This document shows positions 1 to 64,000 of a stretch of DNA of 64,000 nt, in pieces. Source of the DNA: Desulfobacterales bacterium (lineage in GTDB: Bacteria > Desulfobacterota > Desulfobacteria > Desulfobacterales > UBA5852); the NCBI GenBank assembly GCA_963674755.2, contig CAXXVS010000002.1, positions 96,001-160,000 on the forward strand, given 5' to 3'. The notes below the pieces were generated by a model. That model did no database searches and was not told where the DNA came from. It worked only from the letters and a program-made list of their open reading frames with translations. Each line of letters opens with the position of its first letter. Positions within the stretch are counted from its first letter, which is position 1. The position numbers and the translations under genes were made by a program.

Positions 1-729
1 GCGGTGGCCGGCCAGGTCCTCCCGGTTCAGGGCGGCCCCGTGGGTCGCGGCATCGGCTGCGATGCGCTCGGCCAGGGCCCCGCGGTAGAAGGATTCCCCG
101 TGGGTGGCGGCAATCTCCTGAAGCGTGCGGGCCATGTCCGGGCAGCGGAAGATTTCCCCCGGACGGGGGGCGCGTCCTTCCGGCAAAAAGGCGGCCCCAA
201 AGGCCTCGAAATCCCGGTAGGTCTCGGCGGCTTCGGCCCAGCGCCGGGCGGTGAGGGGGGATACCGGATAGCCCCCGGCCGCATAGGCCAGGGCCGGGCC
301 AAAGAGCGCTTCGAAAGGCAGGTTCCCGAAGCGGGACGACAACTGAGCCCAGGTATCCACGGCACCGGGCACGGTGACGGCCTCCCAGCCGTGGACGGGC
401 ATGGTGTCAAGGTCGGCAAAGCGCGCCGGCGTCCACCCGGCGGGGGAGCGGCCGGAGCCGTTGATGCCGGTCAGGGCCTCACCGTCCCACACCAGGGCAA
501 AGGCGTCGCTGCCCAGCCCGTTGCTGGTGGGCTCCACCACGGTCAGGGCGATGGCCGTAGCCAGGGCGGCATCCACGGCGTTGCCGCCCTGCTGGAGCAT
601 ACGCAGTCCGGCCTGGGCCGCCAGCGGTTGGGAAGTGGCCACGGCGTTGGCGCCCATGACCGGCATGCGGCGGGAAGGGTAGGGGTATTGCCAGAGGGAT
701 TCTTCGTTGCGAGACTGGGATTCGTTCAA
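1..729 (-). CDS. gamma-glutamyltransferase (GGT/YwrD-like Ntn hydrolase) family protein, N-terminal part; runs off the window edge
   Basis: Not in the ORF track. Manual translation of the minus strand from TTG at 729 (GGAGG upstream) gives YPYPSRRMPVMGANAVATSQPLAAQAGLRMLQQGGNAVDAALATAIALTVVEPTSNGLGSDAF and later VTVPGAV, the typical GGT N-terminus. Confidence 0.9.
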   Translation of the reverse strand, partial: MNESQSRNEESLWQYPYPSRRMPVMGANAVATSQPLAAQAGLRMLQQGGNAVDAALATAIALTVVEPTSNGLGSDAFALVWDGEALTGINGSGRSPAGWTPARFADLDTMPVHGWEAVTVPGAVDTWAQLSSRFGNLPFEALFGPALAYAAGGYPVSPLTARRWAEAAETYRDFEAFGAAFLPEGRAPRPGEIFRCPDMARTLQEIAATHGESFYRGALAERIAADAATHGAALNREDLAGHR

Positions 730-760
730 CTATACCTCCATAATGGAATGCGGAAAGAAA

Positions 761-831
761 AAGCTGTTAAGCTCGTGAGCTGGTAAGCTGTTTAGCAAGA
801 GAAAGAAACCCATTCAACAGTTCACAAGCTT
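761..831. repeat. octamer tandem array with inverted partner arm
   Basis: AAGCTGTT AAGCTCGT GAGCTGGT AAGCTGTT (761-792), then inverted units AACAGTTC ACAAGCTT (816-831). Confidence 0.7.
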
Positions 832-832
832 A

Positions 833-3673
833 TTATCTGTTTTTCAATCGTTTCGCTACAATCTCCACCGGGTGGCGGATGGGCAAGTGGGAGAATTCTT
901 CCATCTGCATCCGGCAGGTGGGGCAGTCGGTAACCCCGTAGTGGGCCCCGGAACGGTCGAGCTGGCTGATCAGGTCTTCGCCGATGGTGCGGCTCAGTTC
1001 GAAGTGCGCGGCCGTCATGCCCCAGCTGCCGGCCATGCCGCAGCAGTGGGTCTTCAGGGGGTGGACACGGACCTTATCCAGAGCGGCCAGCATATCCACC
1101 GAAGCGCTGGGAGCCACCTGGATTTTGAGGTGGCAGGGAGCGTGGTAGGCCAGTTCCAACGGGGGGCCGGCGGTATGCAGGCGGTCCCCGAAGCGGTTGA
1201 CAAGCCGACTGATGTGGATGGTTTTCGCCCCCAGGTTGGCGATGGCGGCCGAATCCGCGAGGGTGGTCCATTCCTGTTGCAGGGCATAGCCGCAGGAGGA
1301 GCAGGTGACCACGATGGCATCGACCGCGGCCGCTTGTTGGCTCCACTGGCGCAGGTTGGCCTGAACCTTGGCGCGGGCTGCACGGGCCATACCCTTGGAC
1401 AGCAGGGGCAGGCCGCAGCAATGCTGTTTGGGCAGATGCACCGTGCAACCGAGGTGCTCCAGCACCCGGATGGCGGCGGTCCCGATTTCCGGGCGGATAT
1501 AGCCCGCATAGCAGCCGGCGAAGTAGAGCACCCGGAAGCCGGATGACGCGCTGCGCGGTTCGGCCCGGGCCGCCAGGGGGCGCGGATCGAAGGCCGGCAA
1601 ACGACGCCGGGCGGAGATTCCCGTGGTTTTTTCCATGAGACGGCGTACCGGCGCCAGGGCCATCAGGGGAGCCGTGAGGGGGCTGAAGGGATGCGTGAAA
1701 CGGGCCCCCAGCTCCACGTTGGCCAGCAGGTGGTCGGTCAGGGGCGATCCAAAGCGTTCGGCATAGCGGGCGCGTGCCTCGATGGCCATTTGGGGGATGT
1801 TGACGTTGGAGGGGCACTCGTAATGGCAGCTGCCGCAGCTGACGCAGTGGCGCATGACCTCCTGGAAGGCTTCCGTGTAAAGGGCCTGGTCATCAATGGC
1901 GCCACTGATCAAGGCCCGCAGGACATTGGCCTTGGCCTTGGGGGAAGCGGCCTCCTCCCGGGTGAATTTATAGACCGGGCACATGCGGGTGGCCGTGGTT
2001 ACCGTGGTGCACTGGGAGCAGCCGTGGCATTTTTCGACGGCCTCGCAAAACCCTTCCTCCTCCCAGTGAAGCCGGGGTTTTTCCGGATCCCGGCTGCGGT
2101 AGGCGGCGCCATAGCGCAGCGCGCGGGTCATCTGGTCAGGCTGGTGACGGGTGATGATGGCGGGGTTGAGGCGGCCGTCCGGGTCCAGCAGGGCCTTGGT
2201 CGTCAGGAAAAGGCCGTAGATGTCCGGGTAGCGCCGCTGGATGTAGGCGCTGCGCAGCCGTCCGTCGCCGTGTTCGCCGGAGACGGTGCCGTCCAGGTCG
2301 CGCACCATGGTGTAGTAGTCGTCCGCGATGGCCTGCAGCCGCCCCAGGTCGCGTTCATCCTTGAGATCCAGCAGGGGACGGGTGTGCAGGAGGCCCTTGG
2401 CGATATGGCCGTAGATCACGAACGGCACCTTGTGGCCTTCCAGCACCCGGTAGACGCCTTCGAAAAAGGGGACCAGGTTGCGGATGGGCACGGCGGCATC
2501 TTCCACCAGGGCCAGGATTTTGCGGCGGCCCCTCATCTTGTAGAGGATGGGCACGGCGGCCTTGCGCACCGCCCAGAAACGCTCCTTCTCCCGGGCCGTG
2601 ACGGCGGTGTAGGCGCGCTGGGTAAAGCCCCCGGAGCGCAAAAGGGCCTGCACGGCCTCGGCCTGCCGGGAGCACTCTTCGTTGGTGAAACCGTCGAATT
2701 CGATCAGCAGCACATTGTCCACGTCCTCGGGGACGGCCTGGCGAAGGGCGGGGTTGCTTTCGCAAGCCAGCCGGAGCAGGGAGCGGTCCATGATTTCGAT
2801 GCCCGAGGGGGCCATGGGCAGGATCTGCTGGACTGCCCGGGCGGATGCCACGATAGCGTCCATGAAGGCCACCACCAGGCTGTCATGGGGTGGCTTTTCC
2901 TTCAGGCGGAAGGTGAGCCGGGTGACGATGCCCAGGGTGCCTTCGGCCCCGGCCAGCAGGCGCCGCAGGTCCAGGCGTCCTTCCCGCACCAAGCCCCGCA
3001 GGTTGTAGCCCGCCGAATTGTAGGGCGTGTCCGGGTAGGCGGTCCGGATGCGTCCGGCATTCTCCTCGTAGAGGGCGGCCAGCCGCTGGAAATGGGCCGG
3101 CAGGGTGCGGGGTTCGCGGGTCATGATTTCCGAGAGCCGGATAACGCTTCCGTCGGCCAGCACCACTTCGGCATCTTCCAGGTAGTCGGCCGTGTTGCCG
3201 TACTTCACCGAATGGGCCCCGCTGGCGTTGGTCCCCAGCATGCCGCCAAAGGTGGCGTATTCCCCGCTGGAGGGATCGGGCGGGAAAAAGAGCCCCTGGT
3301 TCTTGAGAAGCGCCTGGAGTTCGCCGAAGCGGTAGCCCGGCTGGCAGGTGAATGTTTTAGCGGCTCTATCCAGCCCGATGAGACGGTTCATGTAGCGGGT
3401 GAAATCGATGACCAGGCCCCGGCCCAGGGCGCTGCCGCACAGCCCGCTGCCAGCCCCCCGGGGGTGCAGGGTCAGATTGTACCGGGCGGCGAAGCGCACC
3501 GTGCGCCGCACGTCTTCCGTATGACGGGGGTAGACCACCCCGGCCGGCCGCACGCTGAAAATACTGCCGTCCGTGGCCAGCATGACACGGCACAGGGCAT
3601 CGGTATGGACTTCGCCGGAAAGCGTTTTTTGTAAAAGGCTGAAATCGATGGGGGGTGAAGCGTTGGTTGTCAT
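833..3673 (-). CDS. FAD-linked oxidase fused to Fe-S/CCG domains (GlcD+GlcF / YdiJ-like D-2-hydroxyacid dehydrogenase)
   Basis: PRGAGSGLCG and PPDPSS FAD-binding region, SGEHGDGRLR motif, CxxCxxC ferredoxin motifs, C-terminal CCG repeats (CCGLP, CCGMAG, DCPTC). Confidence 0.85.
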   Translation of the reverse strand: MTTNASPPIDFSLLQKTLSGEVHTDALCRVMLATDGSIFSVRPAGVVYPRHTEDVRRTVRFAARYNLTLHPRGAGSGLCGSALGRGLVIDFTRYMNRLIGLDRAAKTFTCQPGYRFGELQALLKNQGLFFPPDPSSGEYATFGGMLGTNASGAHSVKYGNTADYLEDAEVVLADGSVIRLSEIMTREPRTLPAHFQRLAALYEENAGRIRTAYPDTPYNSAGYNLRGLVREGRLDLRRLLAGAEGTLGIVTRLTFRLKEKPPHDSLVVAFMDAIVASARAVQQILPMAPSGIEIMDRSLLRLACESNPALRQAVPEDVDNVLLIEFDGFTNEECSRQAEAVQALLRSGGFTQRAYTAVTAREKERFWAVRKAAVPILYKMRGRRKILALVEDAAVPIRNLVPFFEGVYRVLEGHKVPFVIYGHIAKGLLHTRPLLDLKDERDLGRLQAIADDYYTMVRDLDGTVSGEHGDGRLRSAYIQRRYPDIYGLFLTTKALLDPDGRLNPAIITRHQPDQMTRALRYGAAYRSRDPEKPRLHWEEEGFCEAVEKCHGCSQCTTVTTATRMCPVYKFTREEAASPKAKANVLRALISGAIDDQALYTEAFQEVMRHCVSCGSCHYECPSNVNIPQMAIEARARYAERFGSPLTDHLLANVELGARFTHPFSPLTAPLMALAPVRRLMEKTTGISARRRLPAFDPRPLAARAEPRSASSGFRVLYFAGCYAGYIRPEIGTAAIRVLEHLGCTVHLPKQHCCGLPLLSKGMARAARAKVQANLRQWSQQAAAVDAIVVTCSSCGYALQQEWTTLADSAAIANLGAKTIHISRLVNRFGDRLHTAGPPLELAYHAPCHLKIQVAPSASVDMLAALDKVRVHPLKTHCCGMAGSWGMTAAHFELSRTIGEDLISQLDRSGAHYGVTDCPTCRMQMEEFSHLPIRHPVEIVAKRLKNR

Positions 3674-3680
3674 GGAATCG

Positions 3681-3832
3681 AGGAATAAAGTAATAAAGTG
3701 GTTAAGTTTTAAGTGATTATGGTTTTAAAGATTTAGGGGTTTAAGAGAAAAAGGCGGGGATCGTCCGCTTCGAGGGTAAAGATGTTGACCTTAACCCTAA
3801 ACCTGTAAATCCCTAAGACGTTAAAACCCTAT
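3681..3832. repeat. degenerate 8-nt periodic array with inverted partner arm
   Basis: Left arm units such as GTTTTAAA GATTTAGG GGTTTAAG; right arm CCTAAACC TGTAAATC CCTAAGAC GTTAAAAC; TAA/TAG recurs mostly every 8 nt. Confidence 0.65.
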
Positions 3833-4578
3833 ATCTTTTTCCTTTTTCCGTTGCCATTGTTATCCGCGGCCAGTCCGGCTTCGCGGGCGTTGTCTTCGGC
3901 GTAGTGCAGGTGCTCCGCCATGGCCTGGTAGGCGGCCTGGCGGTCGCGCCGGGCAATGGCCTCCACGATGGCGGTATGCTGGGCAAGCAATGCATCGAAA
4001 GTTTTCCGATCGTCGTAGAGATCGGCGTAGACCTTGTGGGTCACCTGCTTGATCCAGTCGGAAATGCTGTTCATCATGTGCACCAGAAAACGGTTGCGCG
4101 AGGCCGTGGAGATGAGAAAGTGCAGGCGGACATTGAGTTCGTAGCTGATAGGGCCTTCCCGCCGCGCCCGGCGCATGTCGTCCAGGCAGGTCCGCATGGC
4201 TGTGATCTCTTCGTCCTGGACGCGTTCGGCCGCGGTGGCCGCGCCCCAGGTTTCCAGAACGGCCCGGATTTCCATCAGGTCGAAGATAAAATCGTCTTTC
4301 TTGATGAGCTCCTGCATCATGTCCGTCATAGGGCCGGCCGTGGCTGAACGCACGAAGGTGCCGTCCCCCTGGCGCTGATCGACAAAGCCCAGGCACTCCA
4401 GCTTGAGGATGGCCTCGCGCACCGAGGAACGGCTGACGTCCATCATGGTGGTCAGCTCCCGCTCCGGTGGCAGCTTGTCGCCCGGCAGCAGGCGGCCGCT
4501 GGTGATGAGATCGCGCACCTGGTCGAAAACCCGGTCGCTGACTTTTTTCTGGGGTATTTTTTTAAAAAGCGCTGTCAT
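3829..4578 (-). CDS. FadR/GntR-family transcriptional regulator
   Basis: LLPGDKLPPERELTTMMDVSRSSVREAI winged HTH and an FCD C-terminal domain. Confidence 0.92.
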   Translation of the reverse strand: MTALFKKIPQKKVSDRVFDQVRDLITSGRLLPGDKLPPERELTTMMDVSRSSVREAILKLECLGFVDQRQGDGTFVRSATAGPMTDMMQELIKKDDFIFDLMEIRAVLETWGAATAAERVQDEEITAMRTCLDDMRRARREGPISYELNVRLHFLISTASRNRFLVHMMNSISDWIKQVTHKVYADLYDDRKTFDALLAQHTAIVEAIARRDRQAAYQAMAEHLHYAEDNAREAGLAADNNGNGKRKKI

Positions 4579-4727
4579 GGTTATTTAGGTCAAACCCTGT
4601 GGATTGCGGCGGGATGCGTTATTCGCGATTCATCCCCGGGTCAGGGGAGGGGCCGTGCGCCTCCTCTGTCCATTTATTGGGGCTCCAAGCCGTTGGGATT
4701 AAGGTTTTGTGTCGATGTCCTGGCCGG

Positions 4728-6695
4728 TCAGGTCAAGGCCACCTCGGCCGCCCGGCGGCTGATCATTTTCTGCACCATGACCAGACCTGTGAACAGGGCC
4801 AATCCGCCCAGGTGCAGGACAAAAGACGGTATCACCAGCGGTGTTTCCCCGGCGGAAAGCGATACCTGCGGCCAGAGCAGGAGGGCGGCCGTAATCAGGT
4901 AGAGCAGCCGCAGGCCCCAGTTCAGCAGGATGACATGGAAGCCTTCAAACATGGCCGCCGCGCAGAACAGACCCAGCAGGGCGGCGATGGACGTTTCGAT
5001 GACCTGCCAGATCGGCCCTTCGAAGAGAATGGGCGTGTACACGAAAAGCAGTGGGATGATGTAGATGCCCTTGGCCAATTTCCATGATTCGAAGCCGGTT
5101 TCCAGCGGTTTGCTGCCGGAGATCCCGGCAGCCGAATAGGCGGCCAGGCAGACCGGCGGGGTGACGTTGGCGTCCTGGGAGTACCAGAAGATCAGCATGT
5201 GGGAGGCGATCAGGGAGGCCCCCAGCATCTCCATGGACGGCGCCGCCAGGACCGCCAGCACGATGTAGGAGGCGGTTACCGGCAACCCCATGCCCAGCAC
5301 GAGGGAGGCCAGGGCTACCAGGACGATGGTGATAAAAAGGTTACCGCCGGAAATGGTGGAAATCATGATGGAGAACTTGATGCCGGCGCCCACCATGAGG
5401 ACCACGCCCACCACGATCCCCGAGCACAGCAGGATGACGCCGGTGGAGACCATGTTGCGGGACCCATGGGCCATGGCATCGAGGATGTCCTGGAAGCCCA
5501 TACGGGTTTTCTTGTTGAGCCAGGAGGATACCACGATGGCCCCAATGCCGACGCAGGCCGCGAAAGTGGGGGTGAACCCGTAGACCAGCAGGCCCATCAG
5601 CACCCCGATGGGGATGAAGAAATGCCAGCCTTCTTTGAGGACCGCCCCGATGGACGGAATTTCGCTTTTGTCCAGAGCCTGCAGGCCCTGTTTTTTGGCG
5701 CGCAAGTGAACGAAGAAGGCCACGCTGATGAAATACAGCAGGGCCGGGATGATGGCCACCCCCACGATGGTCAGATAGGGGATCTGGGTCCACTGGCTCA
5801 TGATAAAGGCGCCCGCCCCCATGATGGGCGGCATGAGCTGGCCGCCGGTGGAGGCGGCCGCTTCCACGCCGCCGGCGAACTTGGGGGAGAACCCGACCCG
5901 TTTCATCAGGGGGATCGTGATGGAGCCGGTGCCCACCGTGTTGGCCACGGCGCTGCCGGAAATGGAGCCCATCAGGCCGCTGGCGAAGACCGCCATCTTG
6001 GCCGGCCCGCCGATCATGCGGCCCATGACAGCCACCGAGAGTTGGATGATAAAATCCCCTGCGCCGGATTTCAGCAGAAAGGCGGCAAAGAGTACAAATA
6101 GAAAGACAAACGTGGAGGAGATGGTGGCAATCGTCCCGAAGATGCCGTCCGGGGCGAAGTACATGCGGTAGAGCATGCGCTCTACGGTCACACCGGGAAA
6201 GTTCCACAGGCCGCCCATATACTTGCCGAACCAGAGGGCGTAGCCGAGAAAAACGGCCGCAATGGAAGGGATGATGTAGCCGGCCGTGCGTCGCGTGATC
6301 TCGATCATCAGCACAATGGCGATGGCCGCGAAGACCATATCCACGGCAATGGGAACTTCGTTGCGGGCATGCAGGGCGTCTTCGAAGAGCACCAGGTAGC
6401 AGCCGGTGGCCACGGCCAGGACGGCCAGCCCGTAGTCGATAAAGCGGGTCTGGCGTGCGAATCGGCTGCTGACGGGGTAGATGATAAACCCCATGAAAAG
6501 CACGAAGGCAAAGTGCAAGGCGTTGCGTTGGATTTCGGGCATGATGCCGATGGTGTTGACCCACAGGTGAAAGAGAGCCATCAGAACGCCGGCCCAGTAT
6601 ATGACGCGGGCCTGCAAGCCTTCCAGGCGGCGCTGGGTGGAACGGGACTCGCCGCTGACTTCGGTTGTGGTGGCGGAATCGTCGGGTGCGGGCAT
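4728..6695 (-). CDS. TRAP transporter fused 4TM/12TM permease (TAXI type)
   Basis: GGPAK, ISGSAVAN, AASTGGQLMPPIMGAGAF, LGMGLP and TPPVCLAAY motifs. Start moved to ATG 6695 because the longer ORF extends into non-homologous sequence. Confidence 0.9.
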   Translation of the reverse strand: MPAPDDSATTTEVSGESRSTQRRLEGLQARVIYWAGVLMALFHLWVNTIGIMPEIQRNALHFAFVLFMGFIIYPVSSRFARQTRFIDYGLAVLAVATGCYLVLFEDALHARNEVPIAVDMVFAAIAIVLMIEITRRTAGYIIPSIAAVFLGYALWFGKYMGGLWNFPGVTVERMLYRMYFAPDGIFGTIATISSTFVFLFVLFAAFLLKSGAGDFIIQLSVAVMGRMIGGPAKMAVFASGLMGSISGSAVANTVGTGSITIPLMKRVGFSPKFAGGVEAAASTGGQLMPPIMGAGAFIMSQWTQIPYLTIVGVAIIPALLYFISVAFFVHLRAKKQGLQALDKSEIPSIGAVLKEGWHFFIPIGVLMGLLVYGFTPTFAACVGIGAIVVSSWLNKKTRMGFQDILDAMAHGSRNMVSTGVILLCSGIVVGVVLMVGAGIKFSIMISTISGGNLFITIVLVALASLVLGMGLPVTASYIVLAVLAAPSMEMLGASLIASHMLIFWYSQDANVTPPVCLAAYSAAGISGSKPLETGFESWKLAKGIYIIPLLFVYTPILFEGPIWQVIETSIAALLGLFCAAAMFEGFHVILLNWGLRLLYLITAALLLWPQVSLSAGETPLVIPSFVLHLGGLALFTGLVMVQKMISRRAAEVALT

Positions 6696-6790
6696 GGGTG
6701 GATCGTCCTTCCGTGACGGCTGCTTGCCGATTTTAGCGCTTGTCGCTTCTGGCGGTGGCATTAGGAGAAGGCATCGGCCTTTCAAGGGCG

Positions 6791-6927
6791 GTTACGTTGC
6801 TTGCGTGTGAAAGAAACGTAAGCGTCGTGTCCCGCTTAATGCGGCCCGTCGTCCCATCCGCCGATCAAGTGGCGCCTCATGTCGCCGAAGCCCGGCGGAG
6901 GCAAAGGGGGGGTGATTTCACCCCCCC
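6791..6927. repeat. degenerate copy of dispersed repeat family 2, ending in a G7/C7 hairpin
   Basis: GTTACG..GAAAGAAACGTAAG..CGTGTCCCGCTT..GTCGCCGAAGCCCGGCGGAGGCAAAGGGG aligns by eye with 18037-18230; hairpin GGGGGGGTGA-TT-TCACCCCCCC at 6906-6927. Confidence 0.6.
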
Positions 6928-6967
6928 TCCTCATCCGTTATAAGAGAACGCGCTGCCATCTGTTGAG

Positions 6968-7969
6968 CTACATCAGGCTGGCCGGGATCTGGATGCCCTG
7001 CTCCTTGTAATATTTGATGGCACCGGGATGCAGCGGCACCGGGAGTCCGCTGATAGCGCGTTCCAGGCTCATGGCTTTGGTGGCTTTGTGAATGTTGGTG
7101 AGGAACGGCAGGTTTTCATAAATGGTCTTGGTGATCAGGTAGACGGTTTCTTCGGAGAGGTCCGGAGTGACCGCCAGGAAATTGGGCTGGGAGATGGTCC
7201 GGATGTCTTTCTCCTGCCCGGGATAGGTACCGGCCTTGACGACGTAGCGGTTCCAGATGGGGTATTTCTTCTGGATGGTGGCCAGTTGTTCGTCGCTGAA
7301 ATCCAGCACCTTGATTTTTTTGTTGCCCATCTGGGCGAAGAGCTGGGTGACGGCGGCCACCGGGGGGCCGGCCGGGGTGTTCATGCCGGCGATGCGTCCG
7401 TCCATCATGGCCTGGGCCGAAGGGGTATAGGCCAGGTATTCGAGAGTCATCTCTTTCTCAGGGTCGATGCCCAGAGCGGCCAGGATCGTGCGGCCGGAGC
7501 CCTCGGTGCCGCTGCCCCGCTTACCGATGGAGAATTTCTGGCCGAAATCCTTCAGGTCCCCGATGGTGCCGGTTTTTTGATATTTGCTCAGAATGGTGAA
7601 GTGTTCCACGTTTTCCCAGAGCATGGTGATGGAACGGAAATCTTTGATGGCCTTGCCCTTGTAAGGCCCTTCGCCGTTGTAAGCGTTAAGCCCAAAGAGG
7701 GATTGGAGGATGGCCATCTGGGCCTCTTTGTTCTTAAGCATCTGGACGTTTTCGCCCGAGCCGGCCGAGTTGATGGCCGTGGCGGTGATCTGATGCTTGC
7801 CGGCCAGTTTGATGCTGATCAGGGTGCCGATAGCCACACCCACCGGGTAGTAGGTGCCGCCGGTGGTGGCTGTTGCGATGATCAGGCTTTCGGCAGCCTT
7901 GGTTTGGTGTGCGCTGAAGCTCAGCACCAGACAGACGGCGACGATTGCGATGAGGAATTTTTTAGCCAC
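6968..7969 (-). CDS. TAXI-family TRAP solute-binding protein
   Basis: Signal peptide, then IATATTGGTYYPVG, SAGSGENV, GSGTE and PLHPGA motifs; GTG start at 7969 with AGGAGG RBS. Confidence 0.92.
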   Translation of the reverse strand: MAKKFLIAIVAVCLVLSFSAHQTKAAESLIIATATTGGTYYPVGVAIGTLISIKLAGKHQITATAINSAGSGENVQMLKNKEAQMAILQSLFGLNAYNGEGPYKGKAIKDFRSITMLWENVEHFTILSKYQKTGTIGDLKDFGQKFSIGKRGSGTEGSGRTILAALGIDPEKEMTLEYLAYTPSAQAMMDGRIAGMNTPAGPPVAAVTQLFAQMGNKKIKVLDFSDEQLATIQKKYPIWNRYVVKAGTYPGQEKDIRTISQPNFLAVTPDLSEETVYLITKTIYENLPFLTNIHKATKAMSLERAISGLPVPLHPGAIKYYKEQGIQIPASLM

Positions 7970-8120
7970 GGGACCCTCCTTGGAAAGTTTGGGGTTGAGA
8001 AGGTGCATCGGTTTATACGACCGGTTGCGGGCAGGCCGATCAAGCAGGCGGGCAGGTGGTTGCCGCAATCGGATCGATCCGGCTTTACAGGAACCAAGCT
8101 TTTCGTTATAGGATGTCCGA

Positions 8121-8140
8121 TGGTCAGTGGTCTGACCAAT
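8121..8140. promoter_or_regulatory. candidate FadR-subfamily (LldR/PdhR-like) operator
   Basis: TGGTCAGTGGTCTGACCAAT contains the TGGTC-N-GACCA palindrome, in the divergent promoter region of a unit encoding a FadR-type regulator. Confidence 0.65.
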
Positions 8141-8184
8141 CTATTGTGCTATAGATAACTTCGTTACACGATGTCAAGCATAAA

Positions 8185-8371
8185 TAGTGTCCATCCATAT
8201 ATGGCATCTTTTGACCCCTGGCCCGCCGCCGGTGGACCAAATCCACCTTTGGCGGACAAGCTGGCGTTCTCGCCTTCTGTCGGTCCTCGGCGTAGCCGGG
8301 CTACGCCTGTGGGCGCCAGTCGGCTGCGGCCTTGCCAGGAACCAAAATCTACCACCTTGGGATGGACACTA
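8185..8371 (+). repeat. palindromic MITE/REP-like element, family 1, copy A
   Basis: Perfect 12-bp terminal inverted repeat TAGTGTCCATCC...GGATGGACACTA; internal GGCGTT, central hairpin CGTAGCCGGGCTACG, GCCTTG. Confidence 0.85.
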
Positions 8372-8386
8372 AATAAGGCAAAGCCC

Positions 8387-9685
8387 ATGCGATACCCTCC
8401 CTTTATCGAGACGGACATCGATTTTCCGCCCTTTTGGCACATCCGAATGAACCCCGAAGCGCCGCGCATCGACGATGTAACGGCCGCCACGGCCCGCACC
8501 GTGGACCGGGCCGTATCCGAGAGCCCCATCCGTTCCGGGGATTCGGTGGCGCTGGCCGTGGGCAGCCGCGGCATGGCCAATCTCCCGCAGATGGTGCGCA
8601 CCTTTTGCCGGCGATTGCAGGCGGCCGGGGCGCACCCCTTTATCGTGCCGGCCATGGGCAGCCACGGCGGCGCCACGGCCGAGGGCCAGACGGCCCTGCT
8701 GGCACGCCTGGGGGTGACGGAGGACGTCTGTGGGGTTCCGCTGCGTGCCTCCATGGAGGCGGTCCGTATCGCCACCGTATTCGATGAGGTGCCGGTATTC
8801 CTGGCCCGGGAGATCCTGGCGGCGGACCATGCCGTCTGCCTCAACCGGGTCAAGCCCCACACCAAGTTCAAGGGGACCCTGGAAAGCGGGCTGGCCAAGA
8901 TGCTTTGTGTGGGCATGGGCAAGCACGCCGGGGCCCTGGCCTACCATCGTTGGGCCCTGCGTTACGGCTTCTTCCCCCTGTTGCAGGAAATGGCCAGGGC
9001 TATCTTGAGCCACAGTCCCTTCCGTTTCGGCCTGGCGGTGGTGGAAAGCGCGCGGGACGAAACCAGCCTGATCGAGGCGGTGGCAGCCGACGAACTGCTG
9101 GAACGGGAGCCGGTTCTGCTCGCCAAGGCCAAAGCGCAGTTTCCCCGCCTGCCGTTTACTGAAATGGATGTACTGGCGGTGGAGACCATCGGCAAGGAAA
9201 TCAGCGGTGCCGGTATGGATCCCAACGTGACCGGGCGGGCTTTCGATCTGATGGAAAGCGACTTCTCCGCAGCACTGAAGGCTACCCGGGTGGCCGTGTT
9301 GAACCTGTCTTCCCGAACAGGCGGCAATGCCATCGGCCTGGGCAACGCCGACATCATCACCGAGAAGGTCTTCCGGGCCATGGACTACGAGGCCACCCTG
9401 ATGAACGCCCTGACCAGTCTCTCCCTCCACAAGGCCTTTATCCCGGTGCGGCTGCCCAGCGACCGCAAAGCCCTCCAGGCCTGCTTCACCACCCTCGGCC
9501 CGACGCCCCTAGAGTTGATCCGCGCGGCCATCGTCCGCGACACCCGACATGTTCAGGAATTCCTGGCCACGGCGCCCCTGGGAGAGGAATTGGCCGGTCG
9601 CTCAGATGTCGAGGTGCTTTCCAGGGATGCCCTGATATTCAATGGGGAAGATAATTTGCGATGCCCCTGGGAGCGTGGAGCCTGA
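8387..9685 (+). CDS. LarA (nickel-pincer lactate racemase) superfamily protein, DUF362/DUF2088-type
   Basis: AVGSRG, PAMGSHGG, NRVKPHT..ESGLAKM, GKEISGAGMD motifs. The ORF-track N-terminal extension is the translated repeat element, so ATG 8387 is preferred. Confidence 0.75.
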   Translation: MRYPPFIETDIDFPPFWHIRMNPEAPRIDDVTAATARTVDRAVSESPIRSGDSVALAVGSRGMANLPQMVRTFCRRLQAAGAHPFIVPAMGSHGGATAEGQTALLARLGVTEDVCGVPLRASMEAVRIATVFDEVPVFLAREILAADHAVCLNRVKPHTKFKGTLESGLAKMLCVGMGKHAGALAYHRWALRYGFFPLLQEMARAILSHSPFRFGLAVVESARDETSLIEAVAADELLEREPVLLAKAKAQFPRLPFTEMDVLAVETIGKEISGAGMDPNVTGRAFDLMESDFSAALKATRVAVLNLSSRTGGNAIGLGNADIITEKVFRAMDYEATLMNALTSLSLHKAFIPVRLPSDRKALQACFTTLGPTPLELIRAAIVRDTRHVQEFLATAPLGEELAGRSDVEVLSRDALIFNGEDNLRCPWERGA

Positions 9686-9735
9686 TCCATTTTCCCTGGC
9701 GTCGGCTGTCTGATAGCTGCTCTGCAGCTCGCCTA

Positions 9736-10259
9736 TTACCTGAAAATGACGAACGGCATGTAGCGTACCGGCAGGGCGAAGAGAATGGGTTTCGCCCTCC
9801 GGATCCAGGGCGCGTTACGGCCGAAGACCGATCCCAATAGGGCGGCGACGGCCAGGAATTGGGCCACGAGCTGCATCAGCATGCCGGTGGAGGCGATCAG
9901 GCTGCGTAGGTCTGGAAGCCCGGGCCGAACCGGCGGCCCAGATACTGGGCCACGGTCACGGATCCGCTCTCCCGCAGGGCCCGGGAGAAGACCAGGGCCA
10001 GGACGAGACAGGCCAGGCCGCTGCCCAGGGTGAAGTGCCAGGCGGCGAAGCTGAAAAGATAGGCCATTTGAACGGTGCCCACGGTGGATGCCCCGCCCTC
10101 CAGGGTGCCGATGATGATCCAGGCCACATCGGTGGCCGTCGCCCGCCGCCCGGAAAGCGCAAAGTCGGCGCCCCTGGCCGGCGCCCCTCCGGAGCGCAGG
10201 GTAAAGACCGGAACCGCAATGAACGCCGCAAAGAAAACGAGATAGTAGATCGTCGCCAT
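9736..10259 (-). pseudogene. sodium:solute symporter (SSF) family remnant, frameshifted and truncated
   Basis: First 120 aa resemble an SSF N-terminus (DFALSGR, GGASTVGTVQMAY, TVAQYLGRRFG). After a 1-nt shift near 9900 the reading continues SLIASTGMLMQLVAQFLAVAALLGSVFG and stops at 9736, far short of a full symporter. Confidence 0.75.
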
Positions 10260-10639
10260 GATCTCCCCACTTGTAGTTTCACCCCTGTGTTTGTGCTGTA
10301 AAAACCGGAATCCTTGACCCCCCGCGTTTTCCCCAGGTGCCTATAGACGATTCTGTTCCGGAGGCCAACATTTTCATGCACCGGGCGGCCGTCCTCCTTT
10401 GATCAGGTCCGCCGCGGGGGCGGGGCGTGCGCCACGGCGCTTGTCCACGGGGCGGGAACGTCCTCCTCAGGCGGCGGACGGGCAGCGCGGGGCAGCCGCC
10501 GGCCTACCCGGCACTGGGGGAACCTGCGACGTGGGAGGGGTTGTCAACGTTCTTGTCAGGCGAGACTACCCGATAGGCATCCATCGGAGAGGGTGGCCGT
10601 GAACGTACTGAAACGACATCAACTTTTTTTGGCGATCAA

Positions 10640-10655
10640 CGGCATGACTATTGCT
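10640..10655 (+). promoter_or_regulatory. candidate sigma-54 (-24/-12) promoter
   Basis: CGGCATGACTATTGCT has GG-N10-GC with GGCA and TTGC context, about 55 nt upstream of ATG 10711. Confidence 0.55.
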
Positions 10656-10710
10656 CTTCCGCAGGGGGATTGCATTTCCACAAGGGATACCGATAACAAA
10701 AAGGGGTGTC

Positions 10711-11217
10711 ATGCTGCAAAAGGGGGTCATCGGATTGATCTGCATCTTGGCGGGGGTGATCGGGTATCTGGTCTTCGGCGGGATCGGTTTGGCGGTGGGG
10801 CCCCTTACAGGTCTTGTTACCGTGGCCGATTGCTATCTGAGGAAACGGCAGCATTGCTCCCGGTCCGCCGGCCCGGCCTGCTTTCGCCTATGGCGCAGGG
10901 AACCGCATCGGGCGGCAAGACGGAACAGGGCCCGCCTGGAGGCCCTTCTGGCAAAGGCCCATCGGCTGGCGGACACCTTCCACGATGCGTACGGGGCCCG
11001 CAACTGCTGCCTGGACATTATCCGCCAGACCGACAAGGAAGATCCGTTGTTTATCGCAGCTTACGAGCTCTTTATGAGTACAGTCATCCGACGGGCGGAC
11101 AAACCGGCGCCATCGACCGACCAGCCCGTTTCAAACCGGCGCCGGCTAGGGCCCCAAACCAACCACCGGAACGATGCCCAAGTGATTCGATTTCCCCATC
11201 ACGTTTCCCGCCAATGA
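10711..11217 (+). CDS. hypothetical protein with N-terminal hydrophobic segment(s)
   Basis: ATG after AAGGGG; Gly-rich hydrophobic N-terminus followed by a helical soluble part; no family recognised. Confidence 0.55.
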   Translation: MLQKGVIGLICILAGVIGYLVFGGIGLAVGPLTGLVTVADCYLRKRQHCSRSAGPACFRLWRREPHRAARRNRARLEALLAKAHRLADTFHDAYGARNCCLDIIRQTDKEDPLFIAAYELFMSTVIRRADKPAPSTDQPVSNRRRLGPQTNHRNDAQVIRFPHHVSRQ

Positions 11218-11266
11218 TTCCGATGGCGGCCGCCGGGCGCTCCCCCTGTCGCGGCCCAGCCCTCTT

Positions 11267-12055
11267 CTAATCGTCCTTTTTTATAAAGCGGTAGATGGCC
11301 TCGTCCTCGTGGGAGAGAGGTGCGCCGCGATCATAGAGTTTGTCCAGGAAATAGTGATAAAAATCGTGGCGCAGGCTGTCCCGGTTGGCGATGACGAACC
11401 AGCGGTTGCGGGTCCAGATAACGGGGGAGATCGCCTCCTGACCGGTTTCAAAATTACCCACCAGCGCTTCGGCACGGTCCACGATGATATCGATGGATTC
11501 CCCGCCCAGTTTGTCCCGCAGTGAGCCTGCTTCAGGATGGGTGACCTGGATGTCGCAAATGGCCGGTATGGCGCCCATGCCAATCAGCCGGATACCCACC
11601 CCCCGTTCGATGGCGTGGCGGATTTCCTTTTCCAGCCGTTTCCAGGTTCCCGGAAAGAGGCGCAGATAGATTTCCTGCCGGGCCGCATCGATAATATCGC
11701 GTGCCTTGTGGATGGCTTCCCGTCGTCCGCGGATGGTCAGCAGATAATCATAGTCCGTATCAGGATCGAGCTGTGCCACCTGTTTTTCGAGCAGGCTCAG
11801 GTTGGCTTCGAACTGGCCCTGCAGGCGCTTTTTGAGTTCTTCGAAGGGGAGGGGTACGAAAAGCCCTTTTTCGATTTCGAAGACTACGCCTTTGCGGGTC
11901 AGACCCCGCAGGACGTCGTAGATCCGGGAGCGCGCGATCCCGGATAATTTGCTGAGTTGGGAGCCGTTGCAGGGGTGTTGGCGCAGCAGGGCGAGGTAGC
12001 AGGAGGACTCGTATTTCGAGAACGCGAAATCCTGCAGTAGGCTGGTAATGTCCAT
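11267..12055 (-). CDS. TrmB-family transcriptional regulator
   Basis: FSKYESSCYLALL..GSQLSKLSGIARSRIYDVLRGL TrmB HTH with a C-terminal effector domain. Confidence 0.9.
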   Translation of the reverse strand: MDITSLLQDFAFSKYESSCYLALLRQHPCNGSQLSKLSGIARSRIYDVLRGLTRKGVVFEIEKGLFVPLPFEELKKRLQGQFEANLSLLEKQVAQLDPDTDYDYLLTIRGRREAIHKARDIIDAARQEIYLRLFPGTWKRLEKEIRHAIERGVGIRLIGMGAIPAICDIQVTHPEAGSLRDKLGGESIDIIVDRAEALVGNFETGQEAISPVIWTRNRWFVIANRDSLRHDFYHYFLDKLYDRGAPLSHEDEAIYRFIKKDD

Positions 12056-12067
12056 GGCGGATTCCTA

Positions 12068-12211
12068 ATAAGCTATCTCAAAAAAGTCTTTTCGCTCGAT
12101 ATCTGCGTTGATGCCTCGTTTCAAGCCCTCGCCATACTTGAGTATGCCTGCGGGTTGAATCTCTGCCTCGCCTTGATCTCAAGCGAAAATCCTAATTTTG
12201 AGATGGCTTAT
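12068..12211 (+). repeat. palindromic element family 1, copy B1
   Basis: TIR ATAAGCTATCTCAAAA...TTTTGAGATGGCTTAT (1 mismatch); GCGTT, hairpin CATACTTGAGTATG, GCCTTG. Confidence 0.8.
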
Positions 12212-12216
12212 AGTAA

Positions 12217-12430
12217 GTGTCCATCTATAAACGGCATCTTTTGGCCCCGGCCGGCGTTCTCACTCTTTGGGAATCCTCGCCGTAGCCGGGCTACGCAACG
12301 CTATCGCTCATACGGCTACGCCGTCGGTTTCCACCCACAACGGGGTTGGATCGGACGGGAAGTCCAGCAGCGCTGGACAAATCGCTGCGGCCTTGGCCGG
12401 AACCGAAATCTACCATTTATGGACGGACAC
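12217..12430 (+). repeat. palindromic element family 1, copy B2 with internal insertion
   Basis: TIR GTGTCCATCTATAAACGG...CCATTTATGGACGGACAC; GGCGTT, CGTAGCCGGGCTACG, GCCTTG. Confidence 0.8.
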
Positions 12431-12436
12431 CAATAT

Positions 12437-12580
12437 GGTTGCCCATCCATAAAAGGCCAATTTGCCCGATATCGGCATTACGCGTATCGCTCGTCCCAGC
12501 GGCTTACGGTAATCAGGCGTTCTTCAGGTCCCGTTTAAGCCGTATCCCTCAGGATTCGCCAGCCTTGATCTCAAGCATTG
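12437..12580 (+). repeat. degenerate family 1 element, copy B3
   Basis: Starts GCCCATCCATAAA and contains GATATCGGCATT and GCCTTGATCTCAAGC as in B1; no clear right TIR. Confidence 0.5.
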
Positions 12581-12714
12581 TACGAATACGTCTTAAATTT
12601 GAGGTGCTACGGACCCATCAAAAAATAAAGCCAGTAACGGCTTTCTTAGAAAATGGCGGCGGAAAGGTCAATCATGATCGTGGCGGGGGAAGAAAGTCGT
12701 GTTGCCAGAGCCGA

Positions 12715-12769
12715 TTGACAACCTCCGGGAAATGGTGATATTAATGTTGCTACAAAGATAGCAACATTA
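12715..12769 (+). promoter_or_regulatory. sigma-70-type promoter with overlapping perfect inverted repeat (candidate TrmB operator)
   Basis: TTGACA at 12715, an AT-rich -10 near 12737-12744, and TAATGTTGCTA-N6-TAGCAACATTA at 12742-12769. Confidence 0.65.
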
Positions 12770-12787
12770 TTGCCCAAGGAGGCCGCC

Positions 12788-14074
12788 ATGTTGTCCACCC
12801 TGCATGCCATAAACACACCGCCGGTTTTCGGTTTTTCCAATGTGCCCGATGATGCGATCCGCCGGCTGGAGACCCAATACGGGGCGCACCATTACGAACG
12901 CCTTGATGTGGTGGTGCGGCAGGCCCGCGGGAGCTGGATCACGGACGTCAACGGCAAGCGCTACCTGGACTGCCTGGCTGCTTACTCCGCGGCCAATCCC
13001 GGTCACCATCACCCCAAGATCGTCAATGCCCTGGTAAAGGCCCTGCTGGGGGATTATGCCGCGGTCATTTCAAACGTGGTCTATACCGATCCCCTGGGGC
13101 TGTTTCTGTCCCGTATGGCGGAATTCGTGCCGCCGCTGGGGCGGCGCTTCGGGGAAGCCGGCAACAAAGTCCTGCCCAAGAACGGCGGTGTCGAATCGGT
13201 GGAAACCGCCATCAAGATGGCCCGTTTCTACGGCTGGAAGGCCAAGGGAATTCCGGACGGCAAGCAGGAGATCATCGTTTTTAACAACAACTTCCACGGC
13301 CGCATGATCACGGTGGTGTCCTTTTCCACCACCGAGAAATACCGCCGCGGGTTCGGCCCGCTGACCCCGGGGTTCGTGTCGGTGCCCTTCGGCAACCTGG
13401 ATGCCGTGGCGGCGGCCGTCAACCAAAACACCTGCGGCATCCTGGTGGAGCCCATGCAGGGTGAAGGGGGCATGCAGGTACCGCCCCCCGGTTTCCTCAA
13501 GGGGCTGCGGGAGATTGCCGACCATCACGATCTATTGCTGCTGTGCGACGAGATTCAGGTGGGATTGGGACGCACCGGCAAACGCTTCTGCTTCGAGCAC
13601 GAAAACGTGGTCCCTGACGGTCTCGTCCTGGGCAAGGCCCTCTCCGGCGGCCTGGTGCCGCTTTCCGTGTTCGTTACCAATGCCAAGCTGATGGATATGG
13701 CTTTCAACGTGGGCTCTGACGGGTCCACCTTCGGCGGCTATCCCCTGGCCTGCGTGGCCGGCCTGGCGGGCCTGGAAGTGGTGGAAGAAGAGAAACTGGC
13801 GGAAGCTTCGGCGCGCCAGGGCGCCCGGCTCAAGGCGGCCCTTCAAGCGTTGGCTGAGCGCTCGCCCCACGTGAAAGAGGTGCGCGGCCAGGGCCTGTTC
13901 ATCGGCATCGAAGTCAAAGAACGCAACGCCATGGACTTCTGCCACAAACTGGTCGAGCTGGGCCTCATCATCAACGACAGCCACGGCCACACCATCCGCG
14001 TATCCCCGCCCCTCAACATCAGCGATGAAGATGCGGATCTGCTGGTGGACCGGCTGCGGCAGGTGCTGTGCTGA
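12788..14074 (+). CDS. rocD: class III PLP aminotransferase, ornithine aminotransferase-like
   Basis: YLDCLAAYSAANPGHHHP, NFHGR, VEPMQGEGG, DEIQVGLGRTG, LGKALSGG, GSTFGG; AAGGAGG RBS before ATG 12788. Substrate not certain. Confidence 0.75.
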   Translation: MLSTLHAINTPPVFGFSNVPDDAIRRLETQYGAHHYERLDVVVRQARGSWITDVNGKRYLDCLAAYSAANPGHHHPKIVNALVKALLGDYAAVISNVVYTDPLGLFLSRMAEFVPPLGRRFGEAGNKVLPKNGGVESVETAIKMARFYGWKAKGIPDGKQEIIVFNNNFHGRMITVVSFSTTEKYRRGFGPLTPGFVSVPFGNLDAVAAAVNQNTCGILVEPMQGEGGMQVPPPGFLKGLREIADHHDLLLLCDEIQVGLGRTGKRFCFEHENVVPDGLVLGKALSGGLVPLSVFVTNAKLMDMAFNVGSDGSTFGGYPLACVAGLAGLEVVEEEKLAEASARQGARLKAALQALAERSPHVKEVRGQGLFIGIEVKERNAMDFCHKLVELGLIINDSHGHTIRVSPPLNISDEDADLLVDRLRQVLC

Positions 14075-14149
14075 TGCCGGCGCATCTTTCCCCCAACCAA
14101 TAAGGACCGAACGGTCATATTATAAATGCTCCCGCGCCATCGGGAGCAT

Positions 14150-15883
14150 TTATCTTTTGATGATCCGCGGCAGGATCATCTGGTGCTGGGGGCAGATGGA
14201 TTTCGGGTTCTGGTAAGCGGCACCGGCGAAGGCCGTCAGGTAGCGGCGCAGATCCTTGAGGGCCACGATCTCATCCACCAGGCCGGTGCGGGCGCAGAAC
14301 AGGGGCCGCGATTTGTCGTGGTAATCCCGGGCCAGGGCGTTCATCTTTTCCACCACCGGCTCCAGGGGGCGTCCGGCTTCCTTTTCCTTCACCAAGCGGC
14401 GGGCGTAGGTGGCCACGGCTGCGGTTTCCCCGTGCATGACATAGATTTCCGTGGCCACGGTTCCCAGGGTGAAGGCGTTGTGGCGATTGGCCGTGGGACC
14501 GCCCAGGACATAGTGGGCCGCGGCCGTGCCCTTGCGCAGGACCACGAGCATCATGGGGATGTCGGTCTGCTGGATGGAGTAGATCAGGGACTGGCCCAAC
14601 CCTAATAGCTCGGCTTTTTCGGCGGCATCGCCCACATCGATCCCGGTGGTGTCCTGAAACCAGACGATGGGGATACGGTCCCGGCCACAGAGGGTGACAA
14701 ATTCGTTCATCTTGATGAGGCCCTGGCGGTAGAGCTTGCCGCCGAAGCCGGGAGTGTCGGCGTATTCCGGATAGTCTTTGCCGAGATAACCCTGGCGGTT
14801 GCCGATGCAGGCCACCAGGAAGCCGTCCAGCTTGCACAGCCCGGTGTACATTTCAGGGCCGTAGTCCGGCCGGAACTCCATGTGCTCGCCCCCGTCCACC
14901 AGGCGGGCCAGGATCTGCTCGAATTCGTAGACCCGCTTGGGCTCCAGGGGGAGCAAGCTGTAGAGATCTTCCTGGGGGAAGCCGGGCTCCCGGGGCGGGG
15001 CTACCCGGAAGAATTTGGGATGATAGGAGGGAATCGCCTTCATGTAGTCCTTGAGCCCATCGAGGACGCCCTGCTCCTCCTCGAAGACATAGCGGAAGAA
15101 GCCTGTCTCGTCGTAGTGGGTGGCCACCGTGCCGGGGGGCTGGGCCTTGAAGTGCTTGGCCTTTTCGATAAGGCCTTCGGCCATCTCCAGGTCGAAATGG
15201 CCCCTGGGGGCCATGCCGCTCACGATGCCGGCTCCGCCCACGGCGATATTGCAGTCCTTGTGGGCGAAGAGAATGGTGGGGCTGATGCTCTGGTAGCCGC
15301 CCCCGGCCGGATTGGTGCCGTAGATGCCCGCCAGCACGGGAATGCCCATCTGCTCCAGTTCGGCATGACGGAAAAAGGGCGTGCCGGCGCCCCGGCGGTT
15401 GGCGTAGAATTTCTCTTGCTCGGTGAGTTTGGCGCCGCTGCAGTTGACCAGCCAGACCAGGGGGATGTTCAGTCGTTTGGCCAGATCGGTGACCCGCAGG
15501 ATGTTTTCGGACTGGCCCGGCAGCCAGGCCCCGGCCATGACCTTGTTGTCGAAGCCGATGATGACTGCCCATTTGCCGGCGATGCAGCCCAGACCGTCGA
15601 TGACGTTGGTGGTGCCTTCCGTGTTGTCCAGGGGGTTGTAGAGGATGTGCAGCGGGCACCAGGACCCCGGATCCACCAGGTAGTCCAGGCGCTGCCAGAC
15701 GGTCATCTGCCCGCGGGCATTAATTTTTTCGGTGGGGAAACCGGCCGCTTTGACCGTTTCCACCTGGGCCTGAATTTCGGCCTCGGCCGCCTCCAGCGCG
15801 GCGCGGTTTTTAGCCGTCTGCTTGAGCTGGCCCGGTTTCAGGGCCTTGCCGATTTCCGTCATCTTTTCAAAATACGGTCGCAT
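14150..15883 (-). CDS. gcdA: glutaconyl-CoA decarboxylase alpha (carboxyltransferase) subunit
   Basis: Two carboxyltransferase domains with GcdA-type motifs (GTNPAGGGY, QDTTGIDVG, RKGTAAAHYVLGGP, YQNPKSICPQHQMILPR); operon context. Confidence 0.9.
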   Translation of the reverse strand: MRPYFEKMTEIGKALKPGQLKQTAKNRAALEAAEAEIQAQVETVKAAGFPTEKINARGQMTVWQRLDYLVDPGSWCPLHILYNPLDNTEGTTNVIDGLGCIAGKWAVIIGFDNKVMAGAWLPGQSENILRVTDLAKRLNIPLVWLVNCSGAKLTEQEKFYANRRGAGTPFFRHAELEQMGIPVLAGIYGTNPAGGGYQSISPTILFAHKDCNIAVGGAGIVSGMAPRGHFDLEMAEGLIEKAKHFKAQPPGTVATHYDETGFFRYVFEEEQGVLDGLKDYMKAIPSYHPKFFRVAPPREPGFPQEDLYSLLPLEPKRVYEFEQILARLVDGGEHMEFRPDYGPEMYTGLCKLDGFLVACIGNRQGYLGKDYPEYADTPGFGGKLYRQGLIKMNEFVTLCGRDRIPIVWFQDTTGIDVGDAAEKAELLGLGQSLIYSIQQTDIPMMLVVLRKGTAAAHYVLGGPTANRHNAFTLGTVATEIYVMHGETAAVATYARRLVKEKEAGRPLEPVVEKMNALARDYHDKSRPLFCARTGLVDEIVALKDLRRYLTAFAGAAYQNPKSICPQHQMILPRIIKR

Positions 15884-15956
15884 GAACTCCCCCCCTCTTG
15901 AATCCCCTAACAGGCAATCGGATGAAATACTGCTGGCATTGACAGGTGTGCGATGA

Positions 15957-16175
15957 TCAGGTGTCGATGAGGGCCAGAACGTCGTCCTCCTCCACCTCGT
16001 CGCCCTGCTTGACCCGGACTTCCGTAATCGTCCCGCTGACGGGCGCGAATACCGGGGTTTCCATCTTCATGGCCTCGATGACCAGAACCTCTTCGTCTTC
16101 CTCTACGCTTTGGCCAGCCGCCATATTGAGCTGGATGATCTTGCCCGCCAGGGGGGCCAGGATTTCTTCTGCCAT
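15957..16175 (-). CDS. gcdC: biotin carboxyl carrier subunit of the decarboxylase (72 aa)
   Basis: EAMKMET biotinylation motif; GGAGG RBS before ATG 16175. Confidence 0.9.
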   Translation of the reverse strand: MAEEILAPLAGKIIQLNMAAGQSVEEDEEVLVIEAMKMETPVFAPVSGTITEVRVKQGDEVEEDDVLALIDT

Positions 16176-16266
16176 TGTGCTACCTCCCGAAAATTGCTTG
16201 TGCCTATTGAATGTCAGTCGTTCGGAGAACACCAACCCAATTAAGGGCGAACGGCTTTGCCATTGT

Positions 16267-17385
16267 CTATCCAAGCAGCGTCAAAAATATCCCCGCCGCG
16301 ATCACCGTGCCGATAACGCCGGCCACGTTGGGGCCCATGGCAAACATGAGCAGGTAGTTTTTCTTATCATACTGGGAGCCGACTTTGTGCACCACCCGGG
16401 CGGACATGGGCACGGCCGATACGCCGGCCGCCCCCAGCAAGGGATTGATCTTCTCCCGGCGCGCCAGGTTCATCAGTTTGGCCAGCAGGATACCCGTGGC
16501 CGTGCTGACGATGAAGGCGAACAGCCCGAAGAAGAAGATAAAGAGCGAGCGGGGCTGCAAAAAGGTTTCCGCGTTCATGGTGGCCCCCACCGGCAGCCCC
16601 AGGAAAATCGTGACGATATTGAGCAGTTCGCTCTGGGCCGCCTGGGTCAGGCGCTCCACCACCTTGGCCTCCCGGAAGAGGTTGCCCAGCATGAACATGG
16701 CGATCAAGGGCGCGGCGGCTGGAACCAGCAGGATGATGACCAGGGTGGCCACGATAGGAAAGATGATTTTCTCCAGCTGACTCACCTTGCGGCCCTTTTT
16801 CATCCGGATGGTACGCTCTTTCGAAGTGGTCAGCAACCGCATGACCGGCGGCTGGATGATGGGCACCAGGGCCATGTAGGAATAGGCCGCCACGGCACAG
16901 CTGCCCAGCATGTGGGGCGCCAGTTTGGACGCCAGGAAGATGGTGGTGGGCCCGTCGGCGCCCCCGATAATCCCCATGGTGGCGGCTTCCCTGAGGTCGA
17001 ACCCCATGGCGCTGGCCGCAAAAAAGGTCAGGTAGACTCCGGCCTGGGCCCCGGCGCCCAAAAAGATTAAGACCGGTTTGGACAGCAGGGGGCCGAAGTC
17101 GGTCAGGGCCCCGAGACCCAAAAAGATCAGGGGCGGTATGATTTCCCATTGGATGCCGTAGTGGTAGAAGCGCCACAGGAGCCCCTCGCCAGGTTCCATC
17201 AGGCCGGCCAGGGGTAGATTCGCCAGGAGAATGCCGAAACCGATGGGCAACAGCAGGAGCGGTTCATATTGTTTGGCGATGGCCAGATAGATGAGGACGC
17301 TCGCGATCAGCCACATCAAAAGCATGCCCGGTGTGAGGTGGAACAAGCCTGCCGTTTGAAAGACGGCCAGCATGTCATTTCCCAT
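16267..17385 (-). CDS. gcdB: Na+-translocating decarboxylase beta subunit
   Basis: YEPLLLLPIGFG, GIIGGADGPT, GAAGVSAVPM and AMGPNVAGVIG OadB-family motifs. Confidence 0.95.
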   Translation of the reverse strand: MGNDMLAVFQTAGLFHLTPGMLLMWLIASVLIYLAIAKQYEPLLLLPIGFGILLANLPLAGLMEPGEGLLWRFYHYGIQWEIIPPLIFLGLGALTDFGPLLSKPVLIFLGAGAQAGVYLTFFAASAMGFDLREAATMGIIGGADGPTTIFLASKLAPHMLGSCAVAAYSYMALVPIIQPPVMRLLTTSKERTIRMKKGRKVSQLEKIIFPIVATLVIILLVPAAAPLIAMFMLGNLFREAKVVERLTQAAQSELLNIVTIFLGLPVGATMNAETFLQPRSLFIFFFGLFAFIVSTATGILLAKLMNLARREKINPLLGAAGVSAVPMSARVVHKVGSQYDKKNYLLMFAMGPNVAGVIGTVIAAGIFLTLLG

Positions 17386-17509
17386 GGGATTCGCCTTTCG
17401 CGAGAGCCTCAGCCGCCAGGCGGGTCAGGCGGATGGCGACATAGAGCAGGGTCATGCCGATGAAGACCCCTCCCAAACCGGAGGCGAAGATTTGCAGCGC
17501 CGTTTTCAT
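17375..17509 (-). CDS. gcdD: OadG-family single-TM small subunit (44 aa)
   Basis: MKTALQIFASGLGGVFIGMTLLYVAIRL, a G..VF..L TM helix, overlapping the gcdB start and the upstream stop. Confidence 0.8.
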   Translation of the reverse strand: MKTALQIFASGLGGVFIGMTLLYVAIRLTRLAAEALAKGESHGK

Positions 17510-17925
17510 TTTTTCTCTCCACCCACCGCCGTCTGTGAGTCCAGCGGCCAGGCCCTCTTTTCCTCCAGTACGGCGCGCAGCACCTTCAACGCCTGGTTGG
17601 TCGCCGGAACACCGCCGTAAATCGCCGTCTGGAAGATCGTTTCGGCAATGTCCCCCACGGCGCAGCCCACATTCAAAGCGGCCTGGATGTGGAGCTTCAG
17701 TTCCTCGGATTTCCCCAGCACTGTCAGGGCCGCCACCGTTACGAGCTGGCGGGTGGGGTGGGGCAGCTTCTCCCGGGCGTACATCTTGCCCGTGATAAAC
17801 AGGGACAGGTCTTTGGCCAAACCGGGGTCGAAGGCCTTCCACAACTCGAAGGGTTTTTCGTCCTCGACGCCCTCGAAATAAAGGGCTGCCGTGCGTTTGG
17901 TCTTCTCGACAAGGTCATCGCTCAT
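17506..17925 (-). CDS. carboxymuconolactone decarboxylase (CMD) family protein
   Basis: REKLPHPTRQLVTVAAL, ELKLHIQAALNVG, QTAIYGGVPA; no CxxC. Confidence 0.85.
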   Translation of the reverse strand: MSDDLVEKTKRTAALYFEGVEDEKPFELWKAFDPGLAKDLSLFITGKMYAREKLPHPTRQLVTVAALTVLGKSEELKLHIQAALNVGCAVGDIAETIFQTAIYGGVPATNQALKVLRAVLEEKRAWPLDSQTAVGGEKK

Positions 17926-18036
17926 GAGTCGATATCCTTTGCAGTGCTGTTTCTATAAAAGGGTGTATGAACCTGATGGTATTCCCATTGAAGTAAAGTC
18001 CTTGTTAAGACTTGTCACTGATGTGCTGAATGTATC

Positions 18037-18230
18037 GTTACTTTTCTTTCGCGTGAAAGAAAAGTAACCAAAAGAAAACGCCCGTGTCCCGCTTCAACCT
18101 GCGCGTCGTCGACACGGCCGGAGCGCGCGGAAACTCGCCCGCCTTCGCCAAGGCTACGGCGGACTCAAACAGTCCGCGCGCTTTTATCCGGCCGCGTCGC
18201 CGATGCTCGGCGCGGGACAAAGGGGAATTT
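18037..18230 (+). repeat. dispersed repeat family 2, most complete copy
   Basis: Perfect 14-bp hairpin GTTACTTTTCTTTC-GCGT-GAAAGAAAAGTAAC, then CAAAAGAAAACGCCCG and a long nested stem TGTCCCGC...GCGGGACA ending AAGGGGAATTT. Confidence 0.8.
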
Positions 18231-18328
18231 CCCCACCATATGCATGAACCTCATGGACCATCAGTTTCAACAGAGGATTGCCGTATTCGTTCAAGGTCAA
18301 CGCCGAGATTGGGCGAATGCTGCAACAC

Positions 18329-19492
18329 TCAGCGGTTGGCTTTGCGGTAGCCCAGCTGATCCAACGCAATAATCCACTTGCAGATGTTGGCCGAGCCTTC
18401 CACCATGGTATAGGTGGGGGCGTCCCGGTAGTAACGCGCCACCGGGTATTCGGTGGAATAGCCGTAGGCCCCCAGGATGCGCATGGCGTAGTTGGCGCAC
18501 TTGACGGCCGTCTCCCCGGCCAGGTACTTGGCCATGGCCACATCCAGGCCGTTGTTGAGCCGGCCCTGGTCCTTGGCCCAGGCCGCCTTGTAGACCAGCA
18601 ACCGGGAGGCTTCGATTTCGGTGGCCATCTGGGCGATCATGTCCTGGTTCATTTGGTACTCGCCGATGGGCTTGCCGAATTGTTTACGTTCGTTGCAATA
18701 TTTCAAAACCGTTTCCAGACAGGCCTGGGCCAGGCCCACGGCACCGGCGGCGGCCGACAGGCGGGTCTGGTTGAGGGAGCCGAAGACGATCTTGGCCCCG
18801 TCGCCCGGCTGGCCGATGATGTTTTCCTTGGGGACACGGGTGTCCGTTAGAAATACCTCCCCGGTGGGCGAGGAGTGGGATCCCATTTTTTCCAGGGTGG
18901 TCGTTTTGATGCCGTTGAAGTTTTTCAGCTCGACCACGAAGGCCGAAAGCCCCTTGGCACCCATGGACTTATCCGTATAGGCGTAATAAATGACCACATC
19001 GCCCACGGGGGCGTTGGAGATCCAGGTTTTGGAGCCGTTAAGCAGCCAGTGGTCGCCCTTGTCCTCGGCCGTGGAGCTCATGGCCATGACATCCGAGCCG
19101 GCATCCGGTTCGGTGATGCCGAAGCCGCCCACATATTCGGCCCGCACAAGTTTGGGGACATATTTGGCGGCCAGGTCCGCGCTGCCGTAGTGGTAAATCG
19201 TGTAGGCGCATCCCAGGGTCTGCATGTTGATCTGGACCCGCAGGGAGCTTGACGCCCGGGCGATTTCTTCGGTAACGATCATGGCCGAGAGCCAGCCCAT
19301 GTCCTCGCCGTCGTATTTTTCGGGGATCACGGTGCCGAACAGGCCCAGTTCGGCCATGGGCCGCATGGCCTCCTCGTAGGGGAAATGGTGGTCGGCGTCC
19401 CACTCGTCCGCATGGGGGGCAATCTGTTTGTTGGCAAATTCCCGGACGGCTTTCCTCAGCATCTCGAGCTCTTTGGGCAGTGCAAAATCCAC
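18329..19492 (-). CDS. acd: glutaryl-CoA dehydrogenase, non-decarboxylating (glutaconyl-CoA forming)
   Basis: Acyl-CoA dehydrogenase motifs (GITEPDAGSD, RKQFGKPIG, GAYGYSTEY); MVEGS with Val before the catalytic Glu; C-terminus ALDQLGYRKANR resembles the Desulfococcus enzyme as I recall it; adjacent to gcd genes. Confidence 0.9.
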   Translation of the reverse strand: MDFALPKELEMLRKAVREFANKQIAPHADEWDADHHFPYEEAMRPMAELGLFGTVIPEKYDGEDMGWLSAMIVTEEIARASSSLRVQINMQTLGCAYTIYHYGSADLAAKYVPKLVRAEYVGGFGITEPDAGSDVMAMSSTAEDKGDHWLLNGSKTWISNAPVGDVVIYYAYTDKSMGAKGLSAFVVELKNFNGIKTTTLEKMGSHSSPTGEVFLTDTRVPKENIIGQPGDGAKIVFGSLNQTRLSAAAGAVGLAQACLETVLKYCNERKQFGKPIGEYQMNQDMIAQMATEIEASRLLVYKAAWAKDQGRLNNGLDVAMAKYLAGETAVKCANYAMRILGAYGYSTEYPVARYYRDAPTYTMVEGSANICKWIIALDQLGYRKANR

Positions 19493-19526
19493 GGTTGGCT
19501 TCCTTTTCTTCCTTATAGTAAAACAT

Positions 19527-20828
19527 TTACGAACGGTTGATTATCTTCTCGACGACCGCCATGGCCAGTTCGTGGACTTTGCCTTTGAAGCGCAGGTCGA
19601 GGGCGGTCTGCAGCATGGCCGGGTTGGCGACGGTATTGCGGGCGGCTATCAGGGCCAGGGCGGCCAGGGCCCAGTCCGGTTCCCGGATGCCGGCGGCCTT
19701 GAAATCGATGGTTTCAATTTGGGCCCGGCACATTGGCAGGTCGATGCCGGCGGCGCAGATGACAAGGGTTTCTTCCTCAAGCCCGGCCAACATTTCCTTC
19801 CGGCGGGCCACGCCCTCTGGCGCCAGGGCAAGGACGACGGCCGGGCGGTCGATGCCGGTGAAGCCGATGTCGTTTTTGGAGAGAATCACTTCGCTGACGG
19901 AATGACCCCGCAGCACGGTGATGGGGTAGTCGTTTTTCTGGGAGGCCTGCAGCCCGGCCGAGGCTGCGGCCAGGCACAGCAGTTCCCCTGCCGTGACGAT
20001 GCGCTGCCCGGCGCTGCCCAGCAGCACTACCTCCTGGCGGGCTTCCGCCACCGGGGTATGACGGACCGGGATGGCCTGGGGCGCTGCGGCCGGCGGGAGC
20101 GCGGCGGCTTCCCGCCGATAGTGCCGTCCGTACTCCTCCCGGGCGTTTTCTTTCCGAAAACGGACCACCGACGGGAGGGAGGCCAGAGATCCCGCAATGG
20201 ATTGGGGGGAGAGTTTGTTGCGCTTGGTGTAGCGTCCCGGGCAGACGCCCCAGATGTCGAGCAGGGCAAAGCCCTCGAATCGGATGGCCGCCTCCATAAG
20301 CGCTGCCAGATCGGGGTCGTAGGCCGACACCCGCTCCAGATGGGGGGCGCCGGCTGCCCCGGCCACCTGGCAGACGTCCATGGGTTTTTCCAGGCGGTTT
20401 AAGAAGCCCGATCCCACTGCCGCTTCCGGAGGGGTGGTGGAGGAACACTGGCCACCGGTCATGCCGTAGTTGAAATTGTTGAGGACCAGCAGGGTCAGGT
20501 CGATGTTCCGGCGGCAGGTGCTTAGCAGGTGGGCCCCGCCGATGCCCAACCCGCCGTCGCCCATGGTGACCACCACGTGCAGGTCCGGGCGGGCCATCTT
20601 GATGCCGGTGGCATAGGTCAGGGCGCGGCCGTGGAGGCCGTGCAGGGCATGGGTGTGGAAGAAGGTATCGAAGAGGCCGGAACAGCCGATGTCCGATACG
20701 ATGGCGATCTCTTCGCCCTTGAGGCCCATGCCCTGGAAGGCCTTGTCCAGGGCCCCGACGACGCGTTCGTGGGCACACCCCGGACAGAAGACCGGCGGGC
20801 GCTCCTGATTGAGCAGGCTCGGCGTCAT
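19527..20828 (-). CDS. 2-oxoacid:ferredoxin oxidoreductase beta subunit (TPP-binding) fused to a gamma domain
   Basis: FCPGC, SDIGC, LHGRA, GDG..NN.NYGMTGGQ, then C-terminal LGSAGQRIVTAG..GHSVSEVILS gamma-type domain. Confidence 0.9.
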   Translation of the reverse strand: MTPSLLNQERPPVFCPGCAHERVVGALDKAFQGMGLKGEEIAIVSDIGCSGLFDTFFHTHALHGLHGRALTYATGIKMARPDLHVVVTMGDGGLGIGGAHLLSTCRRNIDLTLLVLNNFNYGMTGGQCSSTTPPEAAVGSGFLNRLEKPMDVCQVAGAAGAPHLERVSAYDPDLAALMEAAIRFEGFALLDIWGVCPGRYTKRNKLSPQSIAGSLASLPSVVRFRKENAREEYGRHYRREAAALPPAAAPQAIPVRHTPVAEARQEVVLLGSAGQRIVTAGELLCLAAASAGLQASQKNDYPITVLRGHSVSEVILSKNDIGFTGIDRPAVVLALAPEGVARRKEMLAGLEEETLVICAAGIDLPMCRAQIETIDFKAAGIREPDWALAALALIAARNTVANPAMLQTALDLRFKGKVHELAMAVVEKIINRS

Positions 20829-21943
20829 GGTTCGAGCACCTCCTGTATCTGGCGCGGCTTGATCAGCTCGCCGTTCATCTGACCCAGAAAGCGGACATCG
20901 CGTCCCGGCAGCGCGCGCTGGATCTCGCGCACATATTGACCCAGATTCATTTCCACGACCAGGATGCGGTCATAGCCGGCGGTCTTTTCCCTCAGAAGCG
21001 TTTCGGGGACCGGCCAGAGGGTCTTCAGGACGAGAAGGTCGACGGGCCGTCCGTCCGCCCGAAGCGCCTGAACAGCGGTTTGCGCGGCCCGGGCGGTGAC
21101 GCCGTAAGCGATGACCAGGGTTTGCGCTTCCGGCACGGTATCCGCTTCGAAATAGGTGAAGCGATGCGCCTCGGCGGTGATCTTGCGCTGCAGGCGGTCC
21201 TGGCTGCGTGCGATCAGGTCCGGGTCGGCGGTGATGTAGCCGTCCGGTCCGTGGGTGGACGACGTCTGGCGCACGGGTCGATCGGCGCCGATGGGCAGAA
21301 AATCAGGGACCAGGCGGTCTCCGGCAGTTCCGAAGGGCAGAAAAGGGGCCTGCGCATCAGCTGACCGGCGGTGGACGATCTCCGGCAGGGCAATCGCCTC
21401 AAGATCCACGGTTTCCCGGGTCATGGCGATTTCCTTGTTGGTGGCCAGAAACACCGGACAGCGGTAGCTCTCGGACAGGTTGAAGGCCTGCAGGGTGAGC
21501 ACAATGCAGTCCCGGATGTCAACCGGCGCCAGCACGATGACCGGCAGCCCGCCGCTGTTGCCCCACTGCAGGAACTGGATGTCCCCGTCGGCCCCCTTGG
21601 TGGCGGAGCCGGTGGACGGTCCCAGGCGCTGGACATCGACGATGACGAGCGGGATCTCGCTGCCCACCGCAAAGGAAATCTGCTCGCTATAGAGGCTGAT
21701 GCCGGGCCCGGAAGTGGCCGTCATGGCCTTCCAGCCGGCCATGGATGCCCCCAGGCAAAACCCGATGGAGGCGATTTCATCCTCTCCCTGCAAACAGACA
21801 CCGCCCTCCGGGGGCAGGTAGCGTAGCATGGCGTTGTAGATCGTCGTGGCCGGCGTAATGGGGTAACCGGCGAAGAAACGGCACCCGGCCGCCCGGGCGC
21901 CCCAGGCGATCGCTTCGTTACCTTCCATCAGTGTGAGCGCCAT
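20825..21943 (-). CDS. 2-oxoacid:ferredoxin oxidoreductase alpha subunit
   Basis: GNEAIAWGA, AGYPITP, EDEIAS, TATSGPG, QRLGPSTG, VVEMNLGQ. Confidence 0.92.
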   Translation of the reverse strand: MALTLMEGNEAIAWGARAAGCRFFAGYPITPATTIYNAMLRYLPPEGGVCLQGEDEIASIGFCLGASMAGWKAMTATSGPGISLYSEQISFAVGSEIPLVIVDVQRLGPSTGSATKGADGDIQFLQWGNSGGLPVIVLAPVDIRDCIVLTLQAFNLSESYRCPVFLATNKEIAMTRETVDLEAIALPEIVHRRSADAQAPFLPFGTAGDRLVPDFLPIGADRPVRQTSSTHGPDGYITADPDLIARSQDRLQRKITAEAHRFTYFEADTVPEAQTLVIAYGVTARAAQTAVQALRADGRPVDLLVLKTLWPVPETLLREKTAGYDRILVVEMNLGQYVREIQRALPGRDVRFLGQMNGELIKPRQIQEVLEP

Positions 21944-21966
21944 GGCGCGTTTCTCCCTATTGCCGG

Positions 21967-22674
21967 TTAGAGGCCGGCCGCCTGTTTGGCCGCGCTGATT
22001 TGCCGCAGCCCCTTCAGGACATGTTCCCGGACCCGCCGGATATGACCGGAGAGCACGCGGCGGGCGGTTTTGATATCGCGCGCCGCGATGCTGTCGAAGA
22101 GGGCCTGGTGGTCGGCGTCGGCCGAGTCCATGGCGTTGGAAAAGAGCAGGTTGCCGCTGTATTTAAGGTATAGGAGATCGAAGAGGTCCCGCAGGATCCG
22201 GCAGTGCACCTGACGACCCGAGAGTTCGGCCAGGGTAAGATGAAACTCCCGGTCCTGCTTGAGGCGTTCGGCTAGATAGACTTCCCGGGAGGCTTTGAGG
22301 TGGGCCTCCAGGGCCGTGCGCAGGGTTCCAAGGCCCCGGGCGTCGATGGTGCGCACCGTATCCGGCAGCAGACGCATCTCCAGGGTTTCGCGCACATCGT
22401 AGATTTCTTCCACTTCCCGGAGATCGACCGGAGCGGTGAAATAGCCCCGGTTGGGCTCGTGCCGCACCAATTGTTGGAACTCCAGCCACTTGAGGGCCTG
22501 GATGACAGGTGTCTGGCTCATCCCCAGCCGTTCGGCCAGATCGCGGTAGGCGATTTTGTGTCCGGGCGTTAGCTCGTTGTGGAGCATCATGCTGCGGATG
22601 CCGAGATAGGCCTTGCGGGTGTGGCCCATGGCGCCGTTGGCGGCTTCGGAAGTTTTAGGAGGGCGCTGTGCCAT
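21967..22674 (-). CDS. GntR-family regulator with FCD domain
   Basis: LAERLGMSQTPVIQALKWL HTH; start uncertain (22674 or 22629). Confidence 0.88.
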   Translation of the reverse strand: MAQRPPKTSEAANGAMGHTRKAYLGIRSMMLHNELTPGHKIAYRDLAERLGMSQTPVIQALKWLEFQQLVRHEPNRGYFTAPVDLREVEEIYDVRETLEMRLLPDTVRTIDARGLGTLRTALEAHLKASREVYLAERLKQDREFHLTLAELSGRQVHCRILRDLFDLLYLKYSGNLLFSNAMDSADADHQALFDSIAARDIKTARRVLSGHIRRVREHVLKGLRQISAAKQAAGL

Positions 22675-22697
22675 GTCATGTGATCCGTTATTCAATC

Positions 22698-22717
22698 AAA
22701 AATTTGATCAAATTTTT
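22698..22717. promoter_or_regulatory. perfect 20-bp palindrome, candidate GntR operator
   Basis: AAAAATTTGATCAAATTTTT immediately upstream of the GntR gene. Confidence 0.65.
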
Positions 22718-22747
22718 TATCTGACAATCCGCGCCGGTTGTCAAGCC

Positions 22748-22785
22748 CGATTTCGCGGCCGGCCGTGATGGCCGCCGCGAAATCG
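22748..22785 (-). terminator. GC-rich hairpin downstream of gnd
   Basis: CGATTTCGCGGC...GCCGCGAAATCG 12-bp stem; no clear U-tract. Confidence 0.35.
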
Positions 22786-22829
22786 AAACGGCAGGGACGG
22801 CTGGCGGATGGCATGGCGAGGCGGCCGGG

Positions 22830-24272
22830 TCAGGGATGCGGGGCGGTCCACTCGGTATGGAAGAAGGTTCCGCGGGGGCGGTCGACGCGTTCGTAGGTGT
22901 GGGCGCCGAAGAAATCCCGCTGGGCCTGCAGCAGGTTGGCCGGCAGGCGGGCGCAACGCAGGCCGTCGTAGTAAGTCAGGGCGCCGGCCAGGGCCGGTAT
23001 GGGGAGACCGTGCCGGAGAGCGGCGGCCGCGATCCGGCGCCAGCCCGTCTGGGCCTGGCGGAGCTTCTCCCGGAAGAAGGGGGCCAGAACGAGATGGGAA
23101 AGATCGGGAGCGGTCTGAAAGGCTTCGGCGATGGGATCCAGAAAACCCGAGCGGATGATGCAGCCGCTGCGCCAGACCTTGGCGATGTCACTGTAGTTCA
23201 AGGCCCAGTCATAGGTGGCGGAGCCCTCCCGCAGAAGCGTGAAGCCCTGGGCGTAGGAAATGATCTTGGCCGCCAGCAGGGCCTGTTCCAGGTCGGTCAC
23301 AAAGGTCTTGGCGTCCGGCACCGGCGGGCAATCGGCAGGTGGGGCTAAAATTTCGGCCGCAGCCACCCGTTCATCTTTGAGGGCCGAAAGGTAGCGGGCG
23401 AAGACCGATTCGCCGATGAGGGTCAGGGGTACTCCCAGGTCGAGGGCGGCCACCGCGGTCCAGCGGCCCGTGCCTTTTTGGCCGGCGGTGTCCAGAATGC
23501 GCTCCAGCAGAAGCTCGCCGTCCGGTTCCCGGTAGGCCAGGATGGCGGCCGTGATTTCGATCAGGTAGCTTTGCAGGTCCCCCCGGTTCCAGGTTTCGAA
23601 GATGGTGGACATGGCATCACCGGGAAGGCGCAGCAGATTCCGCATGAGGTGATAGGCCTCGGCGATGAGCTGCATGTCGCCGTATTCGATGCCGTTGTGG
23701 ATCATCTTGACAAAATGTCCGGCGCCTCCCGGCCCCATCCAGCGGCAGCAGGGCGCGCCGTCCGGCGCCCGGGCGGCGATGGCTTCGAACAAGGGGCGCA
23801 GGGTCTCCCAGGCGGCCGGCGATCCGCCCGGCATGATGGCGGGTCCCTTGAGGGCGCCTTCTTCCCCTCCGGACACGCCGGCGCCCACATAGAGCAGCCC
23901 CTGCCGCTCCACCTCGGCCATGCGCCGTTCGGTGTCGCCATAGTTGGAATTGCCGCCGTCCACGATGATATCGCCCCTGGACATCAGGGGGATCAGGGCT
24001 TCGATGGTGTCTTGGACGGGGGTGCCGGCCTTGACCATCAGCATGACCCGGCGGGGCGGTTTGAGGTTCTGGACCAGTTCTTCAAGGGACGCGGCGGCAA
24101 TGAAGCGTTTGCCGGCCGCGCGGCCGTCCATGAAGGCGCGGGTCTTCGCGGCGGTGCGGTTATAGACGGCCACCGTAAATCCCCGGCTTTCCATGTTCAG
24201 GGCCAGATTTTCGCCCATCACGGCCAGGCCGATGAGGCCGATGTCGGCTTGGGGTGGGTTGCGGTCGCTCAT
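22830..24272 (-). CDS. gnd: 6-phosphogluconate dehydrogenase, decarboxylating (NADP+)
   Basis: GLAVMGENL, GVSGGEEGA, KMIHNGIEY, QKGTG, QAQRDFFGAH. Confidence 0.97.
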   Translation of the reverse strand: MSDRNPPQADIGLIGLAVMGENLALNMESRGFTVAVYNRTAAKTRAFMDGRAAGKRFIAAASLEELVQNLKPPRRVMLMVKAGTPVQDTIEALIPLMSRGDIIVDGGNSNYGDTERRMAEVERQGLLYVGAGVSGGEEGALKGPAIMPGGSPAAWETLRPLFEAIAARAPDGAPCCRWMGPGGAGHFVKMIHNGIEYGDMQLIAEAYHLMRNLLRLPGDAMSTIFETWNRGDLQSYLIEITAAILAYREPDGELLLERILDTAGQKGTGRWTAVAALDLGVPLTLIGESVFARYLSALKDERVAAAEILAPPADCPPVPDAKTFVTDLEQALLAAKIISYAQGFTLLREGSATYDWALNYSDIAKVWRSGCIIRSGFLDPIAEAFQTAPDLSHLVLAPFFREKLRQAQTGWRRIAAAALRHGLPIPALAGALTYYDGLRCARLPANLLQAQRDFFGAHTYERVDRPRGTFFHTEWTAPHP

Positions 24273-24388
24273 TAGACAATTATTCCTTTGAAATAGGTGT
24301 TACGATGGCAATTTTAAATGCCAACCCATTGAGATTTTGTTCCGGTCGTGAAATTTCGTTCGAAATCTTCCACCTTTGGTGGAGGCCC

Positions 24389-24420
24389 CGACGATGCTCG
24401 GCACATGACAAAGGGAAATT
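24389..24420 (+). repeat. 3' remnant of repeat family 2
   Basis: CGACGATGCTCGGCACATGACAAAGGGAAATT matches the end of the 18037-18230 copy. Confidence 0.55.
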
Positions 24421-24483
24421 CAATTCCAAAACCTTGGAAACCGTCTATAGTCGGAGCGCTATGAAACTACCTGAAGCCACCGG

Positions 24484-24996
24484 CTATGCAGGAGGGGGCT
24501 CACTGGTAACTATGCCGGTCAAAGCCGCCACGATCCGGGTCACGATCGTCTCCGGATCGGCGTCGATATCCACACTCAGGCCGCCATCGGGTTTTTCCAG
24601 GGTATCGAGCTGGCTGCGCAGCAGCTCCGGCGGCATGAAGTGGCCCCGGCGGTCGGCCAGACGACGCTGCAAGAGGTCGAAGGTCCCCCGCAGATAGACG
24701 GTCCTGACAGTCTGCTGATCCACCCCGAGCAAGTCCCGGTAGGATTGCTTGAGGGCGGAACAGGCCAGAACGGCGGATTTCCCGGCCTGCATAAGGCGTT
24801 CCATTTCCCGGCGCAAAGCCAGCAGCCAGGGGCGGCGGTCGTCGTCGTTCAGGGGCTGTCCGCTGTGCATCTTGGCCACGTTGGCCGCCGGGTGGTAGTC
24901 GTCGCCGTCTATAAAGGCCCATCCCAGGTGCCGGGCCAGGCGGCGTCCGATGGTGGTCTTGCCGCAGCCCGTGGGGCCCATGAGAATAAGAATCAT
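24484..24996 (-). CDS. gntK: gluconokinase
   Basis: MGPTGCGKTT, DGDDYHP.ANVAKM, LACSALK, HFMP..LLRSQLDTLE. Confidence 0.95.
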   Translation of the reverse strand: MILILMGPTGCGKTTIGRRLARHLGWAFIDGDDYHPAANVAKMHSGQPLNDDDRRPWLLALRREMERLMQAGKSAVLACSALKQSYRDLLGVDQQTVRTVYLRGTFDLLQRRLADRRGHFMPPELLRSQLDTLEKPDGGLSVDIDADPETIVTRIVAALTGIVTSEPPPA

Positions 24997-24997
24997 G

Positions 24998-26413
24998 TCA
25001 GTCCGCGTCAATTCCGAAGTAGTTCACGGCATTGTGGTAGCAAATGTCTTGTACCATCCCGCCTATAAAGTCGAAGTCGTGAGGCAATTCGCCCTGTTCA
25101 ATATCGGTTCCCAGAAGATTGCACAACACACGACGGAAGTATTCGTGGCGTGGATAGGAGAGAAAGCTGCGGGAGTCGGTGAGCATGCCCACGAAACGGC
25201 TGAGCAGCCCCATGTTCGAAAGGGCGTTGAGCTGGCGCTGCATGCCGTCCTTCTGGTCGTTGAACCACCAGCCCGATCCGAACTGAATCTTGCCGGGTAC
25301 CGTGCCGTCCTGGAAGTTGCCGATCATGGTGGCCACGAGATCGTTGTCCCTGGGGTTGAGGACATAGAGGATGGTGCGGGCCAGGCGGTCTTCGCTTGCC
25401 AAACGGTCGAGGAAACATGCCAGGGGGGCGGCCAGCAGTTCGTCACCCATGGAATCGTATCCGGTATCGGGGCCTAATTCCCGGAAGGCGCGGGAATTGG
25501 TGTTGCGCAAGGCGCCGAAATGAAACTGCTGGGTCCAGTTCCGTTCGGCATCCATGCGGGCCAGCTCCAGCAGCAGGGCGCTTTTAAACTGCTCTGTCTC
25601 CAGCGCCGTCGGGAGTTCGTTGCGGCGCACCTTGGCGAAGATGCGCACGATGTCGTCCGGAGTGAAATGGGTGGCATAGGGACGCTCCAGGCCGTGGTCG
25701 GACAGGCGGCAGCCGGTCCGGTGGAAAAACGCGTGGCGGGCCTTCAAAGCGGCCAGCAGGGCATCGTAGTCGGCAATGGGAATGCCGGAGACGGCGGCGA
25801 GCCGGTCGAGATACGGGTTGTAGACCGCCGGATCTTCCACGGCCATGGCCTTGTCCGGCCGGAAGGCCGGCAAGACCTTGACCGTGAAATCCGGGTCGGC
25901 CGCCAGAGCCCGGTGGTGTTCGAGGTCGTCCGTGGGGTCGTCCGTGGTGCAGACCACCTTGACCTTCATGCGGGTCAGGATGGCCCGCGTGCTGAAATCC
26001 GGGCTCTGCAGGAGGGCGCCGGCACGGTCATAGATCTCCCGGGCACTATCCGGATCGAGGAGACGGTCCGTGATGCCGAAATAGCGTTTTAGTTCCAGGT
26101 GGGTCCAGTGGTAGAGCGGGTTGCGCAGGGTTTTGGGCACGGTGGCGGCCCAGGCCGCAAATTTCTCCCAGTCCTCCGCCGCTCCCGTAACAAAGCGCTC
26201 CGGAATGCCGTTGGCCCGCATGGCCCGCCACTTGTAGTGGTCGCCGTAGAGCCAGATTTGGGTCAGGTTGGGGAAGATGCGGTCGGCGGCGATGTCTTCC
26301 ACCGGCAAGTGGCAGTGGTAGTCGAAGATGGGCATGGCTTCGGCATAATCGTGGTAGAGGCGGCGTGCGGCCGCCGTCTGCAGGAGAAAATCTTCGGAGA
26401 GAAAGGGCGTCAC
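24998..26413 (-). CDS. uxaC: uronate (glucuronate/galacturonate) isomerase
   Basis: DYHCHL, DHYKWRAMR, CTTDDP, GSGWWFND, GMLTDSRSFLSYPRHEYFRR. Confidence 0.97.
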   Translation of the reverse strand: MTPFLSEDFLLQTAAARRLYHDYAEAMPIFDYHCHLPVEDIAADRIFPNLTQIWLYGDHYKWRAMRANGIPERFVTGAAEDWEKFAAWAATVPKTLRNPLYHWTHLELKRYFGITDRLLDPDSAREIYDRAGALLQSPDFSTRAILTRMKVKVVCTTDDPTDDLEHHRALAADPDFTVKVLPAFRPDKAMAVEDPAVYNPYLDRLAAVSGIPIADYDALLAALKARHAFFHRTGCRLSDHGLERPYATHFTPDDIVRIFAKVRRNELPTALETEQFKSALLLELARMDAERNWTQQFHFGALRNTNSRAFRELGPDTGYDSMGDELLAAPLACFLDRLASEDRLARTILYVLNPRDNDLVATMIGNFQDGTVPGKIQFGSGWWFNDQKDGMQRQLNALSNMGLLSRFVGMLTDSRSFLSYPRHEYFRRVLCNLLGTDIEQGELPHDFDFIGGMVQDICYHNAVNYFGIDAD

Positions 26414-26422
26414 AGGATCCTC

Positions 26423-27673
26423 CTAATTGAGTTTGTAAAGCATCTCACCGGCATGTTCGACCACAAGGATGCTTTCATCTTCCTTGTGACGGTAGTCTTC
26501 GATCCGAATACCGGCGGGGTCCATGTAGCCCAGATTGATCCGGCGGCAGACCGCCTCGGGGATGCCGGTGGCCAGGACGACGTCGATGCGTGGCCGCTCC
26601 ACCCCGTTTTCATAGGTGCCGGTGCCCCGCACATGGGTCGAGTGGGCCAGGATGCCGCGGGGGATGTCCCGGAAGCGGTCCATCTGTTCTAAGAAGTAAT
26701 CCCGCACGTGGTAGCCGACCTTTTCGATCAGCGGCCCCCAGGTGCGCGAGACATGGCGGATGTGGGGGCCGTAGATGATGAGTTGGCCTCCGTCCGCCAC
26801 CACCTGCTCCAGCTTGTACATGACCTTGCCGGCCACCCAGATCTCGTCGTACATGGCGGGCGCTTCGCCCAGAACCGTGGCAAACGGTGCCTGCCGGTAG
26901 GCAATGTGCACTTGGCCGGACAGATCGGCGGCCCGGGACCAGGATTCGATCACGTCGCCCACGTAAAGCCCGCAGAGCTGGTTGGCCGGGGTGACCACCA
27001 TGGCCATATTGTGAACCGGCACCTTGACCATTTCCAGGGCCCGATGGATGACGGCCCGCACGGGCGTGTCCCGGGTGCCGATGATGCCCGCGCAGGTGAT
27101 GACCGCCCCCAGCCAGTGGAAGAAATGCAGAAAGTCCCCGCCGGCAATGCCGGGGAAGAGGTATTTGGCTCCGCCCGAAAAGCCCACCACCTCATGGGGG
27201 AAGACCGGTCCCAGGATCAGAATCAGGTCGTAGTCGAAGATGGCGCGGTTGATGGTGACGGGCACGCGCTCTTGCAGGCGTCCCTGGGAGAAGGCGCCGA
27301 TTTCGTCGGCTTCGATGTGGCCGATGGGGGTCAGGGTATCGGGGAGATCCCAGCGGTGGTTGCGGAAGCGGCAGCCGGCGAAGCGCTCGGCCCGCATGGC
27401 GGGCGTGATGCCATAGAGGGCGAGAATGTCCTTTTCCGGCAGGGGCGGGTGGGTCCCCAGGGCTACCATGAAATCCAGGGCCCGGCAGTGGGGTGCGACG
27501 ATGTCCCGCACGGCCCGGATCATCATGGGCAGGGGGCAGGTGCGGGTGGCATCCGGGGTCAATACGAGTACCCGTTTGCCGGCGTAGAGCACGCGGGGCG
27601 TGCCGGCCTCGATGAGGTCGTGGACGTCTTCCGCGGAGAGGATCAGGTCGGGTCGGCCGGTTCCGGAAATCAT
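26423..27673 (-). CDS. LarA-family nickel-pincer epimerase, putative D-mannonate/D-gluconate 2-epimerase (GntE-like)
   Basis: PDATR, ALGTH, NH, FPHEVVGFSGGAK and GK motifs; position between uxuB and uxaC-gntK-gnd. Start 27673 gives better RBS spacing than 27682. Confidence 0.8.
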   Translation of the reverse strand: MISGTGRPDLILSAEDVHDLIEAGTPRVLYAGKRVLVLTPDATRTCPLPMMIRAVRDIVAPHCRALDFMVALGTHPPLPEKDILALYGITPAMRAERFAGCRFRNHRWDLPDTLTPIGHIEADEIGAFSQGRLQERVPVTINRAIFDYDLILILGPVFPHEVVGFSGGAKYLFPGIAGGDFLHFFHWLGAVITCAGIIGTRDTPVRAVIHRALEMVKVPVHNMAMVVTPANQLCGLYVGDVIESWSRAADLSGQVHIAYRQAPFATVLGEAPAMYDEIWVAGKVMYKLEQVVADGGQLIIYGPHIRHVSRTWGPLIEKVGYHVRDYFLEQMDRFRDIPRGILAHSTHVRGTGTYENGVERPRIDVVLATGIPEAVCRRINLGYMDPAGIRIEDYRHKEDESILVVEHAGEMLYKLN

Positions 27674-27694
27674 GACGGGCATTCCTTGTTACCT

Positions 27695-27838
27695 AGTGTT
27701 CATCCCGAGATGGTAGATTTTGGTTCCTGGTAAGGCCGCAGCCGACGGGCGCCCGCAGGCGTAGCCCGCTACGCCGAGGACCGACAGGAGGCGAGAACGC
27801 CGCCAGGGACCAAAAGATGCCATCTCGGGGTGGACACT
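27695..27838 (-). repeat. palindromic element family 1, copy C (reverse orientation)
   Basis: TIR AGTGTTCATCCCGAGATGG...CCATCTCGGGGTGGACACT; central CGTAGCCCGCTACG; reverse complement closely matches copy A. Confidence 0.85.
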
Positions 27839-27840
27839 CC

Positions 27841-28671
27841 CTAAATGTTGTGGATCAGGTAGCCGCCGTCCACCGGGATGGACACCCCTGTGACGAAACC
27901 GGAGGCTTTTTCGCTGGCCAGAAACAGGGTGGCCCCGGCCAGTTCCTCCGGGGCGCCGAAGCGCCCGAAAGGGGTGCGGGCGATGACCGCCTGCCCCCGG
28001 GGGGTGTAGTCCCCGGTCTCCTCGTCAACGAGCAGGGCCTTGTTCTGCTTACCCAGGAAAAAGCCCGGTGCGATAGCATTGACCCGGATCCCGTAGCGGG
28101 CAAATTCGTTGGCCGTGGCCTGGGTGAGGCTCAACACACCGGCCTTGGCCGCGTCGTAGCCCCAGACGCCCGACAAGGGGGTGTAGGACGTCATGGAGGT
28201 CAGATTGATGATGGATCCCCGGATGCCTTTGTCAATCCAAAAAGCCGCCACGACTTTGGTGGGGATCACCAGACCGGCCAGGAGATTGAGGCGCAGGATC
28301 TCCTCGAACTGGGCCGTGTCCGTGGCGATGAAGGGGCCTTTGCCGCGGTTGCCCCCCACGGCGTTGATCAGAATGCTGGGCGGCGTCCAGCGGGCGGCGG
28401 TGTCCCGCAAGGCCTGGGCAACCTTTTCTTCATCCCCCGTATCCACCTGGAAGCCCGCCAAGCGGTCGGCCCCACCGGTTTCAGCGGTCAATTGTTCCAG
28501 GGCCCGATCGAGGGATTCCCGGGTGCGGCTCCAAACGGCCACATTGGCACCGGCCTTCAACAGGGCGCCGGCCATGACCGTGCCGATAACGCCGGCCCCG
28601 CCGGCCACGATGGCCGTGCGTCCTTCCAGAAGGAAGAGCTGTTCTAACCAATTTGATGCAGGATTTGACAT
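27841..28671 (-). CDS. uxuB: SDR oxidoreductase, D-mannonate oxidoreductase (fructuronate reductase) type
   Basis: GGAGVIG, NAVGGN, YDAAK, IAPGFFLGKQNKALL, TPFGRFG..EEL.G, SGFVTG: the SDR-type UxuB pattern; adjacent to uxaE. Confidence 0.85.
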   Translation of the reverse strand: MSNPASNWLEQLFLLEGRTAIVAGGAGVIGTVMAGALLKAGANVAVWSRTRESLDRALEQLTAETGGADRLAGFQVDTGDEEKVAQALRDTAARWTPPSILINAVGGNRGKGPFIATDTAQFEEILRLNLLAGLVIPTKVVAAFWIDKGIRGSIINLTSMTSYTPLSGVWGYDAAKAGVLSLTQATANEFARYGIRVNAIAPGFFLGKQNKALLVDEETGDYTPRGQAVIARTPFGRFGAPEELAGATLFLASEKASGFVTGVSIPVDGGYLIHNI

Positions 28672-28687
28672 GAGGACCTCAATGGTT

Positions 28688-30244
28688 TCAGCGGCGTTTG
28701 AAAGGGGTCAAATGCCGGTCGAAATGCTTGGCGATAAGGGTTGTATAGAGAGACACGTTGGCGTCCAATACGGACCGCAAAGAGGGTCCCAGGTCCGGAT
28801 GGTTCAAGACCGATCCATAGGTGACATGCAGAATTTCCCGGGCATGAAAATTTTCCAACAGGTCGGGCAGGGCGGCCTCCGTCATGGCACTTGCCTGTGG
28901 CAGGGCGTCGATGCGGGCGGAGACATGGTAGCTGGCCCGGTCTTCCGGATAGCGCACCACCGCCAGGGCAAGGATGCGGCGGAAAAGATCGGGGTCGGTC
29001 ATGGCAACGGCCCGCAAGGCTTCCAGGTAGCTCGTACCGGCGGTTTTGAGATGCACCCGACCGCGGGTGTGTTCGGCTGCCAAGGGATAGATACGGAACT
29101 TGTCCGATCCGGAATGCAGGCTCAATTTGTAGGGTCCCAGGGCGCGCGCCACGGCGGCATGCTGCTTGAAAGAGGCTTCGAAGGCCGCCAGATCGCCGAT
29201 ATAGTCGACGCCCTTTTCGAACTCCCCCACATAGCGGGGCGCCAGGCTGACCCAGCGCACCCCCAGCCGTTGGAGTTCGGCGGCGATATAGATGTGCTCG
29301 GCCAGGCTGGTGACGGTATCGGTTTCATCCACGCTGACTTCGAGCTCGAAGGGTCTTGCCCCCATACGGGTTAGGAGATGGCGATACATACCTACGGTGT
29401 GGCCCACCACCCGGCCGTATTTGGCGGCGGCCCGCCATATCTGATGTTTCGTCAGTTGGCAAGGCGCACCGTCCAATTCCAGGGGCTTCCGGCAGAGGGC
29501 CTGCGCGAGATCGGCCGGCCGGCTTTCCAGGGCGTCCCAGGGCAGGGCCCGGACCAGGGCTTCGAGGTCGGTCTCGGCCGCAGTATCGGCCCGGGGGTCC
29601 ACGTGATCGCCGGGATCGATGGTGAAGAACGTGTAGCCGGCCTCCACAAAGGGGTCGAGAGCTTCGGGCGTCTTGAGGTGGTCCGCATCGGCCCCGAACC
29701 CTCTCCGCCAGCCGGTTTCGAACACCCCCCAGACGGCATCCGCCATCACGTCGGCCGGGGTGCGCCCGGTACGCTCATTTTCGCGCACCGACTGCTGGGC
29801 CAGAATGGGCGCCAGGCCGGCCCGGCGCACGGCCTGGATGTGGCCCGGCGTGGCCAGACCGAGGCGGTCGCCGCACCCGGCCGAGGTTTGCAGACCGAGC
29901 AGGGTCGGGTTGAGAAAGGCCAGGCGCTCCTGCAGGGCCGCAAGGTTGGCCGGGGACGTGGGCCCAACGGTGACGGTCAGGGACGGATCGCCGGCGGGGC
30001 GACGCTGCGCGCCCACGAAGTGTTCGGCGGCCCCCCCCGGTCGGCTGACCACCACGATCCGCCGGCCGGAATCCGTTGGGGCCAGGCCCACAAGGCCGTC
30101 GGGGGCGACGGCCAGGGAAGCGGGGTAGGGTGCCAAACCGCACAGCGCCGACAACGCTTCCTCCGCCAGCTGCTGGCGGGCCGCGCTGTTCAGATCGACA
30201 TCCGCATGGGGCTGGCTCAACAATTGCGCGATTCGGGATGTCAC
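28688..30244 (-). CDS. uxaE: tagaturonate/fructuronate epimerase
   Basis: GDRLGLATPGH, AQQSVRE, GADADHLK, EVSVDET, FEKGVDY, SLHSGSDKF, HLKTAGTSYLEALR, LHVTYGSVL. Confidence 0.95.
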   Translation of the reverse strand: MTSRIAQLLSQPHADVDLNSAARQQLAEEALSALCGLAPYPASLAVAPDGLVGLAPTDSGRRIVVVSRPGGAAEHFVGAQRRPAGDPSLTVTVGPTSPANLAALQERLAFLNPTLLGLQTSAGCGDRLGLATPGHIQAVRRAGLAPILAQQSVRENERTGRTPADVMADAVWGVFETGWRRGFGADADHLKTPEALDPFVEAGYTFFTIDPGDHVDPRADTAAETDLEALVRALPWDALESRPADLAQALCRKPLELDGAPCQLTKHQIWRAAAKYGRVVGHTVGMYRHLLTRMGARPFELEVSVDETDTVTSLAEHIYIAAELQRLGVRWVSLAPRYVGEFEKGVDYIGDLAAFEASFKQHAAVARALGPYKLSLHSGSDKFRIYPLAAEHTRGRVHLKTAGTSYLEALRAVAMTDPDLFRRILALAVVRYPEDRASYHVSARIDALPQASAMTEAALPDLLENFHAREILHVTYGSVLNHPDLGPSLRSVLDANVSLYTTLIAKHFDRHLTPFKRR

Positions 30245-30266
30245 GATCGATTCCTTTCAGCTATGG

Positions 30267-31601
30267 CTAGGGCATGAACATATTGGGCAGCCACATGGAT
30301 ATGGACGGGATATAGGTGATGGCCAGGAGTGTAATGAACATGAAAAGATAAAACGGCAGCAAGGGTTTTACCATGTCTTCGATGCGGATGCGCCCGATGG
30401 CGCAGCCCACGAAAAGGGTCGAACCCACCGGGGGCGTGAGCAGCCCCATGCCCAGGTTGAGCATCATGACGATGCCGAACTGGTGCGGGTCCATGCCGAA
30501 GTTGGCCACCACCGGCAGGAGAATCGGCGTGGTGATCAGGATCAGGGGGGCCATGTCCATGATCATGCCCAGCCCCAGCAGGATGACATTAATAATCAGG
30601 AAGACGATGTAGCGGTTGTCGGTCAGATTGATCAGGGCGTCGGTTACGAGCTGGGGGATGCTCAGACGGGTCATCATGTAGCCGTAGGCGCTGGAGGTGG
30701 TGATCAGGGCGGCCACGATGGCCAGGGTCTTGAGGGATTCGAAAAGCACCACCCTGAGGTTGCCCCAACCCAGTTCGCGGTAGACGAAGGCCGTGATGAT
30801 AAAGGCATAGGCTACCGCAATGGCGGCGGATTCGGTGGCCGTGAAGATACCCGAGACCACCCCCCCGATGATGATCACCGCTGTCAAGAGGCCCAGCAGG
30901 CCGTCCATGACACGGGCCACGCCTTCCCGGAAAGCCACCGGCTGACCTTTGGGGTAGTTGCGTCGCACCGCCAGAAAATAGGAGATGACCATCAGGGCCA
31001 GGCCCAGCAGGATACCCGGGGTGACGCCGGCCAGAAAAAGTTTGCCGATGGAAAGGGAAAACTGCTTGGAGATCCCGTCCACCGTTACGGTCACCCATCC
31101 GGCGGCCAGGGCGTAGATGATGACGTTGTGGCTGGGCGGGATGATGACGCCCTGGACCGAGGAGGAGATGGTGACGGCTACCGAGTAGTCATTGTCGTAG
31201 CCGGCCTTTTTCATCATGGGGATCATGATGGACCCGATGGAGGAGGTGTCGGCCACCGAGGAGCCGGAGATGCCGCCGAAGAGCATGGAGGCCATGATGT
31301 TCACCATGGCCAGCCCCCCCCGGATTTTACCCACCAGCACGTCGGCCATGGCGATCATCTTCTGGGAGATGCCCCCCACCCCCATGAGCTGGCCGGCCAG
31401 GATGAAGAAAGGGATGGCCATCAGCGAAAAGGAGTCCAGCCCCTTGGCCATCTGCTGCAGAACCACCATCAGGGGCAGATCCAGATACCAGCCCGTGAGC
31501 ACCGAGGCGGTCCCCAGGGCGAAGGCCACCGGCACCCGTACCGCCAGCAGGACGAAGAAAGTGCCCACCAGAAGGGTTATGCCCAGAACATCGGCTTCCA
31601 T
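30267..31601 (-). CDS. TRAP transporter large permease DctM
   Basis: AIPFFILAG, FGGISGSSVAD, IIPPS, TATES, TPPVG. Confidence 0.95.
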   Translation of the reverse strand: MEADVLGITLLVGTFFVLLAVRVPVAFALGTASVLTGWYLDLPLMVVLQQMAKGLDSFSLMAIPFFILAGQLMGVGGISQKMIAMADVLVGKIRGGLAMVNIMASMLFGGISGSSVADTSSIGSIMIPMMKKAGYDNDYSVAVTISSSVQGVIIPPSHNVIIYALAAGWVTVTVDGISKQFSLSIGKLFLAGVTPGILLGLALMVISYFLAVRRNYPKGQPVAFREGVARVMDGLLGLLTAVIIIGGVVSGIFTATESAAIAVAYAFIITAFVYRELGWGNLRVVLFESLKTLAIVAALITTSSAYGYMMTRLSIPQLVTDALINLTDNRYIVFLIINVILLGLGMIMDMAPLILITTPILLPVVANFGMDPHQFGIVMMLNLGMGLLTPPVGSTLFVGCAIGRIRIEDMVKPLLPFYLFMFITLLAITYIPSISMWLPNMFMP

Positions 31602-31610
31602 GACCGTCCT

Positions 31611-32129
31611 TTAGGTTTGGCCGCTGGGCGGCTGCTGTTCGAGAAAAGTGCCATAGGGCACCCAGAAAAGCTCCATGGCATTGAAGATCAGGAGGACACC
31701 GGAAATCGGGATGACGGCGTACTCCACGGCGCTGGGCAGCTTGGTGGCCGGCAGGGTGGACATGGACGTGAATTCCACCAGTTCCAGTCCGTTGACGATC
31801 ATCACCAATCCGAACCCGGCGATCAGCAGGTAGATCAGGCGGGAAACCACATACTGGCCCTTCAACGGAAACAGATTGAAAAGATATTCGATGCCGATGT
31901 GCAGGTGCAGCTTGACGCCGATGGGAATGCTGAGGATGCCGAACCAGATCATCAGCAAGATGGCGATCTCTTCGGTCCAGGAAGGGGAGTCGTTGAAGAC
32001 GAAGCGCATGACCACCTGGTAGCAGATGATGACCACCATGGCGAGCAGCATGCCCATGGAGAGCAACTCCAACGTCTTCTCCACGGCGGCAAATCCTTTT
32101 TTGACGACGGTCAGGATGGCGTGCAGCAT
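31611..32129 (-). CDS. TRAP transporter small permease DctQ
   Basis: QVVMRFVFN..SWTEE, four TM segments. Confidence 0.92.
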   Translation of the reverse strand: MLHAILTVVKKGFAAVEKTLELLSMGMLLAMVVIICYQVVMRFVFNDSPSWTEEIAILLMIWFGILSIPIGVKLHLHIGIEYLFNLFPLKGQYVVSRLIYLLIAGFGLVMIVNGLELVEFTSMSTLPATKLPSAVEYAVIPISGVLLIFNAMELFWVPYGTFLEQQPPSGQT

Positions 32130-32201
32130 GGCCGTTCCAGTGGCCGGCGGCGTCCGTGGGGCAGGCGGTCCGCCGCCGGCATTGTTGGATTGTGTGTTGG
32201 G

Positions 32202-33188
32202 TTACTGCTGGGAACGGATTTCGTCGATCAGGGCTTTGTGCTTCTTGCCGTAAGTGTCGTAAAGAGGCTGCACGGCCTGAACGAACCCTTCACGGGCCTC
32301 GGGCGTCAGTTCGGTGATGACATTGCCGTTGGCGATGACCTTCTTTTTGGAGGCCTCGACGCGTTCGAGCCACTTCTGGATGACGAACTCCTGGGAGTCC
32401 TTGGCGGCCTGCTGGACCAGGGCGATCTGCTCCGGGGTCAGCTTCTTGTCGAAGGCGATCTTGGAAGCCACCAAAATTTCCGGCACGCGGGTGTGCATGT
32501 CCAGGGTGTAGTATTTGGCGACCTCGTAGTGACCGGTGGACTCGTAGGAAGGCCAGTTGTTTTCGGCCCCGTCGATGACCCCCTTGCTGATGGCGTCGTA
32601 CACCTCGCCGAAGGCAATGGGCGTGGCGTTGGCGCCCATGGTGTTGACGAGATCGATCATCAGCTTGCTTTTCTGAACCCGGATTTTGAGCCCTTTGAGA
32701 TCGTCGACGGTTTTGATCTCGCGTTTGGAATTGTAAAAGGAGCGGGCCCCGGATTCGTAATAGGCCAGACCGTAGAATTTGTAGTTTTCAACATCCTTGA
32801 GCAGTTTCTGGCCGGTGGGGCCGTTGAGCACCTTCCACATGTGGTCCCGGCTGGCCCAGATGTAGGGCAGGCCGAAGGCTTCCAGCGAGGGAACGAATTC
32901 GGTCACGGGCGAGATGCTGATGCGGGCCATGTCCAATGCGCCGAACTGGACCTGCTCGACCACTTCCTTCTCTCCCTTGCCCAATTGTCCGCCGTACTTG
33001 ACATCGAGCACGATCTGTCCGCCGGAGCGCTCCTTGACGAGATCGGCGAGTTTGAACAGGCCCTGGGTGGTGGGATAGTCCTGGGGATGAATTTCGGCCA
33101 CCGTCAAGGTGACGGTTTTGGCATAGGCGCCGAACGGCACAAGCAGCAATAACGCTAAAACGAATGCAACAAACCCTCTTTTCTTCAT
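32202..33188 (-). CDS. TRAP solute-binding protein DctP (probably uronate)
   Basis: Signal peptide, GARSFYN, DLKGLKIRV, DGAENN; GGAGG RBS before ATG 33188. Confidence 0.93.
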   Translation of the reverse strand: MKKRGFVAFVLALLLLVPFGAYAKTVTLTVAEIHPQDYPTTQGLFKLADLVKERSGGQIVLDVKYGGQLGKGEKEVVEQVQFGALDMARISISPVTEFVPSLEAFGLPYIWASRDHMWKVLNGPTGQKLLKDVENYKFYGLAYYESGARSFYNSKREIKTVDDLKGLKIRVQKSKLMIDLVNTMGANATPIAFGEVYDAISKGVIDGAENNWPSYESTGHYEVAKYYTLDMHTRVPEILVASKIAFDKKLTPEQIALVQQAAKDSQEFVIQKWLERVEASKKKVIANGNVITELTPEAREGFVQAVQPLYDTYGKKHKALIDEIRSQQ

Positions 33189-33335
33189 GTCAACCTCCCC
33201 CACGTTTGAGTTGGTGCGGTGCAATGGGACACTTTCCCAAGCGTCCTTATGAATTGACATCAACAGGTGCGGCATCCCGTAGAATGCAGAGAATCGACAG
33301 GGTTGCGGCAAAATGGTGTGCGCCAGCTTTTCAAT

Positions 33336-33362
33336 GACTTAATTCAATGACTAAATAAAGTC
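33336..33362. promoter_or_regulatory. candidate ROK-family operator
   Basis: GACTTAATT-N9-AATAAAGTC imperfect inverted repeat in the AT-rich divergent promoter region next to a ROK gene. Confidence 0.55.
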
Positions 33363-33507
33363 GATGGAAATGCCATAATATACTGAATTCCGTTTGTCAA
33401 TTATTTTTAGAAATATCTTTGAATGAGAGTGAACGCTATATAACAAATTAAAATAAAAGAAAAATATCATTTTTAAGCGCGGTGGGATGGCGATCAAAAT
33501 ATTTAAG

Positions 33508-33557
33508 TTGACTTACAAATGGATGCTCTTTATATAATTTCAGTTACCGAAATAAGT
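33508..33557 (+). promoter_or_regulatory. promoter of the ROK gene with a second ROK-like box
   Basis: TTGACT at 33508, TATAAT at 33533, overlapping ATAATTTC-N7-GAAATAAG (NagC/Mlc-like). Confidence 0.5.
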
Positions 33558-33593
33558 TTGTTTTTTTATGCTGAAAACAAGGCTTTTGATATT

Positions 33594-34805
33594 ATGACAG
33601 CCGCCAATCGCGATTTAATTCGTGCCATCAATCGGTTCAACATCCTGAATGCAATCCGTTCCGACGGCCGTCTTTCCCGGACCGACATTGCCCGGCATAC
33701 CGGCCTGAGCCAGGCCTCGGTCACGGGCATCACCGCCGAATTGATCGAAGAGGGATTGTTAAAAGAAACCGCCATGGGGGCTTCCGAGGGGGGGCGGCGG
33801 CCGGTCCTGCTGGCCCTCGATCCCGCCGGCGCCGGTGCGTTGGGCGTCTATCTGTCCATATCCCAGATCAGCGTCGTCATTATTGATTTCGAGGCCACTG
33901 TCAAAGCCGCCTACCATATGCCGTTGGAAAAGCCGTATTACGCTCCGAAAGAACTGGTGGAAAAAACCGTCCAGGCCATCCAGGCCTGCATGTGGGAGGG
34001 CAATTTTTCCAAAGACCGCATTGCCGGAGTGGGGGTGGCCGTTCCGGGGTTGGTGGATTCCCAGACCGGCAAGGTGCGCTTCCTGCCCAATTATCAATGG
34101 TCGGAAGTCCATCTGCGGGATATGCTGCAGTCCGAAATCGACCATCCCACCTACATCGATAACAGCGCCAACACCCTGACCATTTCCGAACAATGGTTCG
34201 GCGAGGGGCGCGGCCTCGATAATTTCGCTCTGATCACCCTGGAGCATGGCATCGGCATGGGGCTGGTCATCAACGGTCAGCTTTTCAGGGGCGACAAGGG
34301 GATTGCCGGCGAAGTGGGACATTTGACCATCGACCCCCGGGGGCCTGTCTGCCGCTGCGGGCGTCGCGGCTGCCTGGAAGCGTTGGCGGGCAACTACGCC
34401 ATCCTGCGCGACGCCTGCCAGGCTGCGCAGGATGGGCTCTGGTCGCCGCCGGATCCTGACCATATCGCCATCGAAACGGTACTGGCCGCCGCCCAGGCCG
34501 GCGAGCCGGTCTTACGGCGAATTTATGCCGAAGCGGGCCGGGTACTGGGGACGGCGGTGGCCAACCTGGCCAAAATCCTGAACCCGGGTAAGATTTTCGT
34601 TTCCGGCCGCGGCACAGCGGCCGGCGCCATGCTGTTCGACTCGATGTTCGCCATAATGCCGGATACCATTTCCGACAAGCTGGAAAGCGATCCGGAGGTG
34701 ATCGTCAAGCCCTGGGGCGAGACCGATTATGCCCGGGGGGCCGGCGTGCTCGTTCTCCAGGAAATCTACAAACATCCGGTCAGCCGCATGATGCCGCTGA
34801 TCTAA
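33594..34805 (+). CDS. ROK-family transcriptional repressor
   Basis: N-terminal HTH (SRTDIARHTGLS), GGRRP linker, AGEVGH..CRCGRRGCLE. Confidence 0.94.
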   Translation: MTAANRDLIRAINRFNILNAIRSDGRLSRTDIARHTGLSQASVTGITAELIEEGLLKETAMGASEGGRRPVLLALDPAGAGALGVYLSISQISVVIIDFEATVKAAYHMPLEKPYYAPKELVEKTVQAIQACMWEGNFSKDRIAGVGVAVPGLVDSQTGKVRFLPNYQWSEVHLRDMLQSEIDHPTYIDNSANTLTISEQWFGEGRGLDNFALITLEHGIGMGLVINGQLFRGDKGIAGEVGHLTIDPRGPVCRCGRRGCLEALAGNYAILRDACQAAQDGLWSPPDPDHIAIETVLAAAQAGEPVLRRIYAEAGRVLGTAVANLAKILNPGKIFVSGRGTAAGAMLFDSMFAIMPDTISDKLESDPEVIVKPWGETDYARGAGVLVLQEIYKHPVSRMMPLI

Positions 34806-34860
34806 GGTCTGGCGCGCCGGCGGTCTCCCTGCCGGACCGTGTCGACCCAACAGGGAGGTT

Positions 34861-35199
34861 ATGATGGGTATCCTCAAAGAAGCCGAAGTCAGACCGCAAC
34901 CGATCGCACCGGGCCGCACGCGCTATCTGGCCCATACCGACCAGCTGATGATGGTGGTGATCGATTTTAGCGACGGACCGTCCGAAGCACCCGATCCCCC
35001 TCATTCCCATCCCCACGAGCAGATTTCCTATGTGGTGTCCGGTGAAGTCCTCTTCTTTCTGGACGGCGTTCCCACCCGGCTCGGCCCCGGCGACATCTAC
35101 ACCGTGCCGCCGGACGTGCCCCATTCAATCCAATTGCTGACGCCCACCGTCCGCCTGGTGGACACGTTTCATCCATTGCGTGAGGATTTCCTGGCCTAA
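34861..35199 (+). CDS. kdgF: cupin, KdgF-like (ring opening of unsaturated uronates)
   Basis: HSHPHEQ..VPH cupin ligands, C-terminal DTFHPLREDFL; kdu/kdg context. Confidence 0.8.
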   Translation: MMGILKEAEVRPQPIAPGRTRYLAHTDQLMMVVIDFSDGPSEAPDPPHSHPHEQISYVVSGEVLFFLDGVPTRLGPGDIYTVPPDVPHSIQLLTPTVRLVDTFHPLREDFLA

Positions 35200-35259
35200 C
35201 CCGTCCTATTCGCAATGTCCCCATTCATCTCGTCGGGCGATGTTGCGAACACACGGAAG

Positions 35260-35327
35260 CAAAAGAAGACGCCCGTGTCGCACGACCCATGCGGGGCATA
35301 GGCGTCGTCGCGGGACAAAGGGAAATT
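35260..35327 (+). repeat. internally deleted copy of repeat family 2
   Basis: CAAAAGAAGACGCCCGTGTC...GCGGGACAAAGGGAAATT. Confidence 0.6.
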
Positions 35328-35625
35328 AGAAAACCAACGGCTTGGAATCGTTTTCAAACCGCTTTCAACGGAGCTATTGGGGACTTCCCGCAAAACGCGA
35401 GGGGCTCACCTGTCGCACATGGCCGGTCTGCCGTGACGGCCTCACCCTGCCTTTATTTCTACAATCAGGACGGCAAAGCCGGTCCCTCTGCGAACCCCAT
35501 TCTATCGACGGCTTTTTCCTTTACATGGTCACTCCCTTGTGCCGGCAAGCGTGAGGCGCATCACGATTTACTGGCGCTATAATTTTCTTGACAAGGGGCC
35601 GGTCCATCCCTTATCAGAAACCATT

Positions 35626-35647
35626 ATACGAAACGCAGTTTCATAAT
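35626..35647. promoter_or_regulatory. KdgR-like operator
   Basis: GAAAC-GCA-GTTTC core (35630-35642) upstream of the IclR gene; TTGACA at 35588. Confidence 0.65.
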
Positions 35648-35664
35648 ATGGAATATACGACCTT

Positions 35665-36480
35665 ATGCCGCCAACCACAGCCCATCCTGCCCCACGGCCC
35701 AAAAATATGGTGCAGGCCATCGAACGGGCCGCAGAAATTCTGGAGATCCTGGGCCGCTCGCCCCAGGGATTGAGCATCGGCGAGATCGCCGCCCAGTCGG
35801 GTCTGGCCAAGGGTACGGCCCACCGCTTGCTGGCCTCTCTCGCGCATTTTGATTACGTCCGGCAGGACGGCCGTACGCGGCACTATCAATTGGGATTCAA
35901 GCTGGTGGAGTTGGGCAATCGCCTGCTGAACAAGATCGATCTGCGGGATGACGCCCGTCCATTTCTCATGGCCCTGGCCGAAGAGGTGCAGGAAACCGTT
36001 CATCTGGTGGTGCGCGACCGCGATGAGGCCCTCTATATCGACAAGGTGGCCCTGCATCCCAAACGCTCGGGGTTGCAGATGGTCTCCCACATCGGTTCGC
36101 GAACCGCCCTGCACAGCTCGGCGGTGGGAAAAGTCCTGCTATCGGCCCTGTCCGAAGAAGACGTCGCCGAAATCATTGCGCGGCGTGGATTGTCCCGCCA
36201 CACCGACAAAACCATCACGGACCGCACCAAGCTCAAGGAGCACTTGGGCGAGGTACGACGAAAGGGCTTCGCCATCGACGACGAGGAAAACGAAAAGGGG
36301 ATCCGCTGCGTGGGAGCCCCCATTCGTGATGCGGTGGGCAGGGTCGTGGCCGCCGTGAGCGTTTCCGGACCGACGGCGCGGGTGACCAAGGCCCGGGTTT
36401 CCAAATCGCTGCAGCGGCAGGTTTGTGCCGCCGCCTTGACTATTTCCAGACAGCTCGGGTTTAGCGGGGAGATGTCATGA
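35665..36480 (+). CDS. IclR-family regulator, KdgR-like
   Basis: AIERAAEILE..GLAKGTAHRLL HTH, HSSAVGKVLL, DDEENEKGIRCVGAPI. Confidence 0.93.
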   Translation: MPPTTAHPAPRPKNMVQAIERAAEILEILGRSPQGLSIGEIAAQSGLAKGTAHRLLASLAHFDYVRQDGRTRHYQLGFKLVELGNRLLNKIDLRDDARPFLMALAEEVQETVHLVVRDRDEALYIDKVALHPKRSGLQMVSHIGSRTALHSSAVGKVLLSALSEEDVAEIIARRGLSRHTDKTITDRTKLKEHLGEVRRKGFAIDDEENEKGIRCVGAPIRDAVGRVVAAVSVSGPTARVTKARVSKSLQRQVCAAALTISRQLGFSGEMS

Positions 36481-37127
36481 ACACGTCCCTCAACGCCATA
36501 TTGGCCAGGCGGTTGATCCCGGTTGTGACGCTGGAGGATGCGGCAGTCGCCGATCCCCTGGCGGAGGCACTGGTGGCGGGAGGTCTGCCCGTGGCGGAGA
36601 TTACCCTGCGATCGCCGGCGGCCATCGAGGCCATAGCGGCCATGGCCCGCCGGGGGGATGTGATCGTCGGGGCCGGGACCGTGCTTACGGTCAGGCAGGT
36701 GCAACAGGCCCTGGAGGCGGGGGCCCAATTCATGGTGTCCCCGGGATTCAACCCGGAGATGGTCCGGTATTGTCTCGATTGGCAAATACCGGTTCTGCCC
36801 GGCGTCAGTACGCCCACCGAGATTCAAGCGGCCTTGCGCCACGGTGTCGACACCCTGAAGTTCTTTCCGGCCGAAGCCTTCGGCGGTTGCCGGACCCTCA
36901 AGGCGCTGGGCGCACCTTACCCCACAGTGCGGTTCGTTCCCACGGGCGGGATCACGGCCGACAACCTGGCCGGTTATCTGCAGCTTCCCCAGGTGGCGGC
37001 CTGCGGTGCCAGTTGGGTGGCTTCAGGCGATCTGGTGGCAGCGGGGCAGTTTGAAGCCATACGCGAACGGGTGGTCGCGGCCCTGAAGATCGTCGACGAG
37101 GTCGGCGTGGGGGCGGCCCCCTCATGA
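36477..37127 (+). CDS. eda: KDPG/KHG aldolase
   Basis: EITLR, VGAGTVL, VSPG, LKFFPA, VPTGGI. Confidence 0.96.
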   Translation: MNTSLNAILARRLIPVVTLEDAAVADPLAEALVAGGLPVAEITLRSPAAIEAIAAMARRGDVIVGAGTVLTVRQVQQALEAGAQFMVSPGFNPEMVRYCLDWQIPVLPGVSTPTEIQAALRHGVDTLKFFPAEAFGGCRTLKALGAPYPTVRFVPTGGITADNLAGYLQLPQVAACGASWVASGDLVAAGQFEAIRERVVAALKIVDEVGVGAAPS

Positions 37128-37138
37128 GGCGGAGTGCT

Positions 37139-38140
37139 ATGCAGCCGGATATCGTTGCCCTGGGAGAACCGTTGATCGAATTCAGTGCGGCGGCATCGGG
37201 CGCTCTGGTGGACGGGGCGCCGTTTGTGGCCGGCTGCGGCGGCGATACGTGCAACTTCGTCGTGGCCGTGAGCCGTCTGGGCGGCCGGGCCGGCTACATT
37301 GCCCGGATCGGCGACGACCCGTTTACCGGCCTGCTGCGACACCGGTGGGAACAAGAGGGGGTGGATGCGACGTATGTCGGGGTCGATCCGTCGGCCCGCA
37401 CCGGGATCTACTTCATCACTCGGGAAAACAATGCGCATACCTTTACCTATTACCGCAAGGATTCCGCCGCCAGCCGCATCACCCCGGATGATCTGCCGCA
37501 AGACTATATTCGCAAGGCCCGCTGGCTGCATGTATCCGGCATCAGCCAGGCCATCAGCGAAACGGCTGCGGCGGCCGTGGACAAAGCCATCACCATTGCG
37601 CGCGAAGCCCGAACCATCGTCTCCTATGATCCGAATTTGCGCCTGAAATTGTGGGCCCTGTCCCAGGCCCGGGAGATCATCCACCGCACAGCCTCCCGTG
37701 TCGACGTCCTCCTGCCGAGCTACGAGGATGCCTGCCAGTTGACCGGTCTTCAGGATCCGGAGCAAATCGTGCGGACCTATCTGGCGATGGGGCCTGCGAC
37801 CGTGGTTTTGAAAATGGGGGCCGGGGGGGCTCTGCTTGGCGAGCAGAGCCCCCAGGGAGAGAACCCGGTCTTCACACGGGTGGCCGGTTGTCCGGTGGCG
37901 ACTGTCGATGCCTCGGGGGCCGGCGATTCTTTCGACGCGGCGTTTGCCGTCAGCTGCCTGGCCGGACAGCCGCCGGTGGCGTGTGTGCGGTTTGCCAACG
38001 CGGCCGGGGCCCTGGTGACGACCGGTATCGGAACCATTGCCCCCATACCGGACCGGGAGGCCGTGCAGGCGCTGATGGAGGGGCAGGGGCCGGCAACGAA
38101 TCAACCCCTAACGGGCGAAGCGGCCCGTGGCAAACCATAG
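37139..38140 (+). CDS. kdgK: PfkB sugar kinase, 2-keto-3-deoxygluconate kinase
   Basis: GGDTCN, TYYRKDSAAS, YDPNLR..LW, VDASGAGDSF; follows eda. Confidence 0.88.
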   Translation: MQPDIVALGEPLIEFSAAASGALVDGAPFVAGCGGDTCNFVVAVSRLGGRAGYIARIGDDPFTGLLRHRWEQEGVDATYVGVDPSARTGIYFITRENNAHTFTYYRKDSAASRITPDDLPQDYIRKARWLHVSGISQAISETAAAAVDKAITIAREARTIVSYDPNLRLKLWALSQAREIIHRTASRVDVLLPSYEDACQLTGLQDPEQIVRTYLAMGPATVVLKMGAGGALLGEQSPQGENPVFTRVAGCPVATVDASGAGDSFDAAFAVSCLAGQPPVACVRFANAAGALVTTGIGTIAPIPDREAVQALMEGQGPATNQPLTGEAARGKP

Positions 38141-38246
38141 AGCCGATCCCGGATACCGGCGGCATCCGACCGCTGTGTCAAGCGGTATGGGTAGACTTCC
38201 GGCGGACGGATCAAACACGCAACGTTAACTTCCGAGGAGGTGGACC

Positions 38247-39254
38247 ATGCAAAGGCGGACATTGACAATTTGGCTGATGGCAGTCGCGCTCATAACGGTT
38301 TTCGCAATGGGTGCGGACACCGTTCTGGCCCAAACCTATGTGTTCAAATACGCCAACACCCAATCCGAAAACCATCCCCGCAGCCAGTCGATGGTCTTTT
38401 TCAAAAACATGCTGGAAAAGGCTTCCGGCGGTCGGATCACGGTGGAACTCTATTTTTCAGGCGTGCTCGGAAAGGAGGCCGAGGTTTTGGACATGGTCAA
38501 GCTCGGCACCGTCCAGGGTTGCCGCGGCGGACTGTTCGAACGGGCCAACAAGAAATACCTCATGTACACTTTGCCCTTCTTATTCGAAAACGCCGACAAG
38601 GTCGTAGCGGTTATGCGCAGCGACCTGGGCCAGGCCATCAACAAAGGCGCTCTGGCCAACGGGTTTTACATTCCGGCCACCGGCGTGGCCGGCGGTATGC
38701 GCAACATTACCAACAGCAAGCGGCCCATTGCCACCGTCGCCGATCTGAAAGGCCTCAAGATGCGGACCCCGCCCATCGATGTCACCATCCGGACCTTTAA
38801 GGCCCTGGGCGCCAATCCCCAGCAAGTGGCCTATACCGAGACCTACATGGCCCTCAAGACGGGCGTCGTGGACGGGCAGGAAAACCCGTTCTCCAACGTG
38901 GTGGACATGAAATTCTACGAAGCCCAGAAATATCTCTCGGTCGTCAACTGGCAGGTGCACCCGGATCCCTTCTACGTCAATCCGGCCTGGTACAACGCCC
39001 TGCCGGATGATCTCAAGGCGCTTTTCGACGCCGTGGCCGAAGCCACCATGATCTACAGCGACACCATCTGGCTAAACAGCGAACAGAAGTATTTCAATAT
39101 TCTGAAGGAAAAGCTGGAAGTGAATTTCCTCGCACCCGAGGCGCGCAAGGGTTTTGTCAAAGGCGTCAAGGGCGTGTGGCAGTACTATGTGGACGAAGGC
39201 TACTTTACCATGGATGAAGTCAATCAGGCTCTGGCCATTGCGGCCAAGATGTAG
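38247..39254 (+). CDS. TRAP solute-binding protein DctP
   Basis: Signal peptide, GMRNITN, DLKGLKMR, DGQENP; GAGGAGG RBS. Confidence 0.93.
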   Translation: MQRRTLTIWLMAVALITVFAMGADTVLAQTYVFKYANTQSENHPRSQSMVFFKNMLEKASGGRITVELYFSGVLGKEAEVLDMVKLGTVQGCRGGLFERANKKYLMYTLPFLFENADKVVAVMRSDLGQAINKGALANGFYIPATGVAGGMRNITNSKRPIATVADLKGLKMRTPPIDVTIRTFKALGANPQQVAYTETYMALKTGVVDGQENPFSNVVDMKFYEAQKYLSVVNWQVHPDPFYVNPAWYNALPDDLKALFDAVAEATMIYSDTIWLNSEQKYFNILKEKLEVNFLAPEARKGFVKGVKGVWQYYVDEGYFTMDEVNQALAIAAKM

Positions 39255-39344
39255 TCCGCCTGACGGCTGGGCAGAGACCTGCCCGAGGACGTGACACCCG
39301 GCGCCGGACCTCCACCGGGAGGGCGGCGCCGGTCTCCCCTAACC

Positions 39345-39866
39345 ATGCCCATCGCCAGCGAGGTGCGCGTGCAACGGTTGACCGCTTGGGAAAAACAACT
39401 CGACCGCCTTCTCGAGACGGTCGTGACCCTGATGTTTTTCAGCATTCTGGTATTGACGATCCTGCTCGTGATCATGCGCTACGGGTTCAATTCGTCCATC
39501 ATCGGCGGCAACGAGGCCATGGAATACCTGTTTATCTACACCACGGCCCTGGGGGCCGCCGTGTCCGTGGGCAAAGGCACCCACATCCGCATATCCTTTC
39601 TGGTGGACCAGCTCAAGGGAACGCCGAAGCGTTGTGTGGATACGGTGGGTTATCTGCTGGTCGCATTTATCAATGTGATCATGATTTACTACAGCGCGCC
39701 CTGGATACGTTCGGCCGGCTATTTCGAATCGCCGGTGCTGCGCATCCCCAACTGGCTGGTCCAGATCAGCGTGCCCCTGGGTTGCAGCCTGGTGATTCTC
39801 TACTGTTTGAACCATGTCGTTCTCACGTGGACCGGACCTCCTGAGACAGCTACGGGTGAACGATGA
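39345..39866 (+). CDS. TRAP small permease DctQ
   Basis: VIMRYGFN, HIRI, four TM segments; start uncertain. Confidence 0.88.
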   Translation: MPIASEVRVQRLTAWEKQLDRLLETVVTLMFFSILVLTILLVIMRYGFNSSIIGGNEAMEYLFIYTTALGAAVSVGKGTHIRISFLVDQLKGTPKRCVDTVGYLLVAFINVIMIYYSAPWIRSAGYFESPVLRIPNWLVQISVPLGCSLVILYCLNHVVLTWTGPPETATGER

Positions 39867-41140
39867 TTATCCTGCTTGCCAGCCTCACGGTCTTCCTAAT
39901 TTTGGGCATCCCCATCGCCTATGCGCTGGGGTTGTCCGGCTTTTGTTATTTTTCCCTGGTGCACCCGGAACTGATCTCGATTCTGCCCCAGCGGTTCCTG
40001 GCCGGCATGGACTCCTATGCCATGATCGCCCTGCCGCTGTTTATCCTGATGGGGTTGTTGATGAACGCCGGCGGCATCACCACCCGTCTGATCGATTTCA
40101 GCCTGATCTTCGTGGGACGTCTGCGGGGCGGTTTAGGCGCGGTCAACGTTTTTGCCAGCATGGTGTTTGGCGGCATCTCCGGATCGTCGGTTTCCGACAC
40201 CGCTTCGGTAGGGGCCGTCCTCATTCCGGAAATGCAGAAGAAAGGCTACTCCCCCGAGTTTGCCGCCGGCATTACCGTGGCCTCCTCCACCATGGGGATG
40301 ATCATCCCGCCCAGCGTGCCCATGATCATTTACGCCCTGGTATCGGAGGAATCCGTCGGAAAATTGTTCTTAGGCAGCCTGATTCCGGGGCTTATGATCG
40401 GTGTGCTCATGCTGGGCATTACGATCTGCGTCTCATACTGGCGCAACTATCCCCGGGAAGAGGTGCGGCTTTCCACTCAACAGAAACTGGCCCGAACCCG
40501 TCAGTCGATCCTGGCGCTGATCATGCCGGTGTTCGTGGTGGGAGCCGTGGTCTTCGGGATCGCCACGGCCACCGAGTCGGCCGGAATCGGCGTGCTGTAT
40601 GCTTTTATCATCGGGGCCTTTGTCATTCGCGATCTCAAATTCAGGGCCATCCCGCCGCTGATGCGGGATGCCATCATGACCAGCGCCAATGTCATGATTA
40701 TTATCGCCTTGTCGAAGCTCTACATTTGGATCCTGGCCCTCGAGCGCATCCCCCAGCTGGTGGCCGTCTTTATTTCTGGTCTGGACCTGCCGGTGGTGGT
40801 CATCCTGTTTTTCATTGATATTATCATTCTGGCCACCGGTACCTTTGTGGATGTCAGCCCGGCCATTCTGCTGCTCACCCCCGTGTTTCTGCCGAGCATG
40901 GCGGCCCTGGGGGTCTCCCGCATTCAATTCGGGGTGATCCTCATTTCCGGTCTGGCCGTCGGTCTGGTAACGCCCCCTGTGGGGATGTGTCTGAATGTGG
41001 CTTCGGCCATTTCCAAGCTCGGCATCGGGAAAATTTTTCGCGGTGCCCTGCCGTTTCTGCTGGCCAACCTGACTACCCTGCTGGCGATCACCTATCTGCC
41101 CCAGTTGAGCATGTGGTTGCCGGCCTTGTTTTTTGAGTAG
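39863..41140 (+). CDS. TRAP large permease DctM
   Basis: ALPLFILMG, FGGISGSSVSD, IIPPS, TATES, TPPVG. Confidence 0.95.
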   Translation: MIILLASLTVFLILGIPIAYALGLSGFCYFSLVHPELISILPQRFLAGMDSYAMIALPLFILMGLLMNAGGITTRLIDFSLIFVGRLRGGLGAVNVFASMVFGGISGSSVSDTASVGAVLIPEMQKKGYSPEFAAGITVASSTMGMIIPPSVPMIIYALVSEESVGKLFLGSLIPGLMIGVLMLGITICVSYWRNYPREEVRLSTQQKLARTRQSILALIMPVFVVGAVVFGIATATESAGIGVLYAFIIGAFVIRDLKFRAIPPLMRDAIMTSANVMIIIALSKLYIWILALERIPQLVAVFISGLDLPVVVILFFIDIIILATGTFVDVSPAILLLTPVFLPSMAALGVSRIQFGVILISGLAVGLVTPPVGMCLNVASAISKLGIGKIFRGALPFLLANLTTLLAITYLPQLSMWLPALFFE

Positions 41141-41204
41141 CAATGATCTCCGCGTTTTGAGATAATGTCCAAACGTTAAAACGCCTTATGGAAAGAGGGA
41201 AAAA

Positions 41205-42038
41205 ATGATGGAAATTCGACAGGCCGTTCATCCTGAACATGCCGCCATGTTTGCAACCGAAGACTTGCGAGCCCACTTCCTCATCGAGGATCTCTTCCGG
41301 CCGGGAGAGACCCGGATGGTCTACAGCTATTACGATCGGTTGATTGTGGCGGGCGTCGTGCCCCAGGACAAGTTGGAGCTCGCTGTGGACGAGAAGATCA
41401 TCGGCGCCTCCCATCTTCTCGAGCGCCGCGAGATGGGCATCATCAACATCGGCGGCGAAGGGACCCTTACCGTGGACGGTACGGACTACCCCATGGCCCC
41501 GCGGGACGGGCTCTACGTCGGCATGGGCCGCCGGGAGATTATTTTCCGGAGTGCGGATGCCGCCCGTCCGGCCAAGTTTTATGTCAACTGCGCTCCGGCC
41601 CACAAGACCTACCCCACCGTCAAGGTCGCTTTTGCCGAAGCGGATCCCATCCATCTGGGAGAGATGGAGAACAGCAACAAACGCACGATCCGCAAATATT
41701 TTCACCCCGAGGGCGTGCGCAGCTGCCAGCTGGTGATGGGCATGACCACCCTGGAGAAGGGATGCGTCTGGAACACCATGCCGGTTCATACCCACCCCCG
41801 CCGCATGGAAGCCTACCTCTACTTCGACATGGCCGAAGACAATGTGGTGTTTCATTTCATGGGCGAGCCCGCGGAAACCCGGCATCTGGTGGTGCGCAAC
41901 GAACAGGCGGTGCTTTCCCCCAGCTGGTCGATCCACTCCGGTTCAGGCACGGGCAGTTACACCTTTATCTGGGGCATGGTGGGGGAGAACCAGACGTTTA
42001 CGGATATGGATGGGGTGGCGATGACCGACCTCCGGTGA
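41205..42038 (+). CDS. kduI: 4-deoxy-L-threo-5-hexosulose-uronate ketol-isomerase
   Basis: LERREMGIINIGG, WNTMPVHTHPRRMEAY, SPSWSIHSG, FIWGMVGENQ. Confidence 0.97.
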   Translation: MMEIRQAVHPEHAAMFATEDLRAHFLIEDLFRPGETRMVYSYYDRLIVAGVVPQDKLELAVDEKIIGASHLLERREMGIINIGGEGTLTVDGTDYPMAPRDGLYVGMGRREIIFRSADAARPAKFYVNCAPAHKTYPTVKVAFAEADPIHLGEMENSNKRTIRKYFHPEGVRSCQLVMGMTTLEKGCVWNTMPVHTHPRRMEAYLYFDMAEDNVVFHFMGEPAETRHLVVRNEQAVLSPSWSIHSGSGTGSYTFIWGMVGENQTFTDMDGVAMTDLR

Positions 42039-42453
42039 GCCGGCTGGGATGGCGTCTTTCGGCCCCCGGCGGCGTTCTCGCCCCTTTGCCGTCCTCGACG
42101 CAGCCGGGCTGCGCCTGCGGGGTCAAAAGGGGCTGCGGCCTTGCCGGAGACCGAAATCCACCACCCCAGCCGGCTCACGGGTGGTGGTAATGGCGGCGAC
42201 ATCTTTCGGTCCCCGGGGGCCTTTTCGCCCCTTTGCCGTCCTCGAGGCAGCCGGGCTGCGCCTGCGGGGTCAAAAGGGGCTGCGGCCTTGCCGGAGACCG
42301 AAATCCACCACCCCAGCCGGCTCACGGGTAGTGGTAATGGCGATGGCATCTTTCGGCCCCCGGGGGCCTTTTCGCCCCTTTGCTGTCCTCGAGGCAGCCG
42401 GGCTGCGCCTGCGGGGTCAAAGGGGGCTGCGGCCTTGTTGGAGAACAGAATCT
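42035..42453 (+). repeat. three tandem family 1 units (147-bp period), copies D1-D3
   Basis: D1 42035-42178 has a perfect 14-bp TIR GTGAGCCGGCTGGG; CCGAAATCCA recurs at 42151 and 42298; the third unit is truncated at copy E. Confidence 0.9.
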
Positions 42454-42599
42454 TTAGAACGTATCTCAAAATTAAGATCAGGGTTCCTGACAAGGCGTGG
42501 GACGGCGAAAAAGCGGAGCATACACGAAGTATGTGAGCATTTTGAGCCGGCTCACAACGCCGTCAGGGGCACTTAGATTATTTTTGAGATACGTTCTAA
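42454..42599 (-). repeat. palindromic element family 1, copy E (reverse orientation)
   Basis: Perfect 18-bp TIR TTAGAACGTATCTCAAAA...TTTTGAGATACGTTCTAA; CAAGGC, hairpin CATACACGAAGTATG, AACGCC. Confidence 0.85.
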
Positions 42600-42634
42600 C
42601 CGTGACAGCGGTTTCCCAGGGGGAAGGAGAAGCC

Positions 42635-43396
42635 ATGATTTTGAAGCAATTTGATCTTACCGGGAAGGTGGCCATCGTGACCGGGAGCAGCACCGGTCTG
42701 GGGGCCGGAATGGCGCTGGGTCTGGCCGAGGCCGGGGCGGATATCGTCGGGGTCTACAATCGGGACGCTCCGGAAAACGCGGGCCAGATCGAAGCATTGG
42801 GGCGCCGTTTCGTGGGGGTTCAGGCCGACCTGAGCACCACCGCCCCGCTGGCGAAGATCGTTGCGCAAGCCGTGGAAGCGCTTGGCCGCGTGGACATCCT
42901 GGTCAACAATGCCGGTATCATCAGGCGCAACAAGGCCCTCGATTTTTCCGAAGAGGACTGGGACGACGTGATGAACGTCAACCTGAAATCCCTGTTCTTT
43001 CTCTCCCAGGCAGCGGCCCGGCAGTTCGTCAAACAGGAATCCGGCGGCAAGATTATCAATATCGCTTCTATGCTGTCTTTCCAGGGGGGCATCCTGGTGC
43101 CCTCCTACACGGCCAGCAAAAGCGGCGTGATGGGGCTTACCCGTCTGCTGGCCTGCGAGTGGGCCCCCCACGGCATCAACGTCAATGCCATCGCCCCGGG
43201 CTACATGGCCACCCGCAACACCCGGCCCATCCAGGACGATCCGGTGCGCAACACGCAGATCCTGGCCCGCATCCCGGCCGGCCGCTGGGGAACGCCCGAA
43301 GATCTTCAAGGCACGGTGGTCTTTCTGGCTTCGGCCGCATCGGACTATATGCAGGGGTATACGATTGCGGTGGATGGGGGCTGGCTGGCACGCTAG
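42635..43396 (+). CDS. kduD: 2-dehydro-3-deoxy-D-gluconate 5-dehydrogenase
   Basis: NNAGIIRR, IASMLSFQGGILVPSYTASKS, RIPAGRWG, VDGGWLAR. Confidence 0.96.
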   Translation: MILKQFDLTGKVAIVTGSSTGLGAGMALGLAEAGADIVGVYNRDAPENAGQIEALGRRFVGVQADLSTTAPLAKIVAQAVEALGRVDILVNNAGIIRRNKALDFSEEDWDDVMNVNLKSLFFLSQAAARQFVKQESGGKIINIASMLSFQGGILVPSYTASKSGVMGLTRLLACEWAPHGINVNAIAPGYMATRNTRPIQDDPVRNTQILARIPAGRWGTPEDLQGTVVFLASAASDYMQGYTIAVDGGWLAR

Positions 43397-43398
43397 CC

Positions 43399-43542
43399 CG
43401 TGTCCGTCCAGAAATGGTCTTTTTTGCCTCGGTCGGCGTTTACTTCGGGTTTAGCGGCTGCAACGTACGAAAGTACGCTTCGCCGCAACCCCTCGTGTGG
43501 CCTTGACCAAAACAAAAAATCCTTATTTCTGAACCGGACACG
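43399..43542 (+). repeat. palindromic element family 1, copy F
   Basis: TIR CGTGTCCGTCCAGAAAT...ATTTCTGAACCGGACACG; GGCGTT, hairpin CGTACGAAAGTACG, GCCTTG; between convergent genes. Confidence 0.8.
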
Positions 43543-43571
43543 TTCGGTTTTGTTCGGAATCATATCCCTTT

Positions 43572-44723
43572 TTAGATGTCGAGATCTTCCAGAGCCACCC
43601 ATTTGCCGAGCTTTTCGGACAGCAGGGCGGCTTCGGCCAGTTGCACGCCTTTGGCGCCTTCCCGCAGATTCCAGGGAAAGGGCTCATCCAACACGACATG
43701 CCGCAGGAAATGCTCCCACTGGGCCCGGAAGGGATTTAAGTAGTCTTCCTGGTCAGGCACCCGGCCCCATTGGTCGCGGTAGGGCTCCGTGTTCGGGCGT
43801 TCGGGATCCCAGACCGGCCGGGGCGTTTGACCGTAATGCTGGAGCGCGCATTCCCGCAGGCCGGCCGAAGCCGATCCCTGGGTGCCGTCCACTTTGACGG
43901 TCAACAGGTCGTCGCGATGGACGCGTTCGGCCCAGGAGCAGGAGACACGGGCCACGATGTCTTCTTCCAGCCGCAGGAGAAGGTAGGCCGCATCTTCCAC
44001 GTCGCAGCGGTAGCGCCGGCCGTTTTCGTCGATTCGTTCCGGGATGTGGGTAGCCATGTGGCAGAACACCTGGCGGATGGGGGCGATAAGATTGTCCAGG
44101 ATGCAGCGGATGTGGGGCATCATGTCCAGGACGATGCCGCCCTGGGTTTCCTGGCGGTAGTTCCAACTGGGCCGCTGGGCCGGAACCGTGTGGCCCTCGA
44201 ATATCCAGTAGCCGAACTCGATCTGGACCGACAGGATCCGGCCGAAAAAGCCGTTTTCGACCAGGCGCCGGAGTTTGATCAGACCCGGGAGCCAGAGTTT
44301 GTCCTGCACTACTCCATGTTTGAGGCCCTTGTCCCGGCAGGCCCGGTAGAGGGCCATGGCGGTATCGGTGTCGGTGGCCGTGGGTTTTTCGCAATAGATG
44401 TGTTTGCCGGCCTGGATGGCCTGCTGGATGGCCTCGGCCCGCAGGCCGGTGACCTGGGCGTCGAAATAGACCGGGTAGGCGTCGTTGTCGAGGTAGGGGG
44501 CGAGCGCCGTGGCGACCGCGGTCACCCCGGACTGGCGGGCCAGGGCGGCCAGTTTTTCCGGGTTGCGCCCGATGAGGACCGGATCGGGCAGAATGACTTC
44601 GCCGGGCTGGAGCACCAACCCGCCTTCGTTGCGGATAGCGGCAATGGCACGCAGCAGGTGCTGGCGGGTCCCCATGCGGCCGGTAACGCCGTTCATGATG
44701 ATGCCCAGGCGGTGTTCTTTCAT
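43572..44723 (-). CDS. Gfo/Idh/MocA-family oxidoreductase
   Basis: IIMNGVTGRMG, HIYCEKP, VVQDKLWLPG, QRPSWNYR..GGIVLDM. Confidence 0.9.
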   Translation of the reverse strand: MKEHRLGIIMNGVTGRMGTRQHLLRAIAAIRNEGGLVLQPGEVILPDPVLIGRNPEKLAALARQSGVTAVATALAPYLDNDAYPVYFDAQVTGLRAEAIQQAIQAGKHIYCEKPTATDTDTAMALYRACRDKGLKHGVVQDKLWLPGLIKLRRLVENGFFGRILSVQIEFGYWIFEGHTVPAQRPSWNYRQETQGGIVLDMMPHIRCILDNLIAPIRQVFCHMATHIPERIDENGRRYRCDVEDAAYLLLRLEEDIVARVSCSWAERVHRDDLLTVKVDGTQGSASAGLRECALQHYGQTPRPVWDPERPNTEPYRDQWGRVPDQEDYLNPFRAQWEHFLRHVVLDEPFPWNLREGAKGVQLAEAALLSEKLGKWVALEDLDI

Positions 44724-44772
44724 GGCGTCTCGCTTCCTGAAGTGGGGGTCCGGGTTTCCTTCCTGGGCCATG

Positions 44773-45870
44773 CTATCGGAAGGGCCTGCGGGCCGGAGTC
44801 CGTTTCAAGGGAAGATGAACCGGGCGTCCGCCGGCCAGGGCCGAGCGGTAGATGGCCAGAATGATTTCGATGGACTTGCGGCCCTCGGGGCCGTCCACCA
44901 TGGGGGCGGATCCTTTTTTGAGCGCTTTCACCATATCCTCGAAGGCCCTCTGGTGGGGCACGAAATCGATGGCCGCCGGGTCGGCGGCACCGGCGCCGGG
45001 GTCGTCCGCTGGGGCAAACTTTGCCCGGATCTTGCGGTCCGCAGCGTGCTTGCGGCGGAATTCCCATACGGTAAAGCTGTTGTCCTGCATGAAGATCGAC
45101 CCGTCCGACCCGCACATGTGGACTTCGGCCGGGTTGCCCGCAGGCGCGTAGCAGGCCGTGGAACCCTCGATGACCCCCAGGGCACCGTTTTTGAATTTAA
45201 GGACGGCCACGGCATTGTCTTCGGTTTCGATGCGCACATGACTGCGGCGATCGGCAAAGCCGCAGACCCATTCGACGTCTCCGGCCAGGTAGTAAAGCAG
45301 GTCGATGGTGTGGATGGACTGATTGATGAGGGCGCCGCCCCCATCCAGCTTCCAGGTCCCGCGCCAGGCCCCGCTGTCATAGTAGTCCTGGGTGCGGTAC
45401 CATTTGATGTAGGCGTCCGCCAGGCTGATGCGCCCCAGCCGCCCGGCCGCCACGGCCTTTTTGAACTGCTGGGTGGCCTCCAGGAAACGGCGCTGGAAAA
45501 TGCCTGCCAGCATGACGCCGTTTTCACGACAGGCCCGGATCATGCGGTCCACCCGTTCGAGGGTGACTTCCAACGGTTTTTCGCAGATGACGTGCTTGCC
45601 GGCCCGGGCCGCCTGTTCGGCCGGTTCCAGGTGCGCCCCGCTGGGGGTGGCGATGGCCACGATGTCCAACGCCGGGTCGGCCAGGAAGGCCTGATAATCC
45701 GAATAGGCGCTGCAGCCATAACGATCGGCCAGGCGCTGGGCATTGGTCGGCTGGCGTGAAAACACGCCGACCAGGCGGCCGCCCCGCATGGCGCTGATGG
45801 CCTGGGCATGGAAATCGGCCACCATGCCGCAGCCGACGATCCCGATGCCGAAATTGTTTTTCTTCGCCAT
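44773..45870 (-). CDS. Gfo/Idh/MocA-family oxidoreductase
   Basis: GIVGCG, TPSGAH, HVICEKP, WRGTWKLDGGGALINQSIH. Confidence 0.92.
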   Translation of the reverse strand: MAKKNNFGIGIVGCGMVADFHAQAISAMRGGRLVGVFSRQPTNAQRLADRYGCSAYSDYQAFLADPALDIVAIATPSGAHLEPAEQAARAGKHVICEKPLEVTLERVDRMIRACRENGVMLAGIFQRRFLEATQQFKKAVAAGRLGRISLADAYIKWYRTQDYYDSGAWRGTWKLDGGGALINQSIHTIDLLYYLAGDVEWVCGFADRRSHVRIETEDNAVAVLKFKNGALGVIEGSTACYAPAGNPAEVHMCGSDGSIFMQDNSFTVWEFRRKHAADRKIRAKFAPADDPGAGAADPAAIDFVPHQRAFEDMVKALKKGSAPMVDGPEGRKSIEIILAIYRSALAGGRPVHLPLKRTPARRPFR

Positions 45871-46111
45871 GGGGGACCTCCTTTTCAGGGGATGCGAGGG
45901 GGGAAGCAGAATCGTGACGGCGCCTGTCAGTGCTGCCTGGAATTGTGAAACATGAATGGTTACTACTGTATCGCCGGGGGCGCTGTCAATACGACCTGAA
46001 AAGGGTTGTCAAGACCGAAAGCGTGTGCTTTTGGAGGTTATGGATGGATAGACCGGCGGGCATCGGATGATCCCGCCCGTGTTGGGAATGGGATCGAAAG
46101 GGGGAACGGCT

Positions 46112-47104
46112 ATGCACACGCTCAAATGGGGTATTATCGGATGCGGCGATATCGTCCGGCGCCGGGTGGCGCCGGCCCTGGCAACGCTGCCCGGCTGCGA
46201 AATCGCGGCCGTGGCCCGCCGCAATCCGGACGGCCTCGAGGATTGCTGCCGTGAACTGCAGGCCGGACGGGGGCATGCCGACTGGCGGGACCTGGTGCAG
46301 GACGCCGCCCTCGATGCGGTGTATATCGCCACACCGGTTAGCGTCCATTGCGAACAGGTCCTTGGGGCCCTGGCAAACGGCAAGCATGTGCTCTGCGAAA
46401 AGCCTTTGGGCATGGATGCGGCCGAGTGCCGGCAAATGCTGGCGGCCGGCCGGCAGGGCGCGGCCGCGCTCGGCGTGGCCTATTACCGCCACTACTATCC
46501 CGCGGTTCTCAGGCTGAAGGAGATCATGGCGTCGGGAGAGATCGGCGATGTTCTTTCCATGACCCTGACCGCCTGCGAGACATTTCTTCCGGAGGAGACC
46601 CATCCCCGCCGCTGGATTCTGGACAAATCCACGGCGGGCGGGGGCAGCCTGATGGATTTCGGCTGCCATCGCATCGAAATCCTGCTGCATCTTCTGGGCC
46701 GGGAAACCGCGGCCGGCGGGGTCTGGGGCAACGTTTACAACGATCACGACGTGGAGGATACCGCCACGCTGGCCGTTCGTTTCGAAACCGGCGCCACGGG
46801 CGTCGTGAGCGTCACACGGGGCGGCACCCTCGAACGGGATGTCGTCCAGGTTCAGGGAACCCGGGGCATGGCGCAGGTCGATCATCTGAACGGCGGTTGG
46901 CTGACCGTGACCGGTGATGCCGGGACCCGGCAGGAGACCCTGCCCTGCCACGCCAACCCCCACCTCCCTCTGATCGAGGCCTTCTGTCGTGCGATTGGGG
47001 AAAAGCGGCCGCCCGACGTCGGCGCCGAAACCGGCTGGCGGGTCCAGCGCATCATCGACGCCGTCTACCGGAATACCGCCTTCACCGACGGAGACATGTC
47101 ATGA
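46112..47104 (+). CDS. Gfo/Idh/MocA-family oxidoreductase
   Basis: WGIIGCG, YIATP, HVLCEKP, GGGSLMDFGCH. Confidence 0.92.
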   Translation: MHTLKWGIIGCGDIVRRRVAPALATLPGCEIAAVARRNPDGLEDCCRELQAGRGHADWRDLVQDAALDAVYIATPVSVHCEQVLGALANGKHVLCEKPLGMDAAECRQMLAAGRQGAAALGVAYYRHYYPAVLRLKEIMASGEIGDVLSMTLTACETFLPEETHPRRWILDKSTAGGGSLMDFGCHRIEILLHLLGRETAAGGVWGNVYNDHDVEDTATLAVRFETGATGVVSVTRGGTLERDVVQVQGTRGMAQVDHLNGGWLTVTGDAGTRQETLPCHANPHLPLIEAFCRAIGEKRPPDVGAETGWRVQRIIDAVYRNTAFTDGDMS

Positions 47105-48105
47105 TACGCATTCCCCTGGACGTCATGCAGGATGTTTTGGGCCGCACCCTGGCCCAGGTGGGTTTCGAAGAAGAGCGCGCTTTCCGCTGCGCATCGATTT
47201 TTGTCGAGAACAGTGCCGTGGGCGTGTCCTCCCACGGGTTGAACCGTTTCCCCCAATTTGTCGATTTCGTCCGTCGGGGCATCGTCGATCCCACGGCCGC
47301 AATATCCTGCGTGGTCCGCCTGGGCGCCTGGGAACAATGGGACGGACATCTGGGGCCCGGCCCCCTCAATGCGTTCGACGCCACCCAAAGGGCCATGGCC
47401 CTGGCCCGGCAATACGGCATCGGCTGTGTGGGGCTGAAGCAGACCAATCATTGGATGCGGGGCGGCTATTACGGCTGGATGGCGGCGGAAACGGGGCTGG
47501 CCCTGATGGCCTGGACCAACACCACCCCCAACATGCCCCCCTGGGGCGCCCGGGACTGCCGTCTGGGCAACAACCCCCTCGTGCTGGCCGTGCCGCGCAC
47601 AAGCGGCCCGGTGGTTCTGGACATGGCCATGAGCCAGTTTTCATACGGCCGGCTCGACAACACTCTGCGGGAGGGGAGGGCGCTGCCCGTGCCGGGCGGC
47701 TACGATGCGAACGGCCAACTGACCACGGACCCCGGGGACATCCTGCGCAGCCAGCGCGTCCTGCCCATCGGCTTCTGGAAGGGGGCCGGCCTGTCCCTGC
47801 TGCTGGACAGCTGGGCCGCCCTGGTCTCCGGGGGAGATGCCACCTGCCGCATCGGCCGCCGGGAGCCCGAATACGGCGTCTCCCAGGTATACATCGCGGT
47901 CGATGTCGCCCGTATCGGCGGCGAGGAAACCGTCGAGGGGGTGATGGCGGCGATTGTCGCCGATCTGCACGCGGCCCAGGCCGAGGAGGGTGAGGCCGGG
48001 GTGCGCTATCCCGGCGAACGGGTTAGCCGGCTGCGCCGGGAGAGCGTGGCGAAAGGGGTTCCGGTGGACGAGGCCATCTGGGAGCGGGTGCGGGCCGGAC
48101 TATAG
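47101..48105 (+). CDS. yiaK: 3-dehydro-L-gulonate 2-dehydrogenase (2,3-diketo-L-gulonate reductase), Ldh_2 family
   Basis: SHGLNRFP, NHWMRGG.YGW, WTN, MPPWG..LGNNP, DMAMSQFSYG, LPIGFWKG. Confidence 0.92.
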   Translation: MIRIPLDVMQDVLGRTLAQVGFEEERAFRCASIFVENSAVGVSSHGLNRFPQFVDFVRRGIVDPTAAISCVVRLGAWEQWDGHLGPGPLNAFDATQRAMALARQYGIGCVGLKQTNHWMRGGYYGWMAAETGLALMAWTNTTPNMPPWGARDCRLGNNPLVLAVPRTSGPVVLDMAMSQFSYGRLDNTLREGRALPVPGGYDANGQLTTDPGDILRSQRVLPIGFWKGAGLSLLLDSWAALVSGGDATCRIGRREPEYGVSQVYIAVDVARIGGEETVEGVMAAIVADLHAAQAEEGEAGVRYPGERVSRLRRESVAKGVPVDEAIWERVRAGL

Positions 48106-48137
48106 GATCGAAGACGGTCGGTCCTGCGCGCTGCAGA

Positions 48138-48659
48138 TCAGCTGCCCAGGTGGTCGATGAGCCTTCCGCTGGTTTGGCGCAGGTACTGGCTCATCTGCTT
48201 GGCGATCTTGAGGACCAGGGTGATGCCGATGCCCGGCAGGGCCTCATTGAGGCTTTGGAACTGCTCGGCCGTCATGACGAACAGGAGAGCGTCCGAACCG
48301 GTGACGGCCGACGCCGAACGCGGTTCCCCGTCGATGATTGACATCTCGCCGATGGTTTTACCCGGTCCCAGGGACGTGATTTTTTTGGGCGTGCGGTGGG
48401 AATCGAATTTGATCACATCCACCCGGCCCTTGACGATCAGGACCATATAGGCGTTTTTTTCGCCCTCGCAGAACAGGACGGTATCCTGGGAAACCCCGTA
48501 GACGCTCATGTAGCGGACGAGTTTTTTGATCCGCTCGAAACTGAATTCCATGGACCAGCGGGTGGCATCGAGCAGTTCGCTTTTTGCGATAATCGAAAGA
48601 TCTTGCCGCTCCAGGGCGAGCAACCCCGGTGCATTCTTCAACTCTTGGGCCGAGAGCAT
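48138..48659 (-). CDS. stand-alone cyclic-nucleotide-binding domain protein
   Basis: LFCEGE, G.V.V, GEMSIIDGEPRSAS phosphate-binding cassette; no C-terminal HTH. Confidence 0.88.
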   Translation of the reverse strand: MLSAQELKNAPGLLALERQDLSIIAKSELLDATRWSMEFSFERIKKLVRYMSVYGVSQDTVLFCEGEKNAYMVLIVKGRVDVIKFDSHRTPKKITSLGPGKTIGEMSIIDGEPRSASAVTGSDALLFVMTAEQFQSLNEALPGIGITLVLKIAKQMSQYLRQTSGRLIDHLGS

Positions 48660-48870
48660 GCTGGACCTCGCTTTTCTTGGACCGGGCCTGGGGGCGATTC
48701 TCCTCAGGACGCGCCGGTCGATCAAACAGGCCGCCTTTTGCCGCTATCGGCCATTTGCTGAAAAACCTTGAGCGCTTTGACCGGCGGTGCGGCGGGAGGG
48801 TGAAGCGGGCGCCGGGCGCGGTTTCCCCGTGGCGGCTTTCGGCGCCGGCGGCGGCATCCTGCGGATGGCC

Positions 48871-49464
48871 CTATGCTTTGGGGCGTGAAATGGATCGCAA
48901 GAAGCGATCCGTCAGGACTTGCTCCACTTCGGGCGTGATGTGCTCCGGCATTTCGGCCATGGCGTGGCGCACGGCGATGTCGATCATTTCGTCGCGCAGG
49001 TTGTGGCAGGCTTCCCGGTGGCGCGTTTCGACCAGCTGGCGGGCTTTGAGCAGGCGTCTTTCCGCTTCCTGCCGGGCCTCCGCGATAATCGTACGACGTT
49101 CTTCCTCGCCTTCGGCCACCATGCGCCGGTGCAGATCGGCGGCCCTTTGCTGGCGGTCCTCCAGCAGGGCGCGCAGGGATCGGATCTCTTCTTCGATACG
49201 GCCTTTCTGGCCTTCCAGTTTTTCCATCTTATCCTTGATCGCATCCCGCCGGGCGTTCAGGAAGTTTCCCAAGGGCTGGCGAAGCAGTTTGATGAGCACG
49301 GTCGTCAGGATAACAAAATTGACCCACATCATGACGGTGTCATAGGTTGGACGCCAGCCGCCGGCGGCCAATGCGGCCGGGGCCTGCAGCAGGTCCAACG
49401 CGGCCGCCGCCGTGGCCAGCCCCGCGGTCATGACGACCTTTTGGTTGACGGTCCGCACGGTCAA
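48871..49464 (-). CDS. atpF: ATP synthase Fo subunit b
   Basis: WVNFVIL..KLLRQPLGNFLNARRDAI TM plus coiled coil, with a hydrophobic N-terminal extension. Confidence 0.88.
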   Translation of the reverse strand: MTVRTVNQKVVMTAGLATAAAALDLLQAPAALAAGGWRPTYDTVMMWVNFVILTTVLIKLLRQPLGNFLNARRDAIKDKMEKLEGQKGRIEEEIRSLRALLEDRQQRAADLHRRMVAEGEEERRTIIAEARQEAERRLLKARQLVETRHREACHNLRDEMIDIAVRHAMAEMPEHITPEVEQVLTDRFLRSISRPKA

Positions 49465-49910
49465 GGCCTCCGATCGAGCAGGTGCTGGATGATGGCTGTG
49501 GTCAGCTGCGCCGCCTCGGCTTCGGTCTGCCGGCGCGCAACCATCAGCGAGGTCTTGAGTTGCTTTTCAGTCGCCAGATACTGATGCTTGATGTCGCTCA
49601 GGGCCTGGTCGACCAACCGGTCGGCTTCCTGCCGCCCCGTCTGCCGCAGTTCTTCGACGGTGCGGCGGGCCGTTGCCTGCAACCGTCGTTCTTCCGCCCG
49701 GGTCTCCCTGAGAAGGGTCCCCATCTCCTCCTTCAATCGAAGGATCGTCCGCCGGAGATCGGCGAAATGGTCTTCCCGCTCCGCCAGGTTGCGGCGCACC
49801 GGCCGGAACATGATCCGGTTGATCAGGAACAAAAAGACGAGAAAGATGATCATCTGAACCCAGAGGGTTTCATTGATCGTGATCAAGGCGTTGGTTTTGA
49901 TGATCTCCAT
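49461..49910 (-). CDS. ATP synthase Fo subunit b'
   Basis: INETLWVQMIIFLVFLFLINRIMFRPV...ERE, followed by coiled coil. Confidence 0.88.
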   Translation of the reverse strand: MEIIKTNALITINETLWVQMIIFLVFLFLINRIMFRPVRRNLAEREDHFADLRRTILRLKEEMGTLLRETRAEERRLQATARRTVEELRQTGRQEADRLVDQALSDIKHQYLATEKQLKTSLMVARRQTEAEAAQLTTAIIQHLLDRRP

Positions 49911-49961
49911 GGAGGTCTTGCGCTTCCTTGTCTCCCCTTACTCGGGGGGTGGGCCGCGATG

Positions 49962-50210
49962 CTACACGACGAACAGGAGCAGCAGCGCGATCACCAGGGA
50001 GTAGATCCCCGTGGATTCGGCCACCGCCTGCCCGACCAGCATGGTGCGGGTCAACAGCCCGGCTTCCTTGGGATTGCGGCCGATGGCTTCGCAGGCCTTC
50101 GCCGCTGTCATGCCTTCCCCGACACCGGGACCGATGGCACCCAGCCCCATGGAAATGCCGGCCCCCAAAAGCGCCGCCGCTTTGACCAGATCTGCTCCTT
50201 CAATCGCCAT
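49962..50210 (-). CDS. atpE: ATP synthase Fo subunit c, single hairpin, Na+-type two-carboxylate motif
   Basis: GLGAIGPGVGEG, RNP loop, GQAVAESTGIY. Confidence 0.96.
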   Translation of the reverse strand: MAIEGADLVKAAALLGAGISMGLGAIGPGVGEGMTAAKACEAIGRNPKEAGLLTRTMLVGQAVAESTGIYSLVIALLLLFVV

Positions 50211-50260
50211 TGGATGTCTCCTTTGCCGGTTCGATCAGGTTTTTTGTTGAGTGCCCTCCG

Positions 50261-51244
50261 TCAGACGACAAAAATCAGGGCCAGGCTGACCACCATGGCA
50301 TAGATGGCCGTGGACTGGGATACGGCCTGCCCCACCAGCATGATGCGCATCAGATCGCCGGCATATTCGATGCGCCGCGCCACCCAGCGCACCGCCCCTT
50401 CGGCGGTGGCCCCGTTGCCAATGCCGGGACCGATGCCGCCCAGCCCCATGCACAGGCCGGCGCTGAACAGCGCGACCGAAGCACTCAGGGTCGAGGATGC
50501 CGGGAAGGTGCGGAACATCAGGATGAAACTCACTAGAAGCCCGAACACGGACGGCGTCTGGGCCACGGCCTGGCCCACCAGCATGGTCGTTGTGACGGCC
50601 GTGGCGGTTTCCGGCTGGCGGGCGATCCCTTCACAGCTGGCGCCGGCGGCCAGGCCGCCGCCATAGCCGGAGCCGATGGCGGCCAGCCCCGTGCTCAATC
50701 CGGCCCCGATCAGGGCGGCGCCGGTGGGAAAGGCCGCCACCCCGGCCGTGGGTTTGAACAGCAGGATCAGGGATACCACCATGGCAAAGATGGCCGGGGT
50801 CTGGCAGACCGCCGTGCCGATCAGCATATTGGTGGTGATGCGCCCGGAAATGGCGGGTTGGCGTGCGATGGCCAGGCAGGACCGTCCGGCCGGCACACCG
50901 GCGCCGACCCCGGAGCCGATGGCCCCGAACCCCATGCACAGCCCGGCGGCCAGGAGGGAGGCGGCTTTGACGATCCCCGGATCCGGAATGTCCATGAACA
51001 GCAGAAGGATGGCGATGACCAGAGAAAAGATCGATGCCGACTCGGAGATGGCCTGCCCCACCAGCATGTTCTTGACGATGTCGCCGGCATGCTCCCGGTC
51101 GCGGGCCATGGCCTCGGAGGCCTGGCTGGCGGTATAGCCTTCGCCGGTGGCCGCCCCGATGGCCCCGAAGCCCATGGCGACGGCCCCGCCGATGTAGGCT
51201 GCGGTCTGTGTTAAGGACAGGTTGTCGAAGGCCGGCAGGCTCAT
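50261..51244 (-). CDS. atpE: quadruplicated ATP synthase c subunit (327 aa, four helical hairpins)
   Basis: Four tandem c repeats, each with a Gly-rich inner helix and AR-x loop; outer helices GQAISESASIF, GTAVCQTPAIF, GQAVAQTPSVF, GQAVSQSTAIY. ATG 51244 overlaps the atpB stop (ATGA). Confidence 0.93.
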   Translation of the reverse strand: MSLPAFDNLSLTQTAAYIGGAVAMGFGAIGAATGEGYTASQASEAMARDREHAGDIVKNMLVGQAISESASIFSLVIAILLLFMDIPDPGIVKAASLLAAGLCMGFGAIGSGVGAGVPAGRSCLAIARQPAISGRITTNMLIGTAVCQTPAIFAMVVSLILLFKPTAGVAAFPTGAALIGAGLSTGLAAIGSGYGGGLAAGASCEGIARQPETATAVTTTMLVGQAVAQTPSVFGLLVSFILMFRTFPASSTLSASVALFSAGLCMGLGGIGPGIGNGATAEGAVRWVARRIEYAGDLMRIMLVGQAVSQSTAIYAMVVSLALIFVV

Positions 51245-51915
51245 TTCAATTGTACCGAAATATAGACTACTGTGAGCATGGTAAAAACGAAGGCCTGGAT
51301 GGTTCCCACGAAAAGCCCGAAAAAGGCGTTCAGGAACGGCGGCAACAGGATGCTGAAGCACAGGTGGGAGACCACCAGAATAATGATGGCGCCGCCCATG
51401 ATGTTGCCAAAAAGACGGAAGGAGATGGAAACGATCTTGGCCAGTTCGCCGATGACATTCAAGGGCATCAGGAAAAAAACCGGTTCGAAATAGGATTTGA
51501 TATAGAGTTTAAAGCCTTTCTCTTTGATGCCCACGTAATGGGCGATGACAAATCCCAGAATTCCCAGGCTCAGGGGTGTGTTGAGATCCCGGGAGGGTTC
51601 TTCGAGGTGGGGCAGGATCCCCAGCCAGTTGGATAGCAGAAGGAAGATGAATAAAGCGCAGATCAGGGGGGCGTAGGTCTTGGCGTGGGTTTTCCCCAGG
51701 GCCTCTTCGGTCAGGCCGTAGAACTGGGTCAGCACCGCTTCGCCGATGATCTGAAACGGTCCGGGCAGAAGGCCCTTTTTGCGGCCGGCGGCAAAGCCCA
51801 AGGATAGGGCCAAAAGGACGACGATAGCGGTCATCACCAGCACTTCCAGGTTAATGGTGACCATGTAGCCGGGCAGCGGTATGATCAGCTGATGAATTTC
51901 ACCCAATCGATCCAA
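51241..51915 (-). CDS. atpB: ATP synthase Fo subunit a
   Basis: FIFLLLSNWLG, PLNVIGELAK, SISFRLFGNI (essential Arg), IQAFVFTML; TTG start at 51915. Confidence 0.95.
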   Translation of the reverse strand: MDRLGEIHQLIIPLPGYMVTINLEVLVMTAIVVLLALSLGFAAGRKKGLLPGPFQIIGEAVLTQFYGLTEEALGKTHAKTYAPLICALFIFLLLSNWLGILPHLEEPSRDLNTPLSLGILGFVIAHYVGIKEKGFKLYIKSYFEPVFFLMPLNVIGELAKIVSISFRLFGNIMGGAIIILVVSHLCFSILLPPFLNAFFGLFVGTIQAFVFTMLTVVYISVQLK

Positions 51916-51928
51916 AGCGCGTGCCTCT

Positions 51929-52315
51929 TCAGGTGAGGGGTGACTTGGTGCCGCGTACGAGGCTGAAGACAGAATCCAGGATGATGCAGACGGGCACCAT
52001 GAATAACCCGGCCACCGTTGACGGCAGATCAACCGCGGGCCACTTCACCGCGACAACCACCGGGGCGGCCCAGAGCAGATAGCGTCCCAATTGGGCGGCC
52101 AGAGTCAGCAGGGCTCCCCGTCGGTGGTTGCCCGTCAGCTTCCGGGTCAGGCTGTGGCCCATCAGAACGAAATTGAGGCAACTGAACAGGCTGCCCAGCA
52201 AAATTCCCCGGGTCGCCGTCGGCCAGCCGGCCATGTAGACGCCCAGGCCGACCAGGATCGCGGCCGTGAGGGCGCCACCGCAATAACGCCGCTGAAAGGG
52301 TTTAATCGCTTCCAT
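51929..52315 (-). CDS. atpI: ATP synthase protein I (four TM)
   Basis: GILLGSLFSCLNF, GRYLL, four hydrophobic segments, directly upstream of atpB. Confidence 0.82.
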   Translation of the reverse strand: MEAIKPFQRRYCGGALTAAILVGLGVYMAGWPTATRGILLGSLFSCLNFVLMGHSLTRKLTGNHRRGALLTLAAQLGRYLLWAAPVVVAVKWPAVDLPSTVAGLFMVPVCIILDSVFSLVRGTKSPLT

Positions 52316-52568
52316 GGTCGGTCCCTGAATCCGAATCTGATGCGTCTGCAAAGGTTTCCATGATTTGCCGATAGGACACCACGCCCCCGCCGATGATGCC
52401 GAACAGGGTCAGCAGAACCGTCAGGATGCCGCGGCTGCCGAACCAGCGATCCAGATAGCGTCCGGCGAAAAAGCAGGCGACGATGCAGCCGGCCATGGTG
52501 AGTCCGACTTGCAGGACGATGGCGAGGTTTTCGGCCCAGGGCCGTTGTTGCTTGTAGTCCAGAACCAT
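52302..52568 (-). CDS. AtpZ/AtpQ (ATPase gene1) family protein
   Basis: VGLTMAGCI..AGRYLDRWFG..LFGIIGG two-TM pattern; first gene of the Fo operon. Confidence 0.82.
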   Translation of the reverse strand: MVLDYKQQRPWAENLAIVLQVGLTMAGCIVACFFAGRYLDRWFGSRGILTVLLTLFGIIGGGVVSYRQIMETFADASDSDSGTDHGSD

Positions 52569-52884
52569 GGCGATCGGCAGCATCAGTTAAAAGATTTGAT
52601 GGATCGCGCGTGAGGTTCAGTTTGTACGTCAGGTCCGCGGGGTCCGCAGTGAACGGGAGAAGGGGGGGAATAGGCAATGTTCATTTTTTAGATAGCTTTT
52701 CGTCATTTGTCAAATGGTCACCATTATAGTATAGAAATTTCCAGGCACACCGCAGCCTGCGACACCGCTTTGCGAAACGTGCATGCCCATTAATTCCTCT
52801 TCCCGACAGATCCCTTCCTGTTCATGGCTCCGCTGCCGATATGCACACCCCCAAACATCACAACCACTACCACAGGAGGTTGCC

Positions 52885-53505
52885 ATGGCCGTTCTCACCA
52901 TTTCGCGCATGTTTGGGACCGGGGCCGAGGCTTTGGGAGAAACCATCGCGAAACGCCTGGGCTACACTTTTTATCACAACGAACTGATTCAGCTGGTAGC
53001 CAGGAAGGCCAAAGTATCTACGGATTGGGTCAAGTCCATGGAAAAGGAGGCGGGCGGTAAATTCCAGAAGCTCATGACGTCTCTGGTTCCCAAAAGCCTG
53101 GTGGACAGGGTCCTCGATTCGGAGCGCGGCTATCTGGATGAAGAGATCTACACGGACATGCTGCAGCACATCATCACCAAGATCGCAGAGACCGGCGATG
53201 CCGTCATCCTCGGCCGCGGCGGACAGTATATCCTGAAGGACCGCGCGGATACCTACCATATTCTTCTCGTGGCGGATCTCGACCACCGGGTGAAGTATGT
53301 ACAGGCGCAGTACGACCTGATCCCCAAGCAGGCCATGCTGCTGGTGGCTATGGAAGACAAGCGGCGCGTGCAGCTCTACCGGAAATTCGGCAGGGTCGAT
53401 TATGACCAGACGGATCACTACCACGTGGTGTTCAATATGGCGCGCATGGAAATGGAAAGGGCCTGCGATATGCTCTGCACCCTGCTGGGAAGCTGCCGAT
53501 TCTGA
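52885..53505 (+). CDS. cytidylate-kinase-like family protein
   Basis: LTISRMFGTGAE, VILGRGG, D..R..Y motifs; CAGGAGG RBS. Confidence 0.88.
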   Translation: MAVLTISRMFGTGAEALGETIAKRLGYTFYHNELIQLVARKAKVSTDWVKSMEKEAGGKFQKLMTSLVPKSLVDRVLDSERGYLDEEIYTDMLQHIITKIAETGDAVILGRGGQYILKDRADTYHILLVADLDHRVKYVQAQYDLIPKQAMLLVAMEDKRRVQLYRKFGRVDYDQTDHYHVVFNMARMEMERACDMLCTLLGSCRF

Positions 53506-53542
53506 TGCCCGTGCAACGGGGGCGGCGCAGCTTAAAAATGAT

Positions 53543-53572
53543 CCGGGGGCAGGCGCGACGCCTTGCCCCCGG
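53543..53572 (+). terminator. GC hairpin downstream of the kinase-like gene
   Basis: CCGGGGGCAGGCG-CGA-CGCCTTGCCCCCGG; no U-tract. Confidence 0.3.
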
Positions 53573-54182
53573 GACACATAAGGTGAGGTTTTGAAATCCG
53601 GCAACTGACGGCAACAGCCGTCTCATTCCCCAATGATCAGCCTGATACCATGTTTGTCAGCATATTGCCGGCGAATTTCGGAAAAACAAAAGCAAATAGC
53701 ATGCCTCCCGATTGCGTTCCCGCAAGCCCCTGACCACATTGATTCTCCTGGGATTACAGTATTTGCCGAGCGTTACGGCCCGTATTGTTTTGATAATGTG
53801 GGCCATGAAGATGTGTATTATTGTGTACGTGTGGAGCAGGGGCGCCGCCCCGGCCGGCGATCGGTCCGAACCACTGCTGTTTTACACTTGAAGGGACCGC
53901 CAGGCCCTTACGTGGCGGTTTGCCGTGCAGGCTGCATCCCTATCGGTTGCCGCATCGCGGCGTTTCAAAGAAGACCCTGGCGGATGACCTGTCACCGCTG
54001 GCCGAGCACCCGCAGCCTTTCCGGTTGCCTTTGCCGATGGCGACAGTTCCTTCAAGAGGGACCTTCGCCCATTGAAACCCATCGGAATTTTTAGTAGGCT
54101 CAAAACCGAGGTGTCGATTTCCGGGCGTACGGGTAGGGGAGGATTCCGGGAAGGGTGCCCGGGAGGAGTGGCGGTGGCTTCT

Positions 54183-55478
54183 ATGAAACAGCACTGGTTA
54201 AGATCCAATGGCCGGGCCGTGGTGGGCCTGATCGCGGTCGGCTTGTGCGTGCTGATCGGTCTGCCATCACTGTGCGCTGCCTTCCAGGGACGCCAAGCTT
54301 TCCAGAACGCCGTCATCGATTACCGCTCACGACTGAATCCCCACTATAAAAAGATCGCACGCTCTCAAACGAAGTATATCATTGTCCATACCTCCGAACT
54401 GGGATTGCAGAGCACGCTGCGGGTGGTTTCCCAGGGCAAGCGGTTTCCCAGTGGACGGCGGACCTATGGCGGCCACGCCAATTACGTCATCGCCCGCAAC
54501 GGGCGCTGCTACCGCATCCTGGACAAACACTATGTGGCCGATCACGCCGGACGGAGCATGTGGAACGGTGACACGGATATTAGCCGGCTATCCATCGGCA
54601 TCGAGCTGGTGGGATATCATTACGCCGCCATCACGGATGCGCAGTACCGATCGGTGGGCAGGCTGATCGAAATTCTCCAGGACGTTTACCATCTGGAGGA
54701 TCGGGCGGTATTGACCCACAGCCAGGTCGCCTACGGGAGGCCGAACCGCTGGTTTCATAAAGACCATCGCGGCCGCAAACGCTGTGCCAAGAATTTTATC
54801 CGCGCCAAGGCCGGATTGGGGCCCACCTGGCGCTATGATCCTGATGTGCGGGCCGGACGCCTCACCGCCGATACGCAACTGGCGGAAGTCTTCTATGGAC
54901 GGGATACGATGGATGTCCAGTTGGCGGAAGCCAATCTCATCTCCAAGCGCAATACCGCCTGGGCCATCGCGGGCGAGGATTTCGACAACGCGGCCACGGT
55001 CTATCAATTCCCGAACGGCTCTGTGTACACCGGGGATCAGATCGGAACCAAGGTGGGCTGGGACCGTATTCCCGCTCGCACCGTGGTTTTGCTCAACCAG
55101 GAAAGCGGTCTGGCACCGATTGAAGAAGAAAAGGGCCTGGTCAAAACCATTTCGGACGGTATCACCGCCTGGTCCCTGGCCGGACGGCTGTACAATCGCC
55201 ACACGACCATTTACTTTTTGCCCTCCGGTCATGTCAAAAACGGCAGCATGATCGACGACTGGGATGATCTGCCGGTGCGCACCCGGTTGATCATCGGCTA
55301 CCGGGGCCCTTACGAGCTCCGTAAAAACCGCTCCGCCTACCGCATTGCCGGCAAGGACTACAACGCCCAGGATACGATCTATTACCTCCCTTCCAACCAA
55401 CTGCTCAGCGGAAACGCCATCAAAGACTTCAGCCGGCTGCAGGCCGGCACCCTCGTTTTTCTACCCGCGCATCTATAA
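54183..55478 (+). CDS. secreted or anchored N-acetylmuramoyl-L-alanine amidase (Amidase_2) with three C-terminal repeats
   Basis: N-terminal hydrophobic helix, IIVHTS, HANYVI, ADHAG, SIGIELVG, LTH, RKRC. Confidence 0.82.
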   Translation: MKQHWLRSNGRAVVGLIAVGLCVLIGLPSLCAAFQGRQAFQNAVIDYRSRLNPHYKKIARSQTKYIIVHTSELGLQSTLRVVSQGKRFPSGRRTYGGHANYVIARNGRCYRILDKHYVADHAGRSMWNGDTDISRLSIGIELVGYHYAAITDAQYRSVGRLIEILQDVYHLEDRAVLTHSQVAYGRPNRWFHKDHRGRKRCAKNFIRAKAGLGPTWRYDPDVRAGRLTADTQLAEVFYGRDTMDVQLAEANLISKRNTAWAIAGEDFDNAATVYQFPNGSVYTGDQIGTKVGWDRIPARTVVLLNQESGLAPIEEEKGLVKTISDGITAWSLAGRLYNRHTTIYFLPSGHVKNGSMIDDWDDLPVRTRLIIGYRGPYELRKNRSAYRIAGKDYNAQDTIYYLPSNQLLSGNAIKDFSRLQAGTLVFLPAHL

Positions 55479-55616
55479 CGCCGCTTACAGGATGAATTTT
55501 TGTGACATACTAAAACCTAACCGTGCATATTAATAGACAAAACGCCCTAAGTCTGCCATAAGTGGTCTTGTATTCCATCGTGGTTTAACTCTTCCCTAAC
55601 ATAGGGATCATTCTTA

Positions 55617-56731
55617 TTAACCCGGCAATAATAGTTACCAATTATGCTGCGTAAGCAATCTTAGGATGTTTAAAGTATTTTGCAACGCGCCTTGGCAATT
55701 TTTGTAGCATGCGAAGGTGGCTTAGCGCCTTGCTCTTTAATTGGGATTTTGACCTGGCTGGCGCACCGGAATGAACCCCGGCCTTCAAATCACAGTTCAA
55801 ATATTCATCTGGATTCAATTCGGGCGAATACGAGGGCAAAAAGAACAGTTCGATTTTGTCTTTATGCTGATCGATCCAGTCTTTGACAATATGACTATGA
55901 TGAACTCGCAGATTGTCCAAAATCAAAAATACCTTTTTGTCGGCATCTTTTATCAATCGTTTGCAAAATTTGATAAAGGTCTGCGAGTTCATTGTCTGAT
56001 TGTAGATCATGAAACGGACTTTACCCTGATTGGTAATCGAAGAGATCAGGTTGACCCTTTCCTTTTTTGCATTGAGCCGTATGGCAGGCGTTTTTCCTCT
56101 TGGCGCATAGCTTCTGCCATGCTGACTGTCGCTGCAAAGCCCGGTCTCATCCCCCCAATTGATCTCAGCGTCTTCTTTCTTGGCCCTGACTGCAATGGCG
56201 GGATACTCTTCGTCAAGCCATTTTTGAACCAATTTTGGGTTCTGTTCATAGGCTCTGCGCAAAGGCTTTTGGGGGGTAAAGCCCCAGCGGTTGAGGTACT
56301 CACCTACGGTGCGAATCGGCATATTGATGGAAAAAAGCTGCGTGATCAACTGCTGGACAGCCCGACGGGTCCAAAGGGCAAATGGGAACTTGAGTTGATC
56401 AGGGGTTTTATCGGTAATTACCTTTTTCAGCTGCTTTTCCTGCTCTGGATCAAGCGTTCGGCAACTACCGGTTTTGCGCCCCCGTTTCTTTGCCTTAATC
56501 GCATTTTGACCGCCTTTTTCGTAGGCTTTAAATATCTTGCACGCATTAGTGTAGTGAATGCCAACAACCTCACCGATCTCTTTGTAAGTTTTGCCAGCTT
56601 TGCGAAGCCTTACAACTTGTCGGCGCAGTTGCTCTTGAACCTCTGGTTTAAGCTTTCTGGTGTCTGTTGTTTCCATGCGAAGTACTATACCATACTTCGC
56701 AGTATTTTGGTATGAATAATCGCCGGGTTAA
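55617..56731 (-). mobile_element. IS630-family insertion sequence, apparently intact
   Basis: Terminal IRs TTAACCCGGC(AATAAT)/(ATAATC)GCCGGGTTAA, TA on both flanks (55615-16, 56732-33), one uninterrupted transposase ORF, lower GC. Confidence 0.93.
55642..56676 (-). CDS. IS630 transposase
   Basis: HTH region, WGFTPQKP, WGDET, ILDNL, LPSYSPELNPDE (DDE triad). Confidence 0.96.
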   Translation of the reverse strand: METTDTRKLKPEVQEQLRRQVVRLRKAGKTYKEIGEVVGIHYTNACKIFKAYEKGGQNAIKAKKRGRKTGSCRTLDPEQEKQLKKVITDKTPDQLKFPFALWTRRAVQQLITQLFSINMPIRTVGEYLNRWGFTPQKPLRRAYEQNPKLVQKWLDEEYPAIAVRAKKEDAEINWGDETGLCSDSQHGRSYAPRGKTPAIRLNAKKERVNLISSITNQGKVRFMIYNQTMNSQTFIKFCKRLIKDADKKVFLILDNLRVHHSHIVKDWIDQHKDKIELFFLPSYSPELNPDEYLNCDLKAGVHSGAPARSKSQLKSKALSHLRMLQKLPRRVAKYFKHPKIAYAA

Positions 56732-56773
56732 TAGCTTTGCGATGACGAAAGATAGTGATGGAGAAGGAAGCGT

Positions 56774-57463
56774 ATGCCGCTAAAAATGAGCCGACGCCTT
56801 GAAATCAAGCCGGCTAGCCTGGCTTACCAAGTGAGCGATTTACTCACCCAGGCCATCCTTGAAGGCGATTTCAAAGGCGGCGATCAGTTGGTTGAATTGG
56901 AGCTTCAAAATCAGTTCGGCATCAGCCGCTCTCCGTTGCGTGAGGCGTTTCGCGAGCTTGAGAAGAAAGGACTTGTGGAAATTATCCCCAGGAGGGGGAC
57001 ATTTGTTAAGAGCATTACGCGCAAGGACGTCATGGATAATTTTCCAGTCCGCGCCGAATTGGAGGGATTAGCTGCCCGTTTGGCCGCCATGAATATGACT
57101 GAAACGGCGATAGGAGAAATGGAAGGCCTACTTGGAAAGATGGAAGAAGCCGTCATGAGGGAAGATACAAAGGCTTATTACGAACACCATTTGGCGTTCC
57201 ATGAGGCCTTTATCGAATGTTCAGGCAATGAGTTATTGATCAATCTACTCAAAAACCTGAGGATGCAAAGTCTTTGGCATCGTTTTTCTTTTCAATATTA
57301 TCAGGAAGATCTTAGAAACGCCTTTGAGATTCACAAAGAGATTTTTAGACTTTTCAAGCAGTCCCCGCCGAATCCGGAAGCATTGGACCAACTTGTAGCA
57401 AAGCATATTTACGTCGCACTTGATCGGTTTATGGCCTATTTAGAGAATTTCGATCATATATGA
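56774..57463 (+). CDS. GntR-family regulator (paralog 1)
   Basis: FGISRSPLREAFRELEK HTH and FCD domain. Confidence 0.92.
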   Translation: MPLKMSRRLEIKPASLAYQVSDLLTQAILEGDFKGGDQLVELELQNQFGISRSPLREAFRELEKKGLVEIIPRRGTFVKSITRKDVMDNFPVRAELEGLAARLAAMNMTETAIGEMEGLLGKMEEAVMREDTKAYYEHHLAFHEAFIECSGNELLINLLKNLRMQSLWHRFSFQYYQEDLRNAFEIHKEIFRLFKQSPPNPEALDQLVAKHIYVALDRFMAYLENFDHI

Positions 57464-57832
57464 TGCGGTTGTATTTTTTAAGAATTCTTGAGCCGGAGTT
57501 TGATGTTTAAAGCGCATACATTTCCGTGTTTATAGGCTGAATGGCCCGTTTTCCGGTCAGACCTTGGATAAACTGGCGTCCCAGGCTCCTTTGGGGCGTT
57601 TCTTGCCTGCGAGGCATTCCTTACCGGATCAAATGGACTATAGTGAGCCCCAGACTCCTGAAAATCTTCCATGGAAACGGATACCCTTTCTACTGCAGGT
57701 GGCACTTTATCTTGCGCCCCGTCGTATACGGCCTGCTGCACGTTCCCTATCGGTGTTGAGGTTGCCGCCTCAGGACGCTGAATCGCCATCGTCCATATAA
57801 CCCGATCTATCCCATTCCTTTCAATGCTTGTT

Positions 57833-58032
57833 AGCGCCTTTCCGGAAATGGCATCTTGCGGTCTCTGGCCCGCCGCCGGTGGACCGGATCCCCGAAAGGG
57901 GATCAATCCACCTTTGGCAGACAAGTCGGCGTTCGCGCCTTCTGTCGGTCCTCGGCGTAGCCGGGCTACGCCTGTGGGCACCAATCGGCGGCCTTGCCAG
58001 AAAGCAGAATCTACCACTTCTTGATGGGCACT
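57833..58032 (+). repeat. palindromic element family 1, copy G
   Basis: Body nearly identical to copy A (GCCTTCTGTCGGTCCTCGGCGTAGCCGGGCTACGCCTGTGGGC), degenerate TIR, extra hairpin GATCCCCGAAAGGGGATC. Confidence 0.85.
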
Positions 58033-58146
58033 TGTTAACCCCATGCAGTAGTTCCCTTCAGTCCGAAATAAGCATAATATCAATCTGTTAAAAAAAATTG
58101 AGCAGTTAGGCAAAGGGCCAAAAAAAGAATCAGACAAATTTAATGC

Positions 58147-58190
58147 TTGACATTCATTTGTCTACAATATAATTGTCGACAATCGACAAC
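58147..58190 (+). promoter_or_regulatory. promoter with repeated TTGTC(T/G)ACAA palindromes, candidate GntR operators
   Basis: TTGACA at 58147, TTGTCTACAA at 58158, TATAAT at 58168, TTGTCGACAA at 58173, further half-site TCGACAA. Confidence 0.6.
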
Positions 58191-58214
58191 AGGAAAATTT
58201 GTAAGGAGGACTCC

Positions 58215-59405
58215 GTGCGATTACTCGAATTTGAAGCCAAATCTGTCTTGAAGCGATTTGGCATCACAACGCCGGCAGGGTTTGTAATCTCAAAGGGTGA
58301 AACGCCTACTGATGAAATCTCAGGACCGGCAATGCTCAAGGCCCAAATTCCGATTGGCGGACGAGGCAAAACTGGCGGCGTGCTGGATGCCGAGGAAGGT
58401 TCCGGATTTCTCCGGCAAATTGACTCCCTTTTTAAGACCAAGATCAGGGGCTACCACCCCAAAAAATTGCTTGTCGAGGAAAAAGCCGAGGTGGCGCAAG
58501 AGTTTTTCATGGCGATCACCTACGACACGGTTTCCAAAGGTCCAATTGCCATTTTCTCGAGCGAGGGCGGGGTGGATATCGAAGAATTAGCCCAAAGCGA
58601 GCCGGAAAAAATTTGCAAGGAACATTTTTCCTTTCGGGACGGGTTGCCCGAATGCCTGGCCCGACAGATTGTTGCCGAAACCGGCATTTCCGGCAAATTG
58701 CTGCTGGGCGTCGGATCGGTGCTGGCCAAGCTGGCCCGAGCCTTTATCGAAACGGATGCCACGATCGCAGAGATAAACCCGCTTGCTGTGACGAATTCCG
58801 GGCAATTGATTGCCTTGGACTGTCATCTGGATATCGACGACGACGCATTGTTCAGACAACAGGAAATGACAGTGATTGAAAAAGACGATTCGCGGATCGA
58901 ATCGTCCCGGAGTCAGTCTGATTTCGAGCGCAAGGCAGCCGAAATTGACAATCTCGACCATCGCGGCGTAGCCGGTCGCGTGATCGAGTTCGACGGAAGT
59001 CTAGGGCTCATCATCGGTGGGGGAGGCGCTTCGTTGACGGCCTTTGACGCGGTTCGCGCCCATGGCGGCAAACCGGCTAACTATTGTGAAATCGGCGGCA
59101 ATCCTTCGGTGCGCAAGGTGCAGGAATTGACACGGCATATCCTCTCTAAACCCGGTGTTGATCAAGTGGCTGTCATTATGAATGTGGTCAGCAATACCCG
59201 GGTCGATCTGGTGGCACGTGGGATTGTTAAGGGAATTCTGGAATCCGGGAAAGATCCTTCGAAAACCGTGGCTGTGTTCAGGATACCCGGCGCCTGGGAG
59301 GACGAAGGGTTCAAAATTTTGGCGAAGTATGGCGTCCGCTACTGCGACCGCAAGGTTTCCATTGATGAAGCCGCAGGAATGGCCGTAGCGAACGTGGCAA
59401 GATAA
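58215..59405 (+). CDS. ADP-forming acyl-CoA ligase beta subunit (SucC-like ATP-grasp)
   Basis: LLEFEAK, KAQIPIGGRGKTGG, EGGVDIE, EINPL, DDDALFR; C-domain GGGGAS and ANYCEIGGNP; GTG start with AGGAGG. Confidence 0.88.
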   Translation: MRLLEFEAKSVLKRFGITTPAGFVISKGETPTDEISGPAMLKAQIPIGGRGKTGGVLDAEEGSGFLRQIDSLFKTKIRGYHPKKLLVEEKAEVAQEFFMAITYDTVSKGPIAIFSSEGGVDIEELAQSEPEKICKEHFSFRDGLPECLARQIVAETGISGKLLLGVGSVLAKLARAFIETDATIAEINPLAVTNSGQLIALDCHLDIDDDALFRQQEMTVIEKDDSRIESSRSQSDFERKAAEIDNLDHRGVAGRVIEFDGSLGLIIGGGGASLTAFDAVRAHGGKPANYCEIGGNPSVRKVQELTRHILSKPGVDQVAVIMNVVSNTRVDLVARGIVKGILESGKDPSKTVAVFRIPGAWEDEGFKILAKYGVRYCDRKVSIDEAAGMAVANVAR

Positions 59406-59426
59406 TCAGTCAAAAGGGGATGCACG

Positions 59427-60320
59427 ATGTCGATACTGGCCAACGCAAAAACACGGGTCATCGTCCAAGGCATCACAGGACGGGAGGCCTCTTCGTTTAC
59501 CAAGGACATGATGGATTACGGCACCAACGTGGTGGCCGGTGTAACGCCTGGTAAGAAAGGCCAGACGGTTTATGGGGTGCCGGTTTTCGATACGGTGCGC
59601 CAAGCCTTACAAGTGCATCCGGCCGATGCATCGGTTATTTCGGTGCCGCCGGGGCTTGTCAAGGGCGCAGCCTGGGAAGCGCTTTATAACGGTATCCAAT
59701 TGCTGGTGATTGTTTCCGAGCGGGTGCCGCGCAGAGACACCATCGAGATTCTTGAAATGGCGAAGGAAAAAGGCGCAAGGGTTATCGGTCCGAATACGCT
59801 TGGACTGATTTCGCCAGGCCTTATCAAGTTGGGAATGGCGGGAGGGCCTGTGGAAGACGTCAGCAAAGCCTATATGCCGGGGCCCGTAGGTGTGGCGTCT
59901 AGAAGCGGCGGAATGACGACCGAGGTGGCCAACCTGCTGACAACCAATGGGATCGGGCAGAGTACCTGCATCGGTATTGGCGGGGATCCGGTGGTGGGAT
60001 CGAATTTTCTGGATTTGATCCCTCTCTTCAACCAGGACCCTGAAACCAAAGCCGTGGTGCTGTTCAGCGAACCGGGCGGCGTTATCGAGGAGCATCTGGC
60101 CGACTACGTCACCCAAAACAAAATCGCACTTCCTATCATCGCCTTCATTGCAGGTCGGTTCGTGGACGACATGCCGGGGGTTCGCTTCGGACACGCAGCC
60201 ACCATCGTGGAGGGGGATCGGGGCAGCGCGCGGGGCAAAATCGCCCGGCTTCGGGAGGCCGGTATTCATGTGGCCGAATCCTTTTCGGAAATTGCTCGAA
60301 TTGCAGGGGAATACATTTAG
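59427..60320 (+). CDS. acyl-CoA ligase alpha subunit (SucD-like)
   Basis: VQGITG, GVTPGK, IGPNTLG, SRSGGM, GIGGD, RFGHA (phospho-His). Confidence 0.9.
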   Translation: MSILANAKTRVIVQGITGREASSFTKDMMDYGTNVVAGVTPGKKGQTVYGVPVFDTVRQALQVHPADASVISVPPGLVKGAAWEALYNGIQLLVIVSERVPRRDTIEILEMAKEKGARVIGPNTLGLISPGLIKLGMAGGPVEDVSKAYMPGPVGVASRSGGMTTEVANLLTTNGIGQSTCIGIGGDPVVGSNFLDLIPLFNQDPETKAVVLFSEPGGVIEEHLADYVTQNKIALPIIAFIAGRFVDDMPGVRFGHAATIVEGDRGSARGKIARLREAGIHVAESFSEIARIAGEYI

Positions 60321-60333
60321 GAAAGGGGGCATC

Positions 60334-60924
60334 ATGAATCTTAATGACATTGAGAAAAACATCTGGGAGCAGGTGTCCTCGGATCTGGCAGAGGAACGCG
60401 TGGCCAGCCCGGACCATGTGGAACGGATGACAACATGGTGCCAGACATTAGGCCTTGCGGAAGGAGCAGACATGGCAAGCCTGGTCGCCGGGGCACTGGT
60501 CCATGATATCGGCGTACTGTACGACCGCAAGAACCATTACATCGCTGGCAAGCCCGTGGCGGCAAGCATTTTAAAGGAAGCGGGATTGCAGGAAGATAAG
60601 ATCGAACCGGCTCTGCACGTGCTTGAATCGCACAGCCGCTATGGGGGGCCGGCCCCCGAGTCGGTGGAGGCGCGGGTGGGCCAGGACGCGGATGCGCTGG
60701 AGTACATCGGTGCCATCGGCATCATCAGGGCCGTCATCCGGGGGCTTACCGACGGATCCTACAATGCGCGTATCTGTGATTTTCCGGATTACCTGAGGAA
60801 TCTGCTCGGTAAAGTCGAGGGCACGTTTCATACTGAAGCAGCCCGCAAGCTTGGAACAGAGCGCATCGAATACATGCGTCAGTTTCTGAAACGCATCAAA
60901 ATGGAACTCGATGGCGAGGTTTGA
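60334..60924 (+). CDS. HD-domain protein
   Basis: DHVER, LVHDIG, SHS, QDADALE..GAIG. Confidence 0.85.
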   Translation: MNLNDIEKNIWEQVSSDLAEERVASPDHVERMTTWCQTLGLAEGADMASLVAGALVHDIGVLYDRKNHYIAGKPVAASILKEAGLQEDKIEPALHVLESHSRYGGPAPESVEARVGQDADALEYIGAIGIIRAVIRGLTDGSYNARICDFPDYLRNLLGKVEGTFHTEAARKLGTERIEYMRQFLKRIKMELDGEV

Positions 60925-61818
60925 ATGAAAGCATTCGGACTCAACAGATCGGCCTTGTTTGTGCCTGGCAACCGTCCTGAGCGTGTCGACAAGGCCGTAG
61001 CCACGGCTGCCGACCTAGTGATCATTGACCTGGAAGATGCCGTGCCGGTGTCGGAAAAAGTGACCGTGCGCCCAGTGGTTAAAGAAAAACTCGCCCGGCA
61101 TCGGAAGCGTCGATTGATGGTGCGTGTAAACGCTCTCGATACCGGCCTGACAGGAGACGATTTAGCCGGCGTTTTAGGGCCCGGACTGGACATGATTATG
61201 CTGCCCAAGGTGCAAAGTGCCGAGGACGTGAAACGCATGGCCGAGCTCATGCTCGCGGCCGAAAAGGCCGCCGGCTTGGAATCCGGGGCGGTGGGCCTGG
61301 TGGCGCTGATCGAAACGGCCCTGGGCGTGGAAAACGCTTTTGTGATTGCGGCTACGCAGACCGATCCGCCGCGGCTTTACACCCTGGCTTTCGGCGCTGC
61401 AGATTTCAGCCTGGACATGGGGCTTCGGATTTCGAAAACCGGCGAGGAACTGGCGTTTGCGCGCGCCCGGATCGCGTTGGGATGCCGGGCGGCCGGCATT
61501 GATCCGCCTTTGGACACGCCGTTTATGATCGATTTGAAGGACCGGGAGGCGTTTGAAGAAGACGTAAAGCGGGGCCAGCGTCTGGGCTTCGGCGGCAAAC
61601 TCTGCATCCATCCCAATCAAGTGGCGTTCTGCAATCAGCTATTTGTTCCCTCGGAGAAGGAGATTGCCTTTGCCGCCCAAGTGATCACAGCGTTTGAAGC
61701 TGCCGAAGCCAGCGGGCAGGCCGCCATCCAGGTGGACGGCAAATTCATCGACTATCCGGTGGTCGCCCAGTCAAGAAGAATTTTGGAAATCGCGGACCGG
61801 ATCGGCGCGGTGGCATAA
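60925..61818 (+). CDS. CitE/HpcH-family CoA-ester lyase (citryl/malyl/citramalyl-CoA lyase type)
   Basis: RSALFVPG, DLEDAV, VRVN, LPKV, LIETA, FGAADF, GKLCIHPNQ, DGKFID.PV. Confidence 0.92.
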   Translation: MKAFGLNRSALFVPGNRPERVDKAVATAADLVIIDLEDAVPVSEKVTVRPVVKEKLARHRKRRLMVRVNALDTGLTGDDLAGVLGPGLDMIMLPKVQSAEDVKRMAELMLAAEKAAGLESGAVGLVALIETALGVENAFVIAATQTDPPRLYTLAFGAADFSLDMGLRISKTGEELAFARARIALGCRAAGIDPPLDTPFMIDLKDREAFEEDVKRGQRLGFGGKLCIHPNQVAFCNQLFVPSEKEIAFAAQVITAFEAAEASGQAAIQVDGKFIDYPVVAQSRRILEIADRIGAVA

Positions 61819-61846
61819 ACCGAGAACAGATAGAGAGGCCATAACG

Positions 61847-62065
61847 ATGGGTGAATTCGTGCGGGTCGTCATCGACCAGGAGAAATGCGGCAACCCTGAT
61901 GAGGTCAAGGCATGGATCGGGGTTTGCCCGGTGGGGATCTTTGAGATGAAAGACAGGCGGCCTTCCGTAGTGGAGGAAAACGAAGACGAGTGCACGCTTT
62001 GCGGCCTTTGCCTGGAAGCCTGCCCGAAGGGGGCCGTGACCATCGAAAAACTTTACGAACCCTAA
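61847..62065 (+). CDS. ferredoxin (72 aa)
   Basis: CTLCGLCLEACP, plus a degenerate first motif C-x12-CP; GAGG RBS. Confidence 0.85.
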   Translation: MGEFVRVVIDQEKCGNPDEVKAWIGVCPVGIFEMKDRRPSVVEENEDECTLCGLCLEACPKGAVTIEKLYEP

Positions 62066-62078
62066 TGGGATGACCGGT

Positions 62079-62768
62079 ATGGCATTGCGAAACGATCGAA
62101 TTCTGGAATTGAAACCAGTGGGGTTGGCCTATCAGGTGGCCGCCGTCCTCTCCGATGCCATTCTGGAAGGTGATTTTAAAGGTGGCGACCAATTGGTCGA
62201 AATGGACCTCCAATCATGTTTCGGCATAAGCCGTTCACCCCTGCGCGAGGCTTTCCGGGAACTGGAAAAACAGGGGCTGGTTGTCATCGTTCCCCGCAAA
62301 GGAACCTATGTCAAGCGAATCACGCGCAAAGATATAGAAGACTATTTCCCGGTTCGTGCGGAACTCGAGGGGCTAGCCGCACGAATGGCAGCCGGGCGCA
62401 TGACCGCTGCCGTTCTGAATGAGATGGAAGAACTGCTCGGCATGATGCAGGTGGCGGTTAGAGAGGGCGACACAAAAGCCTACTACTCGCACCACCTCGG
62501 ATTCCATGAGGCGTTTCTTGAACTGGCCGGCAATGAACTGCTTTTGGGTCTGTTGAAAAATCTCCGGACTCAGAACATGTGGCATCGCTTTTCCTACCAG
62601 TATTACCAGGAAGATCTGGGAAAATCGTTCACGCCGCATCGTCGGGTTCTGGATTTGTTCAAGGCTTCGCCACCGCAGCCGGAAGCTGTAGGAAAAGAGG
62701 TGACCGCGCACATCAACGTGGCGCTGAACCGGTTTCTTGCATATCTCGACGATTTTGAACAGGGATAG
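62079..62768 (+). CDS. GntR-family regulator (paralog 2)
   Basis: Colinear with 56774-57463; identical FGISRSPLREAFRELEK. Confidence 0.92.
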   Translation: MALRNDRILELKPVGLAYQVAAVLSDAILEGDFKGGDQLVEMDLQSCFGISRSPLREAFRELEKQGLVVIVPRKGTYVKRITRKDIEDYFPVRAELEGLAARMAAGRMTAAVLNEMEELLGMMQVAVREGDTKAYYSHHLGFHEAFLELAGNELLLGLLKNLRTQNMWHRFSYQYYQEDLGKSFTPHRRVLDLFKASPPQPEAVGKEVTAHINVALNRFLAYLDDFEQG

Positions 62769-62839
62769 CGTTGCTTTCGGACGACCGGTGCCCTGAAACG
62801 ATCAACGTTCATTTTTTGCAACCAAGCAGGAGGAAATCC

Positions 62840-63661
62840 ATGACAACATCAGTTCCCGCCGCAAAAGGGGCGGGCGGCCGGATTCAACCGATAATTGCAT
62901 TTTTCCAGACCCAGTCGCAGATCCGGGGATGGCCGTTTCTGGCGGCCTGGGCGCACCGGATCAGCGGGGTACTTCTGGTTTTGTATGTCTGGTTTCACAT
63001 CGCTACCCTGTCGGCCCTGAGCGATCCGGCGCGTTTCGATGCCAAGATGAACGTCTTTGGGTTTGTACTGTTCGTTTTCCTTGAATGGCTTCTGGCCCTG
63101 CCCGTGGTCTACCATACTTTGAATGGCGGGCGTTTGATCCTCTATGAGATCTTCGGAAACCGGCGGGACGAAATCATGCTCCGATGGGTGATTGCCCTGG
63201 GCGTCCTTTATACGCTGTTGTTGGCCCTTTTCATGGTGATCGGTAACCAGGCCATCTCGGCTCCCTTCTTCTGGGTTTACACGGCGGCCGCATCCGGGTG
63301 TGTTGCATACATCGCCATCGCCAAGCTGCGTTTCTCCGGCGCCTCGTTGTTTTGGAAACTTCAGCGCATTTCCGGCGCCTTTCTTCTCCTGATGGTACCG
63401 GCCCACATGCTCTTCATGCATCTCAATCCGGCTGTGGGTCACGAAGCCCAGATCATTATCGCACGGATGGGCAATCTCTTCATCAAGCTGGTGGACGTGG
63501 CCCTGGTGATCGGCGTGCTTTACCACGGGGCTTACGGCCTTTACGCCATCGGTCAGGATTATCTCGCGTCGTCGAAAGCCAGGACCGGCCTGGTGGTGCT
63601 TTTGGGTAGCGTGACACTGGTATTCGCCTGGATAGGCCTGAAGCTGATTGTGTTGATCTAA
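62840..63661 (+). CDS. succinate dehydrogenase/fumarate reductase-like membrane anchor, SdhC-SdhD fusion
   Basis: HRISG..FH..YHTLNG.R (SdhC-like), then LQRISG..AH..YHG.YG...QDY (SdhD-like); AGGAGG RBS. Confidence 0.85.
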   Translation: MTTSVPAAKGAGGRIQPIIAFFQTQSQIRGWPFLAAWAHRISGVLLVLYVWFHIATLSALSDPARFDAKMNVFGFVLFVFLEWLLALPVVYHTLNGGRLILYEIFGNRRDEIMLRWVIALGVLYTLLLALFMVIGNQAISAPFFWVYTAAASGCVAYIAIAKLRFSGASLFWKLQRISGAFLLLMVPAHMLFMHLNPAVGHEAQIIIARMGNLFIKLVDVALVIGVLYHGAYGLYAIGQDYLASSKARTGLVVLLGSVTLVFAWIGLKLIVLI

Positions 63662-63673
63662 GAAGGAGCGGCC

Positions 63674-64000
63674 ATGGAAACAAATCTAAAAACCGTTGCG
63701 ACCATCAACTGCGATGCGCTGATCATCGGTGCCGGCGGTGCCGGGATGCGATGCGCCGCGGAGATTCTGGAGCAGAAGCCGGGAGCCCGGGTGATCGCTC
63801 TGACCAAGGTGTCTCATCCGCAGAAATCTCATACGTCTACGGCCCAGGGCGGTCTGGCGGCTGTGGATCCCCGCGATCCCAACGATGCCACCATATTTCA
63901 TATGTTCGATACCTGGAAAGGGTCGGACTGCACTGCCGATCAGAATGTGGTCAAACAAATCTGTGAGTCTGCCTGGGAACAGATTATGTGGCTCGAAAAT
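63674..64000 (+). CDS. SdhA/FrdA-family flavoprotein, N-terminal part; runs off the window edge
   Basis: Not in the ORF track. Manual translation: METNLKTVATINCDALIIGAGGAGMRCA..KSHTSTAQGG (covalent FAD His motif)..HMFDTWKGSD. Confidence 0.92.
   Translation, partial: METNLKTVATINCDALIIGAGGAGMRCAAEILEQKPGARVIALTKVSHPQKSHTSTAQGGLAAVDPRDPNDATIFHMFDTWKGSDCTADQNVVKQICESAWEQIMWLEN

What the first reader, a model, noticed from the sequence alone, without database searches (positions are those of the whole stretch)
50261..51244. Split half-sites at the two ends of the quadruple c subunit suggest it is built to slot into a Na+ ring
Established: in Ilyobacter-type Na+ c-rings the site is shared, with residues 32 and E65 from one hairpin and S66 and Y70 from its neighbour. 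Seen: hairpin 1 keeps E32/E65 but loses T67/Y70 (ESASIF); hairpin 4 loses E65 but keeps S-T-x-x-Y (QSTAIY) and the GPG inner-helix motif; the internal hairpins 2-3 lose both (QTP..F). Inference: each terminal hairpin keeps the half-site facing a normal c neighbour, which argues for selection on ring incorporation rather than decay.
Basis: partly seen in the sequence, partly recalled or inferred. Interest (0 to 1): 0.8.

Follow-up and report, generated by a model that had tools for sequence, protein, structure and literature searches.

The report
Four-hairpin spacer for spare sodium rotor
This gene fuses four ATP-synthase rotor units and keeps sodium-binding residues only as two complementary half-sites on its outer ends, so it likely slots into a ring of ordinary rotor units as an ion-blind spacer, in a second membrane motor that has no catalytic-head genes of its own and would have to borrow the cell's single head.

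Summary
Observation confirmed. The 327-aa ORF has four c hairpins: hairpin 1 keeps E32/E65 (no T67/Y70), hairpin 4 keeps S-T-x-x-Y and GPG (E65→Q), hairpins 2-3 read Q-T-P-x-x-F. In 194 distinct homologues (4-6 hairpins) the first hairpin has E65 in 193 and Y70 in 0; the last has S66/T67/Y70 in 194. All four hairpins are under purifying selection (dN/dS 0.08-0.13). A model with two c monomers puts each half-site against the matching half of a monomer (score 0.70, controls 0.00; may echo solved rings). The split itself is known: two-hairpin Acetobacterium woodii c1 (PDB 4BEM) has it. It also allows fused-to-fused packing, so it does not fix ring composition. New relative to the papers I could search: three to five consecutive empty sites, and a Z-I-a-c4-c-b'-b operon without F1 genes (0 of 80 loci). 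The genome has two a subunits and one F1, and 59 of 65 carrier genomes have exactly one more a than gamma. Ring incorporation, Na+ coupling and F1 sharing are inferred, not shown. This scan already found the family, including the shared-F1 idea, on other DNA.

The parts
50261..51244 (-). atpE1: four-hairpin fused F-type c subunit (327 aa, 8 helices)
   Evidence: best PDB match 4bem_J by sequence (E 3.3e-24) and by fold (E 5.6e-7)
50996..51223 (-). Hairpin 1 (aa 8-83): carboxylate half-site E35/E68 (=E32/E65); A70 and F73 in place of T67 and Y70
50756..50974 (-). Hairpin 2 (aa 91-163): no site (A32, Q-T-P-A-I-F); RQP loop kept
50513..50734 (-). Hairpin 3 (aa 171-244): no site (G32, Q-T-P-S-V-F); RQP loop kept
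50270..50488 (-). Hairpin 4 (aa 253-325): hydroxyl half-site S311/T312/Y315, GPG motif (P273), N277 and Q310 in place of E32/E65
49962..50210 (-). atpE2: single-hairpin c with the complete two-carboxylate Na+ motif (E32, E65, S66, T67, Y70)
   Evidence: motif as in F. nucleatum c11 (PMC3692424)
51241..51930 (-). atpB: subunit a of this module, with the conserved Arg in ..FRLFGN.. (start codon approximate; the ORF call extends to 52032)
51929..52315 (-). atpI-family gene (ATP-synt_I)
52302..52583 (-). atpZ/Q-family gene (ATPase_gene1)
49461..49910 (-). b' subunit (149 aa)
48871..49464 (-). b subunit (197 aa); last ATP synthase gene of the operon, no F1 genes follow

Best explanation
The protein is a four-hairpin F-type c subunit whose two ends carry complementary sodium half-sites, and it likely sits as an ion-blind spacer among ordinary c monomers in the rotor of a second, likely Na+-coupled Fo that would share the genome's only F1. 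Shown: the residue pattern, its conservation, purifying selection, the operon Z-I-a-c4-c-b'-b without F1 genes, and one F1 against two Fo sets in the genome. Predicted: hairpin-1 E32/E65 completes a site with S66/T67/Y70 of the preceding monomer, hairpin-4 S/T/Y completes a site with the next monomer's E32/E65, and the three inner interfaces are empty. Inferred: one c4 per ring removes three sites. For an assumed 11-hairpin ring this gives 8 sites, about 2.7 Na+ per ATP, and one 131-degree step on a single ion (ring size is unknown, 10-14 hairpins gives 2.3-3.7). The module would be a low-ratio Na+ gear used beside the H+ Fo. I lean to ATP synthesis at a lower Na+ cost, as shown for the A. woodii hybrid rotor (about 55:45 over ATP-driven Na+ export), because the long empty arc is easier to cross under hydrolysis.
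For: Terminal polarity in 194 homologues with 4 (108), 5 (60) or 6 (26) hairpins, with the extra units always internal. Y70 in hairpin n is followed by E65 in hairpin n+1 in 10 of 10 cases; in the reverse direction only 2 junctions have both, against 395 discordant. dN/dS over 15 disjoint pairs is 0.130, 0.118, 0.083 and 0.099 for hairpins 1-4 and 0.048 for the monomer; internal loops keep R (426/500) and P (488/500); hairpin spacing is 79-83 aa. Complex model: score 0.70, best of 3 controls 0.00; the mark was reached by 116 of 157 solved and 2 of 215 mismatched pairs (roughly applicable only); runs agree in at least 96% of contacts; partner pLDDT at least 80; half-sites face the right way and P273 of the GPG motif touches monomer residue 29. 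The pass may be memory of 4BEM or 1YCE. Residue 32 is E/E in 67 and Q/Q in 5 of 76 loci; the 5 form one clade, so this is one concerted event. Eight proteins end in a complete monomer-like hairpin placed after a Y-bearing hairpin. A. woodii c1 has the same split, sits 1:9 in a ring with 10 Na+ sites and makes ATP from about 90 mV. Genome: one alpha, beta, gamma, delta and epsilon; two a; four b/b'; no V-type a. F1 genes in 0 of 80 loci; a minus gamma is +1 in 59 of 65 carriers and 0 in 78 of 86 non-carriers (related genomes are not independent).
Against: No biochemical or expression evidence. Eight internal junctions have E65 without a preceding Y70. In 106 complete distant representatives (of 150) such junctions are the majority (88 against 10), mostly from a 42-member far clade with E-T-P in hairpin 3 and D/E in hairpin 4, so the pairing rule holds only from Y to E. 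Hairpin-1 residue 32 is V or I in 13 of 194, which weakens that half-site. A 103-144 degree step (up to 216 for six hairpins) on one ion has no precedent that I know of in F-type rings and is a real kinetic problem for synthesis. The b C-terminus is only loosely conserved (26 of 72 match a simple motif), so delta binding is not shown. Sixteen of 65 carriers do not have exactly one gamma.
Confidence: 0.65

Rival explanations
1. Fused-rich ring: c4 packs head to tail with other c4 copies (three c4 make 12 hairpins with 3 sites) or alternates with a few monomers, giving a V-type-like pump rotor with 1-2 Na+ per ATP.
For: The two half-sites are mutually complementary. L062 has the covalent pattern E-f, q-Y, E-f, q-Y, that is two c1-like units in tandem.
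Against: A monomer gene with the full motif follows in 76 of 80 loci and is the most constrained part (dN/dS 0.048). One ion per ATP could not drive synthesis at physiological potentials. Five- and six-hairpin forms fit a homo-ring of ordinary size less easily.
Confidence: 0.13
2. Assembly template: c4 nucleates or sets the curvature of the Na+ ring through its sticky ends, together with AtpI and AtpZ, and is then displaced, so the mature ring is all monomer.
For: This avoids the long ion-free step. The number of internal units varies freely (2-4), and the gene sits beside assembly-factor genes.
Against: Internal hairpins keep the cytoplasmic R-x-P loop that meets F1 (loop role from established knowledge; counts) and an almost invariant Q65 on the face that passes subunit a (498/500). 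The two-hairpin analogue is part of the mature ring in 4BEM.
Confidence: 0.12
3. Two-stator enzyme or F1-independent device: the module's a-b-b' joins the F1 as a second stator, so that one a is always over a binding site, or the headless Fo works without F1.
For: The module always brings its own b and b' but no delta. A natural two-stator F1Fo exists in Chloroflexus aurantiacus (PMC12002316 abstract). Two stators would remove the empty-arc problem.
Against: That enzyme uses a delta dimer, and short delta subunits are tied to it (bioRxiv 10.64898/2026.10.01.756066); this genome's delta is 183 aa. An uncoupled Fo would leak ions.
Confidence: 0.09
4. Decaying duplication or assembly artefact.
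For: Three of four carboxylates are missing.
Against: dN/dS 0.08-0.13 in every hairpin; present in 65 of 151 sampled genomes of the class; intact in an independent contig.
Confidence: 0.01

Closest known systems
Acetobacterium woodii subunit c1 (AtpE1; PDB 4BEM chain J) and Clostridium aceticum c1, in the F/V-hybrid Na+ ring c1(c2/3)9
   Same: Best sequence and fold match in the PDB. Same polarity: first hairpin Q32, E-T-S-x-x-F; last hairpin Q-T-T-x-x-Y ('Q....ET' then 'Q....QT' in PMC7911925). Gene lies between atpB and a monomer atpE.
   Different: Two hairpins and one empty interface there; four here (4-6 in close relatives, 2-5 in distant ones) with three or more consecutive empty interfaces. 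E32 rather than Q32. The acetogen operon is complete (10-11 genes); this one has no F1 genes, has b and b', and is the second Fo in its genome.
Fusobacterium nucleatum c11 two-carboxylate Na+ ring (PDB 3ZK1) and Ilyobacter tartaricus c11 (1YCE)
   Same: The monomer and the two half-sites use E32, E65 plus S66, T67, Y70; S66 and V63 come from the adjacent subunit (PMC3692424).
   Different: Homomeric rings in which every interface binds Na+.
N-ATPase (alternate F1Fo, atpDCQRBEFAG)
   Same: Second, mostly Na+-type ATPase with E32-containing c subunits.
   Different: N-ATPases carry their own F1 and a long b fused to part of delta; this module has neither, and the monomer c, a and b score far below the N-ATPase cut-offs.
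V/A-type multi-hairpin proteolipids (E. hirae NtpK; archaeal 3- and 13-hairpin c subunits)
   Same: Fused hairpins with fewer sites than hairpins.
   Different: In the standard double hairpin the complete site lies inside the protein (Glu in the second hairpin, S/T/Q pair and Tyr in the first). Here the opposite halves are kept, so sites form only between chains. The genome has no V-type a subunit.

Membership tests
F-type c subunit (PF00137) | Hairpin scoring above the Pfam cut-off | tested here: met
   182.9 bits against 24, four stretches
A. woodii-type c1 of a hybrid Na+ ring | Fused c, Glu in the first hairpin, Gln plus S/T-T-x-x-Y in the last | tested here: met
A. woodii-type c1 of a hybrid Na+ ring | Encoded beside a single-hairpin c with the full Na+ motif | tested here: met
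   (76 of 80 loci)
A. woodii-type c1 of a hybrid Na+ ring | Four transmembrane helices (two hairpins) | tested here: not met
   eight helices, four hairpins
A. woodii-type c1 of a hybrid Na+ ring | Complete F1Fo operon | tested here: not met
   no F1 gene in the operon or in 80 of 80 related loci
A. woodii-type c1 of a hybrid Na+ ring | Physically present in the ring, one copy | not testable with these tools
   only a model with two monomers
Na+-coupled F-type rotor | E/Q32 plus E[STQ][STQ]xxY in the monomer | tested here: met
   76 of 76 monomers; rule from bioRxiv 10.64898/2026.10.01.756066
Na+-coupled F-type rotor | Measured Na+ dependence or transport | not testable with these tools
   none
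N-ATPase | Own beta, epsilon, alpha and gamma genes in the operon | tested here: not met
N-ATPase | TIGR03322, TIGR03306 and TIGR03321 cut-offs; long b with delta-like extension | tested here: not met
   monomer 66.3/130.85, a 118.6/302.1, b 34/224.7; c4 passes TIGR03322 (151.1) only as a sum of four stretches; b is 197 aa
V/A-type ATPase subunit K | V-type K cut-offs and a V-type a subunit in the genome | tested here: not met
   below all K cut-offs; PF01496 0 matches

The most novel reading that the evidence does not exclude
Many sulfate reducers of this class run one F1 head on two interchangeable motors: an ordinary H+ Fo and a Na+ Fo whose gear ratio is set by a cassette of 2-4 blank hairpins held between two sticky half-sites. 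The rotor would coast 100-200 degrees without moving an ion, possibly with a second a-b-b' stator to carry it across.
Probability: 0.35. Interest if true: 0.85.

Novelty: new variant of a known kind. Interest (0 to 1): 0.62.

Why it matters
The ion-per-ATP ratio sets the minimum energy quantum of a cell, and how large an ion-free step an Fo motor can cross is an open mechanistic question. The known hybrid F-type rotor skips one site. This natural series would skip three to five in a row, in 65 of 151 sampled genomes of a major sediment lineage. If the shared F1 is real, one ATP synthase head would switch between H+ and Na+ by changing its membrane motor, which affects energy budgets calculated for sulfate reducers. 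The half-site logic gives directly testable predictions for ring composition.

Tried and rejected
Longer fusions: a search of proteins of 574-2000 aa found none at E <= 1e-20 (weak evidence). The representative search did return distant 7-, 8-, 13- and 15-domain proteins with E..Y in most units, not analysed further. Expression: the one RNA run holding the stretch (X1, share 0.21) gave eight listed short contigs of depth 2-4.6, two inside the c4 gene but others on the divergent gene and the gap between; no silent control was laid, so it shows nothing about transcription. Promoter and terminator scan: 3 against 1.2 expected, and 5 against 4.7; uninformative. A b-subunit C-terminal motif test was inconclusive. 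The subunit-a tree has weak deep support, so I give no count of origins for the variants with internal sites; they fall in more than one place. N-ATPase and V-type membership were rejected. Fisher tests on junction tables are not used as evidence because the sequences are related. Literature: nine searches found no description of a 4-6-hairpin F-type c or of a headless Na+ Fo in this lineage. Matthies 2014 and Brandt and Müller 2015, the papers most likely to mention such genes, are not held. PMC5109826 and PMC11887813 say nothing on c subunits in the passages found.

Full report
Observation. The ORF at 50261-51244 (-) encodes 327 aa with four ATP-synt_C stretches. Hairpin 1 still has S66 and the inner hairpins have T66, so the inner faces are remodelled rather than stripped.

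What the site looks like in solved rings. In the F. nucleatum c11 structure, E32 and E65 come from one subunit and S66 and the V63 carbonyl from the adjacent one; S66 and Y70 hydrogen-bond to E65 and T67 holds the water (PMC3692424, passages). A recent preprint states that in standard double hairpins the Glu is needed in the second hairpin and the S/T/Q pair with Tyr in the first (10.64898/2026.10.01.756066, passages). So hairpin n supplies the hydroxyls to the Glu of hairpin n+1. Applied here, hairpin-1 Glu needs a preceding chain and hairpin-4 S/T/Y needs a following chain. The same preprint notes that the motif sometimes lies in the second hairpin and 'in several multi-hairpin structures', without naming them in the passages I saw.

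Conservation. I took the best 80 of 252 genome loci and the best 120 of 2158 proteins; both are biased to close or long relatives. With the query, 201 multi-hairpin entries reduced to 194 distinct ones: 108 with four hairpins, 60 with five, 26 with six. First hairpin: E65 193, F70 194, E or Q at 32 179. The one exception at 65 is P0003, an irregular six-domain entry. Last hairpin: S66, T67 and Y70 194 each, Q65 178, N32 179, Pro28 190. Internal hairpins (500): Q65 498, T66 497, P67 468, Y70 10. Added units are always internal. All 10 internal Y70 hairpins are followed by an E65 hairpin. Against a strict rule, 8 junctions have E65 with no preceding Y70. In the representative search I kept 106 of 150 hits as apparently complete 2-6-hairpin proteins: first hairpin E65 91 and Y70 5; last hairpin Y70 94 but also E65 37. 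Y is followed by E in 10 of 11 junctions, but E follows a non-Y hairpin 88 times, largely in a 42-member far clade. Terminal polarity is therefore general; the count of internal carboxylates is not.

Selection. Over 15 disjoint unsaturated pairs from 76 loci, dN/dS is 0.130, 0.118, 0.083 and 0.099 for hairpins 1-4 and 0.048 for the monomer. Internal loops keep R in 426 and P in 488 of 500. Spacing between hairpins is 79-83 residues. Decay is excluded.

Geometry. AlphaFold gives eight helices at pLDDT 95.5; the best fold match is 4bem_J. The complex of c4 with two monomers scored 0.70 against 0.00 for the best of three controls; 116 of 157 solved and 2 of 215 mismatched pairs reach the mark, counts that hold only roughly for this job; runs agree in at least 96% of contacts and partner pLDDT is at least 80. 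The interface lists E35 and E68 but not 69, 70 or 73, and 311, 312 and 315 but not Q310. The monomer at hairpin 4 shows residues 32 and 65 but not 66, 67 or 70; the other shows 63-68 and 70. Because similar rings are solved, the pass shows likeness and handedness, not that this protein binds in the cell.

Context. The operon is atpZ-I-B-E1-E2-F'-F and then stops. The genome (97% complete, 3 contigs) has one alpha, beta, gamma, delta and epsilon with their own b' and b on contig C3, a separate Z-I-a-c cluster whose c reads IESLCIY (H+-type by motif), two a subunits, four b/b', no V-type a, and four Rnf/Nqr-family membrane genes. None of the 80 related loci holds an F1 gene, although flanks are short in some; 71 have the b gene. 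In 151 genomes of the class (at least 90% complete), 65 carry the fused gene. The count of a minus gamma is +1 in 59, +2 in 4 and 0 in 2 of the 65 carriers, and 0 in 78, +1 in 4 and -1 in 4 of the 86 others. Matches are not exact copy numbers and kin are not independent, but the module is consistently an extra Fo without a head. That it borrows the resident F1 is inference.

Mechanism. One c4 among monomers removes three sites. Ring size is unknown. For 10-14 hairpins the ratio would be 2.3-3.7 Na+ per ATP and the longest step 144-103 degrees; for six-hairpin forms, 1.7-3.0 and 216-154 degrees (my arithmetic). The A. woodii hybrid rotor, with one such gap, makes ATP from about 90 mV (PMC9171764, passages) and has 10 sites (PMC7793690, passages); a reduced ratio is read as an adaptation to low energy (PMC7911925, passages). 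A step of an F1 power stroke or more on one ion is harder to cross in synthesis than in hydrolysis, so Na+ export remains nearly as likely, and a second stator as in Chloroflexus (PMC12002316, abstract and outline) is not excluded. The half-sites would also allow c4-to-c4 packing; L062 shows such a junction in one chain.

Known and new. The protein fails c1 membership on hairpin number and operon, and fails N-ATPase and V-type tests. One paper notes two to four atpE copies in Desulfatiglandales genomes and could not resolve their ion specificity (PMC13343851, passages). Nine searches found no description of these fusions or of the headless module. Matthies 2014 and Brandt and Müller 2015 were seen only in reference lists, and no supplements were read; either may bear on novelty. 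My recollection is that the 2015 survey reported only two-hairpin forms, but that is not checked.

Earlier notes of this scan describe the same family many times on other genomes, two of them with the shared-F1 idea, and one is marked as having partly fallen on a later check without saying which part. My reading was recorded before I saw them; they are not counted as support. Verdict: a real, strongly selected, widespread variant of the hybrid Na+ rotor; orientation supported in silico; function inferred.

Noticed in passing
G000 C2:248482-250282 and C3:2782018-2788127 (outside the window): The main ATP synthase is split into a Z-I-a-c cluster with an H+-type c and a b'-b-delta-alpha-gamma-beta-epsilon cluster; this is the only F1 in the genome.
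   Followed up: yes
window 52783-53505 (+); 45 of 80 related loci: A Cytidylate_kin2-family gene lies next to the module, divergently here; relatives often have one upstream, downstream of b, or both. Possibly a regulator.
   Followed up: partly
window 48138-48725 (-): A cyclic-nucleotide-binding protein follows b, but only in 2 of 80 related loci, so it is probably not part of the module.
   Followed up: partly
window 50300-50488 (hairpin 4, N277): The last hairpin has Asn at position 32 in 179 of 194 homologues, facing an empty site; unexplained, perhaps part of a hydrogen-bond network that replaces Na+.
   Followed up: no
L052, L054, L055, L063, L076, L078, L080, P0112, P0115; L062: Variants that end in a complete monomer-like hairpin after a Y-bearing one, and one (L062) built as two c1-like units; they would give two sites per fused chain.
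   Followed up: partly
P0174-P0272 (42 of the representative hits): A distant clade of about 320-aa four-hairpin proteins with E in hairpins 1 and 3, D or E in hairpin 4 and Tyr only at the end; host and operon unknown.
   Followed up: partly
P0152, P0188, P0220, P0226: Distant c-type proteins with 15, 13, 7 and 8 hairpin domains, most keeping E..Y; possibly single-chain rings.
   Followed up: no
window 55642-56676 (-): A 344-aa ORF that looks like an IS630-family transposase (by eye, recalled motif; no call).
   Followed up: no
window about 42040-42410: The intergenic region after the kduI-like gene appears to hold three similar repeated units, seen as repeated peptide blocks in spurious ORFs.
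   Followed up: no
G100 and G064: Two carrier genomes show three a-subunit matches for one gamma; G100 has two copies of the fused gene.
   Followed up: no
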